A DNA stretch of 64,000 nt from Dendrobates tinctorius (GCF_039654945.1 NW_027361700.1:16306001-16370000), one strand, 5' to 3'. Shown: positions 1-64,000, counted from the first letter of the stretch. Program-made: numbers and translations. The notes: generated from the letters alone by a model not told the origin.

Positions 1-579
1 CCGACAAATTGCACTAAAGTTATTGCATATAAGACAATATGGTAACCCCAAATACATTAACACTTGTTTCTGTGATCAAATCAATGTTTCTATAGAAAAC
101 TGCTATGACAGTGAGATTAACAATTAAAGGGGTTGTTACAGCCTGAGGAAGCAATGTAATTTTACAAGGACACGCCATTACTTGATGATCAACAGAAAGT
201 CAATTTATAAGACCTCCACCTATCGCTAGAATTTTTTCCTGGATCCGCCATATTCACACTTTGCATTCTTCCTTTTTTTTTTTTTTAAAGCAAATTAAAA
301 GCTGCATTTTGCAGTACCAGCAAAAGCTGTCAGATTTCAGAAATCTCATGTACACACATTGTTTTTTTCCTAACTGAATTGGAAGCTTCAGCATGTCACT
401 TCTTACAGCATTTTTGCAGCATTTTTTCACCCATAGAAATGCAATGAGTAAGTGCAAATACGCAGATATCAGGTTTTGCTGTGTTTTTGGTGTAAAAACT
501 TAAGGAAGTTGCATCATGTTTTTTGAGGGGCACTAAACTTTTATCAGCATGCACAAGAGAAAAGAAAAATGCATTCCCT

Positions 580-1004
580 TTAAGGGAATCTGTCACCAAC
601 TTTTATCACCTAATCTGAGAGCGGCATAAGGTAGATATAGAGATCCTGATTCCAGCGATATATCAATGACTGAGCTTCTTGCTGTAGTTTTGATAAAATC
701 CCTGCTTTATCAGAAAGATTATCACTAGAGGACTAATAAACATGATGTAATATAGTCCAACCTATCCCCCACCACTGGCTGGCAGCTTTCTGCCTATGCA
801 CAATGTACACAGAAAGGTGCCAATCAGTGGGTATGAGTGGGCTAATATAGAGCTCAGCATTCCGAGATCTGCAGCAGAGTGACTTTATCAAATCTGGAGC
901 AAGCAGCCCACTAAGTGACAAATTGCTGGAATCAGGGTCTCTGCCCTATATATCATGCTGCTCTCTGATGGGATAGTAAAAACCTTGTGATAGATTCACA
1001 TTAA
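580..1004. mobile_element. Palindromic TTAA MITE
   Basis: TTAAGGGAATCTGTCAC...GTGATAGATTCACATTAA with inverted arms. Confidence 0.75.
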
Positions 1005-1277
1005 CGACCAATAATTGAATGGAGGTGTCTGTGGAAGAATAGCACAATGTAACGAGGAGTGAAATTGGAAGTAGTGATGATCAGCCGCCAGTAAAATGCC
1101 CACCCCTTCTTGGTTTTAGCACGGGTGTGTCTTGTCAGATATTTAAATTCCAGTTATTACAGATATAAGCGTAGGAAACTGTAATAGAAATTAAAAGGCC
1201 AATACCTGAAGGTGGGAACATAGTGTTGTATCTGAATGTGCCGTCTCTTCATCTTTTCCTTCTTGTGGTGTTTGCAG

Positions 1278-1454
1278 GCCCCCTTAGCCCCACGAGATGG
1301 GGGTCGACTCGGCAGTTCTCCGCCTCCTGAAGAGCCCTTTACATGGGTTGGACCCAGGACATTGATCATCAGGAAGACCCGGCAAGGATTTGGCTTCACT
1401 CTGCGCCATTTTATTGTATATCCCCCCGAATCTGCCGTACATGCCTCTCAACAG
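1278..1454 (+). CDS. ARHGAP23: ARHGAP23 exon (start of PDZ)
   Basis: ttgcag|GCC...CAG|gtacaa; APLAPRDG...[23 protein letters not shown]. Confidence 0.9.
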
Positions 1455-1997
1455 GTACAACCCAAACTACATTCACATTATTATTAGGTGTATTATTAGA
1501 ACTGATCCTGACCGTAAGAGGTCCTAATTAAACCCGTGTTTTCTCCTGGACAACCAGTGGTACTGCAGCCCGGCTCTATTCCTCCAGTTTCCTTCACGTT
1601 TGAGCTGTTGGCCCGTGGCACTGTGTAGGGGGAACACCGTGAAGGGGCTGCAGGACCGTATCAGGGCTGCCGCCTCTTGGTTCCCAGGAACGGTGGAGGA
1701 GCCAGAATGATCATAAAATGATGGCATATTCTTGCAATATGCCAAAATGGGTATACCCCTTTATTAATTGGAAAAATGAGATTGCATTCATTACTGAACT
1801 GTCCTTTCCCCATCAGAGCAAAGTAATTATTTTAAGAAGATTTGTACTCATGAAGACATGTCAAAAGATTGGTATGAATCTTGGTGCCAGAAATCCTACT
1901 ATTCCCTAGAAACGGGCTTTTTCTTGTCTGTAGGTTACATTTTTACATCATATGAATATATGTAACTGACTTTGCAGTGTGACACATGACTAAATTG

Positions 1998-2429
1998 TTA
2001 AAGGGAATCTGTCAGTAGGATACACTTTCCTAAGGCATGTATTTGGGCATGCAGGTCATAGCAAGCTGAATAAAATGATATCTTGATATCTGCAATTTCA
2101 TGTTTTATTCCAGAGAAATCCACATTTTTCTTAGTTTGTAAATGAGCTTTTATGATCTATAGGCGGGACACACATCTCCCTGAAAATCAACTTCCAGAGC
2201 TTATTTTAAATAAATGGTAATTTAAAATACACTGTGGGGCAGATTCTCAGTGAGCTCTATGTCCCGCCCATAGATCTTAACAACTCCTTTACATATTAAG
2301 GAAACATGGATTTCTCTGGAATAATACATTGGCTCACAGATATCATGGCATCATTTTCTTCCACTTCCTATGACCTGTATGCCCATATAAATCGCTTAGG
2401 AGGGTGGATCCTACTGACATACAATTTAA
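1998..2429. mobile_element. Palindromic TTAA MITE
   Basis: TTAAAGGGAATCTGTCAGTAGGAT...ATCCTACTGACA..TTAA with inverted arms. Confidence 0.8.
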
Positions 2430-2486
2430 GTATACTGGCTTGGCAATCATTGTACTTGGTGCTTTCATTCTCTCCATTTCTTACAG

Positions 2487-2505
2487 GAAGAAAATGGCGG
2501 TGCAG
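2487..2505 (+). CDS. ARHGAP23: ARHGAP23 19-nt microexon (EENGGA)
   Basis: ttacag|GAAGAAAATGGCGGTGCAG|gtacgt; required for frame. Confidence 0.88.
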
Positions 2506-3179
2506 GTACGTGTTCCAGATGGTGTTTATACACTATATAGTCTCTAATCTGGTAAACACTTTGGCAAAGTTTCTAAGGCCCATAAACCCATTAGACGAAG
2601 GTAGTCCGAACCTGCTGATTTTGGTGGCACTGGCAATCCTTCTGATGCATATGGGGGGCGTCCCAGCATCCTCCCGAAAGATAAGGCTGTGAAAAAGAAC
2701 GATCGAGTAACTGGAATGTCAAACCTAATCTTTTAATTTTCAGAGGAGATATACACCTCTGCCAGAGCTGTCTGGCAGTGGCTTTCTCCTCTACAAAAGT
2801 TGATAACACATGAACTCTCAGCTGAGTCAATTGTCCATGTACATGGGGGAGTTGGGAGGGATGGTTTCTGCCAAATAAATATACTAACCATAGTTGTCTC
2901 AAGTGTATGGCCAGCTTTACACAGCGGTAACTTTAGCTGTGTCCAAACTGACAGTGAAGTATACGAAGTATAAGGGAGGGAAGAGGTCAACTGCAGTTTG
3001 ATTTGATTTGATAGACTTGTCTATGATGCCTGTATGTCACTTTATATTGGCTGCACTCCTAGTTCTGTGCACTAGATTGGATTAGTTATCTGAATTTGCT
3101 ATTTTCAAAATGTTATCTTTTTCCTTAATCAGTTTAATCCTTCTCCATCTACAAGTCTCTGTTCTTGTGCTGCTTTTAG

Positions 3180-3278
3180 AGTATTCCTCTGCATCCTCTC
3201 GTCTGGAACCAATGGACACCATCTTTGTCAAGCAGGTGAAGGAAGGTGGACCTGCCCAGCAGGCTGGATTGTGCACTG
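3180..3278 (+). CDS. ARHGAP23: ARHGAP23 exon (PDZ)
   Basis: ttttag|AG...ACTG|gtgggt; [27 protein letters not shown]. Confidence 0.9.
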
Positions 3279-3839
3279 GTGGGTGATGGGAAAAGTGTGG
3301 AGAGTGATTGTAGTCTTAGAGAGTTGTATTTGAATGTTCTCCATGTTATATAGCACTAATGTGGTATGCTCGATGCGTCAGTGTACATTTGTGCAGACCT
3401 TGCCTCAGGGTTGACTCTTGTTTTGGCGCTTTTCTATTTCCCGCACTTACGGTATATTGTTTTTTTTATCAGATCTTTTTTTCATTGAGATTCGGTAAAC
3501 TTCCATTTGTCTAAAAATGATCTATTCCATTTTGAAATGCAATACAATTATATATGAAAAACAATAATCAACACACTTTTACACCTATAACTCCCAATTT
3601 GTCTTCTTCTTATCTACCTATTTTCATACATGTTTTTTTTAAACCTCTAGGGTGGGCAATACACTTTCCAGAGGGCCACATGAGAGACCGTGACTGTTGT
3701 GGAGGACCGAACCAAGAAGCTGAAATTTATTCTGCTCAATATTAATATATTAATTAAAATTATTTTATATTATCATTTAATATTGAATAGAATTAATGTA
3801 GGCTGACACCTCACTAGGTACAGCTTGAGTCCCAATATA

Positions 3840-4030
3840 TACAGCATGAGCCCCCACATAGCCTCCCTTGTATAGCATGAGCCCCCACACAGCTTCCTTA
3901 TATACAGAATGATCCCCCACATAACCTCCCTATATACAGCATGAGCCCCCAAATAGCCTCGCTATGTACGGCATGGGCCCCACATAGCCTCTCTAAATAC
4001 AGCAGGAGCCCCCACATAGCCTCCTATATA
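3840..4030. repeat. About 32-bp tandem repeat, probably inside a hAT-like element (about 3650-4390)
   Basis: ACAGCATGAGCCCCCACATAGCCTCC units. Confidence 0.75.
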
Positions 4031-4425
4031 CATCTAAACATCTCATACACATATGAAAGAAAGAAGAAAAAAAAAACACTCTCCTTGCTCGCATTCCCGG
4101 CACTGTGCTCCTGTCTCCTGTGCATTGACTCTCAGCAGCAGCAGCAGCGCGATGAAGTGACATCATCCCGTTTGCTGTATCGCACTCTGATTGGTGGAAG
4201 AAAGAGCCAGTGGTGCAGTCCTCCACCAATGTATTCACCACTGTCAGCGTCCCAAGGATGCAGATAGTGGTGGCAGAGGGCATGGTGCGGCCCATGGATC
4301 ACTGTTTTCAGCCCTTCGTCTGTGCCGGCCCACATCCGGGCTTGTGGCTGTTCCAGTCCTGCCATCCGGCCGCACTTTGCCTAGCTTTAGCTCTGCTCTA
4401 GAACATTTTACCCTTGTGCTCACTC

Positions 4426-4490
4426 CTGTAGTACCTCACTCCTGTAGTACCTCACTCCTGTAGTACCTCACATCTGTAGTACCTCACTCA
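4426..4490. repeat. 16-bp tandem repeat x4
   Basis: CCTGTAGTACCTCACT. Confidence 0.9.
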
Positions 4491-4686
4491 TGTATTGCTC
4501 CATCTGTCTGGATTGCCCATTTCCAGCCTACTTAGTGTTGTCAGATTCTCTGAAATGATGCCAGGTGTTTCTAACTATTTCTTCCACGGTTTTTTCGAAC
4601 TTACTAAGGGCCTTTTCCTTCATATATACTTTCCTTTCCTCCTGTTACCAACGTTTCCAAATCATTTTCCTGATCGGATAAAGTAT

Positions 4687-7600
4687 TTTCTCGTTCGCCT
4701 TATTGGGGGACACAGAGACCATGGGTGTATGCTGCTGCCACTAGGAGGCTGACACTATGCACAAAAAAAGGTTAGCTCCTCCTCCGCAGTATACACCCCA
4801 CCAACCGGCAGGAATTTCCTCAGTTTAGCTTAGTGTCAGTAGGAGGTGGACACGGGTCTTTCATTAGACCCATATCTACCTCGGTGTGCGTCGTTCCTTT
4901 TCAGGGTCCCGGAGGGATACAGAGTGAATAGTCACATCTGTAGTCCCACAAGAGACTATGAGTACGGCGTGTACTGCCACCCCGTATCCTCATAGCTCTC
5001 CGCAGCAGGACCAGGAGCTTTGCACAGGTGCGTGCCAGCTATACGGATGGTCCTTGCCCCCCGCCTCCCACCCACTCGCCTACCAGAGCCTGTCGGTTGG
5101 ACGAGGCGCGGACACTGGGAAAATAGACTCAGACAGCGTTGGATTTACAAGGTACCTTTATTGAAGACACCACTGGAGGATTCTTCGGAGCGGCACAGGG
5201 CAGTGCCGCAGGGTCCTCAGCTGCCTGCGCCTCCCGGCAGCCGCCGCACTTTCTGTTGCGCCACATGCCAGGCCCCGGCTGCGGCGCGGGCCTTGTCCCC
5301 CCCAAGGTGTCTCAGTCCCTAGTGGCCGTTCTTGATAAGTTGCCCCTGGACACTTCCGCAAGGTCCAGCAGGTCGCAAGGGGTTCCATCTGAGCCAGCCA
5401 GCAGAAGCCGCAAAAGACCCAGGCATCTCCGGCCGGAATCCTCTCCTGGCCTGGTCTCTCCACATTGTCCTTCCCAGCAGTCGCCTTCCCGTGCCTCCTC
5501 ACCCGAGTCAGGTGAAGCGTTCTCGGATGTGTCATCCGAAGAGATTTTATAGCTGGATTCGGACCAGGACGCAGACATGAAGGTTTCGGTACAGAACCTC
5601 ATTGCTGCGATTAACCACACCTTCGAAATACAGACTCCCCTGCGAAACGCTCGGATCAGGAGGTTTCGTTCAGACGGGCAGTAACACCTTCCAGAGTCTT
5701 CACCTCCCACTCTGAGTTTGGCAAGATCCTTACCAGGGAGAGAGAGAAAATCCGACCAGATGCTTTCAAAGAGGGAAGTGTCTCGGCGTGCTCTATCCAT
5801 TTTCAAAAGAGCTCACCGACAACTGGTCGGCTTCCCCCTCTTTAGACGCTCCCGTGTCCAGACTATCTTATCAACACGGTCTTTCCGATTTCAGGTGTGA
5901 CGTCGCTAAAGGATTCTAATGGCAGAATTATAGAATCCCTAGCAAAGTCAGTATTCGAAGCGGCTGCGGCGGCGCTAAGCCCAGCCTTTGCTTCATCTTG
6001 GGTAGCAAAGGCCATAGCTACTTGGGCGGAGGATCTCCGCAAGGGCATCCTAGGTAAAGCCCAACCGGAGCAATCGGCCAAACTGGCTAACCAGATCTCC
6101 CATGCAGGGGATTATCTGCTCTCTGCCTCCTTGGATGCCGCGTCTTGCGCGGCTCAGGCGTCCAGCAACGTGATGACAATCCGGCGTACAATTTGGCTCA
6201 AGGCTTGGCAGGCGGATTTATCTTCAAAAAGTCCCTTACCAATCTGCCTTTTCAGGGAGTGCGTCTCTTTGGATCCCAGTTGGACCAGATTATTAGGGAC
6301 ACCACTGGAGGCACAAGTTCCCTTCTTCCTCAGTCCAAGCCTTGTAGGCCTCCGCTAAGGCGTCAGTTTCGGCCCTTTCGGTCTACCAGCAGAGGCCGCA
6401 GGCACGCCAGGATAGAAAGAAGGTCTCCTTCAGACCCACTCCCTCCTGGCGATCTCACTCATCCCAGGGCAGATCCTCCAGGTCCAGATCTGGTCGGTCC
6501 ACAGCAGCATGACTATCAAGAAAGTCCCGAGGGTCTTTCCCAACTGGGCGGTCGACTCCTTTTCTACAGAGACGTCTGGCTTGCCTCAGTAGAGGACGCT
6601 TGGGTCAGGGAAGTTGTATCCCCAGGATACAAGATAGTTTGTTTCTCGTTCCCGGGATCGTTTCTTCGAGTCCTTCCAAAAGACCCTGCCTTAGTCCGGG
6701 TTTGTTCGCATCCATCACCTCTCTCCTCAGTTCCGGGGTGATTTTGTCCGCTCCCAAATCAGAACGTTTCACAGGGTTTTATTCAAACCTGTTTGTAGTG
6801 TGGAAAAAAGATGGTGCAGTTCGTCCCATCCTGGATCTCAAGTTACTTAACAACAGGGTCCGATTGCGTCATTTCAGGATGGAGTCTCTTCGGTCGGTAA
6901 TCGCTTCCATGGAGGCGCAGGAGTTCATGTGTTCAATAGACATTCAAGATGCCTATCTACATGTTCCCATCTTTCCCGGGCATCAGAGATTCCTGCGTTT
7001 TGCGATTCACCAGAACCACTACCAGTTTGTTGCACTGCCGTTTCGGTCTCGCCACCGCACCCAGAGTTTTTACAAAGATCATGGCGGCGTTGATGGCCTT
7101 GTTGAGGATGAGAGGTCTCGTTCTTTTTCCTCGACGACATTCTGATCAAAGCTCCGTCTTTTCACCAGGCTCGCCAAAATCTTACCATCGTCCTCTACAC
7201 CCTGTCCAATTTTGGGTGGCTCGTCAACAAAAAGAAGTCCTGCCTTGTTCCGACACAACGTCTGGTGTTTCTGGGCCTATTGTTCGACACTCGTCGATCA
7301 ACGGTTTTTCTCCCAGAGGAGAAGATAGTTTCTCTGCAGCGAGATGTACGGTCGCTGCAGATCACACGACTTCCATCTCTCCGGACAACCATGAAAGTTC
7401 TAGGAAGGATGGTGGCGTTGACAGAAGCGATTCCCTTTGCTCAATTTCACTCCAGACCCCTCAAACAGGCCATCCTGTCTCGGTGGAACAGGTCTGTTCT
7501 TTCCCTGGATCGTCCAATTCGCCTTTCATACCAGGTCAGGCAGTCCCTCATTTGGTGGCGGACGTCACCTCTCATTGCCCTAGGACGGTCATTCCTTCTC

Positions 7601-9652
7601 ATTCACTGGCAGATTGTGACAACGGATGCCAGCCTCCTCGGCTGGGGGGGCAATATTTCGCAATCACACTGTTCAGGGTCGGTGGTCGACTAGAGACAGC
7701 TCTGCCGATCAACGTCATCGAGATACGGGCGATCTATCTGTCTCTCGTTCACTGGGAGAGACTTCTCAGGGGCCTGCCAATCCGTATTCAGACAGACTGC
7801 CACAGCGGTGGCAGATATCAACCACCAGGGGGGACACGGAGTGCCTCAGCCCTAGCGGAAGTGTCCAAAACTCTTCACTCGGCAGAGGTTTCAGTTCCAC
7901 CAATATCCGCGGTGCACATTCCCGGCATGGACAACTGGGCCGCCGATTTTCTCAGCGGCGGGAGAGTGGTCCTTACATCCGGAGGTATTTCATCAGATTT
8001 GCCGTCGTTCGGGAACTCCGGACGTTGACCTGCTGGCGTCTCGCCTCAACAGGAAAGTCCCACAGTTTGTATCCAGAGCTCGAGATCCTCTCGCCAGGGG
8101 CGCCGATGCTCTGACCATTCCTTGGTCTTAGTTCGAGCTCCCCTACCTGTTCCCTCCCCTTCCCCTTCTTCCCAAGCTGTTGAAGAAAATCAAAGCAGAA
8201 GGAAGTCCAGTCATCCTCATCGCTCCTTAATGGCCCAGAAGGTCTTGGTTCGCGGACATCGTCAACCTTCTCGCGGACTCCTCCTGGAAGGTTCCAGACA
8301 GGGCAGATCTGCGGTCTCAGCGCCCGATTTGCCACCTCAATTCTCGGCCGCTCAATTTGACGGCGTGGCTATTGAGACCAAGGTTTTGAAACGATCAGGT
8401 TATTCATACCATGATCTGGGCCAGAAAGCCTATCCATTTCGTTCCAGAAGACACTGGCCTCCCGTCCTCAGGTCAAGACTTTCCTTCAGGGAGTGGCTCA
8501 TGCGGCTCCTCCTACCGTGTGCCCGTACATCCATTGGATCTTAATCTGGTTCTCGAGGTTCTGCAAGGTCCTCCCTTTGAACCTCTCAGGGAAGTTTCCC
8601 TATCCTTTCATGGAAAGTAGCCTTCCTAGTAGCCGTCACCTCCATCCGGCGCGTGTCGGAATTGGCGGCCATTTCTTGTCGTTCCCCTTTCTTGGTGCTC
8701 CACCAGGACAAGGTAGTTCTACGGACTCCGCCTTCTTTCCTTCCTAAGGTGGTGTCCACTTTCCACCTGGATGAGGATATTGTTCTCCCGTCCTCTTGTC
8801 CGGGTCCAACTCACCCTCGGGAGCGCTCCTTGAACAAGCTGGACTTGGTCAGGGCAAAGAAGGTCTACCTATCTAGAACGACTCGTTTGAGGAAGTCAGA
8901 CTCTCTTTTCATCATTCCAGATGGGGCGCGGAAAGGTCAGCCAGCCTCCAAAGCTACTATTGCTCGCTGGATCAGGTCGGCAAATTTGGAGGCCTACCGG
9001 ATCAAGCATCGAGTGGCCCCTCAGGGAATTAGAGCTCACTCTACCCGGGCAGTGGGTGCCTCCTGGGTGGTGCGCCACAGAGCTTCCGCGCTGCAACTTT
9101 GCAAAGCTGCAACCTGGTCATCTGTTCACACGTTTGTGACATTCTAGAAGGTCCACACCTACGCTTCGGCGGAGGCCAGCCTAGGTAGAAGGATCCTGCA
9201 GGCAGCGGTGGTGAGTCCACTGGCCTGATGGAAGTTTGTTTCCCACCCCAGAGACTGCTTTGGGACGTCCCATGGTCTCTGTGTCCCCCAATAAGGCGAA
9301 CGAGAAAACAGGATTTTTGGGTTGCTTACCGTAAAATCTGTTTCTCGGAGCCTTCATTGGGGGACACAGCACCCTCCCATGTTCTACAACTCCTGTTCTT
9401 ATGTTGTTGGTTATGTACAGTTGAGTTGTCTGTTCTGTTTCAATCTATTCTGTTACTTCTCCTACTGCTTTCTCACTAACTGAGGAAATTCCTGCCGGTT
9501 GGTGGGGTGTATACTGCGGAGGAGGAGCTAACCTTTTTTTGTGCATAGTGTCAGCCTCCTAGTGGCAGCAGCATACACCCATGGTCTCTGTGTCCCCCAA
9601 TGAAAGCTCCGAGAAACAGATTTTACGGTAAGCAACCCAAAAATCCTGTTTT
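4687..9652 (+). mobile_element. DIRS1-type tyrosine-recombinase retrotransposon, copy 1 (subfamily A; degenerate, internally deleted)
   Basis: ITRs about 4702-4825 and 9478-9601; internal complementary region (ICR) 9269-9369; TTT at both ends; frameshifted gag, RT/RNase H and YR (HSTR motif); catalytic Tyr codon reads TAG at 9145-9147. Confidence 0.95.
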
Positions 9653-9812
9653 AGCAATAGACAGTTGTTTTGCAGCTGTACCTGTTTAATTCCCCAATAT
9701 ATACAACAACCTAACTTAGGGATCTCTTGGCACCCTTACACCATATGAATCTATTCTATTACCTCTCTACAAAGGTCTTGCAGTGCCCCCACCTAAAAAA
9801 AAACATGTTTTA

Positions 9813-10226
9813 GGGCTCATTCAGACATCCATGTTTGTTCACAACAATCAAAATGGTACAAGTTTCATCAGGGCATTGGATTTGAGTGTCATCAGTGTTG
9901 GGTCTGAGTGACAGTTTTTGTCATCAGTGGTTATTGCATATGAATTAATAAATGAATTACAAATCTTCTCTTACTACAAGGTTACTTACGGAAAGCACAC
10001 TGATGCCATTCGTACGCGGTCTGTGTTTTTCACTGACCCATAGACTTGTATGGGAAATTTTCATCTGTGATACAAGTACAAAAATGAGATCTGTCTCCCG
10101 TGATTTTTGCATGGATGCACAGTCCGCATAGAAACAAGAGCCCCAAAGGTTGTAGTGAGTATGTGCTCTATCTGTGAAAATCAAGGATAGAACACGGAAG
10201 TAAGAAACAGACATCTGAATGAGACC
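9813..10226. mobile_element. Harbinger-like MITE
   Basis: TTA TSD; GGGCTCATTCAGA...TCTGAATGAGACC. Confidence 0.75.
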
Positions 10227-10299
10227 TTAGATTTTTTTATTTTTTTTAGGCCTAAGCCTGTATCTGTGCTTTCTTGTTGACAAGCTGTTTGTTTTTCAG

Positions 10300-10378
10300 G
10301 TGACCGACTCGTAAAGGTTAATGGAGAGAGTATAATCGGGAAAACGTATTCACAAGTCATTGCCCTGATACAAAACAG
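10300..10378 (+). CDS. ARHGAP23: ARHGAP23 exon (PDZ)
   Basis: tttcag|GT...AG|gtgtga; [25 protein letters not shown]. Confidence 0.92.
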
Positions 10379-10507
10379 GTGTGAAGTGTGGTATATTAAA
10401 GGGTGTGGGCGGAAAGGGCTTGACAATGGCAATTTCTGACACACAGATGAGAACGTCTGACTTCAGTTTTATATATTAATTTTGTTATGTAACTTTTTTT
10501 CACCCAG

Positions 10508-10562
10508 TGATGATGTGCTGGAGCTTTCCATTATGCCACGGGATGAAGACATACTACAGCTG
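10508..10562 (+). CDS. ARHGAP23: ARHGAP23 exon (end of PDZ)
   Basis: cccag|T...CTG|gtaagt; DDVLELSIMPRDEDILQL. Confidence 0.92.
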
Positions 10563-11218
10563 GTAAGTGCCACACGTGGCCACCATATGCCACTGTTATG
10601 CATCCATCACAACCTCTATTTAACATATATGGTGCATGCAACTTATATATATGTATTTGCTAAATGGAGGTCATAAAATGTGCTGTATATCAGACCTAAG
10701 CAATACTCAGAAATAGTGTACATATAAATAATATTCCTCTATCTATTCAATGCCTTGATAAATATATAACACTATCCATAGGAAATTATTAGCTACAATT
10801 GTCTGCTACCCCCAGCATTCCCATGTGCAGTGCGGTTGGGGTGTGCACTGGCTGTTATTTTGAGTCCTAAATCCAATTTATTGCCTTGATTCCTGCTCCA
10901 CCACCAATTCTAGAAATTAGCTAAAGGGGTTGTTATTAATGGGCCCAAGGAAGTGACAACATAAAAAAAAAAAGATTCCCCTCAAGGACTGACATTTCTC
11001 CTGCACTCCTGCATAGTCAGCACTGACTGCAGAAGAGCGACACTAGTCCAGAAGATAAGTACCAATTTTTGTCCTTTTTCTCGCTTCCTTGGTTCCATTA
11101 ATAGTGGCTGTACTATAGTGGACAACCCTGTTAAAATGTATCTTTTAATACGTCATTACTGCTTTACATGGAGTCACACCAAGTTTCTAATATATTTTAC
11201 TTCCATTTTCATCTTCAG

Positions 11219-12482
11219 GCTTACTCGCAAGATGCATATCTGAAAGGGAATGAGCCATACCGTGGAGGAGCACATAGTATCCCCGAGCCACCACCTGTGT
11301 TTTATCCATGGCGGAGTCAGCCACCTGAGTGTTCTCCAGGGTATCCTGTAAGCTCCAGAGTACAGCACTCAAACTATGAGGACTTTCCTTTCATCAGAAG
11401 CCCCATATGTGGGGATGTACCGAGGAGCAGCCCTACTCATCAGGACAGTTATTCCAGACCGCTTCCTAATCCTCTCCCTCCACACAGACCCTACATGGGG
11501 TCGCCATCCTCAGCTGACAGATTCAGAGGACCAGACCCTCCGTGTAATTCTGCATATGGTTGGACTTCGCGCTATCAGCCAGAGCCTCCAATTAAAGCTC
11601 CTGCAGACTCTTGGGAGCAGACCGCTAACCCCCGCTGGGTGAGTCATTGGGAGAGACAGCAAGCACTGTGCAACTGGATGTCTCAGCAAACCCCTCGTAG
11701 GAGGGGTTCTGCTTTACCCCCAAGAAGACGTAGTGCCTCACAAGATCGCCTAGGAGAACTCTCCCATCCTAATAACTGGCCTCATAGTGTGTCACAAGAT
11801 ACTCTCCACCATTCTCCTGATAATGATTCTTGGGGTCATCGGGCGCAGTCAGATAATTTTCTGGCCCATTATGGAAGATCTATGGAGAAACTGGAGTTGG
11901 ATGCTTTAATATCACCTCCTTATGAACGCCATGTTTGGTCTTCAGACAGACCCCCACGGACAACACAAGCAGTGTCACATGCACTTGTAAGTCAGACTGT
12001 GCCAACTGTCCCTAGAGATGTATCCAAGACTCCAACCCAGCACTCTAATTCTGGGGATTCAGGGTACATTGGGTATCGGAGTTATAGTCCATCTTTTCAG
12101 CGTCGGACTGAACTGCTTCATGCATTTTCCTTTAGGGAGACTGCATTTAGTGGCTTCCCTACATTTAGGACAGCACAATATCCAAGTTCTCCCCCATCCC
12201 CAACAGAAAGGAGAGAGCCATCTGTAAGTGTTAGCTCCACAGATGACAGTAGTGCCACAGAGGAGAGACGAGAGGAGGTAGTATTGAGGCAAAAGCCTCC
12301 ATCAGGTCGCAAGCCACCGGCAGCTGCTCGCCAAGTCAATGTTCTCTTTCCTGAGGAAGGCAAAGACTTGGAGTACTCACCTTCTCCTGCTGGCAGTGAG
12401 GAGACAAACAATGAACAACCATTGCAAAGGATACCCCCCTTACCATTTTCTGAGGAGCCTCTGGCATCGATCCCTTTTATTG
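11219..12482 (+). CDS. ARHGAP23: ARHGAP23 large exon (Pro/Ser-rich linker)
   Basis: cttcag|GCT...ATTG|gtaaga; [14 protein letters not shown]...[12 protein letters not shown]...LASIPFI. Confidence 0.93.
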
Positions 12483-12717
12483 GTAAGACTGCATTAATTG
12501 ATTTGTTTGTTACTAATGCTTTCATCTGACAGTGAATCTTCAAGGAGTTTTCCAATACTAGAACTTTCTTCAATGAGCAGGTCCATCTGATTGTAACAGC
12601 ACCTCTCTGTTAACATTTGAGTTGTGTCGGTTTAAATACATGAGATTTTTTGTTATAGGATTTCACACATCAAGTATGGTAGTAAATCTGCATCATCTTA
12701 ATTTTAATTCTTTACAG

Positions 12718-12873
12718 ATGAGCCAACAAGTCCAAGCATTGACCTACGAGCCAAACATGTCCCTGCCTCTTGTGTGGTATCCAGCGCCATCAACTCTGCC
12801 CCTGTGATCTCCGACAGTCCTTCCTCCCCAACATTTAGCTTTTCCATTGGTCGCCATTACTCACAAGATTGCA
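12718..12873 (+). CDS. ARHGAP23: ARHGAP23 exon
   Basis: ttacag|AT...TGCA|gtgagt; [18 protein letters not shown]...RHYSQDC. Confidence 0.9.
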
Positions 12874-14157
12874 GTGAGTGCCCTGATTGAGTATTTGAAT
12901 GTTGATTCACTGGCTATTTTATTGAAGTTTGGCAATATGGGGAAATTAATCATAAGAATAGAAATGGTTAAACAAGTATTAAAAGTACGGTTTATTTGAA
13001 TTGTGCATGACGTCAGGGCTGTATTTTAGTATTGGTGTTGTGCATTGCCTGAGGTGCGGGGTGTTCAGGGTTTGGAGTCTGGATCAAAGGGCTAAATATT
13101 GCTCCTTTAACTGTAAGGCAATTGACCTGCAGCAGGATCCTCTCCCTTCTGTGCATGTCAGTAGGTCCTAAAGATTGGTAAACCAGCCCTCTTGTTTAAG
13201 GCACATCCCCTCATCTAAGACCTAGCTCTTAAGACTCCCATACACATTGAACTAAAGACTCCTGAATCAGTCGATATCGGACTATCACATGTGCTTGGGG
13301 GCATGTTAAATTTCCAATAGCCACTCCTTGTGTTCCCTGAGAGATAAGCCACCGTTAGGGGAATCTGACAGCAGCTCTGTCATAGAGAACACAGGAGTGC
13401 TCAACTGACCTGAGCTTTATTATATAACTCGAAAGACATAGTTCTGTCGACAACTGTCGTACTGCTGATGACTAAAGGCCTATACATATTAAATAGCTAG
13501 ATCTCAGTCAAAATTGAAATTATTGAAATTTGTGCTCTGCAGGATTTACACAAGACGAATGGCCTGCAGACTGACCGGAAGCGAGATTATCTCCAGTTTA
13601 GTTTTGTCATTCATTTCTAGGTTTACTGTTCCTTACGGGTGCATTGACATGAGACAATATTGTCATGATATTGCTTAGGATTTTTACAGAAATTCTCTAA
13701 ATTATTGCAAAGCCGTAGCGTTTTTCTTTTATTTGCTAAAGAGTTATTGAAAAAACATTCGTAAGCGTGAGTAATTCCTGAGAATGTCATCAAACATATT
13801 TCTGGCTACTAAGGGGCTGAAATCTGAGCTGGTTAGAGAGAACAGTGTGCAGATCTCTAGGGAGTCCATTCCGCCGATAATCTTCAAATTAGTGCCTCCC
13901 CAGAATACCACCGAGGCTCTAGCTGCTGGTGCTAACATTTTATCAGCGCAAGCCCAGATACATCACTAAAAATGATAGGCTTGTGCTCCTTGGATTGACC
14001 CACATCATTTAAGGATGCAAGCGGCTCAGATTAGACCTGGCTATTCGCTGCCCTTACCTGGCACAATCAGACATTCCAACAAAAGTAAATAAATTATATA
14101 AATCCTCCCGTAAAATTGTGCCAACTGTGAGAAATAAAGGACATTGCTTGAAGCAAA

Positions 14158-14486
14158 CTTTCATACATTGAAGCCACCTTTCATACATTGAAGGTAGCCA
14201 TCTTTCATACATTGAAGGTACCCACCTTTCATACATTGAAGACCCCTTTCATACATTGAAGGTAGCCATCTTTCATACATTGAATCCACCTTTCATACAT
14301 TGAAGGTAGCCAACTTTCATACATTGAAGGTACTCACCTTTCATACATTGAAGCCACCTTTCATACATTGAAGGTAGCCATCTTTCATACATAGAGGACT
14401 CCTTTCATAAATTGAAGATAGCCATCTTTCGTACATAGAAGACAACATCCTAACTTTTCATGCATAGAAGGCACCTTTCGTACATA
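14158..14486. repeat. Minisatellite, 20/24-bp units
   Basis: CTTTCATACATTGAAG(GTAG)CCA repeated roughly 14 times, decaying at the 3' end. Confidence 0.92.
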
Positions 14487-14596
14487 AATGATTCCTTCAT
14501 GCTTGAACATACATATAAGTAATGTGAATGTGAAACAATCATTCTGCAGTGGTGCATGTGTAGTCCCATATGTCTTCTCTCTGCTGTTTTATTTAG

Positions 14597-14708
14597 GTAG
14601 CATTAAGTCCAGTCGGCGTTCCTCTTATCTTCTTGCCATCACCACTGAGCGCTCAAAATCTTGTGATGATGGACTCAACACATTCCGCGATGAAGGGAGA
14701 TTACCAAG
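14597..14708 (+). CDS. ARHGAP23: ARHGAP23 exon
   Basis: atttag|GT...AG|gtgagc; [26 protein letters not shown]. Confidence 0.92.
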
Positions 14709-15946
14709 GTGAGCATGGGCTACTCTCACCACAGATGAGTTAGATGTTGACATCATATTCACATATGCAATAAATATGTCTATAGGGATACATAAGCCCA
14801 ACAGAGGTCACAGGACCCGTTTGGCCAGTGAAGTTTAGTATACCGCAACAATTCAGTACAACAGTATCCAGTTAAAAATGTATACCTATGGACAATGGAT
14901 GCCATATAAATCTGAACCTATAGGCTGTAGTGCCAATCCCTCCTACCCCCCTCCACCCTAGATGTACATTCATGAAAATGGTGCAGTCTTCTTTTCACTA
15001 AGAAGAATATACATTTTGGCTTGTAGCAACCATTTATTTTTATTAAAGTCTTATTTCTGAAAGAGGGTGTCAAATTAGGGATAACCCTTTTAAAAACCTC
15101 ATTGTCAGTGGTCATAACCATGGATACCTAAGGTCCTTCACTGCCTGGACATGAGGAAAGAGACATAGCTAATTATAAAAACTATGCTACATTTCTAATT
15201 GGAGGTATTTGTTAATATTATTATTTTTACACTTACTGCATATTGGGATAGAATCTTGGAGATGGGAATATCCCTTTAAGGACCACTTTGCTGGATTTCT
15301 CCATTTTTCCCACATATTACCTGCTCCTATTTAAGAGCTGATCTGCAGTAATCGGCAGCAGCTGCTACATGTTAAATGGAGCGTATGCATTGCAGCTCTG
15401 TCCAGTGATTACGTTTGACTGCAGGCTAATAACTGCTGATTAGAGGGGTTGTCTGGCATTGGACCCCCACTGAATCAGTTCTAATAAACTCTCTAAAGGA
15501 TAGGACATGGATATCATGTACCTGGAGAATACCTTTGAATAGAACTTTTCACCACCAAGGTATTAACCAATCGACTTCATGTTATAATCCAAACTATTCT
15601 ATTTAATAAAATGTATTTTGTATGACTATCATCTCTCTTCCTAAATATATATTTCTGGCTGTGCCAAAAACAAGACCATTGCAAAAAAGAAAATAATTTT
15701 GTTGAGGTCTGAATTCAGTAGTTCTGTGGAGAGCTCCTAGATGGGCAGTATCTTGTAGATTGATTTTAGTTGGCGGATGTAGAATTGTCAGCGGTGGCAC
15801 TACCTCTTGTCTGAGGACCTGCGGCCACATTGTATGAGTGTCCATTAGTCGTGAGGAAGGTGAGCAGCAGTGCAGATGCACTCAAGTCACAGATGAGATG
15901 GAAGCTAGACATGTAATCTGATAATTGTCTCCTTCTCCAACCACAG

Positions 15947-16004
15947 GAGAGTTGTGGGCCGGGTGCCGAGTTTGCGGATGCTGCGGAGCTTCTTCACTGA
16001 TGGG
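15947..16004 (+). CDS. ARHGAP23: ARHGAP23 exon
   Basis: ccacag|G...GGG|gtgaga; RVVGRVPSLRMLRSFFTDG. Confidence 0.9.
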
Positions 16005-16171
16005 GTGAGAGTGCATTTTGTAGCTGTAATTACTGTTAATATCTGGGTGTGGATGATTTTATGTGCTGCATTCACACTACATATTTATTAATATGAGGTC
16101 CTGCTGCTGAAGGTCACTTAATATTCACAAATACATAATTTAGAGCTAGTCATAGATCATATACATGTATA

Positions 16172-16681
16172 CAGCTCTGACAAAAATTAAGAGACCACTT
16201 CCAAATGTTCAGTTTGTCTGATTTTTCTCTTTATATGTATATTTTTGCGTAAAATGTAAATTGTTCTTTTAGTCTACAAACTTCTGACAACTTGTCTCTG
16301 AATTTCCAAGCAATACATTTTGTATTTTTTTCTGACAAAACAGTGTTTTCAGACCACAAATAATGCAAAGAAAACAAGTTCATAATCATTTAAAAACAAT
16401 AATACTAATGTTTTACCTCAGGAAGAGTTCAGAAATCAATATTTTGTGGAATAGCCATGATTTTTATAAAGAGCTTTCACGCGTCTTTGCATGCTTTCCA
16501 CCAGTCTTTCACACTGCTTCTGGCGCAAAAAAGTAAGCAGTTCTTCTTTGTTTGATGGCTTGTGACTATCCATCATACTTTTGATTACATTCCAGAGGTT
16601 TTCAATAGGGTTCAGGTCTGGAGATTGGGCTGCCCATGACAGGGTTTTGATGTGGTGGTCTCTTAATTTTTGCCAGAGCTG
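16172..16681 (-). mobile_element. Non-autonomous 510-bp Tc1 derivative
   Basis: TA TSD; TIR CAGCTCTG(A/G)CAAAAATTAAGAGACCAC; retains transposase C-terminus [15 protein letters not shown]...GYSTKY. Confidence 0.92.
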
Positions 16682-17128
16682 TATGTAGTCATACCACAAA
16701 CTCATTCCTTTAGTTTTTCCATTAGAAAGTACATCTTCCATTATAGAAATTGCCAGGAGACGCTCTGTATGGACAGTGAGCTAGCAATGGATGCTGGGAG
16801 ATTTAAAGGCAGTCTATCAGATGATTTATGCATATTAAAGGGACTACAGCTACAGCACTGGGTAGAGGACATGTTCACACACACCTGCCTGCAGATTAGT
16901 TTAATAATGTCAGAGAGCTGACAAGAGCCCTGAGGGTGGTCCAAGCCCCTGCAAGCCCTCCAGCTCTCCTTACTAAACCCTGCCTCATATGATCCCTTGA
17001 CCTTGATGGATGGGTGAGCTGTAGTAACACCTCAAGGAGAGGGAGTAGCATGGTTTAGTAAGGGGAGCAGGAGCGCTTGCAGGGGCTGGGACTACCCATA
17101 GCACATTTACATAATGGATCAAGTCTAA

Positions 17129-17790
17129 AGCTGGAGTCACACATAGCGACTTACCAGCGATCTCAACAGCGATATCAACGTGTCAGGATCGCTGGTAAGT
17201 CGCTATGTGATCGCTGGTGAGCTGTGAAACAGACAGCTTCACCAGCGATCAGCACAGCGATGCCGAGCGCCCGGCATCACTGTGTTTGTTAGCGCTGATG
17301 CCATATCCCTGTAAAAAAATAGAATTAAAATAAAAAATATTGTTATTATCACCTTCCGACGTCCCGCGCAGCCATCCTGCCTCTCTCCACGCTCCGGTCC
17401 CAGTAATCCTTTGCGAGAATGACCACGAGAATGCCACGGTCTCGCGGCAGCGCGATGTCTCGCGGTCATTCGTGCAAAGGATCACTGGGACCGGAGCGTG
17501 GAGAGAGGCAGGATGGCTGCGCGGGACGTCGGAAGGTGAGAATAACTATATTTTTTTTATTTTTTACAGCTGATCGCTGGTCTCCCGCTTGTCACACGCA
17601 GCGATGCGTGCTGACCAGCGACGAAAAATATGTCCAGAGGTTTCTTGCAGCGATCAGCGATACCGGCAGGGGGGCCGGTCGCTGATCGCTGTCACACACA
17701 GCTATCTCGCTGGTGAGATCGCTGTTGTGTCACAAAAGTTGTGACTCAGCAGCGATCTCGCTAGCGAGATTGCTATGTGTGACTCCCGCT
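17129..17790. mobile_element. Harbinger-like palindromic MITE
   Basis: TAA/TTA flanks; TIR AGC(T/G)GGAGTCACACATAGC; AGCGAT subrepeats. Confidence 0.8.
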
Positions 17791-19452
17791 TTATTGTTAA
17801 AATTGATCTGTTCCACATGTTGTATAAAGGTCTTAAAGGGTTATTACAAAAAAATCTAGTTATCCCCTTTCCATAGGACCCCAAGCTCTCCCTAGATTGG
17901 GGCTTTACAGCCTTGTACTGAATGGAGCTGAGGTGCACATGTGAGGCCTCCACTAAATTCATGTCTATAGGACTAGCTGAGCGCTGCACTTAACAATTCC
18001 ATAAACAAAAGATGAAGCAGAAGCCACGCATGCACACCTCTGCTCCATTTTTTGTCTATGAGATTGCCAATTGCAACGCTCAGCTAGTCCTATAGACATG
18101 AATTTAGAGGAGGCCTCACACACGCACCTGTGGCCCACTGAGAATGGGGCTGCAGGGGGGTTCTTGGGGTTATAGAACATGAATTCAGGACTGCCGAGAG
18201 TGTCCTGGCGGATGAAGCTCTGGATCTCTTGCAATCAGCAAGTTATTCCTTATTCCACAGGGGATAACTCATTTACTCTGTCGTCTCATTGGGGGACACA
18301 GAACCATGGGTGTTATGCTGCTGTCCACTAGGAGGCGACACTATGCATAATCTGAAAAAGATTAACTTTGGCTCCTCCTCTGCAGTATACACCCCTGGAC
18401 GGCGTCAGCCTTCTCCAGTTTTTGCTTAGTGTCGCAAGGAGGCACACCTTTTTTCTTTTTTTCCTTTTGTCGGAACAGATGAAGAAAAGTGGGTCTCCAG
18501 CGAGACTCCCGGCATGGCTCCTTCCTTGGCCCCCTTTTTAGGGGTGCCCAGTTGAAGTGGAGATGGCGGTTCCCCATGTCGCTCCTTCCCCAGTCCCTCG
18601 GGTACTGGTCCGAAGTTGAGACCCCCCCCCTCCTTCCCCAACCCCCTTCAGGGTCTGGGTTGAGGTTGAGGCAAGGATGAAGACCCCCTGACGGTGACAG
18701 ACGCACCCTCCCTAATCCCCCGCAGGGGGCATTAGGTTGAGACGCCGCAGGTAGGGTCGGAGTACAGACAGCATTCTGCACCAGGGACCCCAGCCCAGCT
18801 GTGGGATCCTGCTGGGGCCGGGGGAGGGTGCAGGCAGACGTGGCACAGCAGAGACAGGGCTTTCTGCTCCCCTGCCTCTGCAGCAGCAGTGGCTCCATGG
18901 TGCTCCAGGGACCCCCCACACAGGTACCGCTAGCCCTGCTGCCCCCACCGCTAGCCAGTCGCCCATTCCGGGGGGGTCCGGTGCAAATCCGACCCCCTCC
19001 CGGACTACCGCGCCGCTCTGGAGCCCTCCTGGGCATCAGGCCTCTAATCTAGACCGCGGCTTCGGCCTAGCCGAAGCCGCCGCCTTTTCCCCGCCCCCCG
19101 GATGACTAAAATGACACGCTGGAGTGTCATAGAAGGGGCGGATTGAGGCAGAAAGGGCGCTTTTTTACAAGCCCAGCGCGCCCTTTTCAGCTCTCCGCCC
19201 CCTCCTCCCTCTCCTCAGAGTCCCGGTGGCCATTTTTTTTGGATGAGATCCAGGAGAGGAGCATCACAGCGGTCTCCGTGGGGCACAGAACTAGTATCTG
19301 TCGGTTCTGGACCTAGGGGCACACCAGTGGGGTAAGCTCACAGCTGGGTTTTCATTACTCAGCTGTGAATCCATACTTCCTAGAAGGCTCTCTGTGGGTT
19401 CCCTCTGCGTAGCCACCCCTGTACGATCCCTGATAGCCAGCCTCTGTGCACT

Positions 19453-21023
19453 ATGCCGGGCTCAAGGAAGAGAACCAGGCAGGAATGTTTCTATGCATTC
19501 TGCACAGCCTGCAAAGCCACGCTCCCTAGTGGTAGCACGTATCCGCACTGCCGGGACTGCATCCAGAACTCTGGGTCAGAACCCCAGGGAGTCCCTACTG
19601 ACGCTTCAGTGTCACAGGCCACGCCGGAATGGGCAACTCAGATGTCACAGTCTATGACACAGTCCATAGACAACCTAACTGCCGCATTGCTGCCACCTCT
19701 GCAGAGTCGGGCCCCGGCTATGGACGTTACACAGCAAACGGACAGCTTGTCTCAGGAACATGCTGCTTCCGACTCTCACAGACATAAGCGGACCCACAGG
19801 TCTCGATCACCTGAGTCGGCCTATAGCACAAGGTCGTCCCCCCCAGGGAGAGACAGCGTCATTCCAGGTCTCCTAGGCAGTCCCCTGTCACAGACAGACA
19901 GTGCAATTTACCACAGAGATCCCCCACCACAGAAGACCCCTGCCCCAGGTCGCCCTCCAGGGATCACCTTAGTGAGGCACAGGATTCGGAGGGCATCTGT
20001 GACTCCGACTCAGATAACGAAACGGAGAGGTCCGTGGTACCTTCTCCCCCTAGCAATACAGCGCTAGTTGAGGACATAATCTCTGCAATTCATCGGGTGC
20101 TAAAAATTCCAGAGTCGGCCCCGGAAGTCCCAGAACATAGGATTTGCTTCGAAAGTGTTCAGAAACCACCTAAGGTCTTCCCTAATCACCATGAGTTTGA
20201 GGAAATACTTACCAAACAGTTTGCGCAGCCTGAGAAAAAATTTGCTAATCGCAAATATTTGGAAGCGAAGTACCCCTTCCCACAGACAGACACCAAACAA
20301 TGGACAGATCCACCTGAAGTGGAACCCCCGGTTTCTAGGCTAGCAGCGCAGACCTTACTCTCTCTGCCAGATAGCTCAACCCTCAGGGACGCAGCAGACC
20401 GGCAAGTAGAACGCATGGCTCGTTCTATTTTCGAAGCAGCAGGCGCCTCTCTGGGCCCTGCGTTTGCTTCAGTTTGGGCGGCCAAGGCCATCCTGGCTTG
20501 GGCCAAAAAACTACAGGAGGGTCTTCAAGCTTCAAATCCCAAGCTCTCGGACCAAGCGGTCCAGATAGCAGTGGTAGCAGACTACATGCTTCATGCAGCC
20601 CTGGATTCCGCAAGAGGTGTAGCGGGAATAGCATCAAACGCCATCACGATCCGACGCATCCTCTGGCTGCGAGAATGGAAAGCGGATGCGGCCTCAAAGA
20701 AGTCCCTCACGCGACTTCCGTATCTTACTGGAAGACTTTTCGGCGAAAAGCTGGACACAATGATAGCCAATGCCACTGGGGGTAAGAGTACCTCTCTCCC
20801 TCAACTAAAACCGAAACGCACGTTTAAACGAAGAAACCAGACGCGATTCCGATCCTTTCGGAATTCCTCGGGCTGGTCCGTCTCGCGCCCAGCGCAAAAC
20901 CGTAACCGCTCTCCACGCAGGGACAACCCACGGTCGCAGCAGCGACCGGACAGGTCTTGGCAGTCGAAAGCAGGCCAAGCGAAACCCAAGGGAGGAAAAC
21001 CTCAGAACTTCGCTTCATCATGA
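19453..21023 (+). pseudogene. DIRS copy 2 ORF1 (gag-like), one frameshift near 19900-20060
   Basis: ORFs 19453-20067 and 20034-21023; N-terminal CxxC-12-CxxC; homologous to ORF1 of copies 1 and 3 (RRxxWLxxWxAD, LFGxxLD). Confidence 0.85.
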
Positions 21024-22917
21024 CTCAGGAACTCCGGAAGACACCCCACCAGTAGGCGGCCGACTTTTACTCTTCCTGCAAGTCTGGCTGCCTATTACAG
21101 AAGACAGGTGGGTCAGGGAAATAGTGTCTTCCGGATACAAGATACAGTTCACTTCCGCTCCACCGAACCGGTTTTTCCTTTCTATTCCTCCAACACCACC
21201 AGACAAGGCTCGTGCTTTCCACCAAGCGGTCTCCTCTCTCCTTCAAGCAGGAGTTGTGGTGCCGGTTCCCGCGAACGAGAGATTCCGAGGGTTCTACTCA
21301 AATCTGTTCGTAGTCCCCAAGAAAGGAGGCAGCGTCCGACCCATACTGGACCTAAAACAGCTCAACAATTACATACGGGTCCGTCACTTCCGCATGGAGT
21401 CCCTCCGGTCCATCATTGCATCCATGGAGCAGGGAGAATACCTTGCCTCCATAGACATACAGGATGCGTATCTGCACATACCAATTGCCCCCGCCCACCA
21501 AAGGTTTCTCAGGTTTGCGGTCAACCAAAACCACTACCAGTTTGTCGCCCTTCCGTTCAGACTCGCCACGGCTCCAAGAACGTTCACCAAAGTCATGGCG
21601 GCCACCATGGACGTTCTGCACTCAAGAGGCATTCTAGTCATCCCGTACCTGGACGACCTCCTCATCAAGTCTCCCACTTTCAAAGATTGCGAGGTCAGTG
21701 TCTCAATCACAATAGACACACTGAGTCGCCTGGGATGGCTAGTCAACCTACAGAAATCGTCGACTATCCCAAGTCAGACTCTAACATTCCTGGGAATGTT
21801 ATTCGACACCTCCAGGGGCCTGGTGCTCCTTCCCAAGGACAAGACACTGGCCATCCGTCTGGGAGTTCATACACTCCTTCGCAGTCCTCCTCGATCTCTC
21901 CGGTTTGCCATGAGAGTCCTCGGCCGGATGGCAGCAGCAATAGAGGCAGTGCCATTTGCCCAGTTTCACCTCAGGGTCCTTCAACTAGCCATACTCAGCT
22001 CTTGGGACAGGAATCCCTTCTCCCTCGACAGGGAGTTCAGGTTGACGTCGTCAACCAGGAGGTCCCTGCATTGGTGGCTCAATCCAACCTCGCTTACACG
22101 AGGAAAGCCCTTTCTCTCAGGACAATGGAAGATCCTGACTACCGATGCAAGCCTGACAGGCTGGGGGGCAGTGCACCTACATCACAGGGCACAAGGCAAG
22201 TGGTCACCGAGGGAAGTGACATTGCCCATCAATATTCTGGAAATCAGGGCCATCCTCTTGGCACTGAGAGCCTTTCATCACTTGCTTGCAGCCTCGCACA
22301 TACGGATACAGTCGGACAATGCCACGGCTGTGGCATACGTGAACCACCAAGGCGGGACCCGCAGCGCCCAGGCGATGAGAGAAGTGGCACATATCCTCCG
22401 CTGGGCGGAAAACACGAGGTCGGTACTTTCTGCGGTCCTCATTCCGGGTGTAGAAAACTGGGAAGCCTACTTCCTCAGCAGGCAAGGAATGGACTCGGGG
22501 GAGTGGTCTCTCCATCCCGAGATTTTTTACCAGATCTGTCAATGCTGGGGAACCCCGGAGGTGGACCTAATGGCATTCCATCTCAATACCAAGGTCCCCA
22601 ATTTCATGGCCAGGACACACGACCCGCGGTCGCTCGGAGCGGATGCCCTGGTCCAGGACTGGTCCCAGTTCCGACTCCTGTACATTTTTCCACCCCTCCC
22701 CCTAATCTCCAGGGTCGTGAGGAAGATCAAGCAAGAGGGAGTTCCAACCATCCTCATCGCTCCAGACTGGCCCAGACGTACATGGTACGCCGACATCGTT
22801 CAACTTACAGCAGACGTCCCCTGGCGTCGTCACGACCTTCTGTCTCAAGGTCCGTTCTTCCATCAGAATTCAGGGGCTCTCAATTTGACGGCATGGCCCT
22901 TGAAACCTGGATTCTAA
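21022..22917 (+). CDS. DIRS copy 2 reverse transcriptase / RNase H / methyltransferase-like ORF (no initiator AUG)
   Basis: GGRL..W..GYKI, RPILDL, IDIQDAY, YLDD (21646-21657), TDASLTGWG, INILE, SDN, DLMA, YIFPP. Confidence 0.92.
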   Translation, partial: DSGTPEDTPPVGGRLLLFLQVWLPITEDRWVREIVSSGYKIQFTSAPPNRFFLSIPPTPPDKARAFHQAVSSLLQAGVVVPVPANERFRGFYSNLFVVPKKGGSVRPILDLKQLNNYIRVRHFRMESLRSIIASMEQGEYLASIDIQDAYLHIPIAPAHQRFLRFAVNQNHYQFVALPFRLATAPRTFTKVMAATMDVLHSRGILVIPYLDDLLIKSPTFKDCEVSVSITIDTLSRLGWLVNLQKSSTIPSQTLTFLGMLFDTSRGLVLLPKDKTLAIRLGVHTLLRSPPRSLRFAMRVLGRMAAAIEAVPFAQFHLRVLQLAILSSWDRNPFSLDREFRLTSSTRRSLHWWLNPTSLTRGKPFLSGQWKILTTDASLTGWGAVHLHHRAQGKWSPREVTLPINILEIRAILLALRAFHHLLAASHIRIQSDNATAVAYVNHQGGTRSAQAMREVAHILRWAENTRSVLSAVLIPGVENWEAYFLSRQGMDSGEWSLHPEIFYQICQCWGTPEVDLMAFHLNTKVPNFMARTHDPRSLGADALVQDWSQFRLLYIFPPLPLISRVVRKIKQEGVPTILIAPDWPRRTWYADIVQLTADVPWRRHDLLSQGPFFHQNSGALNLTAWPLKPGF

Positions 22918-23936
22918 CCCAGGCAGGTTTTTCACCGGCAGTCATTGCGACTATGATCAGGGCAAGGAAGCCTGCCTCCGCCAAGATCTATTATCGTACC
23001 TGGAGAGCTTTCTTTTCTTGGTGCGAATCTCATGGACAAGTCCAACTCCCTTATTCCCTCCCGAAGGTACTAGGTTTTCTTCAATCGGGTCTAGACGACA
23101 AGCTATCCTTAGGCTCGCTTAATAGTCAGGTGTCGGCGCTTTCAGTCCTTTTTCAAAAGTGCATTGCTACTAAACCGCAAGTAAGGACTTTCATCCAGGG
23201 AGTTTCCCGATTGGTTCCTCCCTACAAACGTCCGCTGGATACATGGGACCTCAATCTGGTCCTGACAGCATTGCAAGCTCCACCCTTTGAACCTCTTAGA
23301 GGAGTTCCACTCTCAATTCTGTCTCAGAAAGTGGTTTTTCTAGTGGCGATCACCTCGTTACGCAGAGTGTCGGAATTGTCAGCACTTTCCTGCAGACGGC
23401 CTTTCCTAGCCTTTCATCAGGACAAGGTGGTTCTCCGCACGGTACCATCCTTCCTTCCGAAGGTTGTGTCCAACTTTCACCTCAATGAGGAGATTTCACT
23501 GCCATCCCTTTGCCCGGTTCCGGTTCATAGAGTGGAGAAGGCTCTGCATACGCTTGACCTCGTCAGAGCATTGCGGATTTACGTGTCCAGGACTGCACCT
23601 TTCCGGAAGTCTGATTCCCTCTTCATTCTTCCAGAAGGTAGTCGCAAGGGACTGCCGGCTTCCAAGGCTACCCTTGCCAGGTGGATCAAGTCCACTATAC
23701 ATGAGACCTACTGACTTAACAGTTCCCCTCTTCCGGCCGGTATCACGGCACACTCTACACGGGCAGTAGGGGCCTCCTGGGCCATTCGGCACCAGGCTTC
23801 GGCACAACAAGTGTATAAGGTGGCCACTTGGACTTGCCTACACACGTTTACGAAACACTACAGTCTTCATACCCAGTCCTCAGCGGATGCGAGCCTGGGT
23901 AGACTGGTTCTGCAGGCGGCAGTGCCCCAAATTTAG
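21024..23936 (+). pseudogene. DIRS copy 2 tyrosine recombinase ORF overlapping the whole RT ORF; single premature TGA at 23712
   Basis: Open from directly after the gag stop to 23711; RRVSEL, HSTR, FTKHY motifs; the TGA aligns with Arg in copies 1 and 3 (likely CpG decay). Confidence 0.9.
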
Positions 23937-24669
23937 GGACCTGCTAGCACAATATTCGTCCATTGCTTCCCACCCAGGGACTGCTTTGGGACGTCCCATG
24001 GTTCTGTGTCCCCCAATGAGGCGACAGAGTAAAGGAGATTTTTGTGTACTCACCGTAAAATCTCTTTCTCTTAGCCTCTAATTGGGGGACACAGCTCCCA
24101 CCCTGTTGCCCTTATGGGCCGTTGTTTACGGTTGAGTTCTCATATTGTTCTTTGAGCTCGTACATAGTAGCCTTCTTACAGGCATGGTTATGTTATTTGG
24201 TTATGTTCCTCCTAATGCTTTTGCACAAAACTGGAGAAGGCTGACGCCGTCCAGGGGTGTATACTGCAGAGGAGGAGCCAAAGTTAATCTTTTTCAGATT
24301 ATGCATAGTGTCGCCTCCTAGTGGACAGCAGCATAACACCCATGGTTCTGTGTCCCCCAATTAGAGGCTAAGAGAAAGAGATTTTACGGTGAGTACACAA
24401 AAATCTCCTTTTCTAAGTCCTCTTACCTTGCAATGTTGCTGGTTTGGTAGCCACACATCATCTGACAGATTTTCTTAGCTTTCTCTTTATCCATATTCCA
24501 CTCCTAATGTCAAGGATATCATTTATTGAATTTACCCTTGCTGCATTTTTTATATTTCCAACATTTCTGTTACGCTGTCAAGACACCTCTAGTAAATGTC
24601 CAGTGTTAATCATCAGTTTATTGAAAGGGAGTCTGTCAGCAGTGTTAACCCCTAAAAATTATATGTATA

Positions 24670-26297
<1,628 letters not shown>

Positions 26298-26944
26298 TGT
26301 GTGTGTAAAATCTGCAGAATTACTAATAAGTTTCTATTATCACAGGTGCCTCGATCTATCCCCAACTGAAATTTTGCTCATGCTCGATACAGAATAGTCT
26401 TTGCCCATTTCAGTATTTGGGCCAGCCACGGTTTCTCATGGTTTATGCAAAGATAGAGAAGAAATCTGAAATAACTTTTGAAGTGAAAAGTCAGCCAACA
26501 CCCTCTTTTGAAATTAGTGGTCATGTGCTGACACAAAAAATGCTCTCCTACGTCCAGCACAAGCTGGAAAAGGAGCATCTGAACAGGGAACAGAGGGAAT
26601 AGAAATGGATCTGGTCACCTGTAGTTACACAGGGTGATTCACGCTCTGCTTTACCTTGAAAAATTGCTGTAACTTCTAAAAGAGACGAGCTATCGTACTG
26701 AAATTTCAACTGCACAAACCTTGGTTTATGAGAAACTGATGTTTTAAAGCAGGTGTTTAAAATGTCCACCGTTCATATCCCAGCACGTATGCAAGCATCA
26801 TTCCATTTTGTTGAATGTATTCTGCAGGACGTCTGAGGTCATAGCCTGAATTTCTCATTGTATGTTCTTTCGGAGTGCCTGTAATGTTCGTGGCTTGTTA
26901 CTGTATACTCGACCTTTCAATTGGCCCCAAAGATAAAAATCTAA

Positions 26945-27602
26945 GGAAAATCTGGCAGTAGTGTCAACCCTCCTAAGTCATTTATATGGGCATGTAGGTC
27001 ATAGGGAGCTAAATAACATACCTTGTTATCTGCGACATGATGTCTTCCAGAGAAATCCACGCTTTTCTTATATTTAAATGACCTCTTCCAGGCTATGGGG
27101 AGGACGCTGCCTGTAGATAACTCTGCCTCCAGAGATTATTATACATGAAGGAGAGTTATCAGTGAGACAAGTAACCAACACAGAACAAGAGAAATGGAAT
27201 TTGTCTTCTAGCAAACACATTTTCCCCTCTCTGAGCCCTGCTGGATTGTAACAATATTACAAACAATATTACAACCCTGTCAGCTTGTGAGCTGGAAGCT
27301 GCAGATGTGTCAGGTTTAATCATACACAGCTCTTCAGAATGATCAGCAGAACAGAGAGTGGCCATTACACATCACACTGATAACTCACCCTTCATGTATA
27401 ATAAGCACTAGAGGCAGAGTTATCTTCCAGGCAGCTCCACCCCGGAGCCTGGAAGAGGTAATTTATATGAAGTGTTAAAAGATGATTTATCCACAACAAG
27501 GCATGTAATGAAACACACAGGGAGGACTTTTTCCAACAGTCTATATAGCCTGTATGCCCATGTTAAATGTTTAGATAGGTAAAATGTGGTGACAGATTCC
27601 CT
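26945..27602. mobile_element. Palindromic MITE (same family as 1998-2429)
   Basis: Ends GACAGATTCCCT; arms with CCAGAGAAATCCAC; degenerate TTAA flanks. Confidence 0.75.
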
Positions 27603-27606
27603 TTCA

Positions 27607-28217
27607 AGAAGCACTCCCGTGAAAGTTTTTAACTTCTTAATATATTGCAGTCATCATATTATATAGAGATGTGTACGTACAGTTACTCATTTTGTCTTTT
27701 CTACCCAGCTAATCCTGGCAGTTGTCTCTGCTATGTGTAAAAAGAGGAAGTCTCTTGTCCCTGCAGAAACTATTCCCCTCTTTAACTTCTGACCTACCTG
27801 CTCCCTCTTTCACCTTGCCGGGGACTTTTGCAGTGACCCATGAGTTGTGCAGGGAAAATTGACCTAGTCAGTTTTTAATCACGTGATGTTATAGACCTAA
27901 TGGAAAAGACAGGAATTGGCTAGAAAGGCAAAATGAGCAATTGTAAGTATAGAGTGCTATATAATATCATGACTGCAATATATTAGAGGTTGTCCACTAC
28001 TTTTTCATTAGTAGGCAGATGTGTAGTACCCTGCCGTTGCCACTATCAGAATCGAGCAGTTGCAACTGCCGACACCCAGAACAGCTGATCAGTGGGAGTA
28101 CCCGGTGTCTGACCCATATCGATCAGTCCTTGATGACCTATTCTAAGGATAAGACATCAATGAAAAAGTAGAGGACATTTTCTATAAAAGGATAATATTT
28201 TTGATGGAAATGCTTCT
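27607..28217. mobile_element. Palindromic MITE with a smaller nested MITE (about 27985-28190)
   Basis: TIR AGAAGCA...TGCTTCT; inverted arms TATATTGCAGTCAT / ATGACTGCAATATA. Confidence 0.75.
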
Positions 28218-28839
28218 TTAAAACGAACCGGTCACTTGGTTTGGCCGATATGAGATAAGGCCACCACCTTTCAGGCCTGATATACAGCATTCTATAATGC
28301 TGTATCTCTGTCCCCAAACCGATAGACAAGACAAAAAACCCCGCTTTTATTATACTCACCTGTGGTGCGGTCCGGATTAGTAGGCTTCACTGGTCTACGT
28401 CTGTTGCCTCCCTTCTTGCGATGCTGTCCGCTTTCTTGCTTCGTGTGGATGACGCATCCCTACGTCATCCACACAGTCTCCTTGGCATCACGAAGGTGTA
28501 CTTCTCTTCTCTCTTGAGGGCAGCGTAAACTACTGCAGTGCCCAGGCAATGGGAAAGGTCAAAGAGCCCCGGCGCATGCGCACTTCAGTACTTTACTCTG
28601 TTCTAGTCAGGGAAGAGAAGTACGCCTGTGTACGAGCGTGATGCCGAGGTGACTGTTGGGATGCATCATCCACACGAAGCAAGAAGGACGACGGTATTGC
28701 AAGAAGAAGAGAAGTGCCGTACCAAGACCAACAACACCCCTTGGACTGGACCATGCCCCACAGATGAGTATAATAAAAAGTCTTTTTCTTGTAGTGCAAT
28801 TTGGGTTGGGGGCAGAAATACAGCATTATAGAATGTGTA

Positions 28840-31800
28840 TATATAGTCACTGTAAGCAATGTTTCTGTTTGTTTTCACTCACACCCCTTCACTTTCTGCT
28901 AACCCCCCTAATCCCTACACCTAGTAAGGATCTGGTCATCTCCCCCACCATACTCCCCATCCATCTCACCTCCTCCTCAGATCTATACCTCAACATGCAA
29001 TCCTCTGTCTCCAAACACATACAGCCACCTCATGGTCTCTCCAGCTCCCACCTGCTAACACGTTCTCTGCTCCTCCTGACTGCCGGTGATATCTCTCCAA
29101 ATCCTGGCCCTCCTCACCACATCCCCACAGTCATTTCTACATCCCATCCACGCTCTATCACAAACTTCCGTAACTCCTCTAACATACCCATTCGCCCGGC
29201 CCCCACTTCTCCAGTCCGACTAACAGATACTCTGTGGAACGCTTGCTCTGGCTGCCACAAACGTTCATACATCCATGATCTCTTCATTACTAGCAAACTT
29301 TCTTTCCTCGCTATCACCGAAACCTGGCTCCCCCCCCCTCCCCGACACAGCCTCTCCAGCTGCACTTTCGTATGATGGATTCCACTTTTCCTACACCCCC
29401 TGCCCCAGCAGCAAGCATAGTGGAGGAGTTGCTCCTTCACCCAAATCCCACTGCCACCCTCCTTGACCCTCCTTTCCTTTGAGGTACACTCTGTGCGCAT
29501 CTACTCCCCCTCCAACTGGCTGTCATGTACCACCCCCAGGGCCAGCCACCACCTTCTTTGACCACTTCACCACCTGGCTACTTCATTTCCTCTACGCTGA
29601 CATCCCCACTATCATCATGGGTGACTTCTATCTCTCACTCAATCCAGCCACTCACAGAAATGGCCACACACACTGGACCTCATCTTCACCCACCTCTGCT
29701 CCCTATCTATCCTCTCTAACTCTCCTCTCCCTGTCTCTGACAACAACCTACTTACATTTTCTTCCCTCTCCTCTCCAGGTCCACAATCCCCACTCCACAA
29801 ACTCGCACACCCTCTCAGAAATCTTAAAGGGAACCTGTCAGCTGTCTTGGCCGCTATAAAATGCGGCCACTGCCTTTCAGGGCTTATCTACAGCATTATA
29901 GAATGCTGTAGATAAGGCCCCAATCCGACCTGCAAGATAAGAAAAATACATTTTATTATACTCACACGGGGGGGGGGGGGGGGGGGGCGCGGTCCGGTGC
30001 AGTCCTGTCTGATAGGAGTCGCAGGTCCGTGTCCGGCGCCTCCCAGCTTCTTGCGATGCCGCCCTCCTGCTTGCTTCATGGCTCCCCGTCATTGCGCTCC
30101 TGCGCAGGCGTACTTCTCTGCCCTGTTGAGGCAAAATTCCTGCAGTGTGCAGGCGCTGGGTCTCTCTGACTTTTCCTGGCGCTTCCACACAGCAATACTT
30201 TCCTCTTCCCTCATCTGGGCAGAGAAGTACGCCTGCGCAGCAACGCGATGCCGGGGAGCCATGAAGCAAGCAGGAGGGCGTTGTTGCAAGAAGATGGGAA
30301 GCGCTGGACCAGAACCTGCAATACCCATCGGACCGGATCGCACCCCCCAGGCGAGTATAGTAAAAATTCTTTTTCTTATCTTGTAGGTCGGATCGAGGGA
30401 TTATCTACAGCATTATAGAATGCTGATGATAAGCCCTGAAAGGCAGTGGCCGCATCTTATAGAGGCCAAAACAGCTGACAGGTTCCCTTTAAACACCTTG
30501 ATTACACTCACTTTCTGAATCCCTCCTTCCTCTTACAGACATAAGTTCCTTACACAGTGCGGACACTGCTGCCGCTTTATAAAACACCACAATAACTGCA
30601 GCTCTGGAATCGATCGCCCCTCTCACACATACCAAAGCTTGCAAAATCAGCAGACAGCCCTGCAACACCAGCCTGACCAAAGAACTAAGATGGGCTTCCA
30701 GGGCTGCTGAGCGGAGATGGAAAAGATCCCACTCCAACGAGCACTTCATCGCATTCATACAGTCCCTCGCTACTTTCAAAGCCGCACTCGCTGCAGCAAA
30801 ACAAACATACTTCTCATCTCTCATATCCTCCATCTCACAACCCTAAACAGCTATTCATCACTTTCAATTCTCTTCGTCTCCCAACACTTCCTCCCTCTCC
30901 ACTCATCTCAGCTGAAGACTTTGCCTCATTCTTCAAGCAGAAGATTGATAACATCAGAGAAATCTTTGGCCTTTAACCACCACAACCTCTCTTCCTAACT
31001 GCTCAGCCCTCCTCCAAAACCAGCTTCTCCACCATCACAGGAGATCGATTCTCCACTCTACTATCAAGATCACATCTTACCACCTGTGCACTCGACCCGA
31101 TTCCATCCCAATCCTCACCACTGTCTTCATCCCAACCCTAACCCATCTATTCAACCTATCACTAACAACTGGTGTTTTCCCCTCATGCTTCAAACATGCC
31201 TCAATCATACCCATCCTCAAAAAGCCCTCTCTTGACTCAATCTGTATCTAGCTATCACCCCATATCACTTCCTCCCTATTCCTCAAAACTAAACAAGTCC
31301 ATCGTGAACTGTCCTCCCACCTCTCTTCCTGCTCCCTCTTTGGCTTACAGTCTGGCTTCTGGCCACACCACTCCACTGAAACTGTCCTAACTAAAGTCAC
31401 CAATGACATACCGCCAAAGCCAAGCGACACTACTCTGTCCTCTTCCTCTTGGACCTGTCCTCTACCTTTGACACAGTAGACCACTCCCTATTATTACAGA
31501 CCCTCTCATCTCTTGGCATCACAGACTTGGCCCTATCTTGGATCTCATCATACCTAACAGACCGGACATTCAGCGTCTCCCACTCGCACACCACCTCCTC
31601 ACCTCGCCCCCTATATGTTGGAGTCACACAAGGTTTAGTGTTAGGGCCCCTGCTCTTCTCCATTTACACCTTCGGCCTGGGACAGCTCATGGAATCTCAT
31701 GGCTTTCAGTATCATCTCTATGCCGATGACACACAGATCTACTGTACATCTCTGGACCAGATATCACCACCCTACTGACCAGAATCCCACAATGTCTGTC

Positions 31801-32790
31801 TGCTATTTCATCCTTATTCTCCACTAGATTTCTAAAACTTAATATGGGCAAAACAGAATTCATCATCTTTCCCCCATCTAACTCAACCCCCCCAATGGAC
31901 CTATCCATTAAAGTAAATGGCTGTTCACTCTCCCCAGTCCCACAAGCTCGCTGTCTTGGGGTAATCCCTGACTCTGATCTCTCCTTCAAACTACATATCC
32001 AAGCCCTCTCCACATCCTGCCGACTTCAACTCATAAATATTTCCAGGATCCATACATTTCTCAACCAAGAATGTGCAAAAACATGCCCTCACCATCTCCT
32101 ACCTTGACTACTGCAACCTCCTGCTCTGTGGCCTCCCCTCTTAACACTCTCGCACCCCTCCAATCTATTCTAAACTCTGCTGCCCGACTAATCCACCTGT
32201 TCACCCCCCCCCACCCCTGCTGTTCCCCTGCCTCTCCTCTCTGTCAATCCCTGCACAGGCTCCCCATTACCCAAACACTCCAGTTCAAAACCCTAACCAT
32301 GGCATACAAAGCCATCCACAACCTGTGTCCTCCATACATCTGTCTCTCGGTACTTACCTGCACACAACCTCCGATCCTCACAAGATTCCCTTCTCAATTC
32401 CCCTCTTATCTCCTCTTCCCACAATCGCATACAAGATTTCTCCCACGCATCACCCCATCTCTGGAACTCTCTGCCACAACATATCAGACTCTCGCCTACC
32501 ATGGAAACCTTCAAAAGGAACCTGAAGACCTACCTTTTCCGACAAGCCTACAACCTGCAGTAACCACCGATCCACCAAACCGCTGCACGACCAACTCTAC
32601 CCTCACCTACTGTATCCTCACCCATCCCTTGTAGATTGTGAGCCCTCGCGGGCAGGGTCCTCTCTCTTCCTGTACCAGTCGTGACTTGCATTGTTTAAGA
32701 TTACTGTACTTGTATGTATTATGTATACCCCTCCTCACATGTAAAACGCCATGGAATAAATGGCGCTGTAATAATAATAAATAAAAATAG
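28840..32790 (+). mobile_element. L2 LINE, degenerate ORF2
   Basis: [46 protein letters not shown]; 3' end AATAAATGGCGCTG(TAA)n. Confidence 0.92.
29828..30488. mobile_element. Palindromic MITE (T2/Kolobok-like) inserted in the L2
   Basis: TTAA TSDs; TIR AGGGAACCTGTCAGCTG. Confidence 0.92.
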
Positions 32791-33601
32791 TAATGTTTAT
32801 CAGGCCTGAAAGCTGATCTCGTATCGGCCAAGCCTGTTGACGGGTTCTCTTTAAATTGTCTGATTTTGGTGGCCACAGTCCCTTGAAGATTACACTGCCT
32901 TCAAAGAAGGGTTCAATACACAGTTAGAACAGTGGATTTCGACCTCCAAACTTCTTTAGAAACTCAATTTGGCACCTCTTTAAGGACTCAGTTTTCCAAT
33001 AAGTTTTCACAATAAAAACACTGTCCTCCGAGCGATATCTGTACACTGCTAACAAATGAAGAAAGAATTCTGCAGGAGTGAAATTCAAACACCACACATA
33101 AACTACCCATGCGCAGAAAGGCGTTGGCACGACAGGCAGAGTGACAAGTTGGCGAGAGCACTCATCAAGAGGATGTTTCTCATCACTGTGTCTGAGGTGC
33201 ATTGCAAACTTTGGTTCATGAGAAGTGAGAGTGCAAAGTTGAAATTTCAGTACGGTTCACCGTCTCTATTAGAAGTTACAGCAATCAATCCATAGTAGGT
33301 TGTATAAATTCCTATATAAACTTGATAACCTATAAAAGAACATGTCCTTCATTATCCAGATATTTGTAGATGGCGAGAGAACTGTCCTTTTGTGCTGACA
33401 TCACATAGCCAGTAAGAGCAGATTGCCACCAAGTGGCCACAAGCAATTGTAACACTTATTTGTCCAATGTCCCTGTTGCAGGAATTTCCCCTTTGTTATA
33501 ACAGATATGACTGACTTTATTACTATTCTTCTAGTGTCACTTATTTGGAGCTGGAGCAGAAAAGATGTGCCATAATCTTGTATCTCTTTCATTCTTTGCA
33601 G

Positions 33602-33739
33602 TCTTTGGATAGCTTGGTTACGTCTGAGGACGGACGGTCAAAACGACACTCAGCTTCTGAAATTTCAGATACAGAGCTCAGTGATGTGCACAGGGAAGGC
33701 TGGCTGCTCTATAAGCAGATTCTCACTAACAAGGGCAAG
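33602..33739 (+). CDS. ARHGAP23: ARHGAP23 exon (start of PH)
   Basis: ttgcag|TCT...AAG|gtatgg; [10 protein letters not shown]...[16 protein letters not shown]. Confidence 0.92.
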
Positions 33740-33913
33740 GTATGGCTGCTGGTCTGTTGTGGAGTGTACATGGAAACTTATTGTGACTGCTTACTTGGTT
33801 TTATATGGAGGTATTTTTTTCCTTCTCCACATTTTCCGTGTCTTATGGCGACTCAATGACTATCCACTTGTGTACTTCTGTATTATGGTGTTTTTTCTCT
33901 TGTCTCCATGTAG

Positions 33914-34207
33914 AAGGTTGGCGGCGGGCTCCGTCAGTGGAAACGCGTGTACTCCATCCTGCGCCCTCACCTCCTCTTCTTGCACAAGGAGCGCCCAGAT
34001 ACAAGGGGTCCGGGGCCAGGTGAGGAGGAGCAGCCAATCAGCATCCTTGGAAGCCTGGTGGACATCTCTTACAGCGAGACCAAGAGGAAGCACGTCTTCC
34101 GGCTGACGACACCTGACTTCTGTGAATATCTCTTTCAGGCAGAGGATCGGGATGATATGTTGGGCTGGGTAAAAGCCATCAGAGAAAACAGTCGGGATGA
34201 GGGTGAG
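33914..34207 (+). CDS. ARHGAP23: ARHGAP23 exon (PH domain)
   Basis: atgtag|AAG...GAG|gtaagg; [13 protein letters not shown]...[23 protein letters not shown]. Confidence 0.92.
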
Positions 34208-34515
34208 GTAAGGGGGCTTTTATCTGCTTTTTGATGGACTTTTAGGATATAAAACGGTAAAAAGCAAGGGATTAAAGTAAGAAGTTTGTAGACCACTAAT
34301 CTGTGCATTAGTCCCTAAGAGAAGAGGGTTTTATACGACACAGCATTGAATGTGTCAAGAGGACCACAGCCGCATGAGATTCTTCTGTTGTAACAATGTC
34401 ATTCTCTACTTTGAATTTATGTTTGAAGTAATTGTAATATTTTTTTTAAATTAGTTATATACAAAGACTAGTAGACAGCTGAATTTTGGAAAATGTATAC
34501 AGTGTATAGCAATTG

Positions 34516-35530
34516 AGCTTGACTTGAGTTGGTACACATGCAGAACATAAATGCATGTTCACATTTGCCACAAAACATATAAAACCTACAAGAGAAAAAG
34601 TGAGCAAAAACCCTGCTGTAACTAAGTAAATAAAAAGCAAATAGTGCATTTAAGCAACACAGAGTTTTTAGTAATACTTTTTTTTTCTATCAAAAAATAG
34701 CATAAAAGCCATCCCTCCACGACAAGGTAACTGATCGGGACAGTCCTACACTGTCTAATATTAAAAACCTTACCATGTGTCATTGTTGACCTCCGTGTGT
34801 GAATAAAGGCAGACAAAAGGACTGGGCCCAACCAGCCAAACACCAGTCTGGGGAAGCCTTATATACAATTTCCAGCTCAGGAGAGGGAGGCCACACCTCG
34901 GCTTGCACAGAATGCAAGAATACAAAGAAAAAACACAAAAATTGAGCTTGACTTGAGTTGGTACACATGCAGAACATAAACGCATGTTCACATTGGCCAC
35001 AAAACATATAAAATCTACAATAGAAAAAGTGAGCAAAAACCCTGCTGTAACTAAGTAAATAAAAAGCAAAAAGTGCATTTAAATAACACAGAGTTTTTAG
35101 TACGGTATTACTTTTTTTTAATAAAAACATAGCATAAAATCCATCCCACCACGACAAGGTAACTCTGATCGGGACAGTCCTACACTGTCTAATATTAAAA
35201 ACCTTACAATGTGTCAATGTTGACCTCAGTGTGTGAATAAGGGCAGACAAAAGGACTGGGTCCAGCCAGTGGAATACCGGTCTGGGGAAGCCTTTTGTCT
35301 GCCCTTATTCACACACTGAGGTCAACATTGACACATGGTAAGGTTTTTAATATTAGACAGTGTAGTACTGTCCCAATCAGAGTTGCCTTGACATGATGGG
35401 ATGGTTTTTATGCTATTTTTTTTTTTAATTAAAAAAGTATTACTAAAAACTGTGTTATTTAAATGCACTTTTTGCTTTTTATTTAGTTCCAGCAGGGTTT
35501 TTGCTCACTTTGTCTCTTGTAGGTTTTTTA
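34516..35530 (-). mobile_element. Tandem 429-bp units plus inverted partial copy flanked by a 15-bp TSD (Penelope-like architecture)
   Basis: AGTGTATAGCAATTG at 34501-34515 and 35531-35545; units start 34512 and 34941; inverted arm about 35292-35530. Confidence 0.75.
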
Positions 35531-35610
35531 AGTGTATAGCAATTGTAAAGTATCTTACTGGCATGTTGGTGATCATACTAAAAGTCCTAATTTCTTTCAC
35601 TCCATTCCAG

Positions 35611-35672
35611 GACCCAGGCTTTGCCAGTCATGCTTTGATTAACAAGAAGCTTAATGACTATCGCAAAGTAAG
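35611..35672 (+). CDS. ARHGAP23: ARHGAP23 exon
   Basis: ttccag|GAC...AG|gtaaga; DPGFASHALINKKLNDYRKV. Confidence 0.9.
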
Positions 35673-35908
35673 GTAAGATAACAATAGGGTTGCAAATACA
35701 CTTTCTCTGGCACATGCGCTATCGCTCACCATGCCGGGATGTGACAGGCACAACGCCTATGTAGCCATAAATAACTAGCTGCCTCCACCCCGCATGTTGG
35801 CATAGACTACAATGTAATTTGACAATATGAAAAAAGGAATACATGAATGTGTATGCTGGGCTGCTGGTAAATAGTGATATCCAGTGGAAGTAAGAAGATG
35901 ATCAGTCA

Positions 35909-36139
35909 GGCCTGTTTCACACTTCCGTTTTTTCAAATCCGTCAAAATCCGTTGGTTTCCGTAAAAAAACGGATCCGCCATTTTTTTGCAGGATCCGGTT
36001 TTTTTCCATAGCGGTTACCGCGGATCCGTCAAAAAACGGATCCGGTTTTTTAAAAACGGATCCGTTTGCATCCGTTTCCGTCAAAAAAACGGAAACGGAT
36101 CCGTTTGGCGGACACAAAAACGGAAGTGTGAAACAGGCC
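35909..36139. mobile_element. Harbinger-like MITE, recent
   Basis: TCA TSD; perfect TIR GGCCTGTTTCACACTTCCGTTTTT; ACGGATCCG subrepeats. Confidence 0.9.
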
Positions 36140-36750
36140 TCAATTGTGGTTTTTATCTTGAGGAAGGAGTCTGTTCGACTCAGAAATGCATAGAAAGAAA
36201 CTGGTTGATCTTCATCTTCTTGCTCCCATTGGACATTTTTATTTACCAGCAGCGCAGCAGATACATCTGTGTATTCCTTTTTCATATTGACATTTTGATG
36301 AATTTGGCACAATAAAAGTCGGCATTGAATTCCACAAGACAAAAAAAATGGTGATTTAAGAAAAAAAAAATTCAAATGAGGAATCGGGGCTTATGGATCT
36401 GCACACTGCAAACATGAATACATAAATTCCATTTTTGCTCCAGTCATAAAAAATGTAAGGAACTTTATTAACATCTTTCAATGAACGGTAATTGGACCCC
36501 TAACTCAGATTGTTGCACCACTTATTGCCACAGTCAGAAATTGATGTGGTAGTGTTAAAGTGGTAAAAAGCAGCAGTCAGAAGTACTGCAGGATGAAAGT
36601 GCCAATATCAGCTGTGATTGGAGCGGACACAGGTCCGGAGCATGTTTCTGTGATAGGGTATACTAGTATGTAATTTATTTTTTTTTTATAAATAACTAAT
36701 GAATTGTGGAAATTCACTTTAAGGTTAATATTTCTATTCTCCTATTTTAG

Positions 36751-36875
36751 TATTACTGGGGCCAAACCTGACATGTCCCCTAAGGGGACAAGAAGTTTAG
36801 GTATTCGCTCAGAGCTGTTATGGGCAACAGGGCTGGCCGCCCCTCGCTCACCCAAGCAGGACAGTGCTGTAAAAG
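36751..36875 (+). CDS. ARHGAP23: ARHGAP23 exon
   Basis: ttttag|T...AAAG|gtaagg; ITGAKPDMSPKG...PRSPKQDSAVK. Confidence 0.88.
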
Positions 36876-37787
36876 GTAAGGGTTCAGATGGGCATTTGCA
36901 AAATAATCCGTTCTTCAACAGCCGATTGTTCACCCATATATGAACAGTATATCAAACGCAACTTGTTGGAATTTAATGCGGTTTCCGCATCGTCAAAACA
37001 ACGCATGCGGAGGCATCCGCATACATCCGTATGACCTGCGTACCCAATGTTAAAGATAGGGTACGTAGGCCGCATGCAGAAGTATGCGGAAGTAGGCAGA
37101 GCTTGACGGAGTATGTGCGGGAGTGGGCGGAGCTTCACGGAGGAAGTCCGCAGCTCGGCTATCCGCAAATGTGAAACCGGCCATACTTGTCTGTTTTTCA
37201 CTACTGTATGTAATCCATATGGTATGCATTTCAAAACATCAACAATTTAAAACGTAATAATTGAAATACAGTTTTCTGTGTTAATAATTGCAATGGATCC
37301 ATGAAAATCGGATGATGTATGGATGATAACCCATACGTGACTAGTTTTTTGTGCACACATTAATGAATAATTGCTGAGTTGTATCTGAAAAACGGAATAA
37401 AGTAGCACATGCTGCAATTTTCTGTTGCGTAAAAATGTTCACGTGAACTGCTACATTGGCTTTTGCATTTGGACAGCACACAGACGTTTAATATGTTCGT
37501 CTGAACGAGACCTAAGATAAGCAGGGGCTTTTCTGGAGATCATAATGGAATATAGTCTTTTGTAGCATTGTGTAATATCTGGGTGTCTGTCTGCTCCTCT
37601 GCGTGTCTGACAACTTCTGTTTCACCTGATGTAACTTGTGCAGATAATCTTCTACAGTCGGCTTTTCCCTTATTTACTAGTATATACTAGTCCCAGCATC
37701 GTGTTGTATACAGATCCACAGTAATACGGTATTGATTGTAAAACACATGAGAAATCATATGTCTCTTGGGTATGTTTTCCCTAGCAG

Positions 37788-37906
37788 AGGAAGGACCTTC
37801 TTCCAAAGTTCCTTGGGGAATCAACCTTATGAAGAAAAATAAAAAGTGTCCACCAAGGGCTTTTGGGGTGAGACTAGAGGATTGCCAGCCTGCAGTGGAG
37901 AACAAG
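37788..37906 (+). CDS. ARHGAP23: ARHGAP23 exon (tandem acceptor; alternative start 37785)
   Basis: ctag cag|AG...AAG|gtgagg; [13 protein letters not shown]...[16 protein letters not shown]. Confidence 0.88.
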
Positions 37907-38132
37907 GTGAGGATGCATGATAATCTAGATAAAGTGTATCTGTATGCTCCATATTGTTATATAGTTCTGCACATACAGAGAAATCTTTCATGTCCAGTAT
38001 GCATCTGAATGTGAATTATATTTACTGGTCACATAAAGGGAATTATTTGTGTAATTAAGAATATATTGCCCTTATTAGACCTGTATGAATGGAATATACA
38101 CATTCCCTTTTTATCTCTCATGTGAACCGCAG

Positions 38133-38288
38133 GGGGTTCCTCTGATTGTGGAGTTGTGCTGTACATTGGTGGAACAGAAGGGTCTGGAGTATTTAGGAAT
38201 ATACCGTGTTCCTGGAAATAATGCTGTGGTGAGCAGTCTGCAAGAACAGCTGAACAAGGGGCTGAGTGATACCAACATACAGGACCAG
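38133..38288 (+). CDS. ARHGAP23: ARHGAP23 exon (RhoGAP, arginine finger)
   Basis: ccgcag|GGG...CAG|gtaaga; [24 protein letters not shown]. Confidence 0.93.
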
Positions 38289-39024
38289 GTAAGAGAAACT
38301 AGGCTAAATGAATGTAGTTATGTCTTACATGTAGTCTGTAACTTTAATTCCAGTCTATGGGGAGAATACATTATCAATTTTCATGCTCGGAAATGTTGGT
38401 GTTTGTGTTTTTGTAAAATAAGCAGCCATGTGGCTTTTATATCACATTTTGTATAAGAATACATTGTGTGGTTTGGATAGCTTCTTTTTACCCATTTAAT
38501 AAGTCTCCCAAAATGTTCTGTTGGGGTAGTCAGCAGCAGCTCTCTATTCTGGTGATTAGAATGGTTCTGAATGATGAAAACTCCAGCAACCTATCCATCT
38601 TTAAACGATATCACCTATCAATAAGATCAGTGATTACATGCTGATTGATAGAGGTCTGACTGCTGAGACCCATACGATCCAGAGAACTGTGCTCTGAAGG
38701 GAGTAGTGGCCAGACATGCTTTTCACTGATCTCTTTATTCTCTATGGGGCTGCCGAAAAAGCCAAGCGCTGTATTGGTTATCATTGCCAATCCCACATAG
38801 AATGATTGATCCGGTGGAGTTCATGTCTGGCCACCGCTTCATTGAGATGGGACTCTCCTTCAGAGCCCAATTCTCAGGATTGTGACGGCTACAGTTGCTG
38901 GACTCCCAATGATCAGCAAATTAGCAGCTATCCTGGAAAAGTTAGCACCTATGTCTGAGAACTTCTAAAGGCGGAAATTCTCTTTTAATGTTCAGTTCCT
39001 GACCTCATTATATTGTGGTTTCAG

Positions 39025-39103
39025 CGCTGGCAGGACTTGAATGTGGTCAGCAGTTTGCTTAAATCTTTCTTCAGAAAGCTGCCTGAACCCCTCTTCACTG
39101 ATG
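39025..39103 (+). CDS. ARHGAP23: ARHGAP23 exon (RhoGAP)
   Basis: tttcag|CGC...GATG|gtgagt; [26 protein letters not shown]. Confidence 0.93.
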
Positions 39104-39371
39104 GTGAGTATGACAAGTGTTTGCACTTCTTCTGCAGCTGGTGCTGTTCAGACTGTGGCATCAGTAGAGCCAGTTACTGTACACACATTGCTCATGGACT
39201 GTTCATGCCGACTTTGGAAAGACCTAAATCAAATAATGGAGTGTTTTTGTGCACATTCACTTTAGACCATGCCTTGTTCCTTCCCCCCTGAATTTGCCAA
39301 TAATTTATCTTCAGGTTCTGTTGTTCTCTTGACAAAAAACACATCAGAAAATTGCATAGTTGGGAAATGTC

Positions 39372-42300
39372 AAAACAGGATTTTTTGGGTTGCTTACCGT
39401 AAAATCTGTTTCTCGGAGCCTTCATTGGGGGACACAGAGACCATGGGTGTATGCTGCTGCCACTAGGAGGCTGACACTATGCACAAAAAAGGTTAGCTCC
39501 TCCTCTGCCGTATACACCCCACCGACCGGCAGGAAATTCCTCAGTTAGTGAGAAAGCAGTAGGAGAAGTAACGGAATAGATTGAAAACAGAACGAACAAC
39601 TCAACTGTAACCAATCGACAAACATAAGAACAGGAGTTGTAGAACATGGGAGGGTGCTGTGTCCCCCAATGAAGGCTCCGAGAAACAGATTTTACGGTAA
39701 GCAACCCAAAAAATCCTGTTTTCTCGTTCGCCTTATTGGGGGACACAGAGACCATGGGACGTCCCAAAGCAGTCTCTGGGGTGGGAAATAAACTTCCATC
39801 AGGCCAGTGGACTCACCACCGCGGCCTGCAGAATCCTTCTACCTAGGCTGGCGTCCGCCGAAGCGTAGGTGTGGACCCTGTAGAATTTCACAAAAGTGTG
39901 AACCGAAGACCCGTTGCAGCTTTGCAAAGCTGCAGCGCGGAAGCTCTGTGGCGCACCGCCCAGGAGGCACCCACCGCCCGGGTAGAGTGCGCTCTGATCC
40001 CTGAAGGAGCTGCACGATGCTTGACCCGGTATGCCTCCAAAATTGCCGATCTGATCCAGCGAGCAATAGTGGCCTTTGAGGCTGGGTGACCTTTCCTTGC
40101 ACCGTCTGGAATGATAAACAGAGAGTCTGACTTCCGCAAGGAAGATGTCCTGGCTAGATAGACTCTCAATGCCCTGACCAGGTCCAGCTTGTTCAAGGAT
40201 CGCTCCAGAGGAAGAGCTGGGCTCGGGCAGAAGGATGGCAGAACAATGTCCTCATTGAGGTGAAACGAAGATACCACCTTCGGAAGTAAAGAGGGCGGAG
40301 GCCGCAGAACTACCTTGTCCTGATGAAGTACCAAAAAGGGAGAGCGGCAAGAAAGGGCCGCTAGTTCTGACACACGTCGGATGGAAGTAATGGCCACCAG
40401 AAAGGCCACCTTCCAAAGAAAGGAGGGCAAGGGAAACATCCCTGAGAGGTTCAAAAGGAGGACCTTGCAGAACCCCAAGAACGAAATTAAGATCCCAAGG
40501 ATCCACGGGCGCTCGGTACGGAGGAACTGTGTGAGCCACACCCTGAAGAAAGGTTTTGACCTGGGGCCGGGAGGCCAGCGTCTTCTGAAATAAAATGGAC
40601 AGTGCCGAAACTTGACCCTTCAAGGAACTGAGAGCAAGCCCCGCATCCAGCCCTGTCTGAAGAAACGCCAGAACAGAAGGAAGCGAAAAAACCATGGCCG
40701 CGATGTCATTGGCCTCACACCAGGAGAAATAGGCTTTCCAAGTACGGTAATAGATCTTGGAAGAGGAAGGCTTTCTGGCGCGGATCATGGTATGAATCAC
40801 TCGGTCAGAGAATCCTGCCCGTTTCAAAACCTCGGTCTCAACAGCCACGCCGTTAAATTGAGCGACCGAGAATTGGGGTGGCAAATCAGGCCTTGCGACA
40901 GCAGATCTGCCCTGTCGGGAAGCTTCCAGGGGGCGTCCGCGAGAAGGTTGACAATGTCCGCGAACCAAGACCTTCTGGGCCAATTCGGGGCGATGAGGAC
41001 GACTGGAATCCCTTCTGCCTTGATTTTCTTCAACAGCTTGGGAAGAAGAGGCAGGGGAGGGAACAGGTAGGGGAGCTCGAACTGTGACCAAGGAACGGCC
41101 AGAGCGTCGGCGCCCACTGCCAGGGGGTCCCGAGACCTGGACACGAATTGTGGTACCTTCCTTTTGAGGCGAGACGCCATGAGGTCTACGTCCGGGGTTC
41201 CCCACCGACGGCAGAGCAGATGAAACACATCCGGATGTAGGGACCATTCCCCTGCCGCGAGACCCTCGCGGCTTAGAAAATCGGCGGCCCAGTTGTCCAC
41301 GCCGGGAATGTGAACCGCGGAAATTGTTGGAACAAAGGTCTCTGCCCATTGAAGAATTCTGGACACTTCCGCCAGAGCTGAGACACTCCGTGTCCCCCCT
41401 TGTCGGATGATATACGCCACCGCTGTGGCATTGTCTGTTTGAATCCTGACAGGCAGGCCCTTGAGGCGCCGTTCCCAGTGGACGAGAGCCAGAAGGATCG
41501 CTCGTATCTCTAGGACATTGATCTGCAGAGCTGATTCCTGAGTCGACCATCGACCCTGAACAGTGATTGCGGAACACTGCACCCCAGCCGATGAGGCTGG
41601 CGTCCTTTGTGCCAATCTGGGAAGAAAGGACCGCCCCGAGAGAATGAGGGGAGACGTCAACCACCAGTTGAGAGACCGCTTGATCCGGCATGAAAGACGA
41701 ACCGGACGATCCAGAGACAGAGCCGACCTGTTCCACCTGGACAAAATGGCCTGCTGGAGGGGCCTGGCGTGAAACTGGGCAAAGGGAACTGCCTCTATTG
41801 CTGCCACCATCTTCCCCAGAATCCTCATGGCTGTCCTGAGAGTTGAAAACCGTGCGATCTGTAGTGATCGGACGCCCTGCTGCAGGGAAAGAATCTTGTC
41901 TTGTGGGAGAAATACCCTTGACCGACGAGTGTCGAAAAGAAGGCCCAGAAACACAAGGAGTTGAGTAGGGATCAGACAGGACTTTTTCCGGTTGACGATC
42001 CACCCAAAACTGGACAGGGTGTCTAGAACGATCGCCACACTTAGGCGGGCCTGATGAAAGGAGGGAGCCTTGATCAGATTATCGTCGAGATACAGAAAAA
42101 GAACAAGACCTCTGATCCTCAACAAGGCCATCAACGCTGCCATAATCTTCGTGAAGACCCTGGGAGCGGTGGCGAGCCCAAAAGAGAGCGCGACGAACTG
42201 ATAATGTTCGTGGTGAATCGCAAACCACAGGAACTTCGGATGTCCGGGAAATATGGGCACGTGTAGATAGGCATCTTGGATGTCTATGGAACACATGAAT

Positions 42301-45282
42301 TCCTGCTCCTTCATGGAGGCAATCACCGAGCGAACCGACTCCATCCGGAAGTGGCGGAGGCGAACTCTCTTGTTGAGTAACTTGAGATCCAAGATGGGTC
42401 GAACCGCCCCGTCCTTTTTCGGCACCACAAACAGGTTTGAATAAAACCCTGTGAATCGTTCCGATTCAGGAACGAGCACAATCACCCCAGAGCTGAGGAG
42501 AGAGGCGATGGCCGAACCGAACCCCGGGATCAAGGCAGGATCCCGTGGCGGACGGGATGGAAGAAGCGATCCCGTGGAAGAGAAACGAACTCTATTTTGT
42601 ATCCTGTCGATACAACCTCTCTGACCCAAGCGTCCTCTACTGAGGCGAACCAGACGTCGCTGAAGAAAAGAAGTCGACCTCCCAATTGGAAGGGACCCAC
42701 GGAAGACCGATGATAGTCATGCGGACGTAGACCGTCCAGATCTAGATCTGGGTGGTCTTCCCTGGGAAGAGTGGGACCGCCAGGACGGAGTGGGCCTGAA
42801 GGAGACCTTCTTTCTTTCCTGACGTGCTTGTGGCCTTTGCTGGTTGGAAGGGTTTTCCGCCGCATTGAAACGGCGGAAAGACCGAAAGGGACGGAACTGA
42901 CGCCTTGGAGGAGGTCTGCGAGGCTTGGATTGGGGGAGAAGAGAACTCGTACCTCCGGTAGCGTCCTTAATAATCTGGTCCAATTGGGACCCAAAGAGAC
43001 GCACTCCTTGAAAAGGCAGATTAGTCAGACTTTTTAGAGGACAAGTCCGCCTGCCAGGCCTTGAGCCAAATTGTACGTCGGATTGGCACGATGTTGCTTG
43101 ACGCCTGAACCGCGCAAGATGCGGCATCCAAGGAAGCAGAAAGCAGATAATCCCCCGCATGGGAAATCTGATTGGCGAGATCGGCCAAATGCTCCGATTG
43201 TGCGTTATCCAGAATGCCCTGCCGAAGGTCCTCTGCCCAAGCGGATATAGCCTTTGCTGCCCAAGATGAAGCAAAGACTGGACATACCGCCGCAGATGCC
43301 GCCTCGAAGGCAGACTTTGCTAGGGATTCTATGATTCTGTCATTAGAATCTTTTAGAGACGCTACACCCGACAGCAGAAGAACAGTATTATTAGAGAGTC
43401 TGGATACGGGAGGGTCCACTGAAGGAGAAGCGGCCCAGTTGTCCGTGAGCTCTTTAGCGAACGGATACAGCACGCTGAGACGCTTTTCTCTTTGAAAGCG
43501 TCTAGTCGGATCTTCCCTTTCCTTGGTAAAAATCTTCCCAAACTCGGAATGAAAGGGAAACACCCTGGAAGGTGTTTCCGCCCGTCTGAACGAAACCTCC
43601 TGATCTGAGGATTTCGCAGGGGCGTCAGTGATGTCGAAGGTATGGTGAATCGCGGCAATGAGGTTCTGCACCGTAACCTTCATGTTCGCATCCTGAACCG
43701 AATCCAGCTCTAAGGCCCCTTCAGATTCCGAAAGCGCTTCACCTGACTCGGGAGAGGAGGCCCGAGAGGGAGACTGCTGGGGAGTATGGGGTGAGGTAGG
43801 GCGAGGAGAGGACTCCGCCTGGAGATCCTGCCTGGGTCTCTTGCGACTGACACTGGCTGGCTCAGATGGGACGTCCTGGGACGTGCTAGATCCCGCAGAA
43901 GCTCCCAAGGGCAACTTATCCAGAACGGCTACTAGGGACTGAGACACCTTGGTGAGGTCTGCCACCGACTGTGATAGGGAGGAGGCCCAACCCGGCAAGG
44001 GGGGCTCACTCACCCCTGGGGCTATGGATGGCTCCTGAGCGGCGTCGGGCTGGATTGGATTGCTACAGTCCAGGCAGAGGGGAGAGGACTGACCCCTGAG
44101 GTAGTGCCGGAAGGTTGGGGGACAGAGGGCGGAGAAGGGTCAGTCTGCCGTGCAGAGCTACTCACGGTCCGGTGTCCCCAAAAGCGATGCTGCTCGACCT
44201 GTCCGGGGATGCAGATCAGGGAGAAGTCTGGCTGGCCGTCCCAAAGAGGCAAAAAGCTGCTTGCAGAAACTGCTCAGGGGCTGGGGAGCGTCTCCAGCTG
44301 CGTCCGGCTGGCAGGCTGTGAAGATGGCGCCTGCCTGTAGAAAAGCGTGGGTCCCGGGGAAGGGGAAGGGCGGAGCTCCTCGCAGGGTTAATAATTGCTG
44401 CCCTCTAGCCATAATATGCTGGGCAGGAGAGGGAAAGGCGGGGGGAGGGCCTGGGGAGAGCGGGAGAGAAGCCCGCTTAGAAGAAAGGGGCGGGGGGGGT
44501 AGGCCCGAACACAAGCCGGGGCCTAAATTAGTTGCGGCGGCCGCCTGTCAGCAGGGGGTCGGCGCGGAAGACGCGACGCAACACCGGGCCGCGTCCCTGC
44601 CCAGAACTGCCCGACTCCAGCGCTACCCCTGCCGAGATGGAAAAAAGGGGGGGAAGCGCAGAACGAGGCCCGTGAAGACCCGGGGCCTGCATGGATGCGG
44701 TGACCGTGGGGGGATGCGGGGCGTGCAGGGACCCAAACGTGGTCCCCCTGGCGACCGCTCCAAGAGAAAACGCCGAGGGAAGACTGACATACTCACCCAG
44801 GCAGGGGGCCTTACAATAAAGGTACCTGAAAATCCCACGCTGTCTGTCTCTATGAAATCCGCGCCTCATCCAACCTTCAGGCTCTGGTAGGCGAGAGGGT
44901 GGGAGGCGGGGGGCAAGGACCGTCCGTGCGGCTGGCACGCACCTGTGTGAGGCTCCTGGTCCTGCTCCGGAGACCTATGAGGATACGGGGTGGCAGTACA
45001 CGGCGTACTCATAGTCTCTTTGTGGGAGTACGGATGTGACTGTTCACTCCGTATCCCTCCGGAACCTGCAAAGAAACGACGCACACTGAGGTAGATATGG
45101 GTCTAATAAAAGACCCGTGTCCACCTCCTACTGACACTAAGCTAAACTGAGGAATTTCCTGCCGGTCGGTGGGGTGTATACGGCGGAGGAGGAGCTAACC
45201 TTTTTTGTGCATAGTGTCAGCCTCCTAGTGGCAGCAGCATACACCCATGGTCTCTGTGTCCCCCAATAAGGCGAACGAGAAA
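39372..45282 (-). mobile_element. DIRS1-type retrotransposon, copy 3 (subfamily A; full length, several frameshifts)
   Basis: Same termini as copy 1 in reverse orientation; ICR 39657-39758; gag about 44150-42717, RT about 42716-40824 (YLDD), YR to about 39799. Confidence 0.96.
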
Positions 45283-45469
45283 TAGATATTTGTAATAGTC
45301 CATTCAAGATCATCAGTATCCTCAAATATAATATGTGAATATAATGCATGAAATTCTCAAAATTCGTGTAGTTGGTCATTATTCATCTGCTGTGTCCACT
45401 GTAGTTAATGACATGCAGAGCATGAACAATGGGTTATGACCACTACATTTTTCATTAATTTCTTTTAAG

Positions 45470-45543
45470 ACAAATACAATGAGTTTATTGAAGCAAATCG
45501 TTTAGAAGACTCCAAGGAGAGAATGAAAAGACTCCGCAAACTG
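45470..45543 (+). CDS. ARHGAP23: ARHGAP23 exon (RhoGAP)
   Basis: tttaag|AC...CTG|gtaaca; KYNEFIEANRLEDSKERMKRLRKL. Confidence 0.9.
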
Positions 45544-45930
45544 GTAACAATTTCCGCTCATTTTTTACACTTAGCGCATTGTGATTTCACATTGGATTTT
45601 CAATGCTGGGAGTGTTGAGCCCTGAAAACTTTGAAGACAATTTCAGTTCAATGTAGATTATATCCACAGGTAAACTATATAAGAGTGTTGAGCGATGGAC
45701 ATACCCTTTTATTTTCAATAGCTTGATTTTAGTAGCAAATTCAATCTCCCGGTAGTTCTGCAAGACTGACCAAAATCACTATACAACAGCACAATGATCT
45801 GGTTTAGTAGTACCTTTGGGTGTCCATATTGTTTCCCACCAGTGTGATACTGGCTTATCCTGTAAATGGATTATGGGTAAGGTACTTTTGATCTTCCTTC
45901 TTAATTACATTGGAATTTCTGATCTGACAG

Positions 45931-46020
45931 ATTAAAGAACTCCCCTCATACTATTATGAAACTCTGCGATTCCTGGTTCGTCACCTGAAGACTGTGGCTG
46001 ATCACTCCGAGAAAAACAAG
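45931..46020 (+). CDS. ARHGAP23: ARHGAP23 exon (RhoGAP)
   Basis: tgacag|ATT...AAG|gtgatg; [30 protein letters not shown]. Confidence 0.92.
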
Positions 46021-46071
46021 GTGATGATGATTCCTTTTTTTTATTGTAACAGTGAGGTTGTTGGCTATGTA

Positions 46072-47678
46072 CAGTGGGGAAAAAAAGTATTTAGTCAGTC
46101 AGCAATAGTGCAAGTTCCACCACTTAAAAAGATGAGAGGCGTCTGTAATTTACATCATAGGTAGACCTCAACTATGGGAGACAAACTGAGAAAAAAAAAT
46201 CCAGAAAATCACATTGTCTGTTTTTTTTTTCATTTTATTTGCATATTATGGTGGAAAATAAGTATTTGGTCAGAAACAAGCAATCAAGATTTCTGGCTCT
46301 CACAGACCTGTAACTTCTTCTTTAAGAGTCTCCTCTTTCCTCCACTCATTACCTGTAGTAATGGCACCTGTTTAAACTTGTTATCAGTATAAAAAGACAC
46401 CTGTGCACACCCTCAAACAGTCTGACTCCAAACTCCACTATGGTGAAGACCAAAGAGCTGTCAAAGGACACCAGAAACAAAATTGTAGCCCTGCACCAGG
46501 CTGGGAAGACTGAATCTGCAATAGCCAACCAGCTTGGAGTGAAGAAATCAACAATGGGAGCAATAATTAGAAAATGGAAGACATACAAGACCACTGATAA
46601 TCTCCCTCGATCTGGTGCTCCACGCAAAATCCCACCCCGTGGGGTCAGAATGATCACAAGAACGGTGAGCAAAAATCCCAGAACCACGCGGGGGGACCTA
46701 GTGAATGAACTGCAGAGAGCTGGGACCAATGTAACAAGGCCTACCATAAGTAACACACTACGCCACCATGGACTCAGATCCTGCAGTGCCAGACGTGTCC
46801 CACTGCTTAAGCCTGTACATGTCCGGGCCCGTCTGAAGTTTGCTAGAGAGCATTTGGATGATCCAGAGGAGTTTTGGGAGAATGTCCTATGGTCTGATGA
46901 AACCAAACTGGAACTGTTTGGTAGAAACACAACTTGTCGTGTTTGGAGGAAAAAGAATACTGAGTTGCATCCATCAAACACCATACCTACTGTAAAGCAT
47001 GGTGGTGGAAACATCATGCTTTGGGGCTGTTTCTCTGCAAAGGGGCCAGGACGACTGATCCGGGTACATGAAAGAATGAATGGGGCCATGTATCGTGAGA
47101 TTTTGAGTGCAAACCTCCTTCCATCAGCAAGGGCATTGAAGATGAAACGTGGTTGGGTCTTGCAACATGACAATGATCCAAAGCACACCGCCAGGGCAAC
47201 GAAGGAGTGGCTTCGTAAGAAGCATTTCAAGGTCCTGGAGTGGCCTAGCCAGTCTCCAGATCTCAACCCTATAGAAAACCTTTGGAGGGAGTTGAAAGTC
47301 CGTGTTGCCAAGCGAAAAGCCAAAAACATCACTGCTCTAGAGGAGATCTGCATGGAGGAATGGGCCAACATACCAACAACAGTGTGTGGCAACCTTGTGA
47401 AGACTTACAGAAAACGTTTGACCTCTGTCATTGCCAACAAAGGATATATCACAAAGTATTGAGATGAAATTTTGTTTCTGACCAAATACTTATTTTCCAC
47501 CATAATATGCAAATAAAATGAAAAAAAAACAGACAATGTGATTTTCTGGATTTTTTTTTCTCCGTTTGTCTCCCATAGTTGAGGTCTACCTATGATGTAA
47601 ATTACAGACGCCTCTCATCTTTTTAAGTGGTGGAACTTGCACTATTGCTGACTGACTAAATACTTTTTTTCCCAACTG
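46072..47678 (+). mobile_element. Full-length Tc1 transposon
   Basis: TA TSDs; about 205-bp near-identical TIRs (CAGTGGGGAAAAAAAGTATTTAGTC...). Confidence 0.97.
46440..47462 (+). CDS. Intact Tc1 DD34E transposase, 340 aa
   Basis: Paired-like HTH, GAPRK, WSDETK, HDNDPKH, exactly 34 residues from the second D to the E of SPDLNPIE. Confidence 0.95.
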
Positions 47679-48625
47679 TATGTGCTTAATGATGATCTAT
47701 AAGAGATCGGGATATCTATAGTGTAAAAAAAGGTTGAATATGATAAACTCGAGATGGTTCTCAGGATAGATTGGCTGATGGAACCAGAAATTGTAGAACC
47801 TGCCGGGTAAAGTCAGTCACGGCTGACATCTGTCTGCTCAACAGTTTTCTATTGCCCCTCTTTTCCCCCGTTGTATAGTAGTTGTGGCTCAGCCTTATAC
47901 ACATATTTAATCAAACTCTAGTATTCGTACCTATTAATCTACCTACTCTACAATATTTTATCTATTATTCTACCGTTACAAAGTGTGCTTTTCTCCTACA
48001 ATTTTGTGGGCACTGATATTCAATGTATACCTGTCACTAATATCATAGCACTGCACTGCCTGCATCCTCCTGCGGTGCGCGCTTGCCTCGGCAAATGAGC
48101 TTCTGGTTGCAGTGGTCACACGTCCCCTGATGTCCTCCTCCCCACCCTCCGCCTAATACCTCAGTGGAGGGCATTTACTTGTGGCGTATGATACCGCCAG
48201 CACTGCTACTGGCGCAGGGCAACACTCATGCAAGCGCCTACCCCCGAAGAAACTGACGCAAAATGCGCATTGTATTCTGTACTTCAGTCCCTCCAGGCTG
48301 ATCCATCTTTTTATTGGTATTCTTGCAGCTTTTCTCCATTTTGGGATTTTTTTGCACTTGCAATTTTCTTTGGTTTTCTGTTTGCCAATTATCTAGGAAC
48401 ATCAGTTTTATGTATCTATTCTTTCTCTTGGGCACTTATATACATATTATATAATACACCAGGGGTGATGCGCATCTTCCTGATGCCGCTACTAAAGTGA
48501 TCTGATGATGGTTTAATATATTAGCTGTTAGATGCAGCTTGTGTTTCACTATGGTATCTAGCAACTGTGATTATGGCAGTTGCCAAACCCCTTCATCACT
48601 TCTCCACATTTTGCTAAAACTGTAA

Positions 48626-48859
<234 letters not shown>

Positions 48860-49009
48860 TAAGGGTAATGTAAGCTAGCCCTACCACCATGACAGATGCA
48901 TTGTAGTATACCCATGTGTAGTTGTAAGGACCTGCCTCCGAAATGTGTAAGGTATTTACCTTTTGTATTTCCCTGTTTCTATTTTTAATGCGCCATTTTT
49001 GTCTTTTAA

Positions 49010-50182
49010 CCCCTTTGTGACATACGCCGTTCTATTATGGCGCATGTCGCTTCTCTCCCATTGATGTAGGCTCTGGCGGTGAGTCCACATTTTTCCCGGT
49101 ACATGTCAGCTGTTTTGAACAGCTGACATGTGCCCGAAACAGCCTGGGGTGGAATCTGACAGCCTGGGGTGGAATCTGACAAACTCTGACAGCGGCATTT
49201 AACACGCACTTCCATCCATCGGGCCGGAAATCCGTCTACCGGTGACCCCTGTCACGTGATCGTGAGTCACCGATAAGTTGGCATGACAACCTAAGGTGTC
49301 CTGAAGACCTCTATGGTTGTCACTGCCGGAATGCTATGAGGTGATCTGTTCATCGCCTGTATGCAGCAGAGCCGATCGAGTTATGGCAGCTTCTAGTCTC
49401 CCATAGAGGCTATTGAAACATGACAAAAGAAAAAAAAATGTTTTTTAAAAATATTAAAAAAAAAAAAGTTTAAATCACCCCCCCTTTTGCCCCATTCAAA
49501 ATAAAACACTAAAGTATCGCCGCGTTCAGAATCGCCCGATCTATCTAAAAAAAAAGGATTAACCTGATTGCTAAACGGCGTAGTGAGAAAAAAGTCAAAT
49601 TATGTTTTTTTTTTAGTCACCACGACATTGCATCAAAATGCAATAACGGGTGATCAAAAGATCGTATCTGCACCTAAATGGTATCAATAAAACCGTCAGC
49701 CTGGCACGCAAAAAATTAACCCTCACCCAACCTGAGATCTCAAAAAATGGAGATGCTACGTGTATCGGAAAATGGCGCAATTTATTTATTTATTTTTTTA
49801 ACAAAACAAACTTTGGATTTATTTTTCACCACTTAAGTAAAAAAGTACCTAGAAATGTTTGGTGTCTATGAACTTGTAATGACCTGGAGAATCATAATGG
49901 CAGGTCAGTTTTAGCATTTGGTGAACATGGTAAAAAAAAATCCAAAAAAAACCCCTGGAATTGCACTTTTTTTTGCAGTTTAACCGCACTTGGAATTTTT
50001 TTCCTGTTTTTGAGTACATGATATGGTAAAATCAATGGTGTCGTAGTAAAACTTGTCCCGCAAAAAACAAGCCCTAACATGGCCATATTGACGGAAAAAT
50101 AAAAAAAGTTATGGCTCTGGGAAAAAGGGGAGCAAAAAAACGAAATGCTGCAAAAACAAAAATGGGCTGCGGTGCAAAGTGG
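49010..50182. mobile_element. piggyBac-like non-autonomous element
   Basis: TTAA|CCCCTTTG...CAAAGTGG|TTAA; shares segments in reverse orientation with 56773-59897. Confidence 0.75.
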
Positions 50183-50834
50183 TTAATGGACTCTTATATA
50201 AATATAACAAAAATAATTGTAAGCGTGTTTAAAAATCAAAATATTTGACCCCTTAATAAGTAATATTCATTAAGTCCAAGTGGGTGTTATCAGTTTTCAC
50301 TGAACCTCTGTATGATGCTGATTAATCATAAGCAGACAGCTACACTCAAAGGTAAGAACAACATGCCCCCACCATAGCTTAGTGCTGATTTTTCAGTGTG
50401 AGATGTATAATATCAGATTGCCTGATCTCCTGGTCTGTCCACGTGCATGAGTCAGTGTGTGGGGAGAGGCAGTGCAGCTGAAATTAGTGTTGTAACATTA
50501 CAAAACCTTCAGCTTTTCTCCTCTAACATCGCTGTCACCTCTTCTGTACTGCCTTTTCCACCACACAATACATATCCTGAGATGTGTGAATAATCACAAT
50601 CATGTTTGCTGTGCTCTGGCAACTTGTACTCACTCGACAGGTAGCTTAAGGCACTACTTCTCACACAGGAGTAATCTGCCCGTTTTAGGTTGCTCTTGTT
50701 TGAGACATAATGACACTATGCTGTCGTCTCACTGCAGTGCGATTACAAGTTGAGCACAATAGATATAACTGTGAGCTCTCAGCTCTGGAGAGGAGTACAG
50801 CAGAAGTGACAGCGCTAGGAGAGGAAGATTGCTG

Positions 50835-53800
50835 ATCATAGAATCGTAGAGTTGGAAGGGACCTCCTGGGCCATCTAGTCCAACCCCCTGCTCAAATCAG
50901 GATTCGGTAAATCAGTCTGTCCATCCTCTGTTTGAAGACTTCCATTGAAGGAGAACTCACCACCTCTCGTGGTAGCCTGTTCCACTCATTGATCACTCTA
51001 ACTGTCAAAAAGTTTTTTCTAATATCTAATCTGTGTCTCCTCCCATTCAGTTTCATCCCATTGCTTCTAGTCTTTCCTTTTGCAAATGAGAATAAAGATG
51101 ATCCTTCTACAATGTGACAGCCCTTGAGATATCTGTAGACAGCTATTAAGTCTCCTCTCAGTCTTCTCTTCTGCAAGCTAAACATTCCCAAATCCTGCAA
51201 CCTTTCCTCATAAGACAGGGTTTGCAGACCGGTCACCATTCTGGTCGCTATTTTCTGAACTTGCTCCAGTTTGTTGATGTCTTTTTTAAAAGGTGCTGCC
51301 CAAAACTGGACACAGTTTTCCAGATGAGGTCTGACCAAAGAGAAGTAGAGAGCAATAATGACTTCACGTGATCTAGAATGTATGCTTCTGTTAATACATC
51401 CTATAATTGCATTTGCCTTTTTTGCTGCTGCATCATACTGTTGACTCATATTCAGTCTGTGATCTATTAGTATACCCAAGTCTTTTTCACATGTGCTGTT
51501 GCTTAGCCCTATTCCTCCCATTCTGTATATGCTTTTTTCATTTTTATTGCCCAGATGTAGTACTTTGCATTTTGCCCTGTTAAAAACCATTCTGTTAGTT
51601 GCTTCCCACTGCTCCAATTTATTTATATCTTTTTGAATCCTCTCTCTCTTCTCTAGTATAAGCTATCCCTCCTAGCTTTGTGTCATCAGCAAATTTAATC
51701 AGTTTACCCTCAATTCCTTCATCTAAATCGTTGATTAAGATGTTGAACAATACAGGGCCCAGGACAGAGCCCTGTGATACCCCACTTGAGACATTCTTCC
51801 AACTGGATGTGCAGCCATTTACGACCACTCTTTGGGTCCGATCACTAAGCCAGTTGTGAATCCACCTAACAGTTGCCTTGTCCATTCCATACTTAGTCAT
51901 TTTTTCAATAAGGATTGTGTGAGATACTTTGTCAAATGCTTTGCTGCATTCAAGATATACTATATCTACAGCATTTCCCTGATCCACCCAATCAGTGATT
52001 TTGTTATAGAAGGAAATTAAGTTAGTCTGACATGACTTATTAGTTAAAAACCCATGCTGACTCTGTTTAATCACTTCATTCTTATCCAGGTATTTACATA
52101 CATGTTGTTTAATAATTTGTTCAAAGATCTTTCCTGGTATAGAAATCAGACTCACCGGCCTATAGTTGCCTGGGTCCACTGTTGTGAGTTCATTCTCTGG
52201 TTCACCAGTTATGAGTTCTCCTTCCAGACTCCCTCTGGTGGTAACAGGAGGTAGTGAGGCTGATTTGATCGGTGGAGATCTGCCACCTGAGAATGAGGAT
52301 GACGATTGGACCTCAGGAGTCTCAGATTGGATTTAAGACAGCCGACGCCCTATTCGGTTGCTGGTGATTCCTTCTGGCTTGTCAGCTCTTGGTTTTCAGC
52401 TCTGTTCCAGTCATCTAAAGCTAAGTTTTTCTGCTAATGTTCACACTTGATTTTGTTGGTCTATTCAGTTTTTTGTGTGGTCAGCCAGCCCCGGCTGGGG
52501 GCTGTGCTGAATTTCCACTCTTATTTATCAGTATTTTGCCAATTTGCTTTTTGTCCCTTACTAGTTTGGTCTCTTTTTGCTGTGTCTCAGAATATTTCAG
52601 AGTGCTGATATAGTGGGAGAAGTCTAGTGACTTAAGGGTTAATTTTGCTATCAGAAGTGTTGGACATTATTTTTGTAGGGTTTTTTGCAGGTTGCAGACA
52701 GTGTCTTTCCTTTCCTTTCTAGTTAGTTTGGGTCCCATCGTTTGCTCAACCTATTTTCCTGCCTGTGTTTGTGCCTTCATCTTGTTTCACCATCAGTACA
52801 TGTGTGGGGGCTATCTATTCCTTTGGGGTCTGCTCTGGGGCAGTTAGTTTTCCCCTTTTCATGCTTCAGGCTTATGTAGTCCTCCGGCTGTGACGAAGCG
52901 TCTAGGAACATCGTAGGTACGCTCCACGGCAGCTGCTAGTTGTGTGGTAGGATCAGGGATCTGCAATCTGCATAGTTACCAACCTCTCTGGTTTTCTGTG
53001 ACTTAGCTTGTTTTGCTTTTTTCTCCTCGGTGACCCATTCATAACAGTCCACCTTCTTCCCCTTTTTGAAGATAGGAACAACATTTGCTCTTCTCCAGTT
53101 TTCTGGGACTTCTCCTGTTCGCCAAGAATTTTCAAAGATTATGGAGATGGGTTCAAAAATTTCTTCTGCTATCTCCTTCAGTACTCTGTGGTGTAAGTCA
53201 TCTGGACCTGGAGACTTGAATTCATTTAGTTTAGCTAAGTGTTTCCTCGCTATCTTTCTGTCTATAGATATCCTGGATTCTTCTATTCCCTTAATAGGAC
53301 AGTGAAGAACAGTTGATGTTACATTTCCTTTCTAGGAGAAAACAGATGCAAAATAGGAATTTAAAAGTTCGGCCTTCTCAACATCCGGTCTTACCATTTC
53401 ATCATTTTCATCCTGTAAAAGTCCTATAGCATCTTTAACTTTTCCTTTACTTTTGACATATCCCCAAAATCCTTTATTATTGCTTTTGACGTCTCTTGGA
53501 AGCCTCAATTCATTGTCAGCTTTAGATAATCTGATTTGTGCCCTGCAGGTTCTGCAAACAGCATTATATTCTTCTTTAGATATGCCTCCCTCTTTTCATT
53601 GTATAAACATTTCTTTCTTCCTTTTTAGCATGTGCTTAAGTTCTGTGTTCATCCATCTTGGTTTCCTTAAATGCTTCCTATTCTTCCCTCTTTTCGGAAT
53701 TGTTAACAATTGTGCTATGAGAATTTCATTTTTCAAGATTTCCCATCCTTCCTGGACATTTTTGTCCTTAAGGATATCCAGCCAATTCTCTTTCTGAGTC

Positions 53801-54292
53801 CCTTAAAATCTGCCTTTCAGAAATCTAACCTTGCAGTCTGAGTCTTCACAGGTCTTCCTCCTCTAGTTATCCAAAATTCTAAAATAGCATGGTCGCTACC
53901 TCCTAGGGTCCCAGCCACTCTTATCTCCTCAACCATTTCCTCCCTGTTTATGAGGATTAGATCCAAGGTAGCAGATCCCCTTGTTTTCTCCCCTACCTTT
54001 TGGAAGATAAAGTTGTCAGCAAGAGAGGATAAGAATTTCCTCAACCTGATAGTTTTGCCTGAGAGAGATTCCCAACAAATGTCTGGGAAGTTGAAATCTC
54101 CCATGACAACTATGTCATATTTTTTTGGAGAACTTGGCCATTTGATGCATAAAGAGTTCATCCATATCTTCAGCTTGCACAGGCGGTCTATAGTAAATGC
54201 CTAAAATGGTGTCCTTTCCATTGTTGTGTCCTTGTATTCTTACCCAAACAGTTCCCACAGAACTCCCAGTCTCTGAATCTTCAATCTCTGTG
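50835..54292 (-). mobile_element. 5'-truncated CR1 LINE
   Basis: APE motifs VMGDFNFPDICW, LDLIL, SDH; [19 protein letters not shown]; 3' GATTCTAT-type repeat at 50835-50850. Confidence 0.94.
52180..53046. mobile_element. Solo LTR (867 bp) inserted in the CR1
   Basis: TGTTGTGA...TCATAACA termini; GTCCAC duplicated on both sides; removal restores [11 protein letters not shown]. Confidence 0.92.
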
Positions 54293-54934
54293 CAGGTAGA
54301 AGGCTTTGTAATGTGACACTACTAAACTCAGCTGCACTACCTCTCTTCCACACTGACTGCTAGAGGTTAGACTAGGAGATGAGGGCTGTATCATTGCATA
54401 TCACATATTGAGAGACATACGCTATAGTGGGGACGGTTTCTTCTTTCTGCTGTGTACTACCTAATGATGGGCTAGTACCATAGAGGGAGAAGAAGTACAC
54501 GCCCCCAGTGAAAACTATCTGATAAAATCCACTTTGACTTAATGAAGATTAAATCATTAGATGCCAAATACTTTGGTTACCAATATCTCTGCAACAGAGA
54601 GGCAAAATAAAAAAAAGTTTTATTCCGCCATGAGGGAATATTACATCCTGTGTCCAGTTCCACATGAAAAATTTGGTGGAAGGTCCTCTTTAAATACAAT
54701 ACATGTATTGTCTTGGGGAGTGCTAATGGTCCTCTGGTTGGGTGGCGCAAAATACCTATTTTGCTCGTATTGCTGGCAACACATAACACGCCACTGGGTA
54801 TAGGAGAACATTAGAATCAACTTAGGGCCTATGGAAATCTAAGTATTTAGGGCATCAAAACGAAGTATCATATATTTTTATACCTCCTGCCTGCTTACAT
54901 TTTGCAGATAACGCTCTCTGTTTTTCTTTTCTAG

Positions 54935-54976
54935 TCTGACTGGTTCTTTAGTGATGAGCATGAAAAAGCCGAAAAG
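54935..54976 (+). CDS. ARHGAP23: ARHGAP23 exon (end of RhoGAP)
   Basis: ttctag|TCT...AAG|gtaagt; SDWFFSDEHEKAEK. Confidence 0.9.
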
Positions 54977-55309
54977 GTAAGTGCACTCGGTAATGTTGAG
55001 TCTCGCTGAGATTGTTGTGAGGGAACCCCTTTAATAATGGCATGCTGTGTCTTCTGACTCAAGTTTACAGTACATTCCCATTTTATGGACATTTTTCATT
55101 CTGTATCATTCATGCAATTTCTGTGTCTAAATTTGCTCCCTTCTGAGAACAAACACATAAAATGTAGACAGGATCTGAACTTTTTTTCTCCCACCCAGGC
55201 CTTATATATGATGAACAAATACGAGTGGGCAAATACTCTTGCGTGTCCTGGGTTTAGGTCTGTACATTTGTTTTGCTCCTCCATATTTGATCCATGGTTT
55301 GTATTTTAG

Positions 55310-55403
55310 ACTCCTGTGGATGAGTTTGATGCACAATCTGTACCAAATATCGAACACCTTCTGCCAAACATAGGACGGACAATAGCACCAGGAGATACCT
55401 CAG
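55310..55403 (+). CDS. ARHGAP23: ARHGAP23 exon
   Basis: ttttag|ACT...TCAG|gtaact; [24 protein letters not shown]. Confidence 0.9.
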
Positions 55404-55684
55404 GTAACTTCTGCAGCCATTATTGCGAGTAATCATCTTCTGGGGAAACACAGTAGTCTTAGAATATTTTCTTTATGTAGAAATGTTCAGATATTCCTCC
55501 CACTGTTGGTTACACACACATGACAATGTAGGCTGTGTTCTAGACTCATCACACATCACCTTAAGGTGGAAACAGAGGCCTGATCCACCCTGACATGTTG
55601 TGACTTGTAATAATTCCCAGCCTTTTTTCCTTTCCTCCTTCTCCCAATATCTGTCCCTTCTCCTCCTCCTTTCTCTTCTCTCAG

Positions 55685-55708
55685 CGGATCTTCAGCAGCC
55701 GTGAACGG
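55685..55708 (+). CDS. ARHGAP23: Candidate alternative 24-nt exon encoding ADLQQP-stop
   Basis: About 60-nt polypyrimidine tract, ctcag|CGGATCTTCAGCAGCCGTGAACGG|gtatgg; phase-1 reading gives A D L Q Q P TGA. Confidence 0.6.
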
Positions 55709-56772
55709 GTATGGTTGGTTTCTGCCGCTTTCCCTCCTAATCACTTGGTTGGTTGCAAGAGAGATGCCTCCTATATTACATATAAAATGTAGATGCATAA
55801 AGATGATGGTGACAGATGACACTGATTCATTGGCAAAAAGTTTACCTGGACAACCCAGCTGAATCCCTGGAAAAGATCAAGCGCTGTCACTTTGCTATGT
55901 ACTGCAGAGTGACAGTGGAGGAAAAGACCAGCTGTTCATCTCTCTTGTCTCCACCTATCGTCCGCCCGGGGATTAACAGATTTGATGGCTGTTACCGTGT
56001 GGCGTTGTGTCACGCTAATGTCCTGTGTTAATGCTGCTCTCACATACTTACAGAGCGGCCCCAGCAAGGAGTCCGGCAGGCTCCCCCACCTTCCAGATAT
56101 ACAGTGTCTCCTAAATATGCACTAAAATAACCTCCATTGCAACCATCATTGTTTCTCACCTTTAATAGTTTTTCTTCTACAACATTATACTTTTTTTTTT
56201 TCTTAAGGGGCACCTGTTATGAAGACAGGCACTTTTTAGCTTAGGGAATACCTAAAATGATAAAGCTTGGCTGTCAATTAACTTGTAACCAGATATTTCA
56301 GCCTTTTCTGTCTGAAAGTGATATATTCTCAGGTTAGACCTTTATGGTATAGCCAAAGGTTATACCATACATTTCTTTATGTGGTGGAGCCCATACTTGT
56401 GTTGAGAATCGGAGTTAATTTACCTCCATCTCTCAATACAGTGGCAGAACAAATGGAGAGGTGGCTTGTACAGATCTCTCTCAATTTATTTCTACAGACG
56501 TTACAGAGGACCCTCATTTGGATGTAGATGTGGGTCCCAGAGATGGCACTCATTTCTGGCACATCCTGTTGACTTGGAGTAGAGAAACTACTATACACGC
56601 TCATTAGAATAGTTGACAAGCATTTGGGACCCTCATCAGCACTTTATTGATCTGTTTCGTGGGCGCCGTTCAATTTTATGATAGAGACTTGGACCTTGAG
56701 GCTATGTGCCCACGTTGCATTTTTTTTAGCGTTTCCGCCGCCATAGTTTTTGTGGCCACGGAAACACTTTAA

Positions 56773-59700
56773 CCCCTTCACCTACCAAGGGTGGTTTGCA
56801 CGTTAACTCCCGGGCCAATTTTTACAATTCTGACCACTGTCTCTTTATGAGGTAATAACTCTGAAACGCTTCAATGGATCCCGGTGATTCTGACATTGTT
56901 TTCTCGTGACATATTGTACTTCATGTTAGTGGTAAAATTTCATTCAAATTACTTCCGTTTATTTGTGAGAAAAACGGAAATTTGGCGAAAATTTTGAAAA
57001 TTTCGCAATTTTCCAACTTTGAATTTTTATGCCCTTAAATCACAGAGATACGGCACACAAAAAACTTAATAAGTAACATTTCCCACATGTTTACTTTACA
57101 TCAGCACAATTTTGGAACCAAAATTTTTTTTTTGTTAGGAAGTTATAAGGGTTAAAAGTTGACCAGCGATTTCTCATTTTTACAACACCATTTTATTTTT
57201 AGGACCACATCACATTTGAAGCCACTTTGAGGGGTGTATATGATAGAAAATACCCAAAAGTGACACCATTCTAAAAACTGCACCCCTTAAGGTGCTCAAA
57301 ACCACATTCAAGAAGTTTATTAACCCTTTAGGTGCGTCACAGGAATTTTTTTGAATATTTAAAAAAAAATGACCATCTAACTTTTTTTCACAAAAAAAAT
57401 ACTTCAGGTTCAATTTTTTTTATTTTACCAAGGGTAACAGGAGAAATTGGACTGCAAAAGTTATTGTGCAATTTGTCCTGAGTACGCTGATACCTGATAT
57501 GTGGGGGGGAACGACTGTTTCGGCACATGGCAGAGCTCAGAATGGAAGGAGCGCCGTTTGACTTTTTCAATGCAAAATTGGCTGGAATTCAGATCGGACG
57601 CCATGTCACGTTTGGAGAGTCCCTGATGTACCTAAACAGTGGAAACCCCCTACAAGTGACCCCATTTTGGAAACTAGACCCCCCAAGGAACTTATCTAGA
57701 TATGTGGTGAGAACTTTGAACCCACAATGGCTTTACAGAAGTTTATAACGTACAGCGGTACAATTAAAAAATCATATTTTTTCCACAAAAATGATCTTTT
57801 CACCCCAATTTTTATTTTCCCAAGGGTAACAGGACCCTAAAAGTTATTGTGCAATTTGTCCTGAGTACGCTGATACCCCACATGTGGGGGTAAACCACTA
57901 TTTGGGCGCATGGCAGAGCTCGGAAGGGAAGCAGCGCCATTTGACGTTTTTGGCTGGAATTGAGATCGGACATCATGTCGCGATTGGAAAACCCCTGATG
58001 TACCAAAACAGTGGAAACCCCCCACAAATGACACCACTTTGGAAACTAGACCCCCTAAGGAACTTATCTAGATGTGTGGTGAGAACTTTGAACCCCCAAG
58101 TGCTTCACAGAAGTTTATAACGCCCAGGCGTGAAAATAAAAAATATTTTTTTTCCACAAAAATGATATTTTTGCCCCCAAATTTTCATTTTCCTAAGGGC
58201 AACAGGAGAAATAGGACCCCAAAAGTTGTTTTGCAAATTGTCCTGAGTAGGCTGATACCCCACATGAGGGGGTAAAACACTGTTTGGGCACATGGCAGAG
58301 CTTGGAAGGGAAGGAGCACCATTTGACTTTTTCAACGCAGAATTGGCTGGAATTGAGATCAGACGCCATGTTGCGTTTGGAGAGCCCCTTATGTGCGCAA
58401 ATAGTGGAAACCCCCAATTCTAACCCTAACCCTAGCCCTAACCCTAATGGGAAAATGGAAATAAATACATTTTTTTTTATTTTATTATTTTTCCCTAACT
58501 AAGGGGGTGATAACGGGGGGTTTGATTTACTATTTATGGCGGTTTTTATGTTAGGCTGCTGTCGCACGCTAAAAGACGCTTTTTATTGTAAAATTAGTTT
58601 TTGCATCACCACATATTGAGAGCTATAATTTTTCCATATTTTGACCCACCGAGTCATGTGAGGTCTTATTTTTTGCGGGACGAGTTGACGCTTTTATTGG
58701 TATCATGTTCGGGCATGTGACATTTTTTGATCGCTTTCGTTTTTTGGGACGCAGAATTTACAAAAACCAGCGTTTCATGAATTTCTTTTGGGTGGTGCGT
58801 TTACGCCGTTCCGGTTGCGGTAAAATTTATAAGACGGTTTTATTCTTCGGGTCAGTTTGGTTACAGCGATACCTCATTTAGGTAGTTTTTTTATGTTTTG
58901 GCGCTTTTATGCAATGAAAACAATTTTATATAAAAAATAATTATTTTTGCATCACTTTATTCTGCGAGCTATAACTTTTTTATTTTTTCGCCGATGATGC
59001 TGTATGGCGGCTCGTTTTTTGCGGGACAAGATGACGTTTTCAGCGGTACCATGGATATTTATATGCGTCTTTTTGATCGCGCGTTATTGCACTTTTTGTT
59101 CGGCGGTATGATAATAAATCATTACCGTATTTTTTGCTTCGTTTTTTATTTTTATTTTTTAAGGGGTTCGCTTAAGGGGTTAACTATTGGGACAGTTTTA
59201 TAGGGCGGGTCGTTACGGACGCGGCGATACCAAATATGTGTACTTTTATTGTGGTTTTTTTTTTTTTTTAATTTCCAAAAAATGAATTTATTGGGGAAAA
59301 TTTTTTTTTTTTTTTTTTTTAATTTATTTAACGATTTTTTTAAAATTATTTTTACACTTTTTTTTTTTTTTTTTACTTTATTACAATGTCCCAGGGGGGA
59401 CATAACTGTCCTGTAACAGATCGCTGATCTGTCACATCACAGATCACTGTGACAGATCAGCGATCTGTCACAGGCACTGCTTTGCAGGCACTGAGGAAGC
59501 CAGCTTCCTGCAGGCCCCCGGAGGTCCCCGTCGCCATATTAGATCCGGGGACCTGCAGGAAAGGAGTCCCCCGCAGCAGCGCTGCACATTGCGATGCCGT
59601 GGGGGGCTCAGGGAAGCAAGGAGGGAGCCCCCTCCCTGCCGATGCTTCCCTTTAACCCCCGGTACACCGCGATTGTGTTTGATTGCGGTGTGCAAGGGGT

Positions 59701-59897
59701 TAACGTGTCGGGGGCGGTCCGTGACCGCCCATGACACATTGTGCCGGGTGTCAGCTATGATAATTAGCTGACACTCGGCCGCGATCATCGGCGCTCACCA
59801 TGTGGGCGCCGCTGATCGCGGTGACGTAATATTCCGTCCATGGTAATTAGGTCCAGGGTCACATGGACGGAATATTACGTCAATTGTAGGTAAGGGG
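56773..59897. mobile_element. piggyBac-like non-autonomous element with internal tandem repeats
   Basis: TTAA|CCCCTT...AAGGGG|TTAA; about three 370-390-bp units (anchors at 57428, 57819, 58192); no ORF. Confidence 0.85.
58420..58447 (+). repeat. Short telomere-like (CCCTAA)n tract
   Basis: CTAACCCTAACCCTAGCCCTAACCCTAA. Confidence 0.8.
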
Positions 59898-61778
59898 TTA
59901 AAAAAGCATCCCCATGCAATCTTATGGGATTCTGCAGTTTCTGTGTCAATGCTACGGATTTTACCACTGCGGAATCGCATAGCAGTAAAATCCGCAGCAT
60001 GTCCGTATTTCTGCGGAATCGCTGCGATTCCTCCGCATTAGGATTACACTGACACTCACTTTACGCATGTGGCTATGCCCACCATGCGTGAAGTGAACGT
60101 TTCATGTGCAGATAGTACCCAGGGTCTGGAGGAGAGGAGACTGTCCTCCATGCCCTGGGTACCATATCCCTGTAAAAAGTAGAATTAAAATAAAAAAATA
60201 GGGATATACTTACCCTCTGGCGGCCCCCGGAGTCGTCCCGGCCCTCATTGTCACTGGCGGCAACTTCCGTTCCCAGGGATGCATTGCGCGAATGACCTCT
60301 GATGACATCGTGGTCTCGCGTGATGCTACGTCATCAGAGGGCATTGTCGCAAGGCATCCCTGGGATCGGAACTTGCTGCCAACGACAATGACGACCGGGA
60401 GGGCTCCGGGGGCTGACAGAAGGTGAGTATATCCCTATTTTTAACTTTTTTATTATTTTTAACATTCTATCTTTTACTATTGATGCCGCATAGGCAGCCT
60501 CAGTAGTAAAAAGTTGGTCACACTTGTCAAACACTATGCTCGACAAGTGTCACCAACCTGTCAATCACTACTCCAAGCGATGCTTCAAATCGCTTGGAAA
60601 AGCGGAAGCATTCTGCAAACTAAAAACGCTTGCAAAACGCTTGTGTTTTACGGGAAAACGCATGCGAATTCCACATGCATTTTACAGCATTTCCGCAGCA
60701 TTTCTGCAACGTGGGCACTTAGCCTTAAAATCTCACAGCTTACCTCCCCACATAGCCCCATTTGTTGCTGTACCTTGCCCCAATTTTCCTCACCCTCATC
60801 CTTTCCCACATCATCCATTTCTCATATTTTGAACACTTCTGTACTGTAATGCATTTCATTCCTCTTTGGGTTTTATCCTTCTGTAAATGTCATGTGCCAG
60901 CTTAAGGATTGCAAATATTTTTTATAGCCAGTACATGTTTGTGTAGGACATGTAGACATCGTACAGGTGGTCTCTGCTGGGGATTGCCGTAATAGCAAGC
61001 TTTTGCTGACTACCTCTTCAGATTTGTTAAAATCAATAAATCCTTTACACATGCTACAGATAAAGCAGAAGTGTGACATTCTCTCAACACTTTTTGAGCA
61101 TTTCTCTTCTCACACTTTTCTGTATGTTGACATTTCCTTCATTCCATTGTGTGTTCTGCCATTTTTCTCTGCTGTGCTGGAGGGGCCTGCAATGTTCCCT
61201 TGTGTGTAGTCTTATGTGTTGTGTGCAGGGATGAAGGAAGCATTTATTTCTATTAGTGACGGCTTTCTCTCATCTTTTAGCCAGTTCACACTTCTTTTTT
61301 TTATTCCCTTACAATTACCATGTCATTTAGTATCTGATTGAGATGTGCAATGCCAATGGCTCCTTTAGTACCAGCTAGTGATGGATGAGGCTTAGATCAA
61401 ATGATGGGATCGGTCCACATCTAGTGTAGTAATGGTTCTAGCCTGGAGGCAAAATAGGTTTTACTTCTAAAGTAACGCTTCATTCTTTCAAATACAGAAA
61501 TTGGGAAATAAAAGAGAATAAGGAGACTATAAGAACACTCTTGTAACTGATGACAAAGGCTGCACTCTTGGTGTTGTGTCCATCATGTACTGTGTGTTAA
61601 CCATATGTTTGTGGGTTATTGGTGGCCCATTTGTGCTCTATATGTGTCCAAGTAAAAGGTGTAGAGGAAGTGGAGGTAAAAGACCGGACTAATCCCGAGC
61701 TCTGTGATATATGTGATGTGAGGCCCGAGCTTCATTAATACTTCATTCTCAGTTCACTTTTGTCTGTTTTCACTTTAG

Positions 61779-61810
61779 ATTCAACGAATAGTGATTCAGC
61801 CAAAGCAAAG
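61779..61810 (+). CDS. ARHGAP23: ARHGAP23 32-nt exon
   Basis: ctttag|AT...AAG|gtaaga; DSTNSDSAKAK. Confidence 0.9.
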
Positions 61811-62762
61811 GTAAGAAACACTGAAATTCTCAGCTCCTAGGCCTAGAAATGTGGACTGAGCCCCGATAGAAAGTAGTAACCTGCCGTTCATATAGTAGAC
61901 AAACTAATAATTTTACAAGGAAGAAAGTTAATGGGTTAATCAGTGCCTCTCAGTTACACATTTAGACGTGCTGATGACATTATGACCCCGCACACCTGCC
62001 AAGACACGTCCACAATTGGTAAGTATCATGCCCGTGTCCCAGTGTAGTAAACGGGATGCGTGCAAGATATCTGCTGATTATGGACACTTCTTGGCAGTCT
62101 TGTGGGATTGTAACATCATAGGTGTTACTAACCTGCAATATGGAAGCGAGCGGCTCTGAACAACCACTTCAAAGAAAAAGTTCTGTCAAAAAGGTATGAA
62201 TTTGTTCCCTACTTTTACACCGTGAAGAAGGCTGTGCTTCCTCAAGTCTTTTACCGAAAGTATGGGTCACAATAAATGAATCATAGCACACTGGTAACAC
62301 AACTGCTAGGAGAAAAGGATGCAGGGAAAAAAGATTCACCTTTATACATATGATGAACACAGCATTTCCATGGCTGAAACAGAAATAACTCCGACCACTG
62401 GAGGTGGAGCTACGGGAACGGCTGTGCCATGCTGTTTTCGGAACTCCCATTAATTTCTATGAAAGCTACTACTCCTTGCTTCTTCTGTAGGTCCATCTCA
62501 AGTAATCATAGCCTGGGAAGAGTTATTCCTGTGTGATTATGGTTGGACCACACTTATATTGATGATTTATCTTACGAAAATGCCACCAGTTTTGTAGTCT
62601 TGGAAAACCCCTTTGAGTTTTAACATTGTAGTTCCCTGTAAGCGCTGACCTGTCAGAAATGAGCATCAATTTTATTCCCATTTGCTCTATTGTAGATTCT
62701 TCCTTTTTAAGATACTAATAAAGCAATATGGATAAATATTTTGCATTTTCTTTTTCTTAAAG

Positions 62763-63719
62763 GCATCTCGAAAGGAGTTATATGCCCGTGATATCCTGTC
62801 CATTCCCTTCATTTCAGCAGTGAACCGCAAGCGCAGGAAGCGAAGAGATGAGAAGCGCTTCGGGAGCAGCACAGAGGAAGACGACTCTGAGCATGAGGTA
62901 GCACGGTTAGGGCAGCCTGAGCAGGAGGTGGAGATCATAGAAAAGCAAGAAAAGGCTGAAGAACCCCAAGAATCGTTGTGTTCAAAGTCACAAGAACGAA
63001 AGTTGATGGATGAAAGGGACATTGACGCACAAACTAAAACCTCTGAAAGCAGGTGGCCAGCCCCTGTTGAAGGAAGGATCCCTGCCGATGCCCGTTCCAT
63101 TGTGTCGGGGTACTCCACTCTCTCTACACTGTGCTCAGAGCCAGCCTCCAGTGTTCGTGGTGGTGATGACGCTGATGATGAACGCAGTGAGTTCAGCCAC
63201 ATGGAAACTGACACAGAGGTTGGGGGAGGAAGAGAGACGGAGCGACCACGCTCACAAGATTCTTTCACTTCTCAAAGGCTAATTCCTGGAGATACACTAG
63301 CGCGGAAGAAATTTGGTAAGGGTAAACTTGAAGGCTCTGAGGATCCAGTGTCCTCACACCCTCGCACACCTCAGCGCATTAGACCAGCAGCAGATGATCT
63401 TTGTATGGCAGCAATGCGGAAACCTGGATCTCCAGAAACCCGACGTAGGAAAAGTGCTTGGCGACGACACACTGTGGTGCTCCCCGGGCAGCTTACTGAC
63501 CTTAATTTCAATGACTGGAAAGAGCCAGTTCTTGGAGCAACATCCGCTTCTGAACCCAGTCCCCGCTTAAGTGGAGGTGCCTGGGCGGAGTCAAGGGACT
63601 CAGGACTGAGTAGCCTCGAATCTCAGAAAGCCAAAACCCCAGCAGTTCAAGAACCTGTAGCTAACAAAGGGTCCAAATCCCAGAATCCTTCTCTTCCAGG
63701 ACTCCGCCATTATCTGTAA
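62763..63719 (+). CDS. ARHGAP23: ARHGAP23 last coding exon
   Basis: ttaaag|GCA...TAA; FISAVNRKRRKR, DARSIVSGYSTLST, RRRKSAWRRHTV motifs. Confidence 0.92.
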   Translation, partial: ASRKELYARDILSIPFISAVNRKRRKRRDEKRFGSSTEEDDSEHEVARLGQPEQEVEIIEKQEKAEEPQESLCSKSQERKLMDERDIDAQTKTSESRWPAPVEGRIPADARSIVSGYSTLSTLCSEPASSVRGGDDADDERSEFSHMETDTEVGGGRETERPRSQDSFTSQRLIPGDTLARKKFGKGKLEGSEDPVSSHPRTPQRIRPAADDLCMAAMRKPGSPETRRRKSAWRRHTVVLPGQLTDLNFNDWKEPVLGATSASEPSPRLSGGAWAESRDSGLSSLESQKAKTPAVQEPVANKGSKSQNPSLPGLRHYL

Positions 63720-64000
63720 ACACTCCGCCGTTACCATGAATGCCATGTGGTGGTCTCGCTTCACATTTTAAACATACAAACTTTTTCCCCCATGGTTTCA
63801 CCTATTTGCGGTGGGAGAAAATGGATATTTTTTTTTCCTTTTTTACATTTTGTCCTTTTTTTGTTCTTGTCTGGTGCCATCTTCTCTCACAATTGCAGCC
63901 ACAGAAAAGATACAGGAAGACACTTTGCAGGACCTAATGATGTTTGGAAAGTGAGTAAGTTCCCCCCTACAGAAATGTGAGCCACCACCAGCCGTTCATG

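What the first reader, a model, noticed from the sequence alone, without database searches (positions are those of the whole stretch)
21015..21030. One UGA, three frames: candidate readthrough plus +1 frameshift switch at the DIRS gag stop, conserved in all three copies
Seen: gag ends TCA-TGA-CTC in copy 2 (stop 21021), GCA-TGA-CTA in copy 1 (6510) and GCA-TGA-CTA in copy 3 (42719-42717, minus strand). In all three the gag frame reopens at once. In copy 2 it runs stop-free for 896 codons (21024-23711) under the entire RT ORF and into the tyrosine recombinase. The RT frame is +1 (CAT-GAC) in all three. In copy 2 its first AUG after the gag stop is FR-M-ESL, downstream of conserved RT motifs (GGRL, GYKI, RPILDL). 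Known: overlap of YR and RT ORFs is described for DIRS1 elements; UGA-CUA is a readthrough context; antizyme shifts +1 at UCC-UGA. Inference: slow termination at this stop could yield Gag, Gag-linker-YR (readthrough) and Gag-Pol (+1 shift) from one mRNA. I know of no demonstration of this. Alternative: splicing to the acceptor-like TTTTCT(A/T)CAG about 60 nt downstream in copies 1 and 3, or internal initiation.
Basis: partly seen in the sequence, partly recalled or inferred. Interest (0 to 1): 0.9.

Follow-up and report, generated by a model that had tools for sequence, protein, structure and literature searches.

The report
Leaky gag stop in DIRS retrotransposons
The UGA that ends gag in these frog DIRS retrotransposons looks like a programmed leaky stop that lets ribosomes read on, underneath the whole reverse-transcriptase gene, into the tyrosine recombinase. 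The reverse transcriptase is more likely reached by a separate +1 slip about 165 bases upstream than at that same UGA.

Summary
All three DIRS copies end gag at xCA-UGA-CUx, the gag frame reopens at once, and RT lies in the +1 frame with no usable AUG.

I compared 68 DIRS1-like lineages that differ by at least 20% in DNA.
- The gag stop is UGA (51) or UAG (17) and never UAA. Pol and recombinase stops are UAA in 30 of 114 cases.
- The stop is usually followed by C or G. UGA-CUN occurs 23 times.
- It is always in frame with a roughly 1000-codon ORF. That ORF runs stop-free under pol (0 stops observed, about 23 expected) into a Cre-like recombinase.

This supports programmed readthrough giving Gag-linker-YR.

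The "+1 shift at the same UGA" part is not supported for these copies. An in-frame UUU_CGG, the influenza PA-X/amalgavirus +1 motif, sits 165-168 nt upstream of the stop in copies 2 and 3, and at the homologous place in copy 1. In-frame UUU_CGN is nine-fold enriched and phase-specific in gag/pol overlaps.

I found no splice joint at the site. All evidence is computational. First-reader notes on two other pieces of this genome proposed the same readthrough idea. The three copies here are themselves broken.

The parts
18268..24414 (+). DIRS1-like retrotransposon, copy 2 (near-complete but broken)
   Evidence: The inverted terminal repeats and the internal complementary region were found by self-BLAST. 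gag, RT/RH/MT and YR domains are present.
18284..18422 (+). Left inverted terminal repeat of copy 2
   Evidence: It is 139 bp and 99.3% identical in inverted orientation to 24227-24365.
24227..24365 (+). Right inverted terminal repeat of copy 2
   Evidence: It pairs with the left repeat. Internal complementary pieces lie at 23995-24094.
19453..21023 (+). gag ORF of copy 2 (LAP2alpha-like), with a one-base frame break near 19837
   Evidence: Pfam LAP2alpha matches at 8.9e-12. The ATG is at 19453 in frame 1 and the remainder is in frame 0. Other family copies differ in length at 19837.
20853..20862 (+). Candidate +1 frameshift site UCC_UUU_CGG_A in the gag frame, 165 nt before the gag stop
   Evidence: It is in frame and lies inside the gag/pol overlap. 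The motif class is nine-fold enriched and phase-specific across lineages. Gag-frame similarity between the two families fades here, and pol-frame similarity begins here.
20809..21023 (+). gag/pol overlap (pol frame open upstream of the gag stop)
   Evidence: define it. Its length is what gag's hydrophilic tail gives by itself, with no extra selection.
21018..21029 (+). gag stop and context UCA-UGA-CUC-AGG: candidate programmed readthrough site
   Evidence: An A at -1 and a C at +4 fit the lineage-wide bias.
21049..22917 (+). pol (RT, RNase H, methyltransferase-like) in the +1 frame, conserved from VGGRL onward
   Evidence: Pfam RVT_1 matches at 2.8e-18 and RT_RNaseH at 2.2e-6. Dam matches at 1e-3, below its cut-off. 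The nearest full-length relatives, at about 60-67% identity, are dendrobatid frog proteins.
21024..22929 (+). X region: gag-frame ORF overprinted on pol, Pro/Ser/Gly/Arg-rich, with no Pfam match
   Evidence: It has 0 stops against 17 expected. Pfam finds no family.
22930..23936 (+). Tyrosine recombinase in the gag frame, with a premature stop at 23712-23714 in this copy
   Evidence: The R, H-x-x-R and Y motifs are read directly. A profile of 44 homologous regions hits Cre recombinase at 1.4e-7.
21049..21092 (+). Predicted hairpin about 28 nt after the stop (weak support)
   Evidence: The 108-nt fold has a z-score of only -1.17. Related families have G-C hairpins 6-10 nt after the UGA.
6510..6512 (+). 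gag stop of copy 1 (GCA-UGA-CUA)
6367..6381 (+). Two UUU_CGG motifs of copy 1, homologous to the copy 2 and copy 3 site; now out of phase with its stop because of later indels
42717..42719 (-). gag stop of copy 3 (GCA-UGA-CUA)
42882..42887 (-). In-frame UUU_CGG of copy 3, 168 nt before its gag stop

Best explanation
One genomic mRNA of these DIRS1-like elements yields three products through two separate recoding sites.

1. Most ribosomes terminate at the gag UGA (21021 in copy 2) and make Gag.
2. A fraction read the UGA as a sense codon. They continue in the gag frame through a roughly 640-codon, disordered-looking linker overprinted on pol, and on into the tyrosine recombinase. The product is Gag-X-YR.
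3. A smaller fraction slip +1 at an in-frame UUU_CGG in the basic tail of gag (20856-20861; P-site tRNA-Phe moves from UUU to UUC while CGG waits in the A site). They then translate a roughly 55-codon transframe stretch and pol, giving Gag-Pol.

Shown here: the anatomy, the frame relations, the selection against stops, and the stop and motif statistics. Inferred: that ribosomes actually read through and slip, and at what rates.
For: **Readthrough**
- In 77 of 88 loci, gag, a single stop and a roughly 1000-codon ORF ending in YR share one frame. No locus has gag in the dead third frame.
- Among 68 lineages below 80% nt identity, the stop is TGA 51, TAG 17 and TAA 0. Pol and YR stops are TAA in 30 of 114 cases (Fisher 1.7e-7).
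- The base at +4 is C after 34 of 51 TGA, and G or C after all 17 TAG. TGA-CTN occurs 23 times. The base at -1 is A in 44% of lineages.
- In amphibian-type families Ser-Ala-stop is kept, with a synonymous Ser codon but an invariant GCA-TGA. GCA_UGA_CUAG is the strongest human readthrough signal, and its GCA P-site codon matters (PMC9841425).
- The X frame has 0 stops in 67 of 67 lineages. About 23.5 are expected, and the minimum across 6700 shuffles was 5.
- There is no ATG in the X frame for 237 codons in copy 2. The Met at the start of YR is not conserved.

**+1 site**
- Pol has no ATG before its conserved domain in copy 2 or in about half of the loci.
- TTTCG in the overlap falls in phase 0 31 times, against 3 and 3 in the other phases. 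Its density is 1.74/kb against 0.19/kb in the gag body.
- Phe-Arg pairs use TTT-CGN in 31 of 46 cases, against 30% expected (P = 3e-7).
- The motif lies 147-168 nt before the stop in copies 2 and 3, L084, L086, L089 and Xenopus L001.
- UUU_CGN is an established +1 motif (PMC5052127).

**RNA**
- Contigs in RNA-labelled runs cross the site colinearly, and no joint lies near it.
Against: - Nothing was measured. Every step of translation is inferred.
- UUU_CGN occurs in only 26 of 68 lineages.
- Phe-Arg is also a recurring peptide motif of gag tails (FRxFR), so part of the enrichment may act at the protein level.
- PA-X-type shifting is only about 1-2% efficient in reticulocyte lysate.
- Copy 2 has UGA-CUC rather than the optimal CUAG, and no convincing 3' structure (z = -1.17).
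- A 640-residue overprinted linker with no protease to release YR is an odd product.
- Four scattered lineages put gag in frame with pol instead, so the frame logic is not universal.
- Most comparison loci are metagenome contigs of unknown hosts, chosen by pol similarity. The type-A definition required a long downstream ORF, which makes the X-frame test partly circular.
- The three copies in this window are dead.
Confidence: 0.5

Rival explanations
1. One reading: the single UGA is a three-way switch. Slow termination there gives Gag, Gag-X-YR by readthrough, and Gag-Pol by an antizyme-like +1 shift at xCA-UGA-C.
For: - Pol's conserved N-terminus begins as little as 13-16 nt after the stop in some lineages.
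- The length of the gag/pol overlap needs no selection, so nothing demands an upstream shift site.
- Readthrough and +1 shifting do compete at weak stops in reporter assays.
- 18 of the 42 lineages without UUU_CGN end gag in UUU, UCC or CCC plus a stop.
Against: - In the three copies here the P-site codon is UCA or GCA, which cannot re-pair in the +1 frame.
- The last sense codon is not conserved across lineages.
- A canonical, in-frame, positionally conserved UUU_CGG lies 165-168 nt upstream in copies 2 and 3, with homologous motifs in copy 1.
- No lineage carrying UUU_CGN has a shift-prone last codon (0 of 26).
- Pol-frame similarity between the two families starts at the UUU_CGG, not at the stop.
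Confidence: 0.12
2. There is no recoding. Pol and YR are made from spliced or subgenomic RNAs, or by internal or non-AUG initiation, and the in-frame open gag-to-YR arrangement is an inherited accident.
For: - DIRS expression has not been dissected in the papers I could search.
- About half of the lineages have an ATG in the X frame 8-47 codons after the stop, or an ATG in the pol frame within the overlap.
- Assembled contigs cannot exclude rare spliced forms.
Against: - The X frame is kept free of stops over about 620-690 codons in every lineage. A downstream start or a splice would not require that.
- UAA is avoided, and the C or G bias at +4 applies specifically to the gag stop.
- gag is never found in the third frame.
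- The suggested acceptor would remove conserved GGRL codons.
- No joint near the site was seen in four runs.
Confidence: 0.13
3. X-YR is reached by termination-reinitiation after gag rather than by decoding the stop. The product would then be a free X-YR protein and not a Gag fusion.
For: - An AUG overlaps the stop (A-UGA) in the frog families.
- Many lineages have an X-frame ATG about 24 codons downstream, created by a codon ending in A before the conserved Trp codon of pol.
Against: - The overlapping AUG is in the third frame and opens only 11-28 codons.
- Copy 2 has no X-frame ATG for 237 codons.
- Reinitiation would not require gag and X-YR to share a frame, and it would not explain the avoidance of UAA.
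Confidence: 0.07

Closest known systems
Gammaretrovirus (MuLV) gag-pol readthrough and other viral leaky stops (types I-III: UAG-CAR-YYA, UGA-CGG/CUA, UAG/UGA-G plus 3' structure)
   Same: A single leaky stop ends gag and is followed in frame by an enzyme ORF. UAA is avoided. The 3' contexts are C or G. Several DIRS families have G-C hairpins 6-10 nt downstream.
   Different: Here the in-frame downstream ORF is usually not pol. It is a roughly 640-codon linker overprinted on pol, followed by a tyrosine recombinase. There is no protease. The viral motif classes are recalled from my own knowledge and were not tested here.
Human OPRL1-type readthrough signal GCA_UGA_CUAG (Loughran et al., PMC9841425)
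   Same: Copies 1 and 3 carry GCA_UGA_CUA. GCA-UGA is invariant in six amphibian-type families.
   Different: The base at +7 is U, not G. Copy 2 has UCA_UGA_CUC. Efficiency in frog cells is unknown.
Influenza A PA-X and amalgavirus +1 frameshift motif UCC_UUU_CGU / UUU_CGN (PMC5052127; Firth 2012 and Jagger 2012 as cited there)
   Same: An in-frame UUU_CGN lies inside an ORF1/ORF2 overlap, with ORF2 in the +1 frame and without a start codon. Copy 2 even has the UCC_UUU_CGG form.
   Different: The host element is a retrotransposon. The motif is present in only about 38% of the lineages sampled. It has not been tested.
Antizyme (OAZ1) UCC_UGA +1 frameshift at a stop codon
   Same: Nine DIRS lineages end gag in UCC plus a stop, with pol in the +1 frame.
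   Different: That is not the case for the copies in this window (UCA and GCA). No antizyme-like pseudoknot or polyamine link is shown. In DIRS the 0 frame is also open after the stop.
Ty1/Ty3 +1 frameshifted Gag-Pol
   Same: A Gag-Pol fusion made by a +1 shift in a Ty3/gypsy-related RT lineage.
   Different: The Ty heptamers are not enriched: CTT-AGG occurs twice in the overlap and twice in the control, and GCG-AGT never.
The 'long ORF overlap' of pol and YR described for DIRS1-like elements (Piednoel et al. 2011, PMC3266345)
   Same: It is the same overlap. That paper reports it in half of its 28 annotated elements and states that the catalytic domain lies in the non-overlapping 3' end.
   Different: That paper gives no expression mechanism. 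It does not note that the YR ORF is in frame with gag behind a single non-UAA stop.

Membership tests
DIRS1-like tyrosine-recombinase retrotransposon | Inverted terminal repeats plus an internal complementary region | tested here: met
   The 139-bp repeats are 99.3% identical. Internal pieces at 23995-24094 are complementary to both ends.
DIRS1-like tyrosine-recombinase retrotransposon | gag, RT/RNase H/methyltransferase-like pol, and a tyrosine recombinase in place of an integrase | tested here: met
   Pfam finds LAP2alpha-like gag, RVT_1 and RT_RNaseH, and Dam below its cut-off. The YR motifs are read directly. A YR profile hits Cre at 1.4e-7.
Programmed stop-codon readthrough | The stop identity and its immediate context are biased toward leaky signals and conserved across relatives | tested here: met
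   TAA occurs in 0 of 68 lineages, against 30 of 114 at control stops. TGA-C occurs in 34 of 51. TAG is followed by G or C in 17 of 17. GCA-TGA is invariant in amphibian families.
Programmed stop-codon readthrough | The downstream in-frame ORF is kept open and encodes a conserved function | tested here: met
   The X frame has 0 stops against about 23.5 expected in 67 lineages. YR is in the gag frame.
Programmed stop-codon readthrough | A 3' stimulatory RNA structure | tested here: inconclusive
   The mean z-score is -1.46 downstream of the stop, against -0.71 for a control region. Hairpins are clear in L082, L083, L086, L089 and L001, but weak in the window's copies.
Programmed stop-codon readthrough | A measured readthrough product | not testable with these tools
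   This needs reporters, ribosome profiling or mass spectrometry.
UUU_CGN +1 programmed frameshifting (PA-X/amalgavirus type) | UUU_CGN in the upstream frame, inside an overlap with a +1 ORF that lacks its own start | tested here: met
   Copy 2 has it at 20856-20861 and copy 3 at 42887-42882. The pol frame has no ATG between 20809 and 21394.
UUU_CGN +1 programmed frameshifting (PA-X/amalgavirus type) | The motif is conserved and enriched among relatives beyond what coding explains | tested here: inconclusive
   It is strongly phase-specific (31/3/3) and nine-fold enriched, with codon bias at P = 3e-7. It is nevertheless present in only 26 of 68 lineages.
UUU_CGN +1 programmed frameshifting (PA-X/amalgavirus type) | A demonstrated transframe protein | not testable with these tools
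   No proteomic or reporter data are available.
Antizyme-type +1 frameshift at a stop codon | A shift-prone P-site codon (UCC) next to UGA, plus a 3' pseudoknot | tested here: not met
   The window's copies have UCA or GCA before the UGA. No strong 3' structure is predicted. The criterion is met by sequence in other lineages.

The most novel reading that the evidence does not exclude
This reading concerns the DIRS lineages that lack an upstream UUU_CGN and end gag with UUU, UCC or CCC directly before UGA or UAG. There are 18 of them among the 68 sampled, for example L005, L007, L032, L034 and L041. In these lineages the same stop codon may serve as a natural three-way switch: termination gives Gag, readthrough gives Gag-X-YR, and a +1 slip gives Gag-Pol, with both non-terminating products essential. 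More broadly, the whole DIRS1-like superfamily may express its two enzymes as alternative Gag fusions from about 1.9 kb of fully dual-coded sequence.
Probability: 0.25. Interest if true: 0.9.

Novelty: new variant of a known kind. Interest (0 to 1): 0.75.

Why it matters
How DIRS elements translate pol and the recombinase has been left open in the literature I could search. Only the "long ORF overlap" is described there.

If these inferences hold, a whole order of eukaryotic retrotransposons uses two classical viral recoding devices on one mRNA: a leaky stop and a PA-X-type +1 slip. Two different Gag fusions would result. The recombinase would be reached only by translating about 640 codons overprinted on the reverse transcriptase, one of the longest dual-coded stretches in eukaryotic elements.

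The work also gives short, concrete sequences that can be tested in reporters. It explains why gene predictors mis-join gag and pol in frog genomes. It points to lineages where a single stop codon might have three productive fates.

Tried and rejected
- **Selection on the gag/pol overlap.** I first read the long overlap (median 85 codons, against 9 in the third frame) as selection for an upstream shift. I rejected this. A synonymous shuffle reproduces the length (84 against 83.5), because +1-frame stops need hydrophobic NTA or NTG codons, which the hydrophilic tail lacks.
- **YR start at AUG 22953.** I rejected YR initiation at this AUG, which lies 36 nt after the pol stop. The residue is Leu in close relatives.
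- **Splicing.** No joint near 21021 was seen in four runs. Those runs are Logan contigs, so rare isoforms are not excluded.
- **Ty1/Ty3 heptamers.** They are not enriched.
- **Canonical -1 slippery heptamers.** I found none convincing in the four lineages where gag is in frame with pol.
- **Conserved 3' structure in the window's copies.** It is not significant.
- **Pfam on the YR and X regions.** No hits. A profile search against PDB was needed to confirm the recombinase.
- **DNA for Pseudophryne and Ranitomeya models.** It could not be fetched because the files were too large.
- **Goodwin & Poulter 2001.** The paper is not held, so I cannot fully exclude an earlier remark on the gag-YR frame relation.
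- **Gene models that fuse gag and pol (P0016, P0017, P0020).** The one I could check on DNA, P0020 at Xenopus locus L001, comes from a decayed copy with an indel, not from evidence of a fused ORF. I had no DNA for P0016 or P0017.
Full report
**What is at the site.** The window holds three DIRS1-like retrotransposon copies.
- Copy 2 spans about 18268-24414 on the plus strand. Its 139-bp inverted terminal repeats are 99.3% identical, and it has an internal complementary region.
- Copy 1 (about 4687-9652, plus strand) and copy 3 (about 39372-45290, minus strand) belong to one family, 79-91% identical to each other. They are only about 66% identical to copy 2.
- Copy 2 encodes a LAP2alpha-like gag, an RT/RNase H/methyltransferase-like pol, and a tyrosine recombinase (YR). 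A profile of 44 homologous regions from related elements matches Cre recombinase at E = 1.4e-7.
- The nearest protein relatives come from dendrobatid frogs (Ranitomeya, Dendrobates).

**Check of the observation.**
- TCA-TGA-CTC is at 21021, GCA-TGA-CTA at 6510, and GCA-TGA-CTA at 42719-42717. CATGACT is invariant across the three copies.
- In copy 2 the gag frame reopens immediately and runs 896 codons. Pol is +1 to gag and open from 20809 to 22917.
- The pol frame has no ATG between 20809 and 21394, which lies inside the RT domain. The gag frame has no ATG between 21024 and 21735.

Some corrections are needed.
- The 896-codon run stops at a premature stop private to this copy (23712-23714). 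Copies 1 and 3 and every laid contig have a sense codon there. The frame then continues through the H-x-x-R and Tyr residues to 23934.
- Copy 2's gag has a one-base frame break near 19837, so full gag starts at ATG 19453.
- Copies 1 and 3 carry several indels. In copy 3 one of them merges the post-stop frame with the RT frame.
- All three copies are therefore dead, and only copy 2 shows the intact layout.

**Comparison set.**
- A pattern scan of metagenome contigs with a pol alignment returned 80 DIRS1-like loci, 34-40% identical to copy 2's pol.
- Look-ups of database proteins added a Xenopus laevis copy and eight amphibian-type contigs.
- Of 88 loci with a pol N-terminus, 77 share one layout, which I call type A. 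Gag ends 13-277 nt upstream of the conserved VGGRL start of pol. Pol is +1 to gag. The gag frame reopens right after the single stop and runs about 960-1030 codons to the end of YR.
- Five loci from four lineages scattered over the pol tree have gag in frame with pol behind one stop, with X-YR in the -1 frame (type B).
- Five of the six unclassified loci are truncated or decayed. The sixth, L071, lacks the long overlap altogether.
- No locus has gag in the third, closed frame.

**Evidence that the gag stop is a programmed leaky stop.** I collapsed the type-A loci to 68 lineages below 80% nucleotide identity.
- The gag stop is TGA 51 times, TAG 17 times and TAA never. The pol and YR stops of the same elements are TAA in 30 of 114 cases (Fisher P = 1.7e-7).
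- After TGA the next base is C in 34 of 51 lineages. After TAG it is G (11) or C (6). TGA-CTN occurs 23 times. One lineage has TAG-CAA-CCA. The base before the stop is A in 44% of lineages, against 24% in the background.
- In six amphibian-type families the gag C-terminus Ser-Ala-stop is kept. The Ser codon varies synonymously but GCA-TGA is invariant.
- GCA_UGA_CUAG is the most efficient human readthrough signal, and its GCA P-site codon contributes about three-fold (PMC9841425). Copies 1 and 3 have GCA_UGA_CUA.
- The frame under pol is stop-free over about 620-690 codons in all 67 lineages tested. Synonymous shuffling of pol predicts 23.5 stops on average and never fewer than 5. The third frame behaves as expected, with 43.7 stops observed and 38.1 expected.
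- An open frame that begins exactly at the gag stop, with no ATG for hundreds of codons in many lineages, is most simply explained by ribosomes continuing through the stop.
- The linker is rich in Pro, Ser, Gly and Arg and has no family match.

**How pol is reached.** The gag/pol overlap (median 84-85 codons) looked selected at first. A synonymous shuffle of gag reproduces it (median 83.5). Stops in the +1 frame need NTA or NTG codons, which the hydrophilic tail lacks. The overlap therefore says nothing about where the shift occurs.

The last sense codon is not conserved, which argues against a single slip mechanism at the stop. A search for codon pairs enriched in the overlap instead turned up TTT-CGT.
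- TTTCG occurs 31 times in the overlaps with TTT as a gag-frame codon, against 3 and 3 in the other two phases. Its density is 1.74 per kb, against 0.19 per kb in the gag body.
- Phe-Arg dipeptides there use TTT-CGN in 31 of 46 cases, where codon usage predicts 30% (P = 3e-7).
- UUU_CGN is the +1 frameshift motif of influenza A PA-X (UCC_UUU_CGU) and of plant amalgaviruses (PMC5052127).
- Copy 2 carries UCC_UUU_CGG_A at 20853-20862, in frame and 165 nt before the UGA. Copy 3 carries CCC_UUU_CGG at 42890-42882, 168 nt before its UGA. Copy 1 has the homologous pair of UUU_CGG at 6367-6381, now out of phase because of later indels.
- L084, L086, L089 and the Xenopus copy have the motif 147-165 nt before their stops.
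- Gag-frame similarity between the two frog families ends at about this point. Pol-frame similarity starts there (38% over 116 residues).
- The gag frame still scores better than the pol frame between the motif and the stop. This is as expected if that stretch is a Gag tail and only a linker in Gag-Pol.

Only 26 of 68 lineages have an in-frame UUU_CGN.
- None of those 26 ends gag in TTT, TCC or CCC. Of the other 42 lineages, 18 do (Fisher P = 3.5e-5).
- The codon set was chosen after seeing the data, and the lineages are related. I estimate about ten independent origins, so I treat this as suggestive.
- UCC-UGA is the antizyme site, and UUU-U and CCC-U allow +1 re-pairing. In those lineages one stop may serve both readthrough and the +1 shift.
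- In the window's copies the P-site codons UCA and GCA cannot re-pair, and the upstream motif is the better candidate.

**RNA evidence.**
- One call laid the contigs of four runs of the same organism on 18400-24300 (5901 bases).
- Contigs cross the gag stop without gaps. No joint lies near 21021 or 20856. The listed joints are low-depth and scattered.
- These are assembled contigs. The runs labelled RNA are not shown to be free of DNA. This is weak evidence against splicing and no evidence for expression.

**RNA structure.**
- Sequence after the stop folds somewhat better than a control inside pol (mean z -1.46 against -0.71).
- Several amphibian-type families have 7-13-bp G-C hairpins 6-10 nt after the UGA. 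These are built from the Pro codons before VGGRL and the Val-Gly-Gly codons themselves.
- In copy 2 the only strong hairpin starts about 28 nt downstream, and the fold is not significant (z = -1.17).

**Literature.**
- The searchable papers describe three ORFs and a frequent "long ORF overlap" of pol and YR, with the catalytic domain in the non-overlapping end (PMC3266345, PMC6681497, PMC3783388).
- They give no translation mechanism. Searches for DIRS together with readthrough, frameshifting or recoding found nothing relevant.
- The founding papers by Goodwin and Poulter are not held, so priority cannot be settled here.
- First-reader notes on two other pieces of this genome proposed the same gag-YR readthrough idea. 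They are unchecked and were not used as support.

**Verdict.**
I put it at about 0.75.
- The "+1 at the same UGA" half is probably wrong for these copies, at about 0.12. A PA-X-type UUU_CGG about 165 nt upstream is the best candidate, at about 0.55.
- The combined two-site model is at about 0.5.
- Everything about actual translation is inference and needs reporters, ribosome profiling or peptides.

Noticed in passing
L015, L018/L019, L023, L081 (junctions 21-501 nt upstream of VGGRL): This is a second DIRS layout. The whole of gag is in frame with pol behind a single stop (TGA, TAG, or in one case TAA), and the X-YR frame is -1. The four lineages are scattered among type-A lineages on the pol tree, so the junction has been re-framed several times. 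No canonical -1 slippery heptamer was found.
   Followed up: partly
L082, L083, L086, L089, L001 (6-10 nt after the gag UGA): These loci have stable G-C hairpins whose 5' arm is the Pro-codon run before pol's VGGRL and whose 3' arm is the Val-Gly-Gly codons. They may be readthrough stimulators. The feature is weak or absent in the window's copies.
   Followed up: partly
window 19837 and 23712-23714 (copy 2): Copy 2 has two lesions private to it: a one-base frame break in gag and a premature stop in the recombinase. Copy 2 is therefore dead even though its terminal repeats are 99.3% identical.
   Followed up: yes
pol stop codons of 67 lineages (for example window 22915-22917): Pol ends in TAG in 39 of 67 lineages, an unusual bias. 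In most non-amphibian lineages the YR N-terminal domain starts about 106-115 nt before the pol stop, so the stop lies inside YR coding sequence.
   Followed up: no
P0017 (Pseudophryne), P0020 (Xenopus laevis, L001:6001-8906), many Ranitomeya models: Public gene models fuse DIRS gag and pol, or fuse DIRS RT to host domains. In the Xenopus case the model follows a decayed copy whose indel puts gag in the pol frame. This is annotation noise caused by the overlapping frames.
   Followed up: partly
window 21020-21055; 6509-6595; 42720-42634 (-): An ATG overlaps each gag stop (A-UGA). It lies in the third frame and opens only 11-28 codons. It is a by-product of the conserved A before the UGA.
   Followed up: yes
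L071: This is the one DIRS1-like locus in the set without the long pol/YR overlap. Its YR lies after pol in a frame full of upstream stops. It shows that the overlap is not universal, as the literature says.
   Followed up: no
window 22827 (copy 2): Some contigs in two of the four runs carry a nine-base insertion here relative to copy 2. This is an in-frame length polymorphism within the pol/X overlap of the family.
   Followed up: no
gag tails of many lineages (for example window 20844-20861): The basic gag tails carry repeated Phe-Arg units (FRxFR) and Arg-Gly repeats. The Phe residues are almost the only hydrophobic residues in the tail.
   Followed up: partly
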